Assembly: GCF_004010195.1 (NCBI RefSeq)
Contig: NC_057719.1
Location: 9,795,775-9,859,774 of the forward strand
Source of the DNA: Chiloscyllium plagiosum
Lineage: Eukaryota
Reading direction: 5' to 3'
DNA: 64,000 bases
Shown here piece after piece: positions 1 to 64,000 of this stretch. Position 1 is the stretch's first letter. Each line of letters opens with the position of its first letter. Position numbers and translations under genes: made by a program. The notes beneath the pieces are model-generated. The model saw only the letters and a list, made by a program, of their open reading frames with translations, was not told the origin of the DNA and did not search any database.

Positions 1-565
1 TTAGATTCTCCTTAATTCTATTTGCCAAAGCTATCTCATGTCCCCTTTTTGCCCTCCTGATTTCCCTCTTAAGTCTACTCCTACTTCCTTTATACTCTTC
101 TAAGGATTCACTCGATCTATCCTGTCTATACCTGACATATGCTTCCTTCTTTTTCTTAACCAAACCCTCAATTTCTTTAGTCATCCAGCATTTCCTACAC
201 CTACCAGCCTTTCCTTTCACCCTGACAGGACTTTTCTCTCTGAAGCTTGGAAGGTTGAGGAGTGACCTTACAGAGCTTCATAAAAAGCATTTGGTGGAAT
301 ATTTTTAAGGTGAGAGGTGAAAGATTTAAAAAAGGCACTCTTTTTAAAACATAAGAGAGTGGTTCATGGAATGAACTTCCAGAAGAAGTGGTGGATGTTG
401 GTATACTGTTACAATGTTTAAAAGACATTTAGATAAGTACATGAATAAGTAACGTTTGGAGGGATATGGGTCAAGTGCAGCCAGGTGGGACTAGTTTAGT
501 TTGGGATTATGGTCGGCATAGAAGGGTTGGACCGAAGGGTCTGTTTCCATGCTTTTTGACTGTAT
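1..565. mobile_element. CR1/HER1-type LINE fragments (minus-strand ORF2 piece 1-230, plus-strand 3' end ~235-565)
   Basis: 3' end motif ggaatgaacttccagaagaagtggtgga...gaagggtctgtttcc shared with many other copies in the window. Confidence 0.8.
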
Positions 566-869
566 AAAAGAGAAGGTTGGTGCAAGAACTCTGAGTGTTC
601 ATTTCAGTTTCAGATGTACCTGTGTAATGTGTCAGAACAGAGTTAAAATCAAAATCTTCACCATCAAATCTGTGGGACTGTCAGAGGTGGCATCTTTCAG
701 ATGATGCACAAAACCAAAATCTGCCGTTCACTCAGCTGGAGTTGAAGATCTCTGTCATTTGTTATCGTTCACTGGGGTAACGCACTGGAAATCAAGCCCC
801 ATTAATTCTGGAGTCGTAAGGGATGTTATAAAAATATGCAAAACACCCCAATTTCAGACCATAACACCA

Positions 870-1510
870 TAAAAGATAGGAGCAGAATTAGACCACTTGG
901 CCCATTACACCTGCTTTGTCATTGGATCATGGTTTCTTCACCTTATTCTTGTAACACTTGATCCCCTTCTGATCAAGAACCTCTCTCTTTCAGTCTTAAA
1001 GACACTCAGTGAACTGGCCTGTGGTAAGGAGTTCCACGGATTCACCATCCTCACCTCAGTTCTAAAGGGTCATCCCTTCACTCTGACATTGTGTCCTCAG
1101 GTCCTCGTCTTTCTGACTAGATTAGATTCCCTTTATGTGGAAACAGACCCTTTGGTCCAACAAGTCCACACCAACCCTCCGAAGGGTAACCCACCCAGAC
1201 CCTATATTTACTCCTAACTCCGAACCTAACACCAATTCACCTGCCTTGCATATCTTTGGATTGTGGGAGGAAACCAGAGTACCAGGAAGAAACCCACGCA
1301 GACACGAGGAGAATGTGCAAACTCCACACAGACAGTCACTGAAATCGAACTTGGGTCCCTGGTGCTGTGAGGCAGCAATGCTAACCACTGAGCCACCGTG
1401 CCATCCTTGTGGAAACATCTTCTCCATGTCCACTCTGTCCAGGCCTCTCAGTATTCTATAATTTTCAATCAGACCCCATTGTCCTTCCAACCTTCAGCAA
1501 GTACAGACCC
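870..1510 (-). mobile_element. CR1 3' fragment interrupted by an HE1-type SINE (~1120-1405)
   Basis: SINE head reads ggcacggtggctcagtggttagca on minus strand; attag tail; CR1 peptide YRILRGLDRVDMEKMFP runs into the SINE. Confidence 0.8.
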
Positions 1511-1677
1511 AGATGACACAAAGATAGGTGAAGGTGCAGGTAGTGTTGAGAATGCTGGGAGACCCAGAAGGACATGGACAGCCTCAGAGAGTGGGCAAAA
1601 TGAAGCTTCTCATATGGCAAGTCCTTTATCCTCGGGATCTTTCTCGTAAATCTCCTCTGGACTCCCCCTCCCAAGTC

Positions 1678-1811
1678 CTCCTTCATCACCTGATGAAGGA
1701 GCGTCGCTCCGAAAGCTAGTGTGCTTCCAATTAAACCTGTTGGACTATAACCTGGTGTTGTGTGATTTTTAACTTTGTACACCCCAGTCCAACACCGGCA
1801 TCTCCGAATCA
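1678..1811 (+). mobile_element. Short Penelope-type terminal-repeat element (family A) with minimal hammerhead core
   Basis: CAC-CTGATGA-A-GGAGC-GTC-GCTCC-GAAA-GCTA-GTG at 1687-1721; near-identical copy at 5882-6005, diverged copy at 37355-37440. Confidence 0.75.
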
Positions 1812-2399
1812 TCCCTTTATTTCAGGGCTGTTAGCCAAAACAATTTAGACAGGGCAGTGAAGCATTTTCATGCAACCTCGTAGAAGTGAAGATTCAGTGG
1901 GAGATGCACTGCTGAATTGCAAACAGCACTTCACTGCAGTTAATGAGCCAATTAAACAGCAGTAGTTTGAGATGTAGGAACTGGATTCACGTGTCCCAAT
2001 GCTTTGTTTGCAATCGCAAGCCTGAAAGTGCTTCATATCAACTGCCTACAAGCAGCAGCTTCTGTTGCTTTAGCAGAAAGAGCGACAAAGTGTTAACTCC
2101 CTAATCTGTCACCCAGTAAAAGTGTGCCAAGGGCACTCGTAAAGTTTAATGCAGGCTTTTTGTTGACCTTCACAACATTTCTCACCATTTTGAATGGTTT
2201 GGCTCCTTACTGACGTGTGATTCTACGCATGTTAATTAACTTCAACACCTCACCAAAATCAATGCCTGTCAGACGGAAGCCTCTGGCACTGGGCTGTTCA
2301 ATACTGAGAGGCATCACAACCAAGTTTTATCCTATTTTCACTGTATTTCCGTATGGACTCACAAAGTCTCTAACCAATGAACGGAAAACAACTGCGCCT

Positions 2400-2580
2400 T
2401 CTCCCAGGCAAACAGCTGGCTCCACCTGTGGAGAGAAAACAGTTAACATTCCCTAAAGAATGGTCAGTGGACTTGAAACATTAACTGTGTTTCCCTGTCC
2501 ACACAGATGTTGCCAGATCTGTAGATGTTCTCCAGCAGTTTCTGTTTTTGTTTCAGATCTCCAGTTCTTGGTTTTATTTT
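2400..2580. mobile_element. Degenerate fold-back Penelope-type element (family C)
   Basis: Inverted arms ctgtggagagaaaacagttaac / ttaactgtgtttccctgtccacacag; related copies at 33235-33445 and 40880-41010. Confidence 0.6.
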
Positions 2581-2744
2581 GCAATAATTAGCTCTGTTAA
2601 GTTACATTCTGATTGTACAATCTACCTTTTGTTTCATTTGTTCAGGGGATTTACTGGTCGAGGTCCAGCCCAGCGTTTATTGTCCATCCCTATTTACTCA
2701 GACATCAGTTAAAAGTCAACCAAGTTGCTGTGGTTTTAAGAGCA

Positions 2745-4945
2745 TAAGGTCATAAGGCATCAGAATAGGAGAAGGCCATTTGGTCCCTCCAGTCTTCCCC
2801 ACCATTCAACAGGATCATGGTTGATCTGACATGCCTGACATCCACTTTCATGTCTTTTCCCCATAACCCTTGTTTCCCTAAGCAATCAAAAATGTCTCCC
2901 AGCCTTAAACATACACAAGGACACTGCCCTCACATCTCTCTGTGGCAAGGCTTTCCAAAGACTTTCAATCCTCAAAGAGAAGAAATTTCTCCTCATCTCA
3001 CTCTTAAATTGGCAATCCTGAATCCTGAGACTATGCCCTCTGATCCCAGAATCTCCCATAAAGGAACCATCCTCTCAACATTTAGCCTGTCAAGCCCCCT
3101 TAAGAATCCTACACAGTTCAATGATGTCACCTCTAATTCTTCTAAATTCCAAAGAGTCAAGTCCAACCTGTTTAACCTTTGCTCATAATTCCTTGAAAGT
3201 GAAGTCATAGGTAGACAGGATGGTGAAGGCTGCATTTGGTATGCTTTCCTTTACTGGTCAGTGCATTGAGTAAAGGAGCTGGGACGTTACATTGAGTTTG
3301 TACAGAACATTGGTTAGGCTTGTTTTGGAACACTACATTCAATTCTGGTGTTTAGGAAATATGTTGGGTTCAGAAAAAAATTGCAAGGATGTTCCCAAGG
3401 TTGAATAGTTTGAGCTGTAGGGAGAGGCTGAATAGGCTGGAGCTGTTTTCCCTGGAGCGCTGGAGATTGAGGGGTGACCTTATAGAGGTTTATAAAATCA
3501 TAGAACATAGAACAGTACAGCACAGAACAGGCCCTTCAGCCTACAATGTTGTGCCGACCACTGATCCTCATGTATGCACCCTCAAATTTCTGTGACCATA
3601 TGCACGTCCAGTAGTCTCTTAAATATCCCCAATGACCTCGCTTCCACAACTGCTGCTGGCAACACATTCTATGCTCTCACAACTCTCTGTGTAAAGAATC
3701 CGCTTATGACATCCCCTCTATACTTTCCTCCAATCAGCTTAAAACTATGACCCCTCGTGTTAGTCATTTCTGCCCTGGGAAATAGTCTCTGGCTATTGAC
3801 TCTATCTATGCCTCTCATTATCTTGTATACCTCAATTAGGTCCCCTCTTCTCCTCCTTTTCGCCAATGAAAAAAGTCCGAACTCAGTCAACCTCTCCTCA
3901 TAAGATAAGCCCTTCAGTCCAGGCAGCATCCTGGTAAACCTCCTCTGAACCCTCTCCAAAGCATCCACATCTTTCCTATAATAGGGCGACCAGAACTGGA
4001 CGCAGTATTCCAAGTGCGGTCTAACCAAAGTTTTATAGAGCTGCAACAAGATCTCACGACTCTTAACTCAATCCCCCTGTTAATGAAAGCCAAAACACCA
4101 TATGCTTTCTTAACAACCCTTGGGTGGCCATTTTAAGGGATCTATGTACCTGCACACCAAGATCCCTCTGTTCCTCCACACTGCCAAGAATCCTATCCTT
4201 AACCCTGTACTCAGCTTTCAAATTCGACCTTCCAAAATGCATCACCTCGCAAATATCCAGGTTGAACTCCATCTTCCACCTCTCAGCCCATCTCTGCATC
4301 CTGTCAATGTCCCGCTGCCGGTCAACGACACCTTCAACCTTTGTGTCATCTGCAAACTTGCTGACCCATCCTTCAATCCCCTCATCCAAGTCATTAATAA
4401 AAATTACAAACAGTAGAGGCCCAAGGACAGAGCCCTGTGGAACACCACTCACCACAGACTTCCAGGCAGAATATTTTCCTTCTACTACCACTCGCTGTCT
4501 TCTGTTGGCCAGCCAATTCTGTATCCAGGCAGCTAAGTTCCCCTGTATCCCATTCCTCCTGACCCTCCATGAGGGACATGGGGAGGGTAAATAGACAAGG
4601 TTTCTTCCCTGGGGTGGGGCAGTCCTGAACTTGAGGGCATTGGTTTAAGGTGAGAGAGGAAATACTTGAAAGGGACCTAAGGGGCAATATTTTCACACAG
4701 AGGGTGGTGCATGTATGAAATGAACTGCCAGAGGAGGTGGTGGAGGCTGGTACAATTACAACATTTAAAAGGCATCTGGATGGGTAAATGAATAGGAAGG
4801 GTTTAGAGGGATATGGGCCAAATGCTGGCAAATGGGCCAAATGCTGGCAAATGGGTCCAGTGCAATTTAGGTAGCTGGTCAGCATTCAGAGTTGGACTGA
4901 AGGGTCTGTTTCTATGCTGTACATCTCGATGGCTCTGACTCTAAT
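2745..4945. mobile_element. Nested CR1 LINEs: minus-strand RT-containing copy (~3500-4567) inserted in a plus-strand 3' fragment, with a further minus 3' end at 2745-3195
   Basis: ORFs 4063-4491 (SGVPQGSVLGPLLFVIFINDLD...SKFADDTK) and 3669-4049 (LYKTLVRPHLEYCVQFWSP...); catagaa tail at ~3500. Confidence 0.92.
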
Positions 4946-5399
4946 TAGCTGAGTGACAAAAAGCAGGAATCTGTAATTTCGAGCTCTTTTCAACTATGCT
5001 GCCGCTTCACATAGTTCTGGCAACCCGCCAAAAATCACATTCAAGCGGGAATAAGATTGGACAGTAATAACAGCAAATAGCAAGGTCAGTAACTGGAGGA
5101 CATCGAGTTAAGTGACATAGAAGCACATGTAAATAATTTGTTCCAGTGGACTCTGCAAGATTATAGCTGTCCACAGAATACTGAGTTCTAATGAACTGAG
5201 CTGGAACATTAACTCTGTTTCTTTCTCCACAGAAGCTGTTTGATCTGCGAACAATTTCCAGAATGTCTGGGCTTATCTTGAATCATATTCCTAGAGAAAT
5301 GAGATGGATTGTAGAAAAACCTGTGAAACATATGTGGGTAAAGGGGTTAGAGTGTCACAATGGTAGACTTAGATGAGAAAAGGTGGCAGAAGGCTTGAG

Positions 5400-6090
5400 T
5401 GCAAGTGGAGTCACAGGTGGATAGGGTAGTGAAGAGGAATTTTGTCGCGCTTGCCTTTATTGGTTAGTGCAATGAGAATAGGAGTTGGGATCTCATGTTG
5501 CGGCTGCACATGACATTGGTGAGGACTATTGGAATACTGCTTCCAATTCTGGTCTCCCTGCTTTAGGAAGGATGTTGTGAAACTTGAAAGGGTTCAGATA
5601 AGACTTACAAGGATGTTGCCAGGGTTGGAGGATTTGAGCTAAAGGGAGAGGCTGATTAAGTTGGGGCTATTTTCTCTGGCATGTCGGGAGGCTGAGGGGT
5701 GACCTTATCGAGGTTTATAAAATCATGTGGGGCATGGATAGGGTAAGTAGACAAGGTATTTTACTTGGGATAAGGGAGTCCAGAACTAGAGGGCAAAGAT
5801 TTAGGGTGAGAGGGGAAAAATTTAAAAAGAATCTAAAGGCAACTTTTTCACGTACGGGGTGATGGCAAATGAGACTAGATTCACCTGATGAAGGAGCGTC
5901 GCTCTGAAAGCTAGTGTGCTTCCAATTAAACCTGTTGGACTATAACCTGGTGTTGTGTGATTTTTAACTTTGTACACCCCAGTCCAACACCGGAATCTCC
6001 GAATCGAGACTAGATTGGGTTAGGATATCTGGTCAGCATGGATGAGTTGGACCAATAGGTCTGTTTCAATGCTGTACATCTCCTTGCCTC
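5400..6090 (+). mobile_element. CR1 3' fragment carrying a family-A Penelope-type insertion (5882-6005)
   Basis: Insertion flanked by 11-bp direct repeat gagactagatt (5871-5881, 6006-6016). Confidence 0.85.
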
Positions 6091-8200
6091 TAAGTCACCC
6101 TTTGTTTATTTATGCACTGGTTGTGACCAACCAGCCAGCCATCTCAGAGTTAGTCTCCTGAACTGGGGAGATTCTGCCCTCCTAATTTAAGATATATCTT
6201 TTTCTTTTTTTTTGCCCATCACCAAGTCACCCTTTATTTGCACATGCACAGTACACTGGCTATGGCCAGCCAGCTTGGAGTCAGTCCTCAACTGAGAAGA
6301 TTCTAATCTCCTGGTTACATTTTCATGCTTATTTCTCCCAGTACCCATGTGTGTAGGTGTAGGACACAGTGAAGAAACAATGAGTGCAGAGAACGTTATT
6401 CGCATTTCACCACCAGGGGAAAAAAACATTGGAGTGGCCAGTGACAAGCAATGCCCCGTTCCTTAAAGGCATGGCCTAAGTGATGGGGAGGGCAGGGGTT
6501 AAATCAAAATAGAGTTGGCAGGAAGACAAAGCACTCCAGGCCCCGCGGTGCCCACCTCTCCCCAAAGACCTCCTGGTTATGTTTTTCTTCTTCGACAGAG
6601 CTTATTTCTCCCAGCACCCAGGTTGTGTGTGGGGATGTAGGGCACAGTGATGAACCAAGAGCAGAAACCTTCATTTATATTCCACCACCCAAGTGGACCG
6701 TGACAAGCAGTACCCTCCTTATCAAGGGCAATGCTGAAGTGAATGCAAAAGTGAAGTGGCGGGATAGAGATTAACTCGAAATAGAGTTAAAGTGGGAAAC
6801 ATAGCACCCTACACCCCACGGTGCACACTTCTCCCTGAAGACCACCTAGTTATATTGGTCAGCCAGGCCTTTCCTGATTGGCCCAGGTTAGCAATCTCAT
6901 TCAACGACCACATAGTCAGAGGTTCCCCTGGTTCCGGGAATATAGGCCTGGTCTTTCACATATAGCATTTCTGCGGCGTTTTCGCCTCAGGTCCGGTTCC
7001 TCTGTTTCAGACTCTGACACGAGTGGAGTGTAACGGACCTTGTGCCCCTGGAGCACGTCAGGAGAGTTTCCTCCTCTTGTTCCGGTGGTAACGGTATTGA
7101 AGCTGCGTTCATCTCAGACTCTGAAGTTTCCTCAACACTACACAGAGGAAGAGAAATTATGGATTCTCTGAGGGGCCAGGTGTGTTTTTCTCCTGCCCCG
7201 CTTGCGAGTTAACAGCTTTCAGATGATCCATGTGTTTGTTCTGGACTGTATCACCTCCATGAACTTTGTAAGTGACTGGACCTGACGTTGCATCAATCTC
7301 ATATTGTACCCATACAGGGCCATTTCTATTGTTCCGGCTCCAAACTTCTTCCCCTGAATTAACTTGCCTCTCTCGCTTGGAGGAGGCATGTGGCCAGCAT
7401 TGACATTCCTGCTGCTATTTAACCTCCCTGTCCTTCACGATCTGGGAGTATCAGGTTTAAACTGGTGCAGAGTCTTCTCTCTATCAGCAACTCAGCTGGA
7501 GCTATCCCTGTCGCATATGGGACAGTCCTATAATCAAATAGGAACCGGGAAAGTCTGGTCTCTATTGACCCTGTAAGCTGCTTCTTTAAGCCTGCCTTCA
7601 ATATCTGGAGCATTGTTTCTGCTACATCATTGGACAACAGATGATTATGAGGAGAAAGTAAGGTCTGCAGATGCTGGAGATCAGAGTCGAGAGTATGTTG
7701 CTGGAAAAGCATAGCAGGGAACTCCTGATGAAGGGCTCCGGCCCGAAACGTCGATTCTCCTGCTCCTCAGATGCTGCCTGACCTGCTGTGCTTTTCCAGC
7801 AGCGCACTCTCAACAGATGATATGAAGCTGTCCAAATGTGCTAAATGCCATCGGAATTTAGGAAATCTTCAAATTCCCTGCTGGTAAATATCCGTGACCA
7901 AGACTCGCAGGAGTCCATGTCTTGTAAGCAATGCTCACAGCTTCTCAATCTTCATCCCCGAGTTTGCCAAACAAACTTTAGGCACGTCCAACCACTTTGA
8001 CTCGGCATCCACAGTGACCAGGAACATCGATTTCATGAAAGGACCAGCAGTCGACATGCAACTGAGCCCAGGGTTTACCACAGCCTTTCCCATGAATGTG
8101 GGAGTGCTATTGATGGCAATTTGTGTCAATATTGGCACTCAGTTGTACTGCTGGGGCAGTGCCCTATGTTGGCATCCATCCCCAACCCCTGATATATCGA
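6090..8200 (-). mobile_element. Gypsy-type LTR retrotransposon relic: integrase remnant plus composite 3' LTR (~6090-6960)
   Basis: Minus-strand peptides AGPFMKSMFLVTVDAESKWLDV and LKAGLKKQLTGSIETRLSRFLFDYRTVPYATGIAPAELL are typical Gypsy integrase; LTR resembles 46796-47443 in opposite orientation. Confidence 0.85.
7648..7810. mobile_element. Fold-back Penelope-type element (family B) inserted in the Gypsy integrase; hammerhead core on + strand at 7725-7752
   Basis: Inverted arms gctggaaaagcatagcagg / cctgctgtgcttttccagc; flanking direct repeat caacagatgat(t)atga. Confidence 0.8.
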
Positions 8201-8429
8201 GCTGCTTCTCATGATCCTGCTGTCACCTCTATCCAGGCACACAGGATGCAATAAACAGTTAGGTATTTGAATGCTGTCGTAGAGACTCCATGCGTTACAG
8301 TGGGAGTTGGCTTACCACAGAAAAACTTGTGTGAAATTTTCAAAAGTGAACTTCTCTTAATTACCCATTCACTTCAATCATTACACAGGATTATATGCAA
8401 CGTAGAAACAAACCGCGCTCCACTTAGAG

Positions 8430-8755
8430 AGAAACAGCACGGAAAACTATCCTTCGGTCCAACTCGTCCTTGCTGACCAGATATGACAAATTAATCTAGT
8501 CCTATTAGTCAGCATTTGGCCCGCATCCCTATAAATCCTTCCTATTCACGTACCGATCCAGATGCCTTTTAAATGCTGTAATTGTATCAGCCTCTGGCAG
8601 CTCATTCTATACACACACCATCCCCTGTGTGAAAATGTTGCCCTTTAGTTCCCTTTTATATCTTTCCCCTCTCACCCTAAACCTATGCCCTCTAGTTCTG
8701 GATTCCCCAATCCCAGGGAAAACACTTTGTCTATTTATCCTATCCATGCCCCTGG
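8430..8755 (-). mobile_element. CR1/HER1 3' fragment
   Basis: Peptide GMDRINRQSVFPGIGESRTRGHRFRVRGERYK. Confidence 0.85.
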
Positions 8756-9389
8756 AAATACCAGAATGAAAGACCTTTCTCTCCAAAGCAGTCAAATATC
8801 AACATTTTGAAATAAACTATAATTGCTAATTGTTTCATATTGGGAGAAGAAATTGCAAACTTTACAAAATGCCCAAATTAGCCTTGAGTGCTAAATATTT
8901 TAAATATTATTATTTTTGAAAAGCTTTTTATAGACACAAAAAGATTCACAGGCTTGAAAAGAATCAGGCATTTATCTGAGGATACAAGAGGACTCTTAGC
9001 TAACTTTTACTTTGCATTATTTATTAGCTTATAGACGACAAAAGGGAGTTGTTAATGAATAACAGTTCCACTTAATGGCTTGATCTTTTCTTTTTGTGGC
9101 AAGTTTGAGAGGTGATCCACAACTTCATCGTGTACATTATCCCTGAGGCTGGCTGCGCTTTAAATAGAAATATTTATGACCTCTATTGATTTGGCTCATT
9201 CATGAGTTCAGGAAAAGTGGAATTGACTTTCTGAAGCTTCGCAGTTCCTGTTCCAGACTCTTTGTGTCAATTTATAGAATGACAGCTCTTCCCACCTGAA
9301 TGTATTTAGCAATGCCTAACTCATTATACCCTTTGGCAATTTATCTCCTCTGAAGGGCCTGTTTCGATCAAAGCGATTAAAAAAAAGTG

Positions 9390-10152
9390 TAAGACTTGCA
9401 TTTTCAAAGCACCATTCGTGACCTCAGGAGTGTCCCAAAGTGCTTTCCCTAACATGCACCATGGTCAGTGAGACATTTGTAAAGTGGAGTTATTGCTGTA
9501 ATGTAGGAAACGCAGCAACTGATATTGACACAGCAAGCACCCACAAACAGCAGAGTGATAATTTCTAGATAATAGCTTCTGCCTTTGTGACATTGATTGG
9601 AATGAAGTATTGGGCAGGGCTCGAGGAAAGCCCCTTTGTTTCTCTTAGAAATAGTGCCTTGGGATACTTTCCTTCAACCTGAGGAGTTAATGTCTTTGCT
9701 TTTCTTGTCTCATCTTAAAGATGAGAGTTCTCACAGTGTGGCACTTCCTCACACTTCCTTAAAATGTCAGCTGACCTGCTCCTGAGGTGTGCAACAATAT
9801 TGCTGAAGAGGCTGATGAGAAAATATGAGGTTAAAAACAATGACTGCAGATACTGGAAACCAGATTCTGGATTAGTGGTGCTGGAAGAGCGCAGCAGTTC
9901 AGGCAGCATCCAAGGAGCTTCGAAATTGACGTTTCGGGCAAAAGCCCTTCATCAGGAAATATGGACAGCTTGCACTCATGTCTCTGAAGTGGGACTTGAA
10001 TCTCCTCGGATGCTGCCTGACCTGCTGCGCTTTTCCAGCACCATTCTAATCGAGATCCTGATCTCCAGCATCAGCAGTCCTTACGTTTGCCTAGTTGAAT
10101 CTATAACCTTCTGACTCGGGTGATGGCGATATCATCGAGCCATGGCTGACAC
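9390..10152 (-). mobile_element. Deu-domain SINE (SacSINE1/AmnSINE1-like) interrupted by two family-B Penelope-type pieces (~9826-9957, ~10000-10092)
   Basis: gacctcagga..gtcccaaagtgcttt, tgtaatgtaggaaacgcagca, cacagcaagcacccacaaacagca and gaaatagtgcc.tgggat match the Deu-SINE consensus as I recall it. Confidence 0.7.
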
Positions 10153-10429
10153 CAGCAGCAAGCAAACTGGAATTGTGTAAAAAAAAAAGTGTCTTTCTCA
10201 CTGCATTGCAATGGTACCAGCTCAGACAGTTCTGACTGTCATGGCCATGATATGGAGGTGCTGGTGTTGGACTGGGGTGGACAAAGTGTAGTGGCAACAG
10301 TGCGATTTATCCTTACTGCGATTGTACTGTTGGTTCTTGATATAGTGAATATTGCCGTAAAAAGAGATTTCACACTCTCGTCGTCACCTTTCGTGATCAC
10401 TTCAGATAATGTTGTTCGACCTGATAGGC

Positions 10430-11575
10430 CCCACAGAGAGCCACAGATGTACAGCATGGAAACAGACCCTTCGGTCCAACTCGCCCATGCCTACCAGATA
10501 TCCCAACCTAATCTAGTCCCATTTGCCTGCATTTGGCCCATATCCTTCCAAACCCTTCCTATTCATATACCCATCCAGATGCCTTTTAAATATTACAATT
10601 GTACCAGCCTCCACCAGTTCCTCTGGCAGCTCATTCTATACACACACCACCCTTAGGTCTCTTTTATATTTTTTCCCTCTCACCCTAAACCTATGCCCTC
10701 TAATTCTGGACTCCCCCACCTCAGGGAAAAGACCTTATCTATTTACCCTATCCATGCCCCTCATGATTTTATAAACCTCTATCAGGTCATCCCTCAGCCT
10801 CCGATGCTCCAGGGCATACAGTCCCAGCCGATTCAGCCTGTCCCTATTGCTCACATCCTCCAATCCTGGCAATATCCTTGTAAATCATTTCTGAACTCTT
10901 TCAAGTTTCATAAGTTTCACAACATCCTTCTATTAGGAAGGAGACCAGAATTGCCTACAATATTCCAAAAGTGGCCTAACCAAGATCCTGTACAGCCGCA
11001 GCATGACCTCCCAACTCCTGTAGTCAATGCTCTGACCAATAAAGGAAAGCAAACCAAATGCCCTTCTTCACTATCCACCTGCGACTCCACTTTCAAGGAG
11101 CTATGAATCTGCACTCCAAGGTCTCTTTGTTCAGCAACACTCCCTAGGACCTTACCATTAAGTGTACAAGTCCTGCTCTTATTTGCTTTCCCAAAATACT
11201 GCACCTCACATTTATCTAAATTAAACTTCACCTGCCACTCCTCAGCCCATTGGCCCACCCGATCAAGATCCCGTTGTAAGCTGAGGTCACCTTCTTTGCT
11301 GTCCACTACACTTGCAATTTTGGTGTCATCTGCAAACTTACTAACTATACTTCCTGTGTTCATATTCAAATCATTTATATAAATGACAAAAAGTAGTGGA
11401 CCCAGCACCGATCCTTTGATGGAGGCTGGTACAATTACGCCATTTAAAAAGCATCTGGATGGGCATCTGAATAGGATGGGTTTAGAAGGATATGGGACTA
11501 GATTAAGTTGGATATCTGGTTGGCATGGATGAATTGGATAGCAGGGTCTGTTCCTGTGCTGTACATCTCTATGAT
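10430..11575. mobile_element. CR1 minus-strand RT/3' fragment (10430-11415) joined to a short plus-strand 3' end (11416-11575)
   Basis: ORF 10917-11609: GSVLGPLLFVIYINDL...SKFADDTKI...FNLDKCEV. Confidence 0.9.
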
Positions 11576-12689
11576 TGCAAGCAGGAGAGAAAAATGCTGA
11601 GGGAGGCAAACACAGAAATTACCGGAAAACTGCTTCTCCTTCCTCTGTTTCTGATTTCCAGCATCTGCAGTTCTTGTTTTGTTTTTGCAAGGTGCAGGTG
11701 AATGTTTGAGAGAGAGGGGTCTTGGTTGGGGGGGGATCATAAATGGAATGAATTTTCACTTGAATTTATCTAATTGCTGGCAATGAATGCAATTACTCAA
11801 AAAAAAAATTGTTCCCTTCTCCCAGTGCAGAAATGGCCACATCTGCTCACTTAAAAGAGCTGTCTGAAAATAAATGTTCTATTATTACCAATGCTGCCTT
11901 TCCAGGGAGAAAAATTACCTGACCTAGTAACCATTATCTCCCTTACTGGAAATCTGGCAGTCATGCTAACATTTCTAAATAGCCCACTGAAGAATTCTCA
12001 TAGGAAATTTTGTCCATTATCAGCAGGGATTGTGATCTGCACAACATTAATTTGTGCCACTGTGTAACCATCTTTCGGAAATGAGAGCAAACGCTGTTTG
12101 CAGGAACTTGGGATGCTTTGCTGTCCACCGCAGCCTCAGGCCAGGTTGGGGTGACCTTCATGCTGCTTAAATTAATACTGATTAATGTAACAGCTCCCTC
12201 CTGCAGCTCAGACTGCAGGTTGCTGCTGAAAACTGCCCACAAACATGTTTGGAAGCAGCAAAGATAAATGGTAACCGCTCATTGTTCCAATGAAATCTGA
12301 GTGCTTCCCTCCACAGTGTTGTTTGACCTGCTGATGTTAAGTTATCTAAATGGGAGCCTCAATTGTACCTCACACAAGTCAGGTTTGAGATTAATCGACT
12401 CAGAATTCTGGCTTAAATGTTGAAAATGTTTTTGAAGACTGGAACTCGGTGCAGAAGGGAGTCTCGTTGAAACAGCTGTTTGGAGAATCCTTGGTCTTTG
12501 AATGCCATAAGAGTCACATGGCAGTGCATGTGACAGATTTGAGCCAGTGAGTAATGTGACATTTCAAGGGGAAATATTATTCAGTTTCTTTCAGAAAGTC
12601 AATCTTCAAGCTTTTTTTAAAAAAAAAACAGCCCATAAATATACATTACAACTTTTAAAGGCAGCCTAATACTCCCAGGCTTAGCCAGT

Positions 12690-13960
12690 GAGACACAGAG
12701 ATCGACAGCATGGAAAAGACCCTTCAGCCCATCAAGACTACACCGGTCAAAAACAGCCACCTAACTATTCTAGTCCCATTGTCCAGCACCTGGCTTTGAC
12801 ATCACAACTGTACATCCAAATAATTCTTCAATGTGATGAGGATTTCTGCCTCTCCCACCCTTACAGATAGTGAGTCACAGATTCCCACAACCCTCTGGGT
12901 GAAAAGGTTTTTCTTGACATTCCCTCAAACCTCCTGCCCCTTACCCTAAATCTATGCCCCCCGGTCACTGATTCTTCCACCAAAGGGAAATGTTTCTTCC
13001 TGTCTATCCTATCTATGTCCATCATAACTTTATACATCTCAATCATGTCTCCTCTGCTCCAAGGTAAACAACCCCAGTCTGTCCAATCTCTCTTCATAAA
13101 TCTCCAGGTCAGGTAAATCATCTCTGCACCCTCTCCAATGTTATCACATCTCTCCTATAGGTTGGTACAATTGCAGCATTTAAGATGCATTTGGATGGGT
13201 ATATGAATAGGAAGGGTTTGGAGGGATATGGGCCGGGTGCTGGCAGGTGGGACGAGATTGGGTTGGGATATCTGGTTGGACCAAAGGGTTTGTTTCCATG
13301 CTGTACATCTCTATGACTCTATGTGGAATCCAGAACTGCACACAATACTCTTGCTGTCACCTAACCAACATCTTATACCGTTCCAGCATAACCTCCCTGC
13401 TCCTGAATTCTACACCTTGACTAAGAAATAAAAATATTCCATATGCCTTCTTAACCAATTTATCCGCCTGTACTGATACCTTCAGGGACCAGCACACGCA
13501 CAAATCAATGTCCCTCTGATCCTCTGTAGCTCCCACTATCCTACTGTCTATCATAAAATCCCTTGCTTTGTTCGTCCTGTCCAAGTGCAACATCTCATAT
13601 ATATCAAACTGAACTCCATTTGCCACTGATCAGCCTATATGACTAGCCCGTCTATAACCTCTTGTAATCTAAGGATATTGCCCACACTAATTATCACCAA
13701 TCTGATTTTAATTTTATCCGTAAATTTACTGACCAATCCCCCTTACGTTGGAATCAAAATCATTTATATGTATGCTGACCATGTTGGCTTCAGAGCCCCA
13801 CTGGACACAGGATTCCAATTACAAAAACACCACTTGATTATTTTCTCTGCTTCCTGCCACTCAGCCAATTAGCCAAATTTCCTTGGATCTGAAAGGCTCT
13901 CATCTTTGCTGTCAGTCTCCCTTGTGAGACAGTATCACGAGTCTTGCTGAAGTCTTCTGA
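12690..13960 (-). mobile_element. Old CR1 fragment with a younger plus-strand CR1 3' end inserted (~13160-13322)
   Basis: Peptides RGDMIEMYKVM.DIDRIDR and ADKLVKKAYG; ctctatgactctat tail of the insert. Confidence 0.8.
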
Positions 13961-14489
13961 AGGCTTCAATAACTGCACTTGCCAAGACTCAATAACTGTC
14001 CAGTGGCTATCATTGCTTTTTATATGAGGTTACCATTTACTAATTGGACACTCATGTTAGAACACTGATGACACTTCTGAATTACCTCACAAAGTCACTG
14101 TCATGTAGAGGAGGCCATTCAACCCATTGCATCTGTGCCAGCTCTCCAGATATAAATCTTACTTCCTCCTATTCTCCTGTCTCCATCTTCGAACCCTGAA
14201 CATTTTTCTTTCTCAAAGAATCAACTTCTGAATGACTCAATCAAACCACACTCATCACCAAACCCTCAGGCAGTGAATTCCATACCCTGACCACTCCCTG
14301 CAGACAAGTATTTTCCTCATATCACTTTTGCTTCTTTTATTAATTAATTAAATTGGTGTTTCTCATTTGTGGTCCCTTCCCTTTTGGATTCATTCATGGG
14401 ATCTGGTAATCATGGAGTAGGTCAGTATTCATCATACATCTCAGACAATAGCGAAGAGTTAACCACATTGATGGGTGCCTGGTGTCATA

Positions 14490-14840
14490 AGGGGCAGCAT
14501 GGTGGCTCAGTGATTAGCACTGCTGCCTCACAGCACCAGGGACCTGGGCTTGATTCCAGCCTCAGGTGACTGTCTGTGTGGAGTTTGCATGATTCTCCCA
14601 GTGTCTGCATGGGTTTCCTCCTACAGTCCAAAGATCTGCACGTTAGGTGGATTGGCTATGCTAAATTGTCCCACAGTATCCAGGAGTGCGCAGGCTAGGT
14701 GGATTGGCCATGAGAACTGCAAAGTTACAGGGATAGGATAAAGGGACGGTTCTAGGTTGGTTGTTGTTCAGGCGGGGTAGGGGGGAATGATATGGACTTG
14801 ATGGGCTGAAGGGACTGTTTCCGCACTGTAGGGATTCTCA
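14490..14840 (+). mobile_element. HE1-type tRNA-derived SINE
   Basis: Head ggcagcatggtggctcagtgattagcactgctgcctcacagc; tail actgtagggattct shared with CR1 3' ends. Confidence 0.88.
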
Positions 14841-15487
14841 TAGAATCACAGAATCCACCCTTCCCACCCCCTGGGGGTCTGGACTACTAGCCAAGTGACA
14901 TTACCACAACAGCACGCTATGTCTCCATGAACAGATGCATTGCTCCATATTTAGCCTGTCCAGACCATACAATTTTGAATAGTTCAATCAATTCTCCTCT
15001 TAGCTTTCTCCCTCCCAAAACTTGAACGTCCAAATCTGTCTTCACAATTCCTCATTCCTGAATTTATTAATGTAAACTTCTTCTGCAATGCCTTCTTAAA
15101 GTCCTGAACTGTATAAAATACTCAGTTTGAGGTCAAATCCATGCGTTATATAAATTTAACATAACATTCTTGCTTCTGTACTCTATGCCCTTGTTAACAA
15201 AGCCTAAGGTGAGTGTCTGTTGGAGTTTGCATAATTCTACCCGTGTCTGCATGGGTTTCCTCCCACAGTCCAAAGATCTGCACGTTAGGTGGATTGGCTA
15301 TGCTAAATTGTCCCACAGTATCCAGGAGTGTGCAGGCTAGGTGGATTGGCTATGAGAACTGCAAAGTTACAGGGATAGGATAAAGGGATGGGTCTAGGTT
15401 GGTTGTTGTTCTTTTTATTTATTGTCCTCTCAAGGCATCTTGCTATTGTTAGTGACAAGTGCACGCATACATCCAGGACTCTCTGCA

Positions 15488-15900
15488 CTTAACATCCTCT
15501 TTAGAGTTGTAGCCTTTGCTTTCATGTTCTTTCTACCAAATGACATCACCTCACACTTTTAGAATTAGAATTAGAATCCCTACAGTGTGGAAACAGGTCC
15601 ATTGGCCCAACAAGTCCACACTGATCCTCCGAAGAGTAACCCACCCAAACCCGTTCCCTACCCTATATTTACCCCTGACTAATGTACCTAACCCTTAACA
15701 TCCTCTTTAGAGTTGTAGCCTTTGCTTTCATGTTTTTTCTACCAAATGACATCACCTCACACTTTTAGAATTAGAATTAGAATCCCAACAGTGTGGAAAC
15801 AGGTCCATTGGCCGAACAAGTCCACACTGATCCTCCGAAGAGTAACCCACCCAAACCCGTTCCCTACCCTATATTTACCCCTGACTAATGTACCTAACCT
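15488..15900 (+). repeat. ~206-bp near-perfect tandem duplication spanning a LINE/SINE junction; full minus-strand HE1 SINE continues to ~16117
   Basis: Units start cttaacatcctctttagag at 15488 and 15694; duplicated ORFs 15516 and 15722. Confidence 0.92.
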
Positions 15901-18059
15901 ACACATCCCTGAACACTATGGGCAATTGAGCATGGCCAATTCACCTGACCTGCACATCTTTGGGTTGTGGGAGGAAACCGGAGCACCCACAGGAAACCCA
16001 CACAGACACAGGGAGAACGTGCAAACTCCACACAGACAGTTGCCCCAGGCTGGAATTGAACCCAAGTACTGGGTGCTGTGAGGCAGCAGTGCTAACTACT
16101 GAGCTACCATACCACCCTTAGCAATGAACTTCATCTGCCACCAATCCATCACTCCACCATCTTGTCTCTGCCCATTCAAAGTACAAAACTTTCCTTCTCA
16201 CGTTGGTTTCATGTTTGGAACCATCTCTAAATGTTGACATTGTGCCCTGTACACCAAGGTCTAGGTCATTAATATAGATTAGGAAGGCCAAGGGTCCTAA
16301 CACTGATCCCTGGAAATGACACTACAAACCTTCCACCAGCCCAAAGAAACATTTTCTCTCAAATCTTCAAAACCAATTTCTGTTTCATGTCATAGTTTAT
16401 TCTATTGACTGTAAATAACTTTACAATAGAAGCACAGAAAATAGGCTTGGGAATAGGCCATTCAAGTCTGCCCCACTGTTCAATATGATCAAGGCTGACT
16501 GTGCAACTCAGTCCCCTGTTCCTGCTTTCTCTCCTCGCCTTTTGACCCTTTAGCCCTCAGAACTATATCTGACTCCTTGAAAACATTGAGTTTTTGGCCT
16601 CAACCACGTTCTGTGGCAGAGAATTCCACAGGCTCACCATTCTCAGGGTAAAGAAAGTTTTCCTTGACTTAGTCCTAATGACTTGCCCTGCATCCTTAAA
16701 CTGCAACCCTTGGTCCTGAACTACCTGGTCATCAGGAACATTTTCAAATATTCAGCCATATATAGTCCTGTTAGAATTTTATAGGTTTCTGTGAGATTCA
16801 AGGTCCGAGCAAGTAATGCTCATCTCTTTCCCATTTCACAATGCACTGTTAACGTGAAGCTGAGCAAGTCATCAGTTTCATTCAGAAAGACAGATCACTG
16901 CCACCCACTCAACAGCACTTGAGATGGACAATAAGTGTTACCAGTGATGCCCTAACTCCCATGAATGCACTAAAGAAAAGGAGAAAGAAAGGGAAATTGT
17001 ACCCATCAAGCCGATAACTTGGTGCAATCCAGCCAATCACTGTCTCCAGTCTGTCACATCTGTCCAAAAGGATCTGAAATTCCTCACTGTTCACTTCCAA
17101 AGGTAACATCATTATGCCCATCCATCTTTAAATCTGTGGCATGGCATGGCATGACATTTCCAGGGATGTAGCAGATATTTTAAACAAAGCACAGCAGCTG
17201 ATCATCAAACCACTGCAGATGAATTACAATGTCGGCACCTGTAAAGTGCTACATGTGGGAAGGGGAAGTAAATGTCCGATATATTAAAGCAACAACTTAC
17301 TTTTATATGATGCCTTAAATATAACCACATGTCTTGAGGTCCTTAAAACCTACTCCAAAAGTGAGAACTGCAGAGGCCAGAGATCAGAGTCGAGAGTGTG
17401 GTGCTGGAAAAACACAGCAGGTCAGACAGCATCCAAGGAGCAGGAGAATTGATGTTTCGGCCCTTCATCAAGAATGTAGGGGGGAGCTCAAGGGGACTGA
17501 GAGATGGAAGCCAATGGAAAGTTGAACAATAATCGCCAGAACTATTCAATGCAATTAAGCCAAACAAAGTTACCCTGAAAAAGTATGAACAGAGAATAGC
17601 TCTGTGTACTGTGCCCAGCTCTGGTCACCAGGGGAGGTATTTAACTATTCGAGAGACTGATAGTAATTGTCACAGTGCTCTACTTTGTGAAGAAACAGTC
17701 TGTGTCGTAAAGGAATACTGGTGGGTTACAGATTTCTCAACTCTGCAAGAAGTTATGTTAGATTGCAAACAGTATGCAAAAGGCAAATAACCTTAAACAA
17801 GGTAACAGTGGGAATATAGGGCACAGCTTTACTGCCGCTAAAAATATGGTTTTGGTTCCAAAAATCAGGAAATTCTTCAGGGAAAGCAAACATTCAGTAA
17901 TACTAGAGAGAAGCAAAGTCTTTGAAATCCTGTAAAAAAACAATGGGATGTTGCATGGAATGTTTAGGGACAAATCCTCAGATAGGTGTAAACTAGAATG
18001 AATCAAATTGCTTTCTTTATGCATAACAATCTTGTGATCTCAATCGGCATATCACCCTT

Positions 18060-18275
18060 ATTGGGGTCAGTTAGCTCAGTTAGCTGATTGCCTGGCTTGT
18101 AAGGCTCACAATGTGGGTTCAATTCCTGCACCAGCTGAGGTTAGCATGAAGGACACTCCTTCTCAACCCCTCCCCTTGCCTGAGACATGATGACCCTCAG
18201 GTTAAGCCACCACCAGTTGTCTCCCCTTGGATGAGAGAGCAGCCCTTTGGTCAGGTAAGATTATGGTAACTTGAC
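18060..18275 (+). mobile_element. tRNA-derived SINE of a second family (reverse copy at ~55150-55370)
   Basis: A-box-like tagctcagttag, B-box-like gggttcaattcc; body gaccctcaggttaa..caccaccag matches the reverse complement at 55200-55300. Confidence 0.65.
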
Positions 18276-18291
18276 CTTTATTATACTTAGC

Positions 18292-18496
18292 TGAAAATGT
18301 GTTGCTGGAAAAGTGCAGCAGGTCAGGCAGCATCCAAGGAACAGGAGAATCGACGTTTCGGGCATAAGGCCTTCTTCAGGAATAGACGTTTCGGGCATAA
18401 GCCCTTCTTCAGGAATCATCTGCCTGACCTGCTGCGCTTTTCCAGCAACATATTTTCAGCTCTGATCTCCAGCATCTGCAGTCCTCACTTTCTCCT
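18292..18496. mobile_element. Fold-back family-B Penelope-type element with a tandemly duplicated hammerhead core
   Basis: 17-bp target-site duplication cctttattatacttagc (18275-18291, 18497-18513); 33-bp unit repeated at 18347 and 18380. Confidence 0.85.
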
Positions 18497-19624
18497 CCTT
18501 TATTATACTTAGCAATTTTAAACACAACATTCTTTTGAGCAGTGTTTTATTTTAGGGAGACTAATCAGTGCAACAAAAAATGCTTGTTTTGCTTATTGCA
18601 TTGTATCAGCTTTTCTGACATTCATTTTAAATCCCATTACGTCAGCACTCCTCTTCACTTAAAGAACTGGAAAATGTTGAAACCACTGCTCTAAAATCAG
18701 CCCTCACGTAATCAGCTTTGGCATCAACGAGTGACTCTTGGCAGCTTGATTGCAAATGTGCTCCATCTCAGGAGCCCTACAGACTGGCTCCAAACTGCAC
18801 TAGCATTCTGCTTCTGCGTAAAAATCTATTTAAGTTATCGTCTCTCAAGTTGCCGCATCAGCCCACCAGCAGAAGAATAACATGAAACAAAAACACATTC
18901 GCCCCCTTGTCTCCCTGTCAACGCATGCATGCAGGAAATACATTCATAACTGAACTACCAATCAGGAATGACCTAAAAAGTCACGTCCCTGCATTTTTAC
19001 AAGAGTCAAGCATGATAAAAATGCATCTGAAGAATGAAAGTTCGAGAGATTATTCCCCAGTCGGCAGCTATCTAAGTGATTAAAAAGGGGAATGGCTGCT
19101 CTATTGGGAGGATGTGATGGCGTGAACGTTTTATTATGATTCATAATTCTCTTAAGCTGTTTGCAATACCTTTGGAGGTAATTGACCAGCTAACATACTC
19201 TTTATACTAAATGTTTAAATGTCACAGTGCTCAAATACCATCCATTCCTTAAAGAATTCTTTGTGATTGTAGGCTTATGGGTTGATGGTTCCGTTTGGAC
19301 ACCAAAGAATCTGAGCTGTTCAGGTTGGATAGATTATCAATACAATGAGAATGCAGGTCAACTTGCTATAGATATTCTGCCACTAAAGCCAAAGCATAAT
19401 TTTAAAAACCATATGTGATGATATTTGCGAAACACATTGAGGCAAACAGGTTGGAAGACTTCAAACAGCAGACTACAAAGGGTTGAGCACACAAGTCTGA
19501 AAATGCCAGGATTTTCACTCAAACGGTAGGACCTATGTAAACCTTCCTGATTGAGCATAGGAGAAACTGCCGACAGTTCTGGGTAATTTCAGCACTGAGG
19601 ATCATCTTAACTGTTCAGGTTTGA

Positions 19625-19950
19625 TCACAGAATCCCTACAGTGTGGAAGCAGGCCATTTAACTCATACCAATCCTCTGAAGAGCATCCCACCTAGATCCA
19701 GCACCCTACCCTATAGCCCTGCATTTCCCATGGCTAATCCACCTCACCTGCACATCCCTGGACACTGTAGCATGGCCATTCCACCTAATCTTTGGACTGT
19801 GGGAGAAAACCAGAGCGCCCCGAGGAAACTCATGCAGACATGGGGAGAATGTACAAACTCCACTCAGACAATCGTCCGAGGTGGAACCGAGCCCAGGTCC
19901 GTGGCACTGTGAGGCAGCAGCGCTAACCACTGAGCCACCGTGCCACCCCA
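19625..19950 (-). mobile_element. HE1-type SINE
   Basis: Reverse complement of gggtggcacggtggctcagtggttagcgctgctgcctcac at 19910-19950. Confidence 0.88.
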
Positions 19951-21670
19951 AAGTGTTGGTCTTTCCACCGGAGCTATTATTTATTGCATGAGATGAATTC
20001 CAAGTTTTACATTTTTAAGTGACCCACCCACCCAAATGGTGTCCCTTACAACATGAGTCAGTGTTTTTTTGAATATTTCTACACTGATGCTAACTTACCC
20101 AGTCCAACCCTGTTTCTACATTTTTGCACACTAAGAGAAAAGACTTTGGTGACACACACACACAGACACACACATGTATTCCACACTTCAGTACTGAACT
20201 GAAACTTTGCAAGTCCACTGATGACTTGCTAAGAAAGGTGATGGACCCCAATACTGGAATATGATTCTCTGTGTTCAGATTACCACGTACGATTCCCAAT
20301 GGTCCAACCGAGTACATCACACGTGGCTTATTCTTTCAAGCTTCATTTCAGGTTAACAGCTTCTGAAGGCTATTGCGCTACGCTAAGAAGTTACTAACCA
20401 TTGGATTGGCAAGATTAAAGCCTCTATATGTATCTTTACCTTTAGTCATTTTAGAAATACTTTATAAATCAGTTTAATATGAAAAATGCAACTGCGTTTT
20501 AAGCTTTATTTGATATAAGGCCACATTATCTGAGCTTATCATGAGATGTAGGAGCAGAAAAAAGTAGGCCATGAAGGCTACTCTACTATTTAATGATATC
20601 AAGGCTGACCTAATGATCCTCAATTTCCATTTTCCTATCTTTTCCCATTACCCTTGATTCCTTTCCTGATTAAAAATCTGTCCATCTCAATCTTCAAAGT
20701 ACTTCACAACCCAGCCTTGATAGCCCTCTGTGGTAAAGTATTCCACAAGTTCACTCTATCCTCAGAGAAAAAAATTCCTTATCTCTGTTCCATTGATCTG
20801 TGGGTTACACCACCAGCACATTCCAGCATCTACAAGCTTCTGTTATACAGTAGGAGTCACAAAAGTAAATATGGGATACTTAGTGGCAGGTGAGATAGTA
20901 ATAATAGTGAAAATGGAAATGTCAGACATCATAAACTTGTTCCCTGCCTCCACAGTAGAAGATACAATGACCATTCCAGAGAAGGGTCAAAGGAGAGCAA
21001 AGGGCTTAATGGAAGGAGAAAGTACTGAAGAAATTAATGGGATTAAAAGCGAACAAATCTCTTTGCCCCAAAGCCCTACATTTCTAAAAGAGGCAGCTGC
21101 AAGGACAGTAGATAAATATTCCTAAATCCTGGAAGAGCTCCAGTTGGTTGGAAATTAGTAAATGGAACCCTCTTGTTCAAGCAAGGAGGGAGTGAGAAAA
21201 CTGGGATTTCTAGGCCAACTGACTTAACACACTGATGGTGGGGAAAGCGATGGAATCTATTACTCAGTGTTAAGAGGATACTTAAAGTCATAATAGTAAT
21301 AGGAAAGGGAAATCCTGTTTGATAAATCTGCAGTATTCTTTGTTGATGAGACTCAATGTAGATAAAGGAGTACCAAAGCTCTGCCTTTCCTCCTTCTAAG
21401 TTTTATTTCTTCTTTATTCATTCACAGGATGAGGGTATCACTGACTTGGCAGCCTTTATTGCCAATCTCTAATTGCCCAGAGTTAAGAGTCAACCACAAG
21501 ATTCCAGATGGCAGCGACCCAGCAAGTCTGAGTCTGTAATGCTCTGCCTAAGACTCAGGCAAAGTGGGGCACCCGCCTTTACCACATCTTTTAATTCATT
21601 TAAAATAGCTTTTGCCCAGTATACTTAGTCATTTTGCATCAAACATGAACAGTTTCGTGTTGTTCTTAAA

Positions 21671-22529
21671 ATGACTAAGGGCAAAAATTCCCAAAGTTCG
21701 CAACATGCAGGGACGCCTCCCCCACCCCCTCCAGCAGCAGCAGGGACGCCCGCGACCGCCTCAGGGAACTTACCTGGGGAGGCGAGCCTGATCTCCGGGA
21801 TCAACAAACTGCAGGAGAGGATCGATGCCTTCATCGAAGAATCCAGGACCAGGTGGGACTCGTTCTCGATCGTACTGCAGAAGCACGACCGAGAAATTGA
21901 GAAACGCTAACAACGCGTCAGAGGGGCGGAGCAAGGGGCCACGACCTCGGAAGTTGCTGCCAAATCAGCCGTGGGCCGGGTCCGGGCTCTCGAGCAGCGA
22001 GTCCGGACCTTGGAAGAGCACATCGATGACCTCGACAATCGGGGTCGTCGAAAAAATATTCAGTTGCTGGGCCATCCTGAACGGGAAGAGGAAGGCCAGC
22101 TTGCAGTATTTTTTGGAGCAATGGCTCCCTCAAATATTAAAGTTGGCGTCAGGATCAGGCCAGGTGTGGGTAGAGTGGGCCCACCGGGTTGCTCTACGCA
22201 GGCCCGGGTCGGACCAGTGCTCACGCCTGGTTCTGTTCCGGCTCCAATGCTGTAAAGAGAAGTAGATGCTCCTGGAAGCCTCCAGAGTCCTGGGAAGGAT
22301 CCCCAGGCCATGATGTACAAGGGTTCCAGGATAATGTTATTCCAGGATTTTTCTCCAGCTATGGTCCGCAAGAGGAGGGCATTCGAATGAGGCGAAGAAG
22401 CACCTAAGAGACCTAAATATCCAATATTCCTTCCATTACCCAGCAACGCTGCGCTTCAGCCACCAAGGATCTGTATACAACTTTGGATCACCGGAGAAGG
22501 CTAAAGAATTTTTGGACTCTCTTAAATAG
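21671..22529 (+). pseudogene. L1 ORF1p remnant (coiled coil plus Transposase_22-type region) with stops and frameshifts
   Basis: RVRALEQRVRTLEEHIDDLDNRGRRKNIQLLGHPE, LEQWLPQIL, WAHRVALRRP. Confidence 0.85.
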
Positions 22530-23207
22530 ACAGTAAGATTCAAACCGTATGGATAAGTATTTTACTCCCAGCTCCCCCACCCCCACCCTTTACTCTTTCT
22601 TTCCTTCTCCATCCCTTTTTTGTTCATTACCTTCTCCGGGGGGCAGGGAGGAGGGCTTTTTTGTTATTCACTATGTGATTTCTTGTTTTACAGGCTGTGC
22701 AGCTTTATTTGATTTGTGTGGGAGGGAGGTTTGTTTTGTCCTACCTTTTTCTTAGAGCGGGGTTCTCTTCTTCTGTCTTCTTAATTAGTTTTCTAAGAAT
22801 TGCTAAGACTGTAACTTTGTAGTTTTATATATTTTGTATTATGCTTGCTAAACGCACCTAGGTGTTGGTGTTGGTGGTGTGGGGGGGGCACTCATTTTTA
22901 ACTTTGGTTTTATAGAACACTTGAATTTGTCTACTCCATTTTATAATGCTGGCTCAAGGGCTGGGCACTAGTTAGGAGAGGTTATGGTGGGGTTATTGAT
23001 AGGTAGTTACACCCCCATTGGGAGCAAGGGGGAAAATCTCCTTTCAAATGTGTTTTGTATTTTTGTTTTACTTAGGGTAGTTTTTAATTGTATTGGTGTA
23101 AATGTCTTAAAGAATTTTTGCTTTTGTGAATTTTCCATTGTCTTTACTCAGGGTGTTTTTGGTGGGGTTCTTCCTCCTGGGGGGGTCTCGGGCTTGCCTG
23201 GATGATC

Positions 23208-26200
23208 ATGGCTAGCTATTCACTTCGGTGGTGCACCTGGAATGTCAAGGGGAGTAATTCACCAATCAAAAGGAAGAAGATATTATCAAACCTCAAAAAA
23301 GGAAAGGGTTGATATAGCTCTTTTACAGGAGACACATCTACTTGACAAACAGCACTTAAAATTACAACAGAGTGGATTTGACCAGGCCTTTTTCTCATCT
23401 TTTAGCTCAAAAAGTAGGGGAGTAGTCATTCTCATTCAGAAGAATCTTCCTCTTAAAATCTTAAGCCAGATAAAAGATGAATCTGACAGTAAATACTGAT
23501 CAAATCCCTAATAAATGGAGAGGAGAATGGGATTTTTAATCTTTATTGCCCACCGGTACACCCCTTCAAATTTGTAACAGAAGCGTTCTCCAAGTTGATG
23601 ACTTTTGGAGCCCGCCATACAATTATAGGAGATTTTAATTGTATTTTGGACTCAGAGACACAAAGGATACCCAAGAGTACTATGGGTATATCTCTTAGAT
23701 CCAGACAATTGGCGGATCTGAATAAGGAGCTAGGGCTAGTAGATGTGTGGAGGTGTCTTCACCCCCAGGGCAGAGACTTTATTTTCTACTCTAACCCATA
23801 CAAGTGTCATACTAGAACTGATAATGGTTTTTGCTCCCTCGACCCTTTTGAATTCCATATTGTCCTGCAAAATAGGTAATATAGCAATCTCTGATCATGC
23901 CACAGTATATATGGAAGTTAAGACTAAGGACGATGGGACAGGCCCCGACATTGGCATATGGATTCCTTCTTAATGAAGGATAGCAAATTTATAAAATATT
24001 TTTCTCAAGAATTCGAAGCCTTTTTGGAAATTAATTCAGGTACGGCCAGTAACCCGTCGACATTGTGGGAGACCATTAAGGCTTATGCGCGAGGTTTGTT
24101 CATCTCATATTCTGCGACCCAGAAAAAACAAAAGAGAGAACAACAGTGCCTGCTTGAGACTCGCTTGAAGGCAGCTGAGACAGTGTATGTTGATCGGCTC
24201 TCTATTACTAAGCTACAAAGAATCATAGCCCTTAGGACAGCCTTGAATACCGCACTTATCCAAACAGCAAAGAGGGAAATATTATTCGCAAAGCAGAGAC
24301 TATATGAATATGGCCACAAGCCTGGCAGATACCTAGTATATCTTGCTTGGAAAAAAAAGACTCCTCAAGCTGTCACATCCATTAGGGACTCTGGTACTCT
24401 GACCTGTGACCGTAAAAGGATCAATTCAGCCTTTAGAAAGTTCTATTTTGAACTGTATAAATCGCAGGACTGTGAGGATAGAACTAAGAAGATGGAGCCC
24501 TTCTTTAAAAACTTGGACTTTCCAGATTTAACCTTGGAGCAGGTGTCGATCCTGAATGCCTCCCTGGCAACCCAGGAAGTACTCGACACAATTAGACAGC
24601 TTCAGAGTGGCAAAGCACCTGGACCAGACGGATTCCAGGTTGAATTTTATAAAGAATTCATAGGGGAACTGGCTGGTCCATTTATAGACATGTATAATTA
24701 CTCACATAGTCAGGGCCGCCTCCCACCTTCGTTGAGGGAAGCAAATTTTCTCTCATTCTTAAAAAAGGCCCCAGAAGATTGCTCATCATATAGACCAATA
24801 TCCTTGCTATATGTAGATTTTAAAATCCTTTCTAAAATGTTAGCATTAAGCTTGGAGAGGGTCTTACCATGTATCACAAAAGAGGACCAGACGAGGTTTA
24901 TCAAGGGCATAGATCATCTAACAACATTTGAAGGGTCTTAAATATGATACAAGCCTGTCAACAGGAAAGAATACTGGGGATAGTTGTCTCCTTGGATGCA
25001 GAGAAGGCATTTGACCGGATTGAATGGTCATATCTTTTTGACACATTGGAAAGGTTTGGTGTTGGAGAGGTATTTTCTAAATGGGTCTCAATATTATTCA
25101 ATGATCCTAAAGCAGCCATTATTACCAATGGTTTAGGTTCAGATAGCTTCAGTGTGGGTTGGGGCTTTTGTCAGGGATGTCCTCTCTCACCGTTATTATT
25201 CACACTAATAATTGAACCACTGGCGGAAGCTATACGAACCGACTCGAGCATAGTGGCTCCGAGGGTTGGTTCGGGTAAACATAAAATCACTCTCTGTGCA
25301 GATGATGTCCTCCTTTGATATCCGTGCTCCACTTAATTCAAGTAATTAATCTATTTAGTTTGTTCTCAGGCTATAAAATCAATTTTACAAAATTGGAGGC
25401 CATGCCGTTGGGTGGTCTTGCTCGTGCATCCAATGTATCAGATGGATCTGGTTTTCCCTTTCGGTGGTCACTGCAGGGTTTTCTATACTTAGGTATTTTT
25501 ATCACCCCAGTATTTGGTCAGCTGTAAAAAGCCAATTTTGTGCACCTACTAGAGAAAATAAGGCAGGACCTTCAATGCTGGGGAAATCTCCTGGTTAGGC
25601 AGAATATTCTGCCTCGTCTCTCATATCCTATTAGAATGCTCCCTTTGATGTTACCGAGACTGGCGTTATGTAAACTACACACTTGGTTCCTTTATTTGAA
25701 ATCATAGATGGCCCCTTATCAAATTAGAAAAGTGCAGTTTCCACAAGCAAGGGGAGGACTAGATTTTCCAGACTTTAGGAGGTATCAGTTGAGTTCTCTA
25801 TTAGGCTATGTAGCTGATTGTGGGTCACAAGAGACCCACAATCAATTTGGTTAGACATCGAGACCTCCCAAGCAAAGTTTCCCCTCATCAATCTTTTATT
25901 TTTAGATAAGATGAGAGCTATTATGGACTACTGTAAAAACCCTATTGTATTAAATCCAATTAAAGCCTGGAGGATAATGCGGCAAGATGAGGGTAACCTA
26001 CAAAAAAACCTCTCCTTATATTCCTATAGTGGGAGCATGGGCTTTTCAGCCAGGGCTGACAGACGCTACATTTAAAACCTGGAGGTCCAGAGGCGTCTCT
26101 TGCTTAGGGGACCTGTTCGATGGGGAGGTTATGATGTCTTTTGAGCAGCTGCACCTGAAGTTTGGACTGCCTAATGGAGACCTTTTTCGGTATTTCCAAA

Positions 26201-27270
26201 TACGAGATTATATACAGAAGAAGATCACATTATCAGACAGTCCCTACAAATCGGATAGGGAGAGAGGAGTGCTATGGCCAATGGGTCGACCCTCGGTCAG
26301 TACTCTTTATCACTCATTACATAATGAGGTATCGAAAGACATGGAACAACTGTTTAAAACATGGAACCAGGAATTGGGGTTAGAAACCCCTCCAGAAATA
26401 TGGGAGGACATCTAGAAAAATGCCAGAAAGATCTCTATTTGTAAAAGAACTCAAGCTATTCAATTAAAGATACTCCACAGGGCTCATATAGTACCAGAAT
26501 GACTGGCAAAATTTAGGGTAAGGACATCCCCAATGTGTCCTAAATGTAAAATAGAAGTGGGCACTCTCACGCACTGTTAATGGACATGTCACAAGATCCG
26601 TAAGTACTGGGACAGAGGAGCAAATGCTCTGACAGAAATCTTGAGAACGGAGATTGGATTGGATCCAGTGTCTCTTCTCCTGGGCTTTTCAAATCTGCCC
26701 TACCTGGATGTGCATGGGAGGAAACTATTCTCCATTCTCTCTTTCTATGTAAGGAAAAATATCTTAGTTAATTGGGTACCTGAGGGCTCTCCAGGATTTT
26801 CGAATTGGCACAATCATGGAATGTATTCCCCTTAGTGGGTGGCACGGTGGTACAGTGGTTAGCACTGCTGCCTCACAGTGCCTGAGATCCGGGTTCAATT
26901 CCAGCCTCAGGCGACTGACTGTGTGGAGTTTGCACGTTCTCCCCGTGTCTGCGTGGGTTTCCTCTGGGTGCTCCGGTTTCCTCCCACAGTCCAAAGATGT
27001 CCAGGTCAGGTGAACTGGCCATGCTAAATTGCCCGTAGTGTGAGGTAAGGGGTAAATGTAGGGGCATGGGTGGGTTGCGCTTCGGCGGGGCGGTGTGGAC
27101 TTGTTGGGCCGAAGGGCCTGTTTCCACGCTATAATGTAATCTAATCTAATCTTGACTTCCTCACAAACATGGTGTACCAAAAAACTGAATTATTCTAAAA
27201 AATATGGCAGCCCTTTCTGAACTATATAGACACAAATATTTCGGTCATTTTGTCAAGGGCTTTTATCTAG
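23208..27270 (+). pseudogene. L1 ORF2p remnant (APE endonuclease, RT, C-terminal Cys motif), many disablements, interrupted by a SINE
   Basis: WNVKG, DIALLQETHL, IIGDFNCIL, ISDH, GKAPGPDGF, YRPISLL, SLDAEKAFDRIEW, QGCPLSPLLF, LCADDVLL, CPKC...HC. Confidence 0.92.
26836..27150 (+). mobile_element. Young HE1-type SINE inserted in L1 ORF2
   Basis: Intact head, retained CpGs, (aatct)n tail; L1 reading MECIPL...LDFLT resumes after it. Confidence 0.92.
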
Positions 27271-27924
27271 TTGCGGTCGTGGTTCTGGCTGGTCCGGGAG
27301 GGCCCCGGGGGGAGGAATCCCGTATAAACACGGGTTTTTATTATGACTTGATGTTAATCCATTTTGAGTACATACTTAATTATTACATTATTTCTTACTA
27401 GTAATGCAAGGTATCTTATTTTATGCTTTGGTTGTTTGTAGGATAGATTAGTAGTTAGCTGAGTATTTTTTCTCTTTTTTTCTTTTGCTGTGTTTTGGTT
27501 ATTATTCATTTCTTTTTATATATATATAGAAAATTGTATATTAGTGTTTATACTTGTTTGTATTACACAGCAACCACATTACTGTGGGTCTGGAGTCACA
27601 TGCAGGCCAAACCAGGTAAGGATGGCAATTTCCTTCCGTAAAGGACATTAGTGAACCAAATGGGCTCTTTCCCCAACAATTAACTAATGGTCGTCATTAG
27701 ACTCATAATTCCAGGTTTTTTATTGAATTCAGATTTCACCATCCGCCCTGACAGGATTTGAATCCAGGTTAACAGTCCAGCAATTACACCGCTAGGCCGT
27801 CTGCCAACCTCATCATAACTGCTGTTAAGGTGTTTCAAGCCTCTGTCTTTGACCAATGCTCCAGTGTGAATAGCTGGTTGTGTGGTTTAGTGTCAAATGT
27901 TGTTTAATGATTTTTTAAAAATTA

Positions 27925-28247
27925 ATGTCTGCAGTGTGGAAGCTGGCCATTGGCCTATTGAGTCCACATCAACTCTCCAAACACTATCTCACACCATCAC
28001 TGCATTTCCCATGGCTAACACACATAACCTAAAAATCCATGGACACTGTAGACAATTTAGCTTGGCAATCCACCTAACCTGCCCATCTTTGAACTGTGGG
28101 AGGAAACTGGAGCACCTGGAGGAAACCCACAGAGACACGGGGAGAACGTGCAAACTCCACACAGATGGTCACCAGAGCATGGAATTGAACTCATGTCCTT
28201 TGCATTGTCAGGCAGCAGTGCTAATCATTGAGCCACCGTGCCACCCC
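27925..28247 (-). mobile_element. HE1-type SINE
   Basis: gagccaccgtgccaccc at the right end; body matches other copies. Confidence 0.85.
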
Positions 28248-28584
28248 TATTTCTGCAAAGTGTCATGGTACGTTTCTCAAGGTGCTATACAGATGTACAC
28301 CATTGACCCTTGGTAAAGAAGGAATTGCTGAAGCAGTAACCAAACACCCTTCCAAGTAAGGAATTCATGATGCAGACTCATAATGTATCAACTGAGGGAA
28401 GGTTCAGGGTGAAGGTGAGGGAATGGGGGCAGAGGGGGAGGAGGGAAAGGATGGGAGTTAGGGATGAAAACCCAGAAGGCAGCACACTAATGCACACCAC
28501 CCAGCTGAAACTAGCTGCTGAACAGCCAATCCATCTGGAACAGGTGGCAGCAACAGCACAGATGATTGGGAGCAGATTGTGCAC

Positions 28585-29117
28585 TTAAAACCCCACCCCT
28601 CTCCCTAACCTGATTTAACCCCCGACCCCCTCTCCCTAACCTGATTAAAACCCCACCCCTCTCCCTAACCTGATTTAACCCCCGACCCCCTCTCCCTAAC
28701 CTGATTAAAACCCCACCCCTCTCCCTAACCTGATTTAACCCCCGACCCCCTCTCCCTAACCTGATTAAAACCCCACCCCTCTCCCTAACCTGATTTAACC
28801 CCCGACCCCCTCTCCCTAACCTGATTAAAACCCCACCCCTCTCCCTAACCTGATTTAACCCCCGACCCCCTCTCCCTAACCTGATTAAAACCCCACCCCT
28901 CTCCCTAACCTGATTTAACCCCCGACCCCCTCTCCCTAACCTGATTAAAACCCCACCCCTCTCCCTAACCTGATTTAACCCCCCCCTCACTAACCTATTA
29001 AACCCCCAACCCTCTCTCACTAACCTGATTAAAACCCCACCCTTTTCACTAACCTGATTAAACCCCTCCCTCACTAATCTGATTAAATCCCCCCACCTCT
29101 CTCACTAACCTGATTAA
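28585..29117. repeat. Minisatellite: two ~30-bp variants alternating as a perfect 60-bp higher-order repeat (~6.5 copies), then degenerate monomers
   Basis: Sequence lines 28621-28980 are identical: cccgaccccctctccctaacctgattaaaaccccacccctctccctaacctgatttaacc. Confidence 0.97.
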
Positions 29118-29649
29118 GAATGCATTCCAAAAACAAACACCAGCCTTTAAGAAGGGATCTTATTCTTCCAAATTAAATGACTAAGACTTTGAAAGGTTCT
29201 AGCCAGTGTCAATTTGGAATAACTTTAAACTATTGACCGGATAATTATTCTCCTATTAGCTAACATGGAGAACCGATAGATCAACAGCTGTGTGACTCTA
29301 CTTATCCAAACACTTCCTTGTGATTTTCCATTTTTTCACAGCTCATTCAGAACATAGAACAGTACAGCCCAGGAACGGGCCCTTCAGCCCATGATGTTGA
29401 GCTGAACATGACGCCAAATAAAACTAATCCCTTCTGCCTGCCCTTGGTCCATATCCCTCCAATCCTTGCACGTTCATGTATTTATCTGAACGCCCCTTAA
29501 ACACCCCTATTGTATCTGCTGGACTCAGTTGTGTCACAAGTTTCCAGACAACATGATTGTGGACGTCATAAATTTAAAGGCATGCTCGCACCGGCGGCCA
29601 AACTGAGCACTAATTCCGCAATCTGTGGGAAGGGTGTTTAACAATACAG

Positions 29650-30347
29650 CAGAAAGTGAGGACTGCAGATGCTGGAGATCAGAGTCGAGAGTGTGGTGCT
29701 GGAAGAGCACAGCCGATCAGGCAGCATCTGAGCAGCAGGAGAATCGATGTTTCGGGCATAAGCCCTTCATCAGGGTGAATGAATCCTGATGAAGGACTTA
29801 TGCCCAAAACGTCGATTCTCTTGCTCCTTGGATGCTGCCTGGCCTGCTGTGATTTTCCAGCACCACACTCTCGACTCTGTTCAACAATACACTGATTTCC
29901 ATCTGTCCTCTGCTGCTCTTTCCTTCATGCACCAATCTCCAAGGCTGCAGTTGGCCAAATGGCCAGGTTGCACTGCCATCTTCGCCTCCACCCCTTTTTA
30001 TTTTTTTGGCTATGATAAACCCAGATCAAAGGGTGCCCCAACTACCTGCTATCTATCCTTGTGCAGTCCCTTTGATGCTACCCTCACTGCCAACAGCCAG
30101 CCCGTGCCAGTGTGTTCTTGCACTGTCAGACCCAAGGATCAGCTCATAATGAAGTTGGAAACTGGAGTCCATGGCAACACGACGCCTGGAGGAAGTGCGA
30201 CTCATCTTCCGCCTAGGAACCCTCCAACCACAAGGGATGAATGCAGATTTCTCCAGGCTCCTTGGATGCTGCCTGACCTGCTGCGCTTTTTCCAGCAACA
30301 CATTTTTCAGCTCTGATCTCCAGCATCTGCAGTCCTCTCTTTCTCCT
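29650..30347. mobile_element. Family-B fold-back element (29650-29878) and adjacent Penelope 3' ORF fragment (~29940-30347)
   Basis: ~100-bp inverted arms around 29774-29784; peptide ATRRLEEVRLIFRLGTLQPQGMNADFS typical of the C-terminus of the Penelope GIY-YIG domain. Confidence 0.85.
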
Positions 30348-30364
30348 GTCCTTGGATTAGCAAT

Positions 30365-30692
30365 AGATTAGATTCCCTACAGTTTGGGAACAGGCCCATC
30401 AGCCTAACAAGTCCACACTGACCCTCCAAAGAGGAGCTCACCCAGACCCATTCCCCTACCCTATGTTTACCCCGACTAACACACCTAACAGTTTGGGCAA
30501 TTTAGCATGGCCAATTCACCTAACCTGCTCATCTTTGGATTGTGGGAGGAAAGCGGAGCACCCGGAGGAAACTCATGCAGACACGGGGAAATGTGCAAGC
30601 TCCACACAGACGGTCACCCAAGATAGGACTTAAACCCTGGTCCCTAGCCCTGTGAGGTATCAGTGCTAACCACTGAGCCACCATGCCACCCC
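30365..30692 (-). mobile_element. HE1-type SINE
   Basis: agattagattccctacag tail; cactgagccaccatgccaccc head. Confidence 0.88.
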
Positions 30693-31856
30693 AATAAGGG
30701 AGCAGCGTTGCATGAAGACTGATAGATGAGTTCAGTGTTTTCACCATCAGATTAAAAGCAAGTTAGCAACGCATACCTTCTGAAACCCTATGTTGGGGAT
30801 GGCAGACAACTTATTATTCATCCTGGCAGAAAGGAACATAAACACATCAAAAGATTAATTGAGTCATTTACGTAGAAACTACAGCCAACAGAGTAAAAAC
30901 CAGCTGTGTACTTAAATGTACTGACAATAGTAGCAGTCTGAAACAATGAGTCCTGTTCCCATACATTTCACGCAGATTATATTATTCACAAAGGAGCATC
31001 CATCTCAATGTGTGAAGAAGTCTGTTCGAATTCAGACACATGAGCAAGTTCATTGATTTAATGTCCGATACAGACTCAGTAACTTGCGCATTCCCTTTAG
31101 ATCTGTATCTTGTTTCTGTGAAGATGCTTATTCTCCAATGAATTCAAACAGGTACGTTTCTGAGGAGTTAGTGACCCCTCCTCCCCTCACTGGTTGCCTT
31201 GGGTTGAACTCTGGAATTCTCTTGCTAAATCTCGGCCTTTCTCTCTCTCCTCCTTAAAGGAGCAACTTAAAGCCTACTATCTCTTTGACCAACTTTCTGC
31301 CTATTTGCTCAGTTATCTGCTGATGTAGCTCTGTGTTCAGCTTTATTACTTTACTCCAAGTGCCTTGGGACATATTATCATGCAATTATGCAATTGTGAA
31401 TGAGGCCATTTGGCCCAGTAGTCTATGCTGGTTGTCTGTACAGCAATCTAATCAGTCCCATATCTCGCTCTACCCATGTAGCCCTCCAATTTTAATTCCA
31501 TCAATGCCTATCCAATCTCCTCTCATAATAATTAACAAAGCAGCAGCCAACATGGTAATGATTCCAAATCATTGCTGGGTAAGAAAGATATTTCTCGCAT
31601 CCTCCCTTTCATCTCTCTCCAAAATCTACGTCTGCTAGTCTTTGTTCGAGCAGCCGAATGGGAACAACTTCTCTTTGTTTAGCTATCAATAGGCTCACTC
31701 TTTCCAGATCATCAGCGGGAGAGCTGGGAGTGACATGAGGAAAAGCTTCATAACTCAGAGTATAGGATTTGGAAAGGTGCTGCCTGGGAGAGTGGTGGAG
31801 GCAGTTTTCAGAGGGCTGGAAGAGGGCTGGAAATATATTTGGAAGTTTAGAGGGCT

Positions 31857-32920
31857 AGTGGGAATACAGGGAGAACTAGCCATTTGGATACGGAACTGGC
31901 TCAAAGGTAGAAGACAGAGGGTGGTGGTGGAGGGTTGTTTTTCAGACTGGAGGCCTGTGACCAGTGGAGTGCCACAAGGATCGGTGCTGGGTCCACTACT
32001 TTTCATCATTTATATAAATTATTTGGATGTGAGCATAAGAGGTACTGTTAGTAAATTTGCAGATTACTCCAAAATTGGAGGTGTAGTAGACAGCGAAGAA
32101 GGTTACCTCAGATTACAATGGGATCTGGACCAGATGGGCCAATGGGCTGAGAAGTGGCAGATGGAGTTTAATTCAGATAAATGTGAGGTGCTGCATTTTG
32201 GGAAAGCAAATCTTAGGAGTGCAGGTTCATAGCTCCTTGAAAGTGGAGTCGTAGGTAGATAGGATAGTGAAGAAGGCGTTTGGTAAGCTTTCTTTTATTG
32301 GTCAGAGTATTGAGTACAGGAGTTGGGAGGTCATGTTGCGGCTGTACAGGACATTGGCTAGGCCACTGTTGGAATATTGCGTGCAATTCTGGTCTCCTTC
32401 CCTATCGAAAGGATATTGTGAAACTTGGAAGGGTTCAGAAAAGATTTACAAGGATGTTGCCAGGATTGGAGGATTTGAGCTATATGGAGAGGTTGAATAG
32501 GCTGGGGCTGTTTTCCCTGGAGCGTTGGAGGCTGAGGGGTGACCTTATAGAGGTTTACAAAATCCGTTGATGATCTGGATACGATAAATAGAAAAAGTCT
32601 CTTCTTGGGGTCGGGGAGTCCAGAACTAGAGGGCATAGGTTTAGGGTGAGAGGGGAAATATATAAAAGAGACCTAAGGGGTAACTTTTTCCACACAGAGG
32701 GTGGTATGTGTATGGAATGAGCTGCGAGAGGATGTGGTGGAGGTTGGTACAATTACAACATTTAAAAGGCATTTGGATGGGTATATGAATAGGAAGGGTT
32801 TGAAGGGATATGGGTCAGGTTCTGGCAGGTGGGACTAGATTGGGTTGGGATATCTGGTTGGCATGGACAAGTTGGACCGAAGGGTCTGTTTCCGTGCTGT
32901 ACATCTCTATGACTCTATGA
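31857..32920 (+). mobile_element. CR1/HER1 5'-truncated LINE (RT C-terminal half and 3' UTR)
   Basis: GIQGELAIWIRNWLKGRRQRVVVEG...SGVPQGSVLGPLLF; ctctatgactctatga tail. Confidence 0.93.
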
Positions 32921-33234
32921 TAGGGCTGGAGACTGGGACGAATTGGGGAGCTTTTTTTGGGAGCTGATACTGACACATTGAGCTGAATGGTCTCCTTCTA
33001 TACCGTGAAACTCAATGACTTGTTCACGTCTGTCAAATCTCCCCATAATCTTCTTTGCTCAAGGTAGAAGAATTGCTCTTCTCCAAAGTAACCGTGTAAT
33101 CAACCCCACCATTTACTTCCCATTTCCCTCTACCATTCTGGTAAACTGCAGCACCCTCTCAAGGGCCTTTCCAAAGTGTACCAAGCAGGTTTGGACTCAC
33201 TACTCTAGTTGTGACTTAGCTCGAGCTTTAACCT

Positions 33235-33445
33235 AGACAAACGCAGCAATTGCTGGATACGCCCAGCAGGACTGGCAGCACCTGTGGAGAGAAATCAGAG
33301 TTCACACTGAGGAAGGGTCAGTCGAGTCCAAACGTTAACCCTGATTTCTCTCCACAGATGCTGCCAGACCTGCTGAACTTGTCCAGCAATCTCTGTTTTT
33401 GTCTCTGATTTACAGCATCCACACTTCTTTTGGTTTTTATTTAGA
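33235..33445. mobile_element. Fold-back family-C Penelope-type element
   Basis: ctggcagcacctgtggagagaaatcagagtt / aaccctgatttctctccacagatgctgccag arms around a degenerate CTGAGGA-A-GGGTC...AAACGTT core. Confidence 0.75.
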
Positions 33446-33856
33446 GATTTAACACGTTCAACTAACTCCTTCGTTTTTGAACCCAAGACCTCTATCTATG
33501 AAGCCCAAGGAGTGTGGTTTAAGGGTCTGAGAGGGGTGTTGAGGAGGGAGGAGGTATTCAGGCCATCTCAAGAAAGTGGTTAGTACTGGGAATCCTTTCT
33601 ATCTACCGCTCCACTCTCAAAGGCTTATACCACTCCTTGGGCTTGATAAATCCTGGTCTTTATTGGAATTTACAGCCGTAAGGATGAGTACGATTTTAGG
33701 AGAATCTGGACTAGCTTTCTCTTAGACCAGGAACTGCCCCCTTACACTCCTCAGCTTCTGATTCACATCACCGATCCATCTACAGGCCTGTTGGAGCAGA
33801 TTGTGTACAACAGACAGAGAGAAGCTGTTCCCTCTATGAAAGAAGATAAACGAATG

Positions 33857-34170
33857 GGCTGGTATGGTGGCTCAGTGGTTAGCACTGCTGCCTGATAGAA
33901 TAAGGGACCTGGGTTCAATCCCACCCTTGGGCAACTGGCTGTGTGGAGTTTGCACTTTCTCCTCATTTGTGTGTGGGCTTTCTTCACGTGTCCCAATTTC
34001 TTCCCACAGTCCAATGATGTACAAGTTAGATGGACGGACAATGGGAAATTGTCTCAGGATGTGTGGGCTAGCCATGGGAAATGCAGGTGGGGTTGGAATA
34101 GGATACTCTTCAGAGGGTTGGTGTAGACTTGATGGGCTGTACAGCATGCGACATACAATAGGAATTCTTT
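33857..34170 (+). mobile_element. HE1-type SINE
   Basis: ggtggctcagtggttagcactgctgcct...gggttcaatcc head. Confidence 0.85.
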
Positions 34171-35764
34171 GAAGAGTGAGAGGGTATTGTTTTAAAGAAA
34201 TGTACAAATGAAGCACAGGTGACATGAGAAAATCCTTTTTCAAACAGCAAGTGATTATGGAATGGAATGTGCTGCCTGGAAATGGGGTGGAGGAAGGTTC
34301 GATCATTGGATGGTTATTTGGGTAGAAATAGTGTGCAGGAATATGGGGGAGATTGGCATGACTTAATAGAACCAGTGCAAGCACGATGGGCTGAATGGCC
34401 TCCTTCTGCGTTGTAACAATTTTGTGATCCTATTCAGGTGACGAGATGCTTCTCACCATCTTCCTGTTGCTCTAAAGTGCACTGCAGATGGTTCACCATC
34501 TTTGTTCCAAAATTACTCAGTCAGCTAACTTTGTGAATTCTAGCAGGTACATATTATTGTACTGAAATCAGTGCCAAGTATTCCCACGTTGCAATGATCT
34601 AAGCAAGTGACTACGGCAATCAACATCTGGCGATAAATAATGTTACAAAACAGAAAATAGAACGCAAAGGGACATTGTGGTTTACAGACACGAAATGAAG
34701 CGGTTTTATTTTGCATTGGAGTATGCAAGTGTTAAGCAAATTCCAAATGTCAAAGTTTCCTGGCAAAAACAACAATTATCCTTTGATTTACCAGAGCCTC
34801 TTTAGTTCCCCATTAAGGTGCTGAACATTTCCTGTGTGCACATTTAAGTTAATCGCAGCAATACGTCACAGACATTTCTATTGGGAAGTAAATGAAAAGG
34901 CGTTTAAGCCATCAATCAGCAACCAATTCATTTCCCTATGGGGGTGAGGAGAGATAATCAAAGTTAAACTGGTGATGTTCTTATACACCTGCAAACAGTC
35001 AAGTACACAGCAGGGCTAGTTGAATACCGAAGAAGCAAGCTACTCCCTCGTAAAATCTCAGCTTTCAACTTCCTGACTTCAGAAAAGTATTGAAACTGTG
35101 CTCATTTGTCCATTGCTTAAAAAAAACGAAACCTCAGGGAGCCCATGAGTGCTTTATCACTAATAAGGTACTTTAAAGGTGCTCTAAAATAGGAAACATA
35201 GCAGTCAATCTGCACATTGCAAGCTCTCAGACAAAATATTAACATTCAAGATAGGAGCAGAAGTCGACCACTCAATAAGATCATGCCTGATCTGTCTGTG
35301 CTTTGAATTCCACATTCCCAACCGCCTCCAATAAACTTTGATCCCCTTGCCGAACAAGAATCTCGATATTTTCCCACTCAACATGTTCAGAGGTGTTATT
35401 ACACACCTCTAAAGCATCCCATGAATGATGTTTTTAAACAAGTCTCTGCTTTAGTACTCAAAACCTCTCACTATAACAGCCAACACACTATTTGTCTTCT
35501 TCGTCATCAGCTGCACCTGCAATGCTTACTTTCAGTGGCTGGCACAAGGACACTAGTCAATGCTGCACATCCCCCTTTCCAATCTACCATGATTCACATA
35601 ATAATCACCTCCCTAATTTTGCTACCCAAGTGGATAGCCTCACATTTTTCCAGATTACACTTCATCTGCCCACTCACCTCCACATGGCCAAATCACACTG
35701 AATCATCCTTACATCTTCCTCACATTTTACCCTCCCGCCCAGCCATGTGTCGTCTGCAAACTTC

Positions 35765-36100
35765 ATAGAATCATAGAATCCCTACAGTGTAGAAGCCAGA
35801 CATTCAGCCCATCAAGTCCACATCAGCCGTCCAAAGAGCATCCCACCTGTACCCACCCACCCCGCCCCACTCCATTCTTGTAACCCTGCATTTCCCATGG
35901 CTAATTCACTGAACTTATACACCCCTGGACACTATGGGCAATTTAGCATGGCCAATCTACCTAACCTATACATCTTTGGACCGCAGGAGGAATACGAAAG
36001 AATGTGCAAACTTCACACAGACAGTCACTCAAGAGCAGAATCAAACCCGGCTCCCTGACGCTGTGAGACAGCAGTGCTAATTATTGAACCACTGTGCCAT
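35765..36100 (-). mobile_element. HE1-type SINE
   Basis: catagaatcatagaatccctacagtgt tail; reverse head at 36040-36100. Confidence 0.85.
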
Positions 36101-37354
36101 CAACTTGGAGACAGACATTCAGTCTCCTTACTAAAACCAATATGAAGTACACAATGATTATTTTTGCCTTCTCCTGTGCTTCCAAACATACATCACTTTC
36201 TTTGTACCTGAAAGGCCAACCCGCACCTCCTTCTTGTTATCCTTTTATGGAATGTGGAAATCCTTAGCAAGGCCAGCATTTGGGGTCCTTCCTTTATTGC
36301 TCTTAAAAAAAGTGCCTTGCCTGGTCATTTCAGAGGACGGATCAGAGTCAACCACATTGCTACGTGCCTGGAATCACATGCTGGTCAGACCAGGTAAGGG
36401 TGGCAGTTTCCTTCCCTGAACCAGATGGATTTTTCATTTTCACTATCTACCACTGTGCAGGTTGGTGCATTTTTATTGCAGGGATACTACCAGTGCACCA
36501 TTATCTTACAGGCCATTTACTGTTTTTATGTCAATGGAAGATATATAGATTAACCTTAAATATAACTATCACTTTATTCTTGTATTTAATCATTTTTAAT
36601 TATGTTCCTCTTACTTTCTCTTCACGTTTATCCCAACTCGAACAACCTGGAGCGAGACTTGAACTTACAAGTATCTGACTCAGAATCAACAGCACTACCC
36701 ACTGAGTCACAGGTGACACTTAGTGAACATGAATAAGGGCTTATAAATGGAGCTATTCTCCCATAAATATTTTAAATTATCTGTGGCATTTATACAGAGT
36801 AGTGTTAGCCTATGCATTACTACAGCAACAGAAGAATATACATAACGTCCATATGCTACTGTGAAGAATACTGACGTTTAAGCGGTGCCAATTGGCTAAT
36901 GGTACCATTAGACTATTTATCCAGAGACATGGGTGGTGTCCAGGATATCACAGTTTGAATTCTGCCATGTAAGATGATGGAATTTGAATTCAATAACAAT
37001 CTGCAATTAAGCACCTATTTCAATTTTCACAAAAGCTCTTCTGATTCACTAATGCCCTTTAGGGAAGGAAACTGCCATCATTACCTAATCTGTCCTATAT
37101 GTGACTCCAGACCTACATAAATGGGTATTTAGGGTTGGGTACTAAATGCTGATCTGGCCACCGATGCTGACCTAGCAAGCAATCACATCCTGTGAATGAA
37201 TTGGTTTTAAAGATCAAGATAACTTGACTCTCATTGTCCTTCACTTGCAAAACATCTCAATTTTCAGTGCTTGAATGTGATCAAACATCAATTTACAACC
37301 ATAAAAGGGACTTAGGTAACTGACTACAACTTATGTTTTAACAGGATGTGACCA

Positions 37355-37440
37355 CTTCACCCTGACGAAGGAATAGCGCTCTGAAAGCTTGTGATTTCAA
37401 CTGAAGTTTTGGACTATAACCTGGCGTCTTGTGACTTCTG
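37355..37440 (+). mobile_element. Diverged family-A Penelope-type element
   Basis: CTGACGA-A-GG...GAAAGCTTGTG core; 12-bp direct repeat aggatgtgacca at 37343-37354 and 37441-37452. Confidence 0.75.
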
Positions 37441-38519
37441 AGGATGTGACCAGGCAGCACATCAATAGAACATTAAAAACTAGGAGTGGGAGTAGGCAAT
37501 TCAGCCCCTCAAGTCTGCTACACCATTCTATACAATCTTTTCTGACTCATTTCGGCCCCAACTCCACTTTCGTGTCTGCTCCCCATAACCTTTCAATCCA
37601 ATACTGATTAAAAATCTCAGTCTCCTCTGTAAATTTACTCCCTCGGCGTCATTTTGTCTGACAGAAGATGATTTAATTCTTTCAGCACTTTAAACAGCAG
37701 GCTGCTGCTGGTATACTCCACTGTGCATCTGAAATATAACTGCATTATTTCATCACCGTTAATCTTCTTCATGTCAAATTTACAATGTCACTAAATTAAC
37801 AAATTGAATTGACAAAACCACTTTACATTCTAAATTAGATTTATAATGGAGGTGTGTTCATCTCACGTTAACATACACCTACATGCTACCCAAGTCCCTT
37901 TTAAATTCTGAGTTGAATTAATAATTCTTCTCCCATTTACCATCCACACATCCCAACATTCTCATCTTTGTTTAGATTCTTAACTCTCCAAGTCAATTCC
38001 TATTTAGTCAGTTTTGTTTAACCCAAAGGCAAAATCTATGGCACACAAATTAATTTGAACTAACAAACAAGAGAAAATAAAAATTCATCAATTGTTAATG
38101 AATGTCTTTGCAGAGTGGCGCAGATGTAGAGTGAGTGCCAATGCTTCCACAAATCTGAAGAGCTTTAATTACCATTTAATTAACACACTATTCTTGATTC
38201 ATTATTGCCATTGAAAAACACCTCTGAGTATTCAACGTCAATTTCTGAAGAAACACATTTATCGTAGAGTAGTGATACATGTTCCATTAAATTGTCAGAT
38301 AATGTCAGCTGCCTGCTAGTGTTAACAGTAGCCTGACTGTGTTGGCAGAAGGTTAATCAGAAGGTAAGCAATGGTAGCTCTCAAGAAGTTAAATGTTCGG
38401 TTGTAAGCTGTCCACATCCAATGCAAGCAAGAGATGGAACAAATAAATGTTACTCAATCTGAGGCACCCAACATTCTCATACTTCCCTGCACGATGGTCA
38501 ACCACCTCTCAATATAGAT

Positions 38520-39620
38520 GAACGTGAGTACTGCAGATATTGGAGATTAGAGTCAAGAGTGGATTGCTGGACAAGCACAGCAGGTCAGGCAGCATCTGCC
38601 TCAGCTGCATCTGCTCCCAAAAGGATCAGTTCCACCATAGAACACACCAGATGGCTTTCTCCTTTAAAGATTACAATTTCCCTTCCCATCTCATCTCATT
38701 CACCTCCCGTACCTCCGCCCTCAAACCCCACCCCTCCAACCGCAAAAAGGACAGAACTCCCCTGGTCTTTACCGTCCACCCCACCAACCTCCGTATACAT
38801 TGTATCATCCTCCACCATTTCCGTCATCTATAAATGGACCCCACCACCAGAAATATATTTCCTTCCCCACTCTTTCCGCCTTCCGTAAAGACCGTTCCCT
38901 CTGCGAGCACCTGGTCAGTTCCATGCCCCCCAACTATCCACCCTCCCTTCCTGGCACCTTCCCCTGCCACCACAGGAATTGTAAAACCTGTGTCCACACC
39001 TCCCCCCTCATCTCCATCCAAGGCCCCAAAGGAGCCTTCCACATCCATCAAAGTTTCACCTGCACTTCCACACGTCATTTACTGTATCTGTTGCTCCCGA
39101 TGTGGTCTCCTCTACATTGGGGACACTGGATGCCTACTTGCAAAGCACTTCAGAGAACATCTCCGGGACACCTGCACCATGGCCAAACACTTTAACTCCC
39201 GCTCCCACTCTGCCAAGTACATGCAGGTCCAGGGCCTCCTCCATTGCCACTCCCTTCCACCTGACACCTGGAGGAAGCACGCCTCATCTTCTGCCTCGGA
39301 ACCTTCCAACCCCAGGGCATCAATGTGGACTTCACCAGTTTCCTCATTTCCCCTCCCCCTACCTTACACTAGTTCCAACATCCCAGCTCAGCACCGCCCT
39401 CATGACTGGTCAATCTTTCTTCCCACCCATCCGCTCCGACCTATCACCTTTACCCCCATCTCTGTCCACCCATAGCACTATTGGCTACCATCTCCCCACC
39501 TGCACACCTCCTCCCATTTATCTCTCCACCCTCGAGGCTTTAGCCTGAAACATTGGTTTTCCTGCTCCTCGGCTGCTGCCTGACCTGCTGTACGTTTCCA
39601 GCACCCCTTTCTCAACTCTC
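38520..39620 (+). mobile_element. Penelope-like retroelement 3' fragment with GIY-YIG endonuclease remnant and inverted family-B arms
   Basis: Peptides PGTFPCHHRNCKTCVH and VIYCICCSRCGLLYIGDTG.LLAKHFREHL; flanking direct repeat ctctcaatata. Confidence 0.9.
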
Positions 39621-41431
39621 ATCTCTCAATATACATTGGCTCAGAGTAAGATTTCACATCGATGTTTCTCCATAAAGTTAGGAAGTTTCCCATACCATTA
39701 AGAGCGAAAAAAAAAATGTTGAGGTCAGATGGCTCATTGTATCACCTGATAATGTGGGGCAGGGGCGGGGGTGGGGGGTGGGGGGGGCGGAGGTGGAGAA
39801 ATGGCCTACATCAATGGACCAACAGAGTATCTCAAAAGCAAATGACATTTAAGGAATGGGAATAAAGTTGGAAGAAAATCACAAGAATTTGAGCCACATT
39901 TTATGAAAGTTGAGTAAGAACAACAGGGAAAGAAATATCAAATTAATTAATTTTAAATGCCAAGTGTCAAGAAAATTTATTTACAAAACTAATTTAATTT
40001 AAGATCTCAATGGATAATGTGAATTGTTCCCATTCTGTGCCACTCAGGTTAACTGGCATTGTGGAGCATAAAATCTCATCATTAAAAGTATCCTTACATT
40101 GCTAAATACCAGCTCTACCTTGCTTCATTGGAAGTTCATGCAGCAATGCAGCAGCCTGTTTCTGGATACTCATTGGTCAATTAATGACCTTTGCAAAACT
40201 AACAATGGAGCAACCTAAATCGCCCCACAGCTCTGGGGGAAACCTCTTCCTCAATATAAGTTGTTGGACTATTTAAAATGGGAATGTTATGGAGCCCACC
40301 ATGATTTTGACACTGCAGCCTTGAGAAGACTCGAGAAAGACATTGATTGACTTATACCCTGGGTATGAAAGTGAACCACCAGGATGGGTGGCCACCATTG
40401 CAATTTGCACTGTGTGAGTATGTCTCAAACTCTTAAATCTTTGCAACACAGCTTGCACCATCTGCTAGATCTCTTATACTTGGTTATAACATAAAAGTGC
40501 TGGATGGAAAGCTGAGATTGACTGCTCATGCAAGCGTAGCATGTCACAGCGGTAAGGGGGAGAGTTGACCTATATGCAGAATACATGCAAGAACATGACT
40601 TCTGGGACCAAAAAACTGGGGTGATAATATATGCCATTATCTGCGGTATATCTAACTTCCAAGGGAACTGCAAGGGATTCTGGCGAATCAATCTTTTCAA
40701 CACGAAAAGGCAAACTCCATGCTTATCAATGGCAATTCATTTAATCTCACTAATTGCGCTATTTTGAGGTTTTTATGTAGCTGACTGGACCAAATTCACA
40801 ATAGGTTTCTCGATGAACTCTGCACTAGCTTCAGGATACGAACTGAACATTGCAGCTTTCATCCAGCTCATTTCAGATCAACCAGTTCTGAAGAAGGGTC
40901 ACTGGATCCAAAACATCAACTCTACTTTTTCTCCACAGATGCTGCAGGACCTGCGGAGTTTTTCAGAAATTTCTGTTTGCTAACATCTGCAGTTCTTTCA
41001 TTTTTTTTGTTTAATATTCCAACCTGCAAACTTGGCTGGTAGCAGTCCAAAGAGAGTTCTCCAAAAGCCTCAACAAGCTCTGACTTTATACCATCTGAGG
41101 TAGTCCATCAAACTTCTTTTCATCTTATGTTGATTCATATTAATTGAGTGAAATATTTGCTTCATAATCCATTTGTGATTCAAGAGAAACACGAATGCTT
41201 GAGTGGTACAGTACATACCATTGAGTGTACCACTGTGTTTGAATCAGGAAAATCATGTTAAAATGATTCTCCTACTCAAGTATTTCCCACTAAAATTCAG
41301 AAGTCTGTTATTCTATCACTGTTTTCAATGCTGACAGTTTTCCATATTGTTAAATGATAAAATTCCTTATGGAGTCCTTCTGCAAATTAATACTGGTTTT
41401 GCAGAGTTCATTGACACTGACAACAAACTCA

Positions 41432-41654
41432 GTCGAGGGTGTGTGGTGCTGGAAAAGCACAGCAGATCAGGCAGCATCCAAGAAGCAGGAAAATTGACGT
41501 TTCAGGCAGGAGTCCTTCAAGGAATTCCTGATGAAGGGCTCCTGCCTGAAAAATTGATTCTCCTGCTCCTCGGATACTGCCTGACCTGCTATGCTTTTCT
41601 AGCACCACACACTCTTGAATCTGATCTCCAGTATATGCAATCCTCACTTCCTCC
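41432..41654. mobile_element. Fold-back family-B element
   Basis: Inverted arms around ggaattcc; flanking direct repeat ctgacaa(c/t)aaactcag. Confidence 0.85.
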
Positions 41655-44189
41655 CTGACAATAAACTCAGTCAAGACATTATACCTTTTCCTGGGACAGG
41701 GATATTAACAAATTAGTACATCCTATGCTACTGCTGCAAGATAAATGTGGCAAAGTTGAAAGCTGGCTGACAGAAGCAACTCTTGAGAATTCCACCTTAT
41801 TAGGACTTTCCTGGATTGCGGAAGAGAGTCCTTCATGAGGAGAAAGATCTGACATGTCTAATCTGAGTTGAACCATCTGAAAATCTTTGCACCGAAACAA
41901 CTCTCTAGTCCCTCTTCAATGATTCCCCAGAGGATCATGGATACTCCACCGTTGAGTACACTTATGGCTGAGGTAAACAGATTTTTGGTCACTCAGGAAA
42001 TCAAAGCATATCCAATGGAGTCTAAGCTCAAGGTCAGCTGTGATAGTACAGAATGGTTGGGCAGGCTTAATGGATGAAATGGCCTGCTCCTACTTCTATT
42101 TCTTGTATGACATTCAAAGAGTCAAAGCATGCAAGTGACCCATCACTTTAATTGGTTCACTGTTAAACTGATTCTTTCAATTCTGCTACTTTTCTTTTCA
42201 AGTTGTGACAAATTCATCCTCTGGTTCACAATCTTACACTGAGCAGGAAGGGTAATCACGGCTCAATAGTATAGCAACCAACTGTGAGTCCACAATTCAG
42301 GACCACACTTAACACTGAACTGGTGATGTTGAAAGAATGCTTTCGCTTGTGGGAAATTCTAGAACGGAGGGTCATGATTTGAAAATAAGGGGCCACTCAT
42401 TTAAAACGGAGGTGAGGGAACATTTATTCTCTCAGGAGGTTGAAAGTCTTTGGAATTCCCTTTATATTATTTTAAGGCTGAGGTAGAGGTTGATTAACAA
42501 GGATGCAAAAGATTCTTGGAGATGTGTAGAATTGATGGGAAGAGTGGCCTACCCCTGTAGCCATGATCTTACTGAGTGACGGAGTGGCTCAAAGGGTCGA
42601 AGGGCGTAGTCTTGATATTTGTTCATATGTTCCCTTAATGGAATCACAGAAGGTGGTACACCATGCTTTGAAAAGAATTATCTAATTTGAGCTATTTTCA
42701 TTATCTCACTCGACATCTTTGCAATTTCTTCTTGTTCTCAGTTATTCACCCATTTTATTTTGAATATTTATCCATTTGCCCGTTGAAAGTTATGAATGAA
42801 CCACTTTTCTTGCCCTAGTTTTCAGGCAGTGCATTTAAGATTAGAACATCTTATTGCGTCAACATATCTCTCCTCTCATTTTCACCTCTGCACATGTTGC
42901 CAGTGGCCTCGGGTGCTGCGTCCTCTGGTTATTGACCTTCCTGCAGTGGAAACGATTATTCCTCAAAGAAAATACTCAGCGGTTTTCACGGAAGCTGCTT
43001 ACACATCACCTTTATCTTTGGAATGTTAACATAAACTCCAAGTTTCCCGACTCCAACGCCACATCAAAATGACAGAAGAGAACCTTGCCACTGAAACAAC
43101 TATAGCATCCCACATAAAAAGCCAAATTTGCCTTCTGTCCAATTGTTTGGATGGCATTTCAGAGGGTTCTCCTTCAGGTAGATCAGGATCACTGGAAGAA
43201 AGGAAAGATCAACAACCCACGAATTTTCTTGACTCATCAATGATACCTATTCACATTCTCAGTACACAGTGTCTCACTCTATGGAAAAAACATCAAGGAA
43301 TATCAGGATCAGGCAGGAAAGTGGTCTTGAGCCAATTATTAAATTAAATGTGGTCTTACTGAATGGTGGAGCAGGCTCACAAATCCAGACAACCTATTCC
43401 TGCTCCGAACTCATATCTAAGAAATATCAATTTAATTCTTATTAAGTTTACATTCCACGTTACAATGATATGGTAGTACTATCGCTGACCTAACTCATTG
43501 AGAGTGGGACATTTCAAAAGTCATGGACAACCCGTAGCTCATTGTGGAGGTCTATTGCAGGTTAATAGCGCTCTTGATCATTTCCACATCCAATGGGCCA
43601 CTCGCCTGACTGATCGTTGGGTCCATCTAGGGAGAGTGAGTAGATCATGAGAAGAAGGTTCTTTGATTGCCGTTGGGAATGGGCAGTTGATTGTCAATGA
43701 TCTATTAGGAAAGGATGTTTGCTCCTCTGGGAGAATCCAACTAAAGGTCACTGATTGTAAATGAAGGGTTTCCCATATAAAAACAAAGGTGAACTGTCAT
43801 TCTCCTAGAAGGTTGTGAGTCTATGGAAATCTCTCTAAAAAGGAGTTGGAAGCAGACACCTTGACTATTTGTGAGGCACAAGTTAGACAGGTGTATGTTA
43901 GGCAAAGGAGGAAAGGTAGTCAGAGGTAGGGGTGAAAGGTTATCAGTGGTATGGGGTGAAAGGTTATCAGGAATAGGTAGGACTGTAGATTTGAAGTTAC
44001 AATCAGATCAGTCATGACTTCGAAAGACAACTCAAAGTGGGTGAGGTCAATGAAAACTCTACCCATCATTCTACTATTCTATGTGGATTGTGAACACATG
44101 GTGTACAATTAATATTAATATTGACTACATATTAGCATTGGAATTAGGAGCAGGAGTGGACCAGTCAGTCCTTTCACCTTATTGAATGG

Positions 44190-45315
44190 TAGAGTAGATG
44201 TACCACTCAGATGTACAGCATGGAAACAGACCCTTCGGTCCAACCCGTCCATGCCGACCAGATATCCCAACCCAATCTAGTCCCACCTGCCGGCACCCGG
44301 CCCATATCCCTCCAAACCCTTCCTATTCATATACCCATCCAAATGCCTCTTAAAATTGTACCAGCCTCCACCACTTCCTCTGGCAGCTCATTCCATACAC
44401 GTACCACCCTCTGTGTGAAAACGTTGCCCCTTAGGCCCCTTTTATATCTTTCCCCTCTCACCATAAACCTATGCCCTCTAGTTCTGGACTCCCCGACCCC
44501 AGGGAAAAGACTTTGNNNNNNNNNNNNNNNNNNNNNNNNNNNNNNNNNNNNNNNNNNNNNNNNNNNNNNNNNNNNNNNNNNNNNNNNNNNNNNNNNNNNN
44601 NNNNNNNNNNNNNNNNNNNNNNNNNNNNNNNNNNNNNNNNNNNNNNNNNNNNNNNNNNNNNNNNNNNNNNNNNNNNNNNNNNNNNNNNNNNNNNNNNNNN
44701 NNNNNNNNNNNNNNNNNNNNNNNNNNNNNNNNNNNNNNNNNNNNNNNNNNNNNNNNNNNNNNNNNNNNNNNNNNNNNNNNNNNNNNNNNNNNNNNNNNNN
44801 NNNNNNNNNNNNNNNNNNNNNNNNNNNNNNNNNNNNNNNNNNNNNNNNNNNNNNNNNNNNNNNNNNNNNNNNNNNNNNNNNNNNNNNNNNNNNNNNNNNN
44901 NNNNNNNNNNNNNNNNNNNNNNNNNNNNNNNNNNNNNNNNNNNNNNNNNNNNNNNNNNNNNNNNNNNNNNNNNNNNNNNNNNNNNNNNNNNNNNNNNNNN
45001 NNNNNNNNNNNNNNNNNNNNNNNNNNNNNNNNNNNNNNNNNNNNNNNNNNNNNNNNNNNNNNNNNNNNNNNNNNNNNNNNNNNNNNNNNNNNNNNNNNNN
45101 NNNCCTGTATTCCATGAGATCTAACCTTGCTAAACAGTCTCCCATGGGGAACCTTGTCGAACGCCTTACTGAAATCCATATAGATCACATCTACTGCTCT
45201 GCCCTCAATCTTCTTTGTTACTTCATCAAAAAACTCAATCAAGTTTGTGAGACATGATTTCCCACGCACAAAGCCATGCTGACTATCCCGAATCAGTCCT
45301 TGCCTTTCCAACACA
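44190..45315 (-). mobile_element. CR1/HER1 LINE spanning an assembly gap (N run 44516-45103)
   Basis: LERQGLIRDSQHGFVRGKSCLTNLIEFF...YMDFSKAFDKVPH on one side of the gap, 3' end on the other. Confidence 0.92.
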
Positions 45316-46795
45316 CTCCTGCTCCATTTCTTAAGTTCAAAAGTCAGAGAGCCATTTGATGGGCTGTGAGCCATTGCAGAGGCCTTGTAGTCAAACGGGA
45401 ACTTCACGTTTTGCTGTGGGAGAGTGGGGCATGCTCAGTCATTGGGGATGGAGGGTTCTCAGGCAGATGTGGTCTTCCTGCCTCCTGAATCCACCAAGTC
45501 CTGTCCTCAGTGGGACTGTCAGATTTTTCAACACTTGAGAAACACTGACAGGCAGCAATTTCTTTTTAACTACCATCAGTAATCACCTGTGCGGCCAACT
45601 CATTTACATGTAGAGCCCATTATAGGCAATACAAGCCATCAAAAGACAGAGGAAATGGAGGGAGAGTGGGAAGGGGCGAAATCAAAATGGAGTTAGAGGG
45701 GAAGATAAAACACGGTATCCTTCATGGTGCCCACCGCTCTCTCTGAAAGTATCGAGAGCATTGACGCTCACCACCAGACCGCAGTACAAGTTGGAAAGCT
45801 CAATGAGAATCAGGCTCACAGGCACAGTATTTTGTTAAGTGTTTCAACTCGCCTGCTTAGACCATGTTAGGAGAGAAGTAACCTTCCAAATTCAAGTAAA
45901 GCTGGAAATGGGAGAGTTGGAAGTAATGATGAATGAATAAATAAGGTTTTATGCTCACATCTAACCACGTTAAAGCTCTGTCTTTTAAACTGAAACTTTT
46001 ACAAAATAGAAGAAGGTCAATTTGCTGATTGCGCCAACATCTCTTTGGATGTACTATCCAGTTGATCCTATATCCTGGAAATTTCACCCATTTCAAGTGT
46101 TTATGCAATTCTGTTTTGAAAGCTACTATTAAATCTGCTTCCACCATCCCATATATCACGAATTCCAGATTATTTTAACTTGCATCAATATCTTACCCAG
46201 CAAGTTCACTCACCAGGTCAACATGACTTTGCTTTTCACTCTTCAGTCCTTCATTTTTATTTGATATCTCCTGATATCTAAACTCTCCACTGTGCTAAAC
46301 GACCTTTTCAAAATTCTTTCAGAGGTGTGGGTGCCTATGACCAGGTCTGCATTTATTGTCCATTCCTAATTACCCAGAGAGTAGTTCAGAGACAACCACA
46401 TCATGTCACATGAGAGTTGAATTAATCACATCCTGTCACATGACAGATAAGAGTCAACCACATCCTGTCACATGTAGGCAGACCAGGTAAGGATAGATTT
46501 CCTTCCTTTCAGCTCAATCGTGAACAAGATGAGCTTTTACAACAGTCAACATTGGTTATATGGTCACCATGACCCTACTTCTTAATTCTTTTCTTAAAAA
46601 CTTGAATTCATATTTCACCACCTGCTACGGTGGGATTCAAACCCATGACCTCAGCGCATTAATCTGATCTCTGAATTGCTGCTATGCCACCACCTCATCT
46701 TTTGAACTTGCATTGTCTATTTTTTTCATAACCCTTACAATTTCAATTCTAGAACACAAGCTCTTTGTTCCCAAGTAAAAGGCATATGGAGTGAT

Positions 46796-47443
46796 TGTGA
46801 CAAGGTGGCACGGTGGCACAGTGGTTAGCACTGCTGCCTCACAGCGCCAGAGACCCGGGTTCANNNNNNNNNNNNNNNNNNNNNNNNNNNNNNNNNNNNN
46901 NNNNNNNNNNNNNNNNNNNNNNNNNNNNNNNNNNNNNNNNNNNNNNNNNNNNNNNNNNNNNNNNNNNNNAGGGCCTGTTTCCACACTGTAAGTAATCTAA
47001 TCTAATCTAAGGTCAGCCAGGTAGACATCATAGAATATGAGTTCCCTGATTGGGGCTGTTAATCTGGTCCAATCAGAGAGCCCCGGTTGACAGATAAAAA
47101 CAGGAGTGTCAATTGAATAAAGATTTGTATACCTTGTGTCTTTCACTGTGTCTCACACTTGCACACACACACACAACATGGGTGCTGGGGATAAAGTAAG
47201 CACTACTGCAGTTAGGCAATAGTGTGGAGGTGAGAGAGAAAAAAGATAAACAGGAGGGTCAGACCTCCTGTTCGCTCCGAGAGTTGATTCTTGAAGGAGC
47301 TGGACCCCAAAAAAAACAATAGTGTCAAGACATCCTGTCACTCAGAGCTGGCTGTGAGGTAGCTGGATCACTGTCAATTACTATGCACGTGTAAATAAAT
47401 GGTGACTTAGTGATGGGATACAGGCCTCTATAGAGTTATTTCA
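46796..47443 (+). mobile_element. Solo LTR (tg...ca) related to the Gypsy LTR at ~6090-6960, with an HE1 SINE (~46805-47010, gap 46864-46969) and an internal insert
   Basis: tgtgacaaggt|SINE|aaggtcagccagg...aataaatggtgacttagtgatgg...gagttatttca. Confidence 0.7.
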
Positions 47444-49084
47444 ATATAAACTTTTCTAGTCTTTCATTTTCTTGTCAACTCTTAACATATTTGCAATGAG
47501 TCCTCCAAAAAAGGAGTTTCAGCACCAAGTAACTAATCCAAACACAAAATCCAGTAAACAAGATTTTACAAGAAAGTAATCATTAAAACAGAGGACACCA
47601 TAATGGATAAAAAATGCAGCAACTCATTCACTCTCCATGACCACCCTGATAATAGTACAATGTAACAGCCTGTCCAGGACAGATCTCCTCAGACACAGTA
47701 GTCAAGCTGCTGTTGTTTCATATGTTTAAACTCAATTAACAAACAATTCACAAAGTGTGTGCTCAGTCCCCCAGTAACACTTGACATGATTGAGGATGGT
47801 ATACATTAATGGCAAGAGACTTGGAGGTAGGGTGCTGACCAACCAACGTTTCACTGAATGCTACAGCAGTCTCAAAATTCTGAATGGCCCATTCCTCTCC
47901 TGCCAGATCCTTAAAACTGTCCTCATTAAACGTTCTTGAGCCATAATTTGCACAAAAAGAAACCATTGTCCTTTTTCTCTTGAACTTTGACTTTGTCTGG
48001 TTTAATTTTTCAGCCCTTTCGAATGACAGCAATTCTGTAATTAATGTTTCATGTTTTATTCGAGGGAGAGCACAGCACTAATTATCATTCCAAATTAACT
48101 TTGCAGGCCGACTGCACATAGACATGATGTCGGACTGTAAAACGTGACTGTTCATTAGCACCAAAAATTACCGTAGTCCATATTGAATCTCTTCAAAGTT
48201 TAAAAGGATTAGTTTGAAATGTACAAGCCAAGAAATTAGACTGCTACTGTCATCTGAACCCTTAAAGAATTCCCATCAAAATCCTTCTTGTATGTTAACT
48301 AAAGCTATGACCTGTGTATTTTAAATGGGAATAATACAGCAGGAAAATGAATTTTACAGTACATTGTAAAATTCTATTCACTCACAGTCCTTAAAGGCAA
48401 ATCAAACCTTAGGAGCGAAAACATTTCCTTCCATGAGCTTCTTTCAGCATAATTGCTGTTCATTACCATTCTAATCAGAGCAGTCGCTGCTCACTATATC
48501 GGGCTAAATGGAGTGTCATGATGTCATTTCTCTCCCCTGCCACCAATGATAGGTAAATGATGCTGCAAAGATACACAAACTTACCTCATGACAATTCTTT
48601 AATCATCCAAAACTCTATTCAAGGTTTAAACATCAAATTATCTGCAATAAAAGTCACTCACGTTAGAAGATTAAGGGGTTGGTCTAATTGAGGCATTTAA
48701 GTTTATTAAAGGAGTTAATAGGGTAGATCATGGGAAGATTTTTTTCCTTTGACAGTTTAAGGGCTCATGTAGTGCAGTGGTAGTGTCCCTATCTCTGAGC
48801 TAGGAGATCTGGGTTCCAGTCTTACTTCCTCCAGCCCAACATCTTGGAGCAAATTGATCAGAGAACATCCAAGGGGTCTTGTGGCAGATTGGTAGTGTCC
48901 CCCTACCTGGGTTCAAGTCACACGTGCTGTACGTATATTTCAAAAATATCAATTTCCTTTGATGAAGAGAGTGCGGGACGCAACGGGTAGAGCGAGGCAG
49001 AACCTTAAAATTACAGTAACATAAGAACTAGGAGTAGGAGTAGGCCATCTGGCCCATCAAGCCTGTTTCACCATTTAATAAGAT

Positions 49085-49440
49085 CATAGAGTCATAGAGA
49101 TGTTCAGCACGGAAACAGACCCTTCGGTCCAACTTGTCCATGCCGACCAGATATCCCAACCCAATCTCGTCCCACCTGCCAACACCTGACCCATATCCCT
49201 CCAAACTCTTCCAATTCATATACCCATCCAAATGCCTCTTAAATGTTGCAATTGTACCAGCCTCCACCACATCCTCTGGCAGCTCATTCCATACACGTAC
49301 CACCCTCGGTGTGAAAAAGTTGCCCCTTATGTTTCTTTTATATCTTTCCCTTCTCACCCTAAACCTATGCCCTCTAGCTCTGGACTCCCCCACCCCAGGG
49401 AAAAGACTTTGCCTATTTACCCTATCCGTGCCCCTCATAA
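49085..49440 (-). mobile_element. CR1/HER1 3' fragment
   Basis: ORF MRGTDRVNRQSLFPGVGESRARGHRFRVR...WNELPEDVVEAG. Confidence 0.92.
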
Positions 49441-49627
49441 TTCATTCAGGAAAGGTTCATATACAAACCGTATTGGAAATCACTTCGACCCAAAGCTGTT
49501 CTGGCGGGTGGGGGTTAATTGAAACACTTTTTAAAAATGGAGATTGATTGATTGTTACTGGAAAGGGTTATTAAAGGCCACAGAACCAGTCTGGGTGTAT
49601 GAAGTAAAGAGGCCAGTTAAGAGGCCA

Positions 49628-49752
49628 AAGTGAGAACTGTAGATGCTGGAGATTAGAGTCAAGAGTGTGTTGCTGGAAAAGCACAGCAGGTCAGGCAGCA
49701 TCCGAGGAGCAGGAGAATTGACGTTTCGGGCAAAAGCTCTTCATCAGGAATC
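49628..49752 (-). mobile_element. Single-arm family-B Penelope-type element with hammerhead core in NRXN3 sense
   Basis: Minus strand reads CTGATGA-A-GAGC-TTTT-GCCC-GAAA-CGTC. Confidence 0.75.
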
Positions 49753-52452
49753 AATAATGGAATTAAGAGGCAGAGTGCAGTACACGGTGCAGGCTCAAAA
49801 GGCTGGGTGGTCTACTCATGTTTCTAACTTTTCCCTGCTGAAATTTTTTTATAACCTTCATAAAAATGTTTCTTCTCCACCCGTTAACCCAGGGTGCCAG
49901 TGATTGTCCTCATTGCATGTTTCTACCTCAATGAAAGCCCCTCTGCTTGACAGCAGCTGATCAAAATAAGTGAGCGTCAAGTCTTATCATATGGGAGCTC
50001 TTGTGGTGCAGTGATAGGGTCACTACCTCTGAACCAGGAGGTCCAGGTTCAATTGCTCAAGAGATGTGACATATACACCTCAAAACAGGTTGATTAGGAA
50101 GATATCTCTTCTGATCATGTTGCATTAATAAGCCAATCACAGATCTAAAATAAAAACAAAGGAAGTGAGCTTCCTGACAGTGTCCAGCAGGGAATGCCAG
50201 GTTAAACTCTCAGCAGCTGATAAGGAGCTGCATGGCAGTTTTATTTCTCAAACATTGAGCACATTTAAACCCAGTTAAATGCCACAGCTGTTCAAATGAG
50301 TGGATTTAAAAAAGGTTGTTATTTAATAAGTAGAATTACTGCTCTCACTTAAAAACCTGTCACCTTTGTCTAACAGTTCCTGATTTATTAAAATGGGAGG
50401 CAAATTTATTCTTTTTTCACCATTAACTACCACAAGGTTCTTCCTCAGTCATCTCCAGTGCCTTGAAATTAGCCTGAATCATTATTAATAAAGCATCTTC
50501 TTGAGGGGAGAAGTTTTAAGGGGACTCAGACCTTCTGATGGGAAGGTAGTCATTGTAGCTGCATCGGTTGGAGTTGCCTCTTGGGACTGGGCATTATTCT
50601 GAAAGTTGAAACCTCTGGTGCTTAATTATCCAGCACCTGGAAGTCTGCAAACGAGTCCCCAACTCTGAGTTAGTTGGAGACTGCAGAGGATTCTGACATG
50701 AAATAATGCTTACGCAGGAAAAAAATTAGATGAATTAAAATCTGCCCAACCTCTATGATAAGCTGACTGACTCTCTGACTCACCAGTGACCACCCTCCCT
50801 ACCAACTTGATGTTTGCCTGGCTCGCCAGTTGCGCCACCCACCTGGCACCCTACTGTTCATCGACCTAGCACCCAATTCATTCACCATCTCGCACCCAAT
50901 TCATTCAACATGTTGGCCTCAAACTCCCTCACCCACCAGGTACCTTATCTTCCATCTGTCTGGCTCTCCAATTCATTCACCTTGTAGCAACCAACCTCTT
51001 CACTCACCTAGTACCCTGCCCCACACCTGTCTGGTTCCCCAGACCCTCTATCTACCTGGCACCCTACTCTCCAGCCACCTGCCCCCTTTAACCACTTGGC
51101 TGCTTACCCCATCACTTCCCTTGCACTTTACCCTCCTCAATGTGTGTGATCCAGGACTGTGGCCCCTTACCCAGAAGTTCAGTTGGAAACCTCCTCTAAA
51201 GGTAAGTGCACATCTTTCATTGAACAGGGTTTCCAATCATCATCAGAAGACCTGGGCCATCCTGAGTAACACTGAGGCCTTGTTATCCATTTTATACCCT
51301 TGTCATCCTGAAAACTATACAAAGGGATATCTTGTTCAAAACGGATGGTATTTATTTCACTTAGTTATTCACAGCTCGTCATTAACAAAAAACAAAATGT
51401 AAATTTTTGCTTTAGTGGGGCATCATATGAGTGGAAACACATTCACTTTGAGTGTCTTTTAACATATTCAGTAGTTCAAAATGGCTCTGGAGCACGGGGA
51501 CAATTAACACTTTTCACTGTTTTTTTTAAAATGCATGTGACATTAAATCATCATTCGTTTTTTCACTTTTGTTTCTGAATTTAGCAGCTGGTACAAAAAT
51601 GTAGTCCTTATTGTGTAATGTTGACGCAAGGCCTGTGACTCAAGGTTCTATTTGCACTCTCCAGGTCTCGCTTTCTCTTGCAGATTGCAATGGTTTCCCT
51701 TTTCCCTACCTTTGGGAACTTCTCTATGAGTCTGATAGCTTTCTGCCAACTCTTTTAATTGCAATATTGTACATAACACTATCCTCTGCATTTGGATAGA
51801 CCATTCTATGCTTTCTTGACAGTCTCTTGCTCATGACTGCCAGTCTGTCTGCTGCATCATCATTTCATTATCGAACGCAGCACTGACTGAAAGAAAAGTG
51901 CCCTTATCCCCATCTTAAAAGGGCGGACCCTAATTTTAATTTAATTCAATTCAGGAGTTTCATTCAGGATTCACCCACAAGAGGGAACATCCCTTCCATG
52001 TCCAAATAGTCAAGACTTTGAAACTCAGAAAGTAGTGGAGGTGAGGTCGCTGATTATTTGTAAGGTGACGGTGTAGAGATTCTAGTTAGGCAGGGAGAAT
52101 TGAAGGTCATCACAGTAGATGGAAATGTGGAATTCAGAACACTAACAAGTATTGCCATGACAATACTGAATGACGGAGCAAACTCAGGTGGCCAAAGAGC
52201 CTACTCCCACTCCTAAGTTGTATTTTCATGTGTCATATTCTACCTACCAGCTCACTCTCAATCATCAGTAAAGTGAAGGCCAAAACCATCAAGTGATTTG
52301 GGGGAGCAGATTTCGGACTGAGTTAAGGAGGAACTGCTTCACCCAAAGGGTTGTGAATCTGTGGAATTCCTTGCCCAGTGAAGCAGTAGAAGCTATCTTG
52401 TTGATTTTTTAAAGGCAAAGATAGATAGATTTTTGAACAGTAAAGGAACTAG

Positions 52453-53902
52453 AGTTGGAAAGATCCAACAAGATGGTGCCAGATACGGTCAACTCCTTAT
52501 GAGTTCCTGCGTGCAGATCTAAGTTTCCTATTTCCTACAATCGTTCTACACTCTTTAAACTTAATTATATACTTTTAAAAATTACTAATAACTATGTTTT
52601 ATCTAAACTGTTTGTTCCAACAGTAAAAGAACTTTCCATCGTGGATCTGTTGGTCTGATAGGCAAATTGGAGTGGGTCAAGAGTAGTGAGGAAGCTGGAG
52701 TTGATTAATGATACGACCAGTCTTTCAATGCACTTCATGACCACTGAAGTTAGGGCCACTGGGTGGTAGTCATTGAGACATACTGCATGAGCCTTCTTAG
52801 GCACAGGGATGATGTTGGCCCTCTTAAAACAGGCAGGGACAGTGGCCTGCTGCAAGGAGAGGTTGAAGATGTCCGAGGAGACCTCTGCCAGTTGATCTGT
52901 GCGTGCTCTGAGTGCACAGCCTGGTACTCCGTCTGGTTCCATCGCTTTCCTTGGATTCACACAAAGGAAAACTGATCTGACCTCTGGTGCAGTGACTGTT
53001 GGGATAGGTTTGTCAGGACATGTCAGATTAGGTGTTACCTCTCTGCCGAAATTCTGCTCAAAGCGAGCATAGAAGGCATTGAGATGATCCATTTACAAGT
53101 TCGCTGATGACATCACCATAGTCAGTCGAATCTCAGATGGTGATAAAACAGACTACAGACGGGAGTGGAAGACCTGGAAAAATGGTGCACGGAGAACAAC
53201 CCAGCTCTCAATGCCGGCAAAACCAAATAACTCATTACTGACTTTCGGCACGATGTTACTCATGCCCTCCTACACATTAACAGCACAGAGGTGGAACGAG
53301 TGGAGAGTGTCAAGCTCCTGGGAGTGGTCATCAACAACAAGTTTCTTGGACTCTTCACATTTGCAAAGGCCTATCAACGTCTCTTCTTCCTCAGGAAGCT
53401 GAGGAAATTTGGCATGACGGCGAATACCCTTGCCAACTTTAATAGGTGCGCCATCAAGAGCATTCTGTCTAGATGTATCGTTACCTGGTATGGCAACTGT
53501 CCCATTCAAGATCGGAGACGGTTACAGAGAGTGGTGAACTCGGCCCAGACAATCACAAAGGTCAACCTCCCATCTATAGAATCCATCTACCAGCCCCGCT
53601 GTCAAGGAAAGGCTGCCAGCATTCTCAAAGATCCATCCCACCCTGTCAATGTTTGTCTACAACCACTACCATCGGGGAGAAGGTACAGCAGCCTGAACAC
53701 ACGCACCAACCAGCTTCAAAACAGTTTCTACCCTCTTGTTGTTAGAATACTGAATGGACTCACAAACACTTAACATTCGCCTGTACCTGTGTTTTTGTTA
53801 TCTACGCTACTTAACTCTGTGATCTGCCTGTATTACTTTCAAGACAAAGCTTTTCACTGTGCCTCAGTACACGTGACAATAAATTCAATTCAATTCAATT
53901 CA
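52453..53902. mobile_element. Rex1/Babar-clade LINE with an internally inverted RT segment, inserted in a CR1 3' fragment
   Basis: Minus ORF 52592-53092 (LNAFYARFE...FNLSLQQATVPACFK...LNDYHPVALTSVVMKCIERLV...LDPLQFAY); plus strand KFADD and QRLFFLRKLRKF...CIVTWYGNC; (ttcaa)n tail at ~53885-53902. Confidence 0.9.
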
Positions 53903-56330
53903 ACTAAGGTTTATGATGAGCGGGTGGGTAAGTGGAGCTGAGTCCATGAAAAGGTCAGCCATGATCTTATTGAATGGCGGACCAGGGTCGAATGACCTAC
54001 TCCTACTCCTATTTCTTGTGTTCTTTTGTTCTTATTTATCAAATTGCAGCTCCTCACCAATTAGCTGCTTACTGACACTCAGAGAGTATTCATCCAGTTT
54101 AAATGTCAGCCTCTCGACAATGAACAGCCCTTCACTATCTACAAGGCTTAAACCAGGAGTGTCACTGAATATCTGCCCCTCTGCCACAGGCATTCAATAT
54201 GATCATGGCTGATCACTCAACTCAGTGTCCTGCTCCCACCTTCACTCCATTCGCTTTCATCCTACAAATTATATTTGATTCCTTTTTGAGAACATTCAAC
54301 GTTTGGGCTTCAACCAATTAACGCCATCACTTCTGAGTCACACAACACCCTGGCATGGACAGGTGGAACTAGCTCTCCATTGTGACAGGTCAAAATCTTG
54401 GAATTCTCTCACATTGTCCTTGATACACGGTATGGACTGCAGGAATACATAAAGGTGGCCGAGATTTCCCAGGCCCTGCAATGACATGTACACAGTTGGA
54501 TCATTGAAGCTGTGGTGGGAAAACAGTCAAGTGTCAGTGACCTGTCACCCTATTCAAAACCACCTTGAAGAATTTGAGGGAGCAAAGTACATGACCCTAC
54601 TGTCATTTTGTTCAGATGTCCAGAGATGAATGGCTTGACTTATGAGGAGTGATTGAGTACTTCAGGCCTGTAGTCACCAGAATTTAGAATGATGGGAGAA
54701 GATCTAAGTGAGGTATATAAGACACGAAAAGGGATTAACATAATAGACGTAGAATGAAGTTTTCTTTTGTGAAGTAGTCTGGAATGAGAGATCCCTTATT
54801 CGAGGAGAAGAGATAAAAGATTTAAACCAGAGATGAGGAGAAATTGCTTCTCTAAAAGGGTCGTGAATCTATAACAGTCATTATCCCACAGTGTGATGGA
54901 TGTGATGACATTGAGTAAATATAAGGAGATAGATTTTTGTTTTAATTACGAATGGCTTAAAGGGCGATAGAGATCAGGCGTGGAAGTGCAGCAGAATCCG
55001 AGATGAGATCAGCCATGATCACATCAAATGGCGGATCCGGCTTGAGGGCCTGAATAGCCTACTCCTGCTTCTAGTTCTTATGTTCTCAAAGGATTGTGAA
55101 GCTGTGGAATTCACTACCATTGAATGAGGTGAATGCCAAATAAGTTGAAGTCAAAGTCACCACAGCCCCAGTAGACAAGAGGGCTGTTTCCTCATTATAC
55201 AGGGATGACTGAGGGCCAGGTTAACCGGAGGGTCACCGCACCTCAGACGAGGGTGATGTTGAGAAGGCCAGCCCTTCACAGTAACCTCAGTCAATGTGGG
55301 AGTTGAATTGATTGTTGCTGGTTTCACTCTATACTGCAATACCAGGCAACCAGCCAACTGAGCTCACTGATATCCTTTAAATTTAAGAAGGGGACAAACA
55401 GATCTTTAATCAGTAAAGGGTTGAAATGTTATGGAGAGTTGGCAGGAAAGGACAGTTGAGGTTAAGCTGGTGGAACAGAGAGGATGAATGGCCTACTCCT
55501 AGTTCTTATCTTCTTGTTTTAAGAAGACGTCAATGCTCAATTTTTCTAGTAACTCCCACATTTCCAACACAGTCCTCATTGGTTTTCTTTAGTCTGTCTT
55601 CGACCTAGGATAAATGTTCGGCACAACATCGTGGGCTGAAGGGCCTGTCCTGTGCTGTATTATTCTATGAATATGGGAAAAGACAGTTCCAGCAAGTCGT
55701 TTTCCACTGTCATGACCTACAGAGATGTGCTTCCACTCGTGACCATGACCCTCAATGACCCCTCACACCTGGCAAGACAAAACAAAATTAAGCTAATTCA
55801 TCAAAACTGATCCAGGGAATTTGGGAAATGTTTAAATTGAGTTCACACCATTCCTTCTCTGCAGAGGGTTGAGTTCGGAACTCCTTGCCACAGAGAGCTG
55901 GAGGGTGAGGCAGAGTCCTTGTGAGTATTTAAGGCTGAGACAGAGAGATTCTTGATCAGTCAAGGAATCAAGGGTAAGGGGAAAAAGGCAGGCAAGTGGA
56001 TGTGAGGAATGTCGGATCTGACACAATCCTATTGAAGGGTGGAGATGGCTCGAGGGGCCAAACAGCCCTTTCCTGTTCTTATTTCTTATGGTTTATTGTG
56101 GTACCATCACAGTATCTATGGGGAAAATATCCAAACTCCTACCTTCTTTCATATATAGTGATATTGGCCACAGACAGTTACTTGCCCTGCTCTTTTGCAA
56201 ACTATTGCCACAACCCCACCGTTCATCACATGCACTTGTACTTTATTCTAAGTGTTTGCAAACCTCTGCGTAATGTAGGTCCTACAGATCTAGTCCATTT
56301 CTATGTTTGCCTAGAGTTAGGTAAGGAGTT

Positions 56331-58145
56331 ATAGAGTTAAGGAGCATCCAAAGGGATTTTCCAAATACATTAAAGACAAAAGGGTAACTAGGGAGAGAAT
56401 AGAGCCCTGAAAGATCAGCAGGGCCACCTATGTGTGGAACCGCAGGAGATGGGGGAAATACTGAGTGAGTATTTTCCATCAGTGCTAACTGTGGAGAAGG
56501 ATATGGAAGATAGAGAATGTGGCGAAATAAATAGCGACATCATAAAAAAAAAGTTAATATTACAGAGGATGTGGTGCTGCCTGTCTTAAAACACATAAAT
56601 GTGGATAAATCCCCAGGACCTGATCAGGTATACCCTAGAACTCTGTGCAAAGCTAGGGAAGTGATTGCTGGGCCCCTTGCTAAGGATATTTTAATCATCG
56701 ATAGCCACGGGTAGGTGCCGGAAGACTGGAAGCTGGCTAACATGGTGCACTATTTAAGAAAGGTGGTAAGGACAAGCCAAGGAACTATAGACCGGTTAGC
56801 CTGGCATTGGTGGTGGGCAAATTCTTGGAGCGAATCCTGAGGGACAGGACTTACACATATTTGGAAAGGTAAGGACTGATTAGGGTTAGTCATCATAGCT
56901 TTGTGCATGAGAAACCGTGTCTCATTAACTTGATTGAGTGTTTGAAGTAACTAAGAGGATTGATGAGATCAGAGTGCTGGGTGTGATCTATATGGACTTC
57001 AGTAAGGGTTTGACAAGGTTCCCCATGGGAGACAGGTTAGCAAGGTTAGATCTCATGGAATACAGGGAGAACTAGCCATTTGGATACAGAGTTGGCTCAA
57101 AGGTAAAAGACAGAGGGTGATGGTGGACGGTTGCTTTTAAGACCGGAGGCATGCAATTAGCCTTGTGCCACAAGGATCAGTGCTAGGTCCACTATTTTTC
57201 GTCATTCATATAAATGCTTTGGATGTGAATACGGGAGGTACAGTTAGTAAGTTTGAAGAAGACACCAAAATTGGAGGTGTAGTGGGCAAGCAAAGAAGGT
57301 CATCTCAGATTACAACAGGATCTTGATCAGATGAGTCAATAGGCTGAGGAATAGCAGATAGAGTCTAATTTAGATAAATGTCAGGTGCTGCATTTTGGGA
57401 AAGCAAATCAGGGCAGGACCTATACACTTAATGGTAACGTCCTGGGGAGTGTTGCTGAACAAAGAGACCTTGGAGTGCAGGTTCATAGTTCCTTGAAAAA
57501 GTGAAGTCGCAGATAGATAAAATAGTGAAGAAGGCATTTGGTATGTTTTCCTTTATTGGTCAGTGCATTGAGTAGAGGAGCTGGAAGATCATGTTCTGGC
57601 TGTACAGGACATTGGTTAGGAAAATACTGAACACTGCATGCAATTCTGGTTGCCCTGCTATAGGAAGGTTGTTGTGAAACTTGAAAGAGTTCAGAAAAGA
57701 CTTACAAGGATGTTGCCAGGGTTGGAGGATTTGAGCTCCAGGGTGAGGCTGAATAGGCTGGGGCTATTTTGTCTGGAGCATCAGAGACCTTACAGAGGTT
57801 TTTAAAATCATGAGGGACATGAATAGGGTAAATAGACAAGGTCTTTACCCTGGGGCTGGGGAGTCCAAACCTCGAGGACATAGGATTAGGGTGAGAGGGG
57901 AAAGATTGAAAAGTGACCTAAGGGGCAACTTTTTCACACTGAGGGTGCTGTGTGTATGGAATGAGCTGCCAGACGAAGTGGTGGAGGATGGTACAATTAC
58001 AACATTTAAAAGGCATCCAGGCGGGAAAATGAAGAGGAAGGATTTAGAGGGATATGGACCAAATTCTGGCAAATGGAACTAGATTCCAATATCTGGTTGG
58101 CGTGGATCGAAGGATCTGTTTCTGTGCTGTACATCACTGTAAATC
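56331..58145 (+). mobile_element. 1.8-kb decayed CR1/HER1 LINE covering most of the RT domain
   Basis: gataaatccccaggacctgatc (DKSPGPD), ggaactatagaccggttagcc (NYRPVS), gacttcagtaagg.tttgacaagg, and 3' end. Confidence 0.92.
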
Positions 58146-58599
58146 TATATATTGGATCCCTTGTTCTCCCGGCATGTCTATTTTACATACCTCATCAATT
58201 CAGACAGAGTATGTTCCATTTATTATTTCACATTTTTCAATTAGATCAGCTCATTAATCTGCGCTCTGCCTATAAAAAAGACTAAGCTCTCTGAACCTAT
58301 GAACGGCTTTCAAAGTGGATACATTCTAACATACACTCTGTTACCTTTTCCAGGGTTAGTACATCCATCACTGCAGACAACTAAAACAGTCTAGATGGAA
58401 CAGAAACTGTGTCTATCTGGAGCCAAATAGTTAAACAGTCACAGAAGGGAGACTGGAGGAGAATGAGCCTGCAATTGTCCACGAGCAGCCAGTTAGTCAG
58501 TCTGCCGCTGGGTTTCGGCCATTAGAGAAGGATGGTGCAGCCAATGAGGTGTCTTTAAAAGCCTACTAAAGGCACAAGACGTTTTTCACCTGATTATCA

Positions 58600-59160
58600 A
58601 AGGGTGTGGAGTGACCTGATAGAAATTTATGACAAGATTACAAAATTTACAAAAACTTACAAAATTATGAGAGGCATAAACAGGATAGATCATCGGAGTC
58701 TTTTCTCCAGGGTAGAAACATCAATTACCAGGGGGCATAGGTTTAAGGTCAAAGTGGGTAAGTCGAAAGGAGATGTGAGAGACAGGCCTTTTACACAGAG
58801 GGTGGTAAGTGTCTCGAATGCTCTGCATGGAGGAGGTAGATACAATAGCAACATGTAAGAGGTATCTTCTTCACTATCCTATCTATCTGCGACTTCACTT
58901 TCAAGGAACTACGAACCTGCACTCCAAGGTCTCTTTGTTCAGCAACACTCCACAGGACCTTACCATTAAGTGTACAGGTCCTGCCCTGATTTGCTTTCCC
59001 AAAATGGGAGGTATCTCAACAGATAGATAAATAGTCTACGGACTAGAGATACGGACAGCATAGAGGGGAAAGGCTTTTAGTTTGGAAAGGCATTGTGTGT
59101 CAGCACTGTCTTATGGGCCAAATGGCCTGTGCCCTTGCTATTCTTTGCTCTTTTGTTCTT
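58600..59160. mobile_element. CR1 3' fragment containing an inverted CR1 piece (~58868-59007)
   Basis: Insert flanked by gaggtatct on both sides; insert resembles 11065-11195. Confidence 0.7.
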
Positions 59161-59647
59161 AATACAGCTGGAACCCCTGCTTAGTCCCAGCTAATGAAAG
59201 GAGACGGCCTCTCATTAGAATCACCATTCATGATTCCATTCCAGATATTTATGAATTGAATGTAAATTACACCAGCTGCCTGGGGTAGGATCTGAATCAC
59301 TATCCCTCAAGCATTCACCAAGGCCTCTCAGTTCGTAGTCCAGTGGTACTATACCACCATCTTCCCCATTCTGATGCTGGCCTGCTAATTCTCCCATGGG
59401 CTAAAAACCTCCCCTTGGATCGTGAGCATATCCACTAATTGGTCAATTCATCTGAAATCGCATTGAGAGGCAGCAAGGTGTAAAAATGAACATTTTCAAT
59501 TTCCAAATGAAGGTGACTTCTTTTCTTTTCTCTCCTGTACCAAGCTTCCAAGCTCCCTTGAGCCACTATGCAAACACAACAGGTAAGTGACATTCCTTCC
59601 ACCAATGCAAAACTGGCTAGAAAGAGGGCTCTTGTACTGCACTGGTA

Positions 59648-59937
59648 GTGTCCCTCACTCATTTTGTGCTGTCCACTTTATTGCTCGCTAAACTTCTTGC
59701 ACACCAGTGATCATGCCCTTCTCTCCTGATGTGATGTTGCTGACACATCCAACATTTATTGTCCATCCTCGACTTCCCTTGAGAAGGTGGTGATGAGCTG
59801 CCTTTTTGAACCACTGCAGTCCATGTGGTGTACATACACACTGTGAGGAGGGTGTTCCAGAACTTTAACCCAGTGAAGAAACAGTGGTATTTTTCCAAAT
59901 CATGGTGGTGTGAGAGTTGGGAGTGGGAACTTGCAAG
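59648..59937 (-). repeat. Left arm of a ~290-bp inverted duplication (partner 61868-62158)
   Basis: Reverse complement aligns to 61868-62158 with about 11 differences by eye. Confidence 0.95.
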
Positions 59938-60881
59938 GAGGTGCATGTTCAAATGCCACCTGTTCCAGAGGTTTGTCATATACACCTCTGAACAGGTTGA
60001 TTCAGGAATATCTACAAAACATGCCAAGACAAATAGCATGAAGATCAGGGCATGGAAATTCACTCTGACCTCTCTCAGAGGTAATGCCAGACTGTTCCTC
60101 ATTCATGTGGCTGAGATCATGAAAGGAGAGCGGGAGGTCAAACTTACACCCTGTCAGGCCATACTCCTTCCACCTTGTAAATCCTTCAGGCAAATAACTG
60201 ATGTGCTTTTACTTTGTCACAGTAAACAGGCACAAAACAAAAGGCAAGCCAGGAAATCGCTTCCCAAAATCCAGGGATGGGGATGGAAGGGGAAGAATTA
60301 ACTCTTTCAGAAGTTGCAAAGGTTAACAAACATCTTTCAGCAGTGATAATTAGAAGTCTTCATCCACAGACAGCAACATACATTTAGATTCCTGTGCATT
60401 TACATTGCTGTTCTTTCCTAATATTTCATTTGACATCCCTCATTCTCTTTTTGCAAGTTTTACTGATTTGCACATCCGCCTGCTTATTTGAAAACCACTC
60501 ACCGGTAAATAACATGCAAGGAAGTAATTTAATCTAGCCCACTCAATCATAATCACTATTGGCTGTGTGCAAATTGTGTAGAACATCATCTCGTAACTGA
60601 TGCACAGTATTACTTCATGTCAAACCTACTACCGATTATAATTCATGTTTCTTCCAGTACATATCTTATGAAAAGAGTAGAACAATGAGAATGCATGATC
60701 AATATCACGGTATCCTCTTTTATCAAGTAAAATAAATCTCATCATTATCATATTATAATACACAATATTTAATTTCTAAATGTTGTTTTTGGGATGGCTA
60801 CAATGTATACAAAGGTGAAGGTTCACCCAAGGCGTTGAATGCTATTCCACCAGCCCTGTTAGGAAGGTAAACCACACTTAC

Positions 60882-61265
60882 CTCTTTCACATGTTCTCCC
60901 CCAGTAGCCCATGCCTGTGCAATCACAGATGAACCGGTTCCAGCCTTCCCTGCACACTGCATTGTTCTTGCAAGGGTTGCTGTCACATTGCTTCGTGCTC
61001 AGGCGTAAGCAAGATGGCTTGACCCCAGCCGCGTTCTGTTCCTCAGCCAACTGCCGGATATCTTTGCTCCTCCCATCAATGAACAAGTCCCTGATGCAGC
61101 CAACATAGCCATAGTTGAGCATGGCTGTCCACAGCTCTGTGGGCAAGATGGACCCCATTCTGTTGTCTGGTAGGCCTCCAAGGTACATGTCCCCCTCCAG
61201 GTCAAGAATCTCACTGTCTCCACTTGCTGTGAATGGGGTACGTCGACTATTCACAGATATCGTGC
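60882..61265 (-). CDS. NRXN3: Internal coding exon of alpha-neurexin-3 (C-terminal part of LNS3 domain plus EGF-like repeat 2), 384 nt, phase 1-1
   Basis: Translates (G)[32 protein letters not shown]...[26 protein letters not shown]...[35 protein letters not shown]. Acceptor ttttctctcgcag|GC at 61265, donor AGAG|gtaagt at 60882. [18 protein letters not shown] and KNNAVC fit NRXN3 better than NRXN1/2 as I recall them. Confidence 0.95.
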
Positions 61266-61454
61266 CTGCGAGAGAAAATCAAATGTTTGTAAAATGTTGG
61301 TCCAACTTTTACTAAGTGCCAGAAACATGTAAAAGACTACATTTCTGATTCAATATCACCAAAATATTTGCATTGGCTTCCTCCAGTAACTCAGTGCTAA
61401 TCTTATGAGAAGTTCTTTAACAGCACTTTGACAATGCAATCTCTTTGATTTCTT

Positions 61455-61815
61455 TACATGTTCATTCCTGGGATAAGGGCGTCGCTGACTGAGCCAGCAT
61501 TTATTGCCCATTCCTAATTGACCAGAGGACAGTTAGGAGTCAACCACATTGCTGTGGGTCTGGAGTCACACGTGGCCAGGCCAGGTCAGGTAAGGATGGC
61601 AGATTTTTCCCCTAAAGGACATTAGTGAACCAGATGGGTTTTTCCAAGAATCGACAATGGATTCATGATTATCATCAGACTCTTAAACACAGATTTTTAT
61701 TGAATTCAAATTCCACTATCTGTTATGGCGGGATTTGGACCAGAGTACCAGAACATTATGTGGGTCTATGGATTAACAGTCCAGTGATAATATCACTAAG
61801 GCCATCACCTTCCCC
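61455..61815 (+). repeat. Unclassified interspersed repeat (gccagcatttattgccca...gagtcaaccacattgctgtgggtctggagtcac)
   Basis: Related copies at ~2640, 21410+27571, 36250 and 46320. Confidence 0.75.
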
Positions 61816-61867
61816 AGGTCTCTACCAGCTGGAAGGACAAGGGTGCAGGAACATGGGTATACCATCG

Positions 61868-62158
61868 CTTGCAAGTTCCCACTCCCAACTCTCACACCAC
61901 CATGATTTGGAAAAATACGACTGTTTCTTCACTGGGTTAAAGTTCTGGAACACCCTCCTCACAGTGTGTATGCACACCTCATGGACTGCAGTGGTTCAAA
62001 AAGGCAGCTCATCACCACCTTCTCAAGGGAAGTCGAGGATGGGCAATAAATGTTGGATGTGTCAGCAACACTCACATCAGGAGAGAAGGGCATGATCTCT
62101 GGTGTGCAGGAAGCTTAGCGAGCAATAAACAGGACAGCACAAAATGAGTGAGGAACAC
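61868..62158 (+). repeat. Right arm of the inverted duplication flanking the NRXN3 exon
   Basis: Same peptide LASSHSQLSHHHDLEKY.CFFTGLKFWNTLL appears in ORFs 61625(+) and 59659(-). Confidence 0.95.
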
Positions 62159-63214
62159 GAATTAATGTAACGTCTTTTTGCCAAATTGCAAACAGCAAAG
62201 CCCCACATAGAAGAAAGAGATAAACTGTTTCAATGCGGACTGATTTATGTCAGGATCAGTTAGGACTGTATTTGCTGAAATTTAAAAGGATGAGAGAGAA
62301 TCCTTTTAAACAGGATTAGACAGGGAAAACGCAGAAAGGATGTTCCCAATGACTAGAGAGTCTAGAACAAGGGGTCACAGACTAAGGATATGGGGTTGGC
62401 CATTTCGGACTGAGATGAGGAAATGTCTCTTCCCCCAGAGGCTGTTGAGCCTGTGGAATTCTCTGCCAAAGAAAGCGGTTAAGGCCAAAGCATTGAACGT
62501 TTTCAAGGAGGGGTTAGATATAATTCTAAGGGCTAAAGGGATCAAAGTTGTAGTGTTTTGAGTTAAACGATCAGCCACAACCATATTGAATGATCGCTCC
62601 TATGTTCTATGTAATGCTGGTTCAGGAATTGATTTTGTTTACAAGAGTATGAATTGAATAGCTTGCTGACTCTTGGCATTAATGTTTGGACATGACAAGT
62701 CACCAGTTGATCCAGAAATAGGAATAGAGGAACAGGAGGAGGCTATTCAGCCCCTTCACTATCTAATCAGACCATGGCTGATCTGTACCATAACTCTACC
62801 ACATTGCTCCCTTTGACAGTTCTGCCTAGCAAAGATTTAATTTTCAACTAATCACCAGCCCAAACAGATTTGAGAAGATAATTCGAGATTTCCATTACTG
62901 TGCGTAAAGGAATACTTTCTTACAGTAACCTCCAGGTACCCAATGCTATCTTTATACAGGCATATACCCTCGGTCAACAGAAATCCAAAGTCCCTGAGAC
63001 TATTTTCCAGAAAGAAGGTTGCACCTTCAGTCAAGAAAATTGAGGGAGCTAATGGCAGTGGGGAAAAAATATGCTTTACTGACTACATAGGATTGATACT
63101 GCATGGACGGAGACTACATTCCCGCAAACATTTCCTTGTACTGTCTGGATCTCAGAGGTCTGTGCATGGCACACACAGAATTCTGAGCACAAAGCTGTGC
63201 AGGGAACATTGGAT

Positions 63215-63880
63215 TGGGCATGGATAGGGTGGATAGTCTGAGTCTGTTTCCCAGGGTAGAGATGTCAAATACCAGCTGACAGAGGTTAAAGGTAAGGGGG
63301 GAAAGGTACAAGGGAATGGGTGAGGGGTGGCATGGTGGCTCAGTGGTTAGCACTGTTGCCTCATAGCATCAGTGACCTGGGTTCAATTCCAGCCTTGGGT
63401 GACTGTTGGTATGGAGTTTGCAGATTCTCCCCGTGTCTGCGTGAGTTTCAGCTGGGTGATCCAGTTTTCATTCACAGTCCAAAGATGTGCAATTCAGGTG
63501 AATTGGCGATGCTAAATTTCCCAGAACATTCAGGGATGTGTAGGTTGGGTATGTTAGTCACTGGAAATGTAGAGTAAAAGGGTAGGGGACTAGGTTTAGA
63601 TGGGATATACTTTGGAGGGTTGATGTGGACTTGTTGGGCCAAAATGGCCTGTTTCTATACTGTTTGGATTCTATGGAAGTTTATTTTTTACTCAGAAGGT
63701 GGTTGGTGTCTGGAAGGTGCTGCCAGGGAGGTGGTAGAGTGGATCTGATAGCAATGTTTAAGAAGCACTGAGACACGTGAACAGGCAGAGAATGAAGTGC
63801 AGGTAGATGGTATTAGCTCAGAATGACAGCATGGTGGGCCAAAGGGCCTGTTCCTGTGCTGCACTATCCGATGTTCTATG
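63215..63880 (+). mobile_element. CR1 3' fragment interrupted by an HE1-type SINE (~63325-63675)
   Basis: gggtggcatggtggctcagtggttagcac head inside a CR1 3' end. Confidence 0.85.
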
Positions 63881-64000
63881 AAAGGAGGCTATTCAGCCCA
63901 TTGTGTCTGCACTGGCTCGCTAAATCTTCTACTTTACCCCCAAACCTGTTCATTACTTCAATTTAAACAATAATCCAGTGTCTTCTTAAATACCTCAATT

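What the first reader, a model, noticed from the sequence alone, without database searches (positions are those of the whole stretch)
59648..62158. Local ~290-bp inverted duplication brackets the symmetric NRXN3 exon: back-splicing / exon-skipping configuration
Seen: 59648-59937 and 61868-62158 are reverse complements with about 11 differences (~95%), lying ~945 nt and ~600 nt either side of the only exon. The shared block appears to run ~85 nt past the end of the repeat family into flank and shares private variants, so it looks like a local duplication rather than two independent insertions. Known: reverse-complementary intronic matches flanking exons promote circRNA formation, exon skipping and ADAR editing. 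Inference: the pre-mRNA can fold into a long stem that loops out this exon; skipping would keep frame (384 nt, phase 1-1) and remove half of LNS3 plus EGF2, outside the canonical neurexin splice sites.
Basis: partly seen in the sequence, partly recalled or inferred. Interest (0 to 1): 0.78.

Follow-up and report, generated by a model that had tools for sequence, protein, structure and literature searches.

The report
Inverted repair copy around neurexin exon
In a bamboo shark, about 280 bases of one intron of the synapse gene neurexin-3 were copied backwards into the next intron, likely during DNA repair, so the RNA is predicted to fold around one exon, but such copies are common in this genome and the only informative RNA data show normal splicing, so it is most likely a harmless old scar.

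Summary
The inverted repeat is real: 59648-59937 matches 61868-62158 at 96.2%, around a 384-nt, phase 1-1 neurexin-3 exon (60882-61265, minus strand). It is a local, one-way copy. Arm B is native: it runs on into its parent repeat and unique flank. Arm A was pasted into an old short repeat, replacing about 13 nt, with microhomology at both joints and no target-site duplication. DNA contigs bridge arm A's joints in this organism and in a close relative, so it is no misassembly and predates their split. Both arms have since mutated independently. It fits the known 'Inverted Dup' class (under 1 kb, inserted within 5 kb; PMC4617611). Three of 120 control tiles hold comparable pairs, which suggests thousands per genome and about 1 in 1,000 exons of this size bracketed. 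Function is unshown. One RNA contig shows normal splicing into the exon, and 25 of 25 Chiloscyllium isoform models keep it. Back-splicing, skipping and editing could not be tested at useful depth. The scan noted the same arrangement at bbs4 and RPRD2 in this genome. Verdict: likely a neutral repair scar that predicts, at most, a by-product circle.

The parts
59626..59655 (+). Left piece of an old ~110-nt short interspersed repeat (SINE-like by tRNA-type A/B-box-like motifs; label recalled, Rfam gave no match) that was split by the insertion
   Evidence: 12 of 19 intact genomic copies match this 30-mer at >=17/30, 13 nt (10 copies) or 11 nt (2 copies) upstream of the right piece; control 0 of 19; copies shown; Rfam
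59648..59655 (+). Left junction microhomology: 7 of 8 nt shared by host and donor (3 nt perfect at the joint)
59656..59937 (+). Arm A: 282-nt inverted templated copy of arm B, replacing about 13 nt of the host repeat; 2 nt perfect (4 of 5) microhomology at the right joint; no target-site duplication
   Evidence: joints bridged by DNA contigs of organisms A and B
59938..60022 (+). Right piece of the split host repeat
   Evidence: 40 scored genomic matches, 39 outside the window at 81-92%
60882..61265 (-). Neurexin-3 coding exon, 384 nt, phase 1-1, C-terminal part of LNS3 plus EGF2; same strand as the other exons found; upstream intron 7,931 nt, downstream intron about 143 kb; a single-exon circle would have no stop codon in the coding frame
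61446..61817 (.). High-copy interspersed repeat between the exon and arm B (ends approximate)
   Evidence: (summed depth 1e4-1e6)
61803..62078 (+). Remnant of an old interspersed repeat (about 73-78% to family copies) of which arm B is part; it runs about 65 nt past the inner end of the duplicated block
   Evidence: family matches extend to 61803 on the B side but stop at 59933-59943 on the A side
61868..62158 (+). Arm B: native donor segment = about 210 nt of the old repeat plus about 80 nt of unique flank

Best explanation
A 282-nt stretch of the intron upstream of a neurexin-3 exon was copied once, in reverse, into an old short repeat in the downstream intron, likely by template switching at microhomologies during repair of a break or stalled fork, and the resulting pair is likely a neutral scar that is only predicted to fold the pre-mRNA around the exon. 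Shown: the direction of copying (B to A), loss of about 13 nt of host, microhomology at both joints, no target-site duplication, unchanged exon orientation, presence in two species, independent decay of both arms, and the commonness of such pairs. Inferred: a broken end in the host repeat annealed by 3-8 nt to the opposite strand 2.5 kb away, was extended about 280 nt, and rejoined the far side of the break by 2-5 nt of homology (MMBIR/FoSTeS or polymerase-theta type; the enzyme cannot be told). Predicted, untested: the arms pair co-transcriptionally because they are the nearest and most identical cross-exon match, which may yield a low-level single-exon circle and some A-to-I editing as by-products while most transcripts include the exon.
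For: Host repeat split by arm A, with a 13-nt gap in intact copies. Donor continues into its parent repeat and unique flank. Junction microhomology and no TSD. All 13 NRXN3 matches on C10 are on the minus strand. DNA contigs run across the left joint in 4 of 4 runs (two clear bridges in organism A; 35 and 27 nt into the block in organism B) and across the right joint (49 nt into the arm in both B runs; 30 nt, one short of the tool's bridging rule, in both A runs). Arm-arm divergence 9/282 = 3.2% (95% CI 1.5-6.1) vs 2.6% between the two organisms over 1,621 nt of this intron. Of 5 differences that family copies can polarise, 2 arose in A and 3 in B, none compensatory. 3 of 120 control tiles hold local inverted copies >=280 nt at >=96%; two of them were checked genome-wide and have the same old-repeat-plus-flank anatomy. 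The size and distance fit 'Inverted Dup' in PMC4617611. Normal splice in the one informative RNA run. 25 of 25 Chiloscyllium isoform models keep the exon.
Against: The neutrality part rests on weak tests. Five polarised changes cannot exclude mild selection, and collapsed contigs prevent a clean arm-by-arm comparison between species. The RNA test was nearly blind: 3 of 4 runs had no depth on the exon, and the one contig (depth 8) did not reach the donor end. Per exon the arrangement is uncommon (about 0.1%; 0 of 18 other neurexin exon tiles). It has been retained across a species split, and 30-40-nt repeats can suffice for circularisation in minigenes (PMC4201285). Differences cluster weakly at the outer end (6 of 10 in the first 80 nt, one-sided post-hoc P=0.036), which could mean partial gene conversion or selection on the inner stem.
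Confidence: 0.72

Rival explanations
1. Same origin, but the stem has been co-opted: it drives abundant or regulated back-splicing or in-frame skipping of the LNS3-EGF2 exon in neurons, giving a circle with an endless reading frame or a shortened neurexin-3 alpha.
For: Nearest and most identical cross-exon inverted match, with no comparable competitor for either arm inside its own intron as far as searched. Predicted duplex -558.5 kcal/mol. Symmetric 384-nt exon with no stop in the circle frame and a long downstream intron. Kept in two species. Inverted intronic repeats promote circles (PMC4201285, PMC5042038).
Against: The only RNA junction seen is the normal one. 0 of 258 neurexin proteins with both neighbour exons lack this exon, including 86 of 86 newly found through the upstream exon. 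No sign of compensatory change. Stronger hairpins do not always circularise. Most mammalian circles tied to young repeats are argued to be by-products (PMC8516420 abstract).
Confidence: 0.12
2. RNA-templated origin: a transcript carrying the repeat's end plus about 80 nt of flank was reverse-transcribed into the break (3' transduction or RNA-patched repair).
For: Arm B consists of what looks like the tail of a repeat plus adjacent flank (which end is the tail is my reading of the sequence). A minority of templated insertions are RNA-derived (PMC4617611).
Against: No target-site duplication and no poly(A) or tandem tail; the host lost about 13 nt. The donor repeat was already about 25% diverged from its family. 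The copy landed 2.5 kb from the donor, which retrotransposition does not favour (established knowledge).
Confidence: 0.07
3. Two independently inserted old repeat copies were later homogenised by gene conversion or by recurrent inversion between them.
For: Part of the block is repeat-derived, and the inner 200 nt is more identical than the outer 80 nt (P=0.036).
Against: The block includes about 80-89 nt found only at these two places. Arm A has sharp joints inside an unrelated repeat with no parent-repeat sequence beyond them.
Confidence: 0.04
4. The arms are breakpoint duplications of a staggered-break inversion of the 1.9-kb segment.
For: Inverted duplicates flanking a segment are the recalled signature of such inversions.
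Against: The exon keeps the orientation of the other NRXN3 exons and is spliced normally. The two halves of the host repeat flank arm A in their original order and orientation.
Confidence: 0.02
5. Assembly artefact.
For: None beyond the general risk at inverted repeats. Reads of two runs carry one extra base in arm A that the assembly lacks.
Against: Separate contigs anchor each arm to its own flank in organism A, and arm A is bridged in organism B from two studies. The arms differ at 11 places.
Confidence: 0.01

Closest known systems
'Inverted Dup' structural variants of the 1000 Genomes phase 3 set (Sudmant et al. 2015, PMC4617611; passages seen)
   Same: Duplicated stretch under 1 kb inserted in inverted orientation within 5 kb of the other copy, not typically linked to retrotransposition; local templates and microhomology are described there for complex deletions.
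   Different: Here the event is old, present in two shark species and 3-4% diverged, rather than a human polymorphism; it happens to bracket a coding exon.
Microhomology-mediated templated insertions, MMB-TI / MMBIR (Osia et al. 2021, PMC8421209; passages seen) and polymerase-theta templated insertions (PMC7165422; search listing only)
   Same: Inverted copy of a nearby template, small deletion at the target, microhomology at the joints, germline occurrence.
   Different: The MMB-TI search was defined for templates within 100 bp and insertions up to a read length. This copy is 282 nt from a template about 2 kb away, so it is longer and farther. The enzyme cannot be assigned.
Reverse-complementary intronic matches that drive exon circularisation (Liang and Wilusz 2014, PMC4201285, passages; review PMC5042038, passages; Wang and Wang 2015, PMC4338345, abstract)
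   Same: Inverted repeats in the two introns flanking a longish single exon with canonical splice sites.
   Different: The pair is a repair-made copy that includes unique sequence, not two transposon insertions such as Alu. No back-splice product has been observed here.
Canonical neurexin-3 alternative splice sites SS1, SS3, SS4, SS5 (review PMC10363586; passages seen)
   Same: Same gene; an in-frame change to the ectodomain would result.
   Different: This 128-codon exon is not skipped in any isoform model examined. That the canonical sites are short inserts elsewhere is partly recalled.

Membership tests
Inverted Dup / local templated insertion | Copy under 1 kb, inverted, within 5 kb of its template | tested here: met
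   282-290 nt, 1,930 nt between arms
Inverted Dup / local templated insertion | Identifiable donor and interrupted target | tested here: met
   Arm B continues into its parent repeat and flank; arm A splits a host repeat
Inverted Dup / local templated insertion | Microhomology at the joints, small target deletion, no TSD | tested here: met
   7/8 nt left, 2 nt (4/5) right, about 13 nt lost, no direct repeat >=4 nt within 10 nt of the joints; the original host letters are inferred from family copies
Inverted Dup / local templated insertion | Empty (pre-insertion) allele in a population or outgroup | tested here: inconclusive
   All 4 DNA runs laid carry arm A; no more distant species was listed among DNA holders
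MMB-TI (as defined in PMC8421209) | Template within 100 bp of the insertion | tested here: not met
   Template about 2 kb away; works like it but is outside that operational definition
Polymerase-theta or MMBIR product | Genetic dependence on the enzyme or pathway | not testable with these tools
   Ancient germline event
RCM-driven circRNA locus | Reverse-complementary match in both flanking introns | tested here: met
RCM-driven circRNA locus | Back-splice junction in RNA, RNase R resistant | tested here: inconclusive
   None among 9 listed joints, but only 1 of 4 runs covered the exon, at depth 8 and not to the donor end; the tool drops human-like reads
RCM-driven circRNA locus | Circle depends on pairing of the arms | not testable with these tools
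   Needs a minigene or a species without arm A
Structure-driven cassette exon | Skip junction or skipped isoform | tested here: inconclusive
   0 of 258 proteins with both neighbour exons skip it and 25 of 25 Chiloscyllium models keep it, but these are annotation models and partly selected; the RNA loose-end table was cut
ADAR-edited intronic duplex | A-to-G changes in RNA over the arms | tested here: inconclusive
Staggered-break inversion | Segment between the duplicates is inverted | tested here: not met
   Exon on the same strand as the other exons; host halves collinear
Retrotransposon 3' transduction | TSD and poly(A) or tandem tail | tested here: not met

The most novel reading that the evidence does not exclude
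Repair-made local inverted copies, which number in the thousands in this shark genome, are a transposon-independent source of near-perfect exon-bracketing stems; at neurexin-3 one of them created, shortly before two bamboo-shark species split, an abundant neuronal single-exon circle whose 384-nt stop-free frame could be translated round and round into repeats of half-LNS3 plus EGF2, or an in-frame skip outside the known neurexin splice sites.
Probability: 0.08. Interest if true: 0.6.

Novelty: new member of a known kind. Interest (0 to 1): 0.2.

Why it matters
As it stands, it is a clean fossil of template-switch repair with donor, target, joints and relative age readable from sequence, and an ordinary member of a class that is frequent in this genome. 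It would matter more if brain RNA showed a circle or skip that depends on the copy. That would be a dated natural experiment on how one DNA-repair accident creates a new RNA isoform of a major synaptic gene, and the many similar pairs would make the general question (do repair scars seed circRNAs?) directly testable.

Tried and rejected
No RNA holder on record was listed for the stretch; this is no evidence either way. Runs X15, X16 and X21 gave no depth on the exon; the tool drops human-like reads, only about 2 in 100 of X21 was read, and its tissue is unknown, so this says nothing. T>C rows fall in high-copy repeats and probably come from other loci; they were not read as editing. An apparent 7-nt deletion shared by both arms in run X13 suggested gene conversion; rejected as evidence because collapsed contigs may be popped bubbles and X9 shows it in one low-depth contig only. 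Rfam gave no meaningful match for the host repeat or the arms (7 loci). Open frames in the parent-repeat loci were short and were not followed up, so the family is unnamed. The shark liver circRNA paper PMC7759564 (passages) does not mention neurexin; its held supplement is 294 characters, so its list of 4,558 circles could not be checked and may bear on the claim. Supplements of PMC8701796 and PMC8516420 gave no NRXN3 rows, so whether the orthologous mammalian exon circularises is open. A search for a species divergence date (listing only) was not used; no age in years is given. Searches found no paper on this locus by title or abstract start; (inverted duplication + circRNA + template switch + intron + back-splicing) returned 0 papers in the held library. 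No structure or complex prediction was run, as it would not bear on the question.

Full report
Observation. Self-comparison of the window finds 59648-59937 as the reverse complement of 61868-62158 at 96.2% over 291 columns, 10 mismatches and one 1-nt gap. Between them lies a minus-strand exon, 60882-61265, 384 nt, with canonical AG and GT edges and phase 1 at both ends, 944 and 602 nt from the arms. Its peptide is 100% identical to neurexin 3a of Chiloscyllium plagiosum and C. punctatum. It aligns to the second of three LNS-EGF units of neurexin-1 alpha, which is LNS3-EGF2 by the recalled domain order. All 13 matches of a full-length isoform on this contig are on the minus strand, so the exon is not inverted. 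The upstream intron is 7,931 nt and the downstream one about 143 kb. Joining the neighbours directly keeps the frame.

Local copy, not two insertions. A genome search with arm A lists 38 other copies at 73-78%, none starting before arm position 81 (40 of 3151 candidates scored). The outer 89 nt finds only the two arms (2 of 2 candidates). Mean identity to 18 family copies is 0.18-0.45 over the first 90 nt and 0.57-0.86 after.

Direction and joints. On the B side, family matches run past the block to 61803; on the A side they stop at the block's edge. The sequence right of arm A belongs to a different short repeat. In 12 of 19 intact copies of that repeat, the 30 nt left of arm A reappear 13 nt (10 copies) or 11 nt (2 copies) upstream of the right piece; the control gave 0 of 19. 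So arm A sits inside the host repeat and replaced about 13 nt. Host and donor share 7 of 8 nt at the left joint and 2 nt (4 of 5, using family copies for the lost letters) at the right; no target-site duplication was found. The label SINE for the host is recalled from A/B-box-like motifs; Rfam gave nothing useful. This is the signature of a templated insertion by template switching at microhomology. The enzyme is not identifiable.

Reality and age. Four DNA runs were laid on a stretch with arm A and the exon. In organism A (X1, X5), contigs bridge the left joint, reach 30 nt into the arm from the right flank, and separate contigs carry the arm B version and run on into other sequence. In organism B (X9, X13; two studies), contigs run from the left flank 27 and 35 nt into the block and from the right flank 49 nt into it. 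The repeat is therefore no misassembly and predates the A/B split. Organisms A and B differ at 42-43 of 1,621 nt here (2.6%); the arms differ at 9 of 282 nt (3.2%, 95% CI 1.5-6.1), so the copy is about as old as, or modestly older than, the split. Of five differences that family copies can polarise, two arose in A and three in B, none compensatory. Organism B has an arm-A-specific change at 59919, and lacks the organism A letter at 59676. This looks like ordinary decay, though the test is weak. Differences cluster mildly at the outer end (P=0.036, post hoc).

Base rate. In 120 ten-kb tiles that I placed at round coordinates on the large contigs (1,153,252 non-N bases), 5 tiles hold inverted pairs of at least 250 nt at 95% or more. 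Three of them (L068, L087, L192) are local copies with no close match in the other tiles; one is a young-repeat pair and one is intermediate. Six tiles hold local inverted pairs of at least 100 nt at 90% or more, 5.2 per Mb (CI 1.9-11.3). Genome searches confirm that L192 and L087 are unique pairs at 98% made of an old repeat piece plus flank, as here (40 candidates scored in each). Three in 1.15 Mb extrapolates to roughly 9,000 per genome (CI about 1,900-27,000). The chance that a 384-nt exon falls inside one is about 0.1%, and 0 of 18 other neurexin exon tiles are bracketed. The arrangement is thus uncommon per exon but expected many times per genome. The scan has already noted it at bbs4 and RPRD2 (AI notes, not checked by me).

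RNA. The arms are predicted to form a duplex of -558.5 kcal/mol. They are the nearest and most identical of the 12 best cross-exon inverted matches; a 1.1-kb, 89% repeat pair scores higher but lies tens of kb apart. A single-exon circle would have no stop in the coding frame. Four RNA or likely-RNA runs were laid on the exon, arm B and the upstream exon. Only X18 covered the exon: one contig at depth 8 joins the upstream exon to it across the 7,931-nt intron. None of the 9 listed joints is a back-splice, but the contig does not reach the donor end, contigs drop rare forms, human-like reads are filtered, and the loose-end table was cut. Back-splicing, skipping and editing are therefore untested. 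Among 264 proteins held, 258 have both neighbour exons and none lacks this exon. The first 120 were selected by the exon itself, but 86 of 86 found newly through the upstream exon and 25 of 25 full-length Chiloscyllium models also keep it (only 15 of 76 and 14 of 14 members of the two main clusters were listed; one 243-aa fragment was left out).

Comparison with what is known. PMC4617611 (passages) reports that 54% of sequenced human inversions were inverted duplications, nearly all under 1 kb and inserted within 5 kb of the other copy, and not typically linked to retrotransposition; this locus fits. PMC8421209 (passages) describes inverted templated insertions with microhomology as germline variants, but defines them for templates within 100 bp, which this case exceeds. 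PMC4201285 (passages) shows 30-40-nt inverted repeats can suffice for circularisation, and that stronger hairpins sometimes inhibit it. PMC5042038 (passages) notes competition among repeats and that single-exon circles favour long exons. PMC8516420 (abstract) argues that many circles are by-products tied to young repeats. PMC7759564 (passages) shows that this genus makes circRNAs in liver but does not mention neurexin; its list was not available. Searches surfaced no paper on this locus.

Verdict. Observation confirmed; origin well explained as a repair-type inverted copy of a known class; function unshown and most likely none beyond a possible by-product circle. Interest 0.2. The boldest reading not excluded, an abundant arm-dependent circle or skip of neurexin-3 as one case of repair scars seeding circRNAs, has probability about 0.08 and would merit 0.6.

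Noticed in passing
window 57391-57533 and 58866-59006: Another close inverted pair, 143 nt at 94%, 1.3 kb apart; repeat-derived, so it may be two young copies rather than a local duplication.
   Followed up: no
window 1686-1810 / 5881-6005; 14558-14769 / 15201-15411; 15488-15908: Local direct copies at 98% and 95%, and a near-tandem duplication at 97%.
   Followed up: no
window 28585-29117: Tandem array with a 60-nt (29+31) period, C-rich, with several exact copies.
   Followed up: no
window 29677-29882 and 41433-41618: Self-palindromic repeat copies of about 190-200 nt at 83-84%.
   Followed up: no
L046:1-3009 (a downstream NRXN3 intron): Direct duplication of at least 1,344 nt at 96.7%, running off the tile edge.
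   Followed up: no
L041 upstream intron vs window 3499-4567: A 1.1-kb, 89% inverted repeat pair also brackets the exon from far away, so cross-exon pairing partners exist without the local copy.
   Followed up: partly
window 59701: Contigs of runs X1 and X5 carry one extra C in arm A that the assembly lacks; an allele or a small assembly error.
   Followed up: no
L068:5095-7162, L087:4809-5964, L192:6784-8457, L150:3106-4022, L170:8-690: Local inverted copies of 208-786 nt at 93-98% with spacers of 0.2-1.1 kb in control tiles; the class seems abundant in this genome and could be catalogued.
   Followed up: partly
window 44516-45103 and 46864-46969: Runs of N (588 and 106 nt).
   Followed up: no
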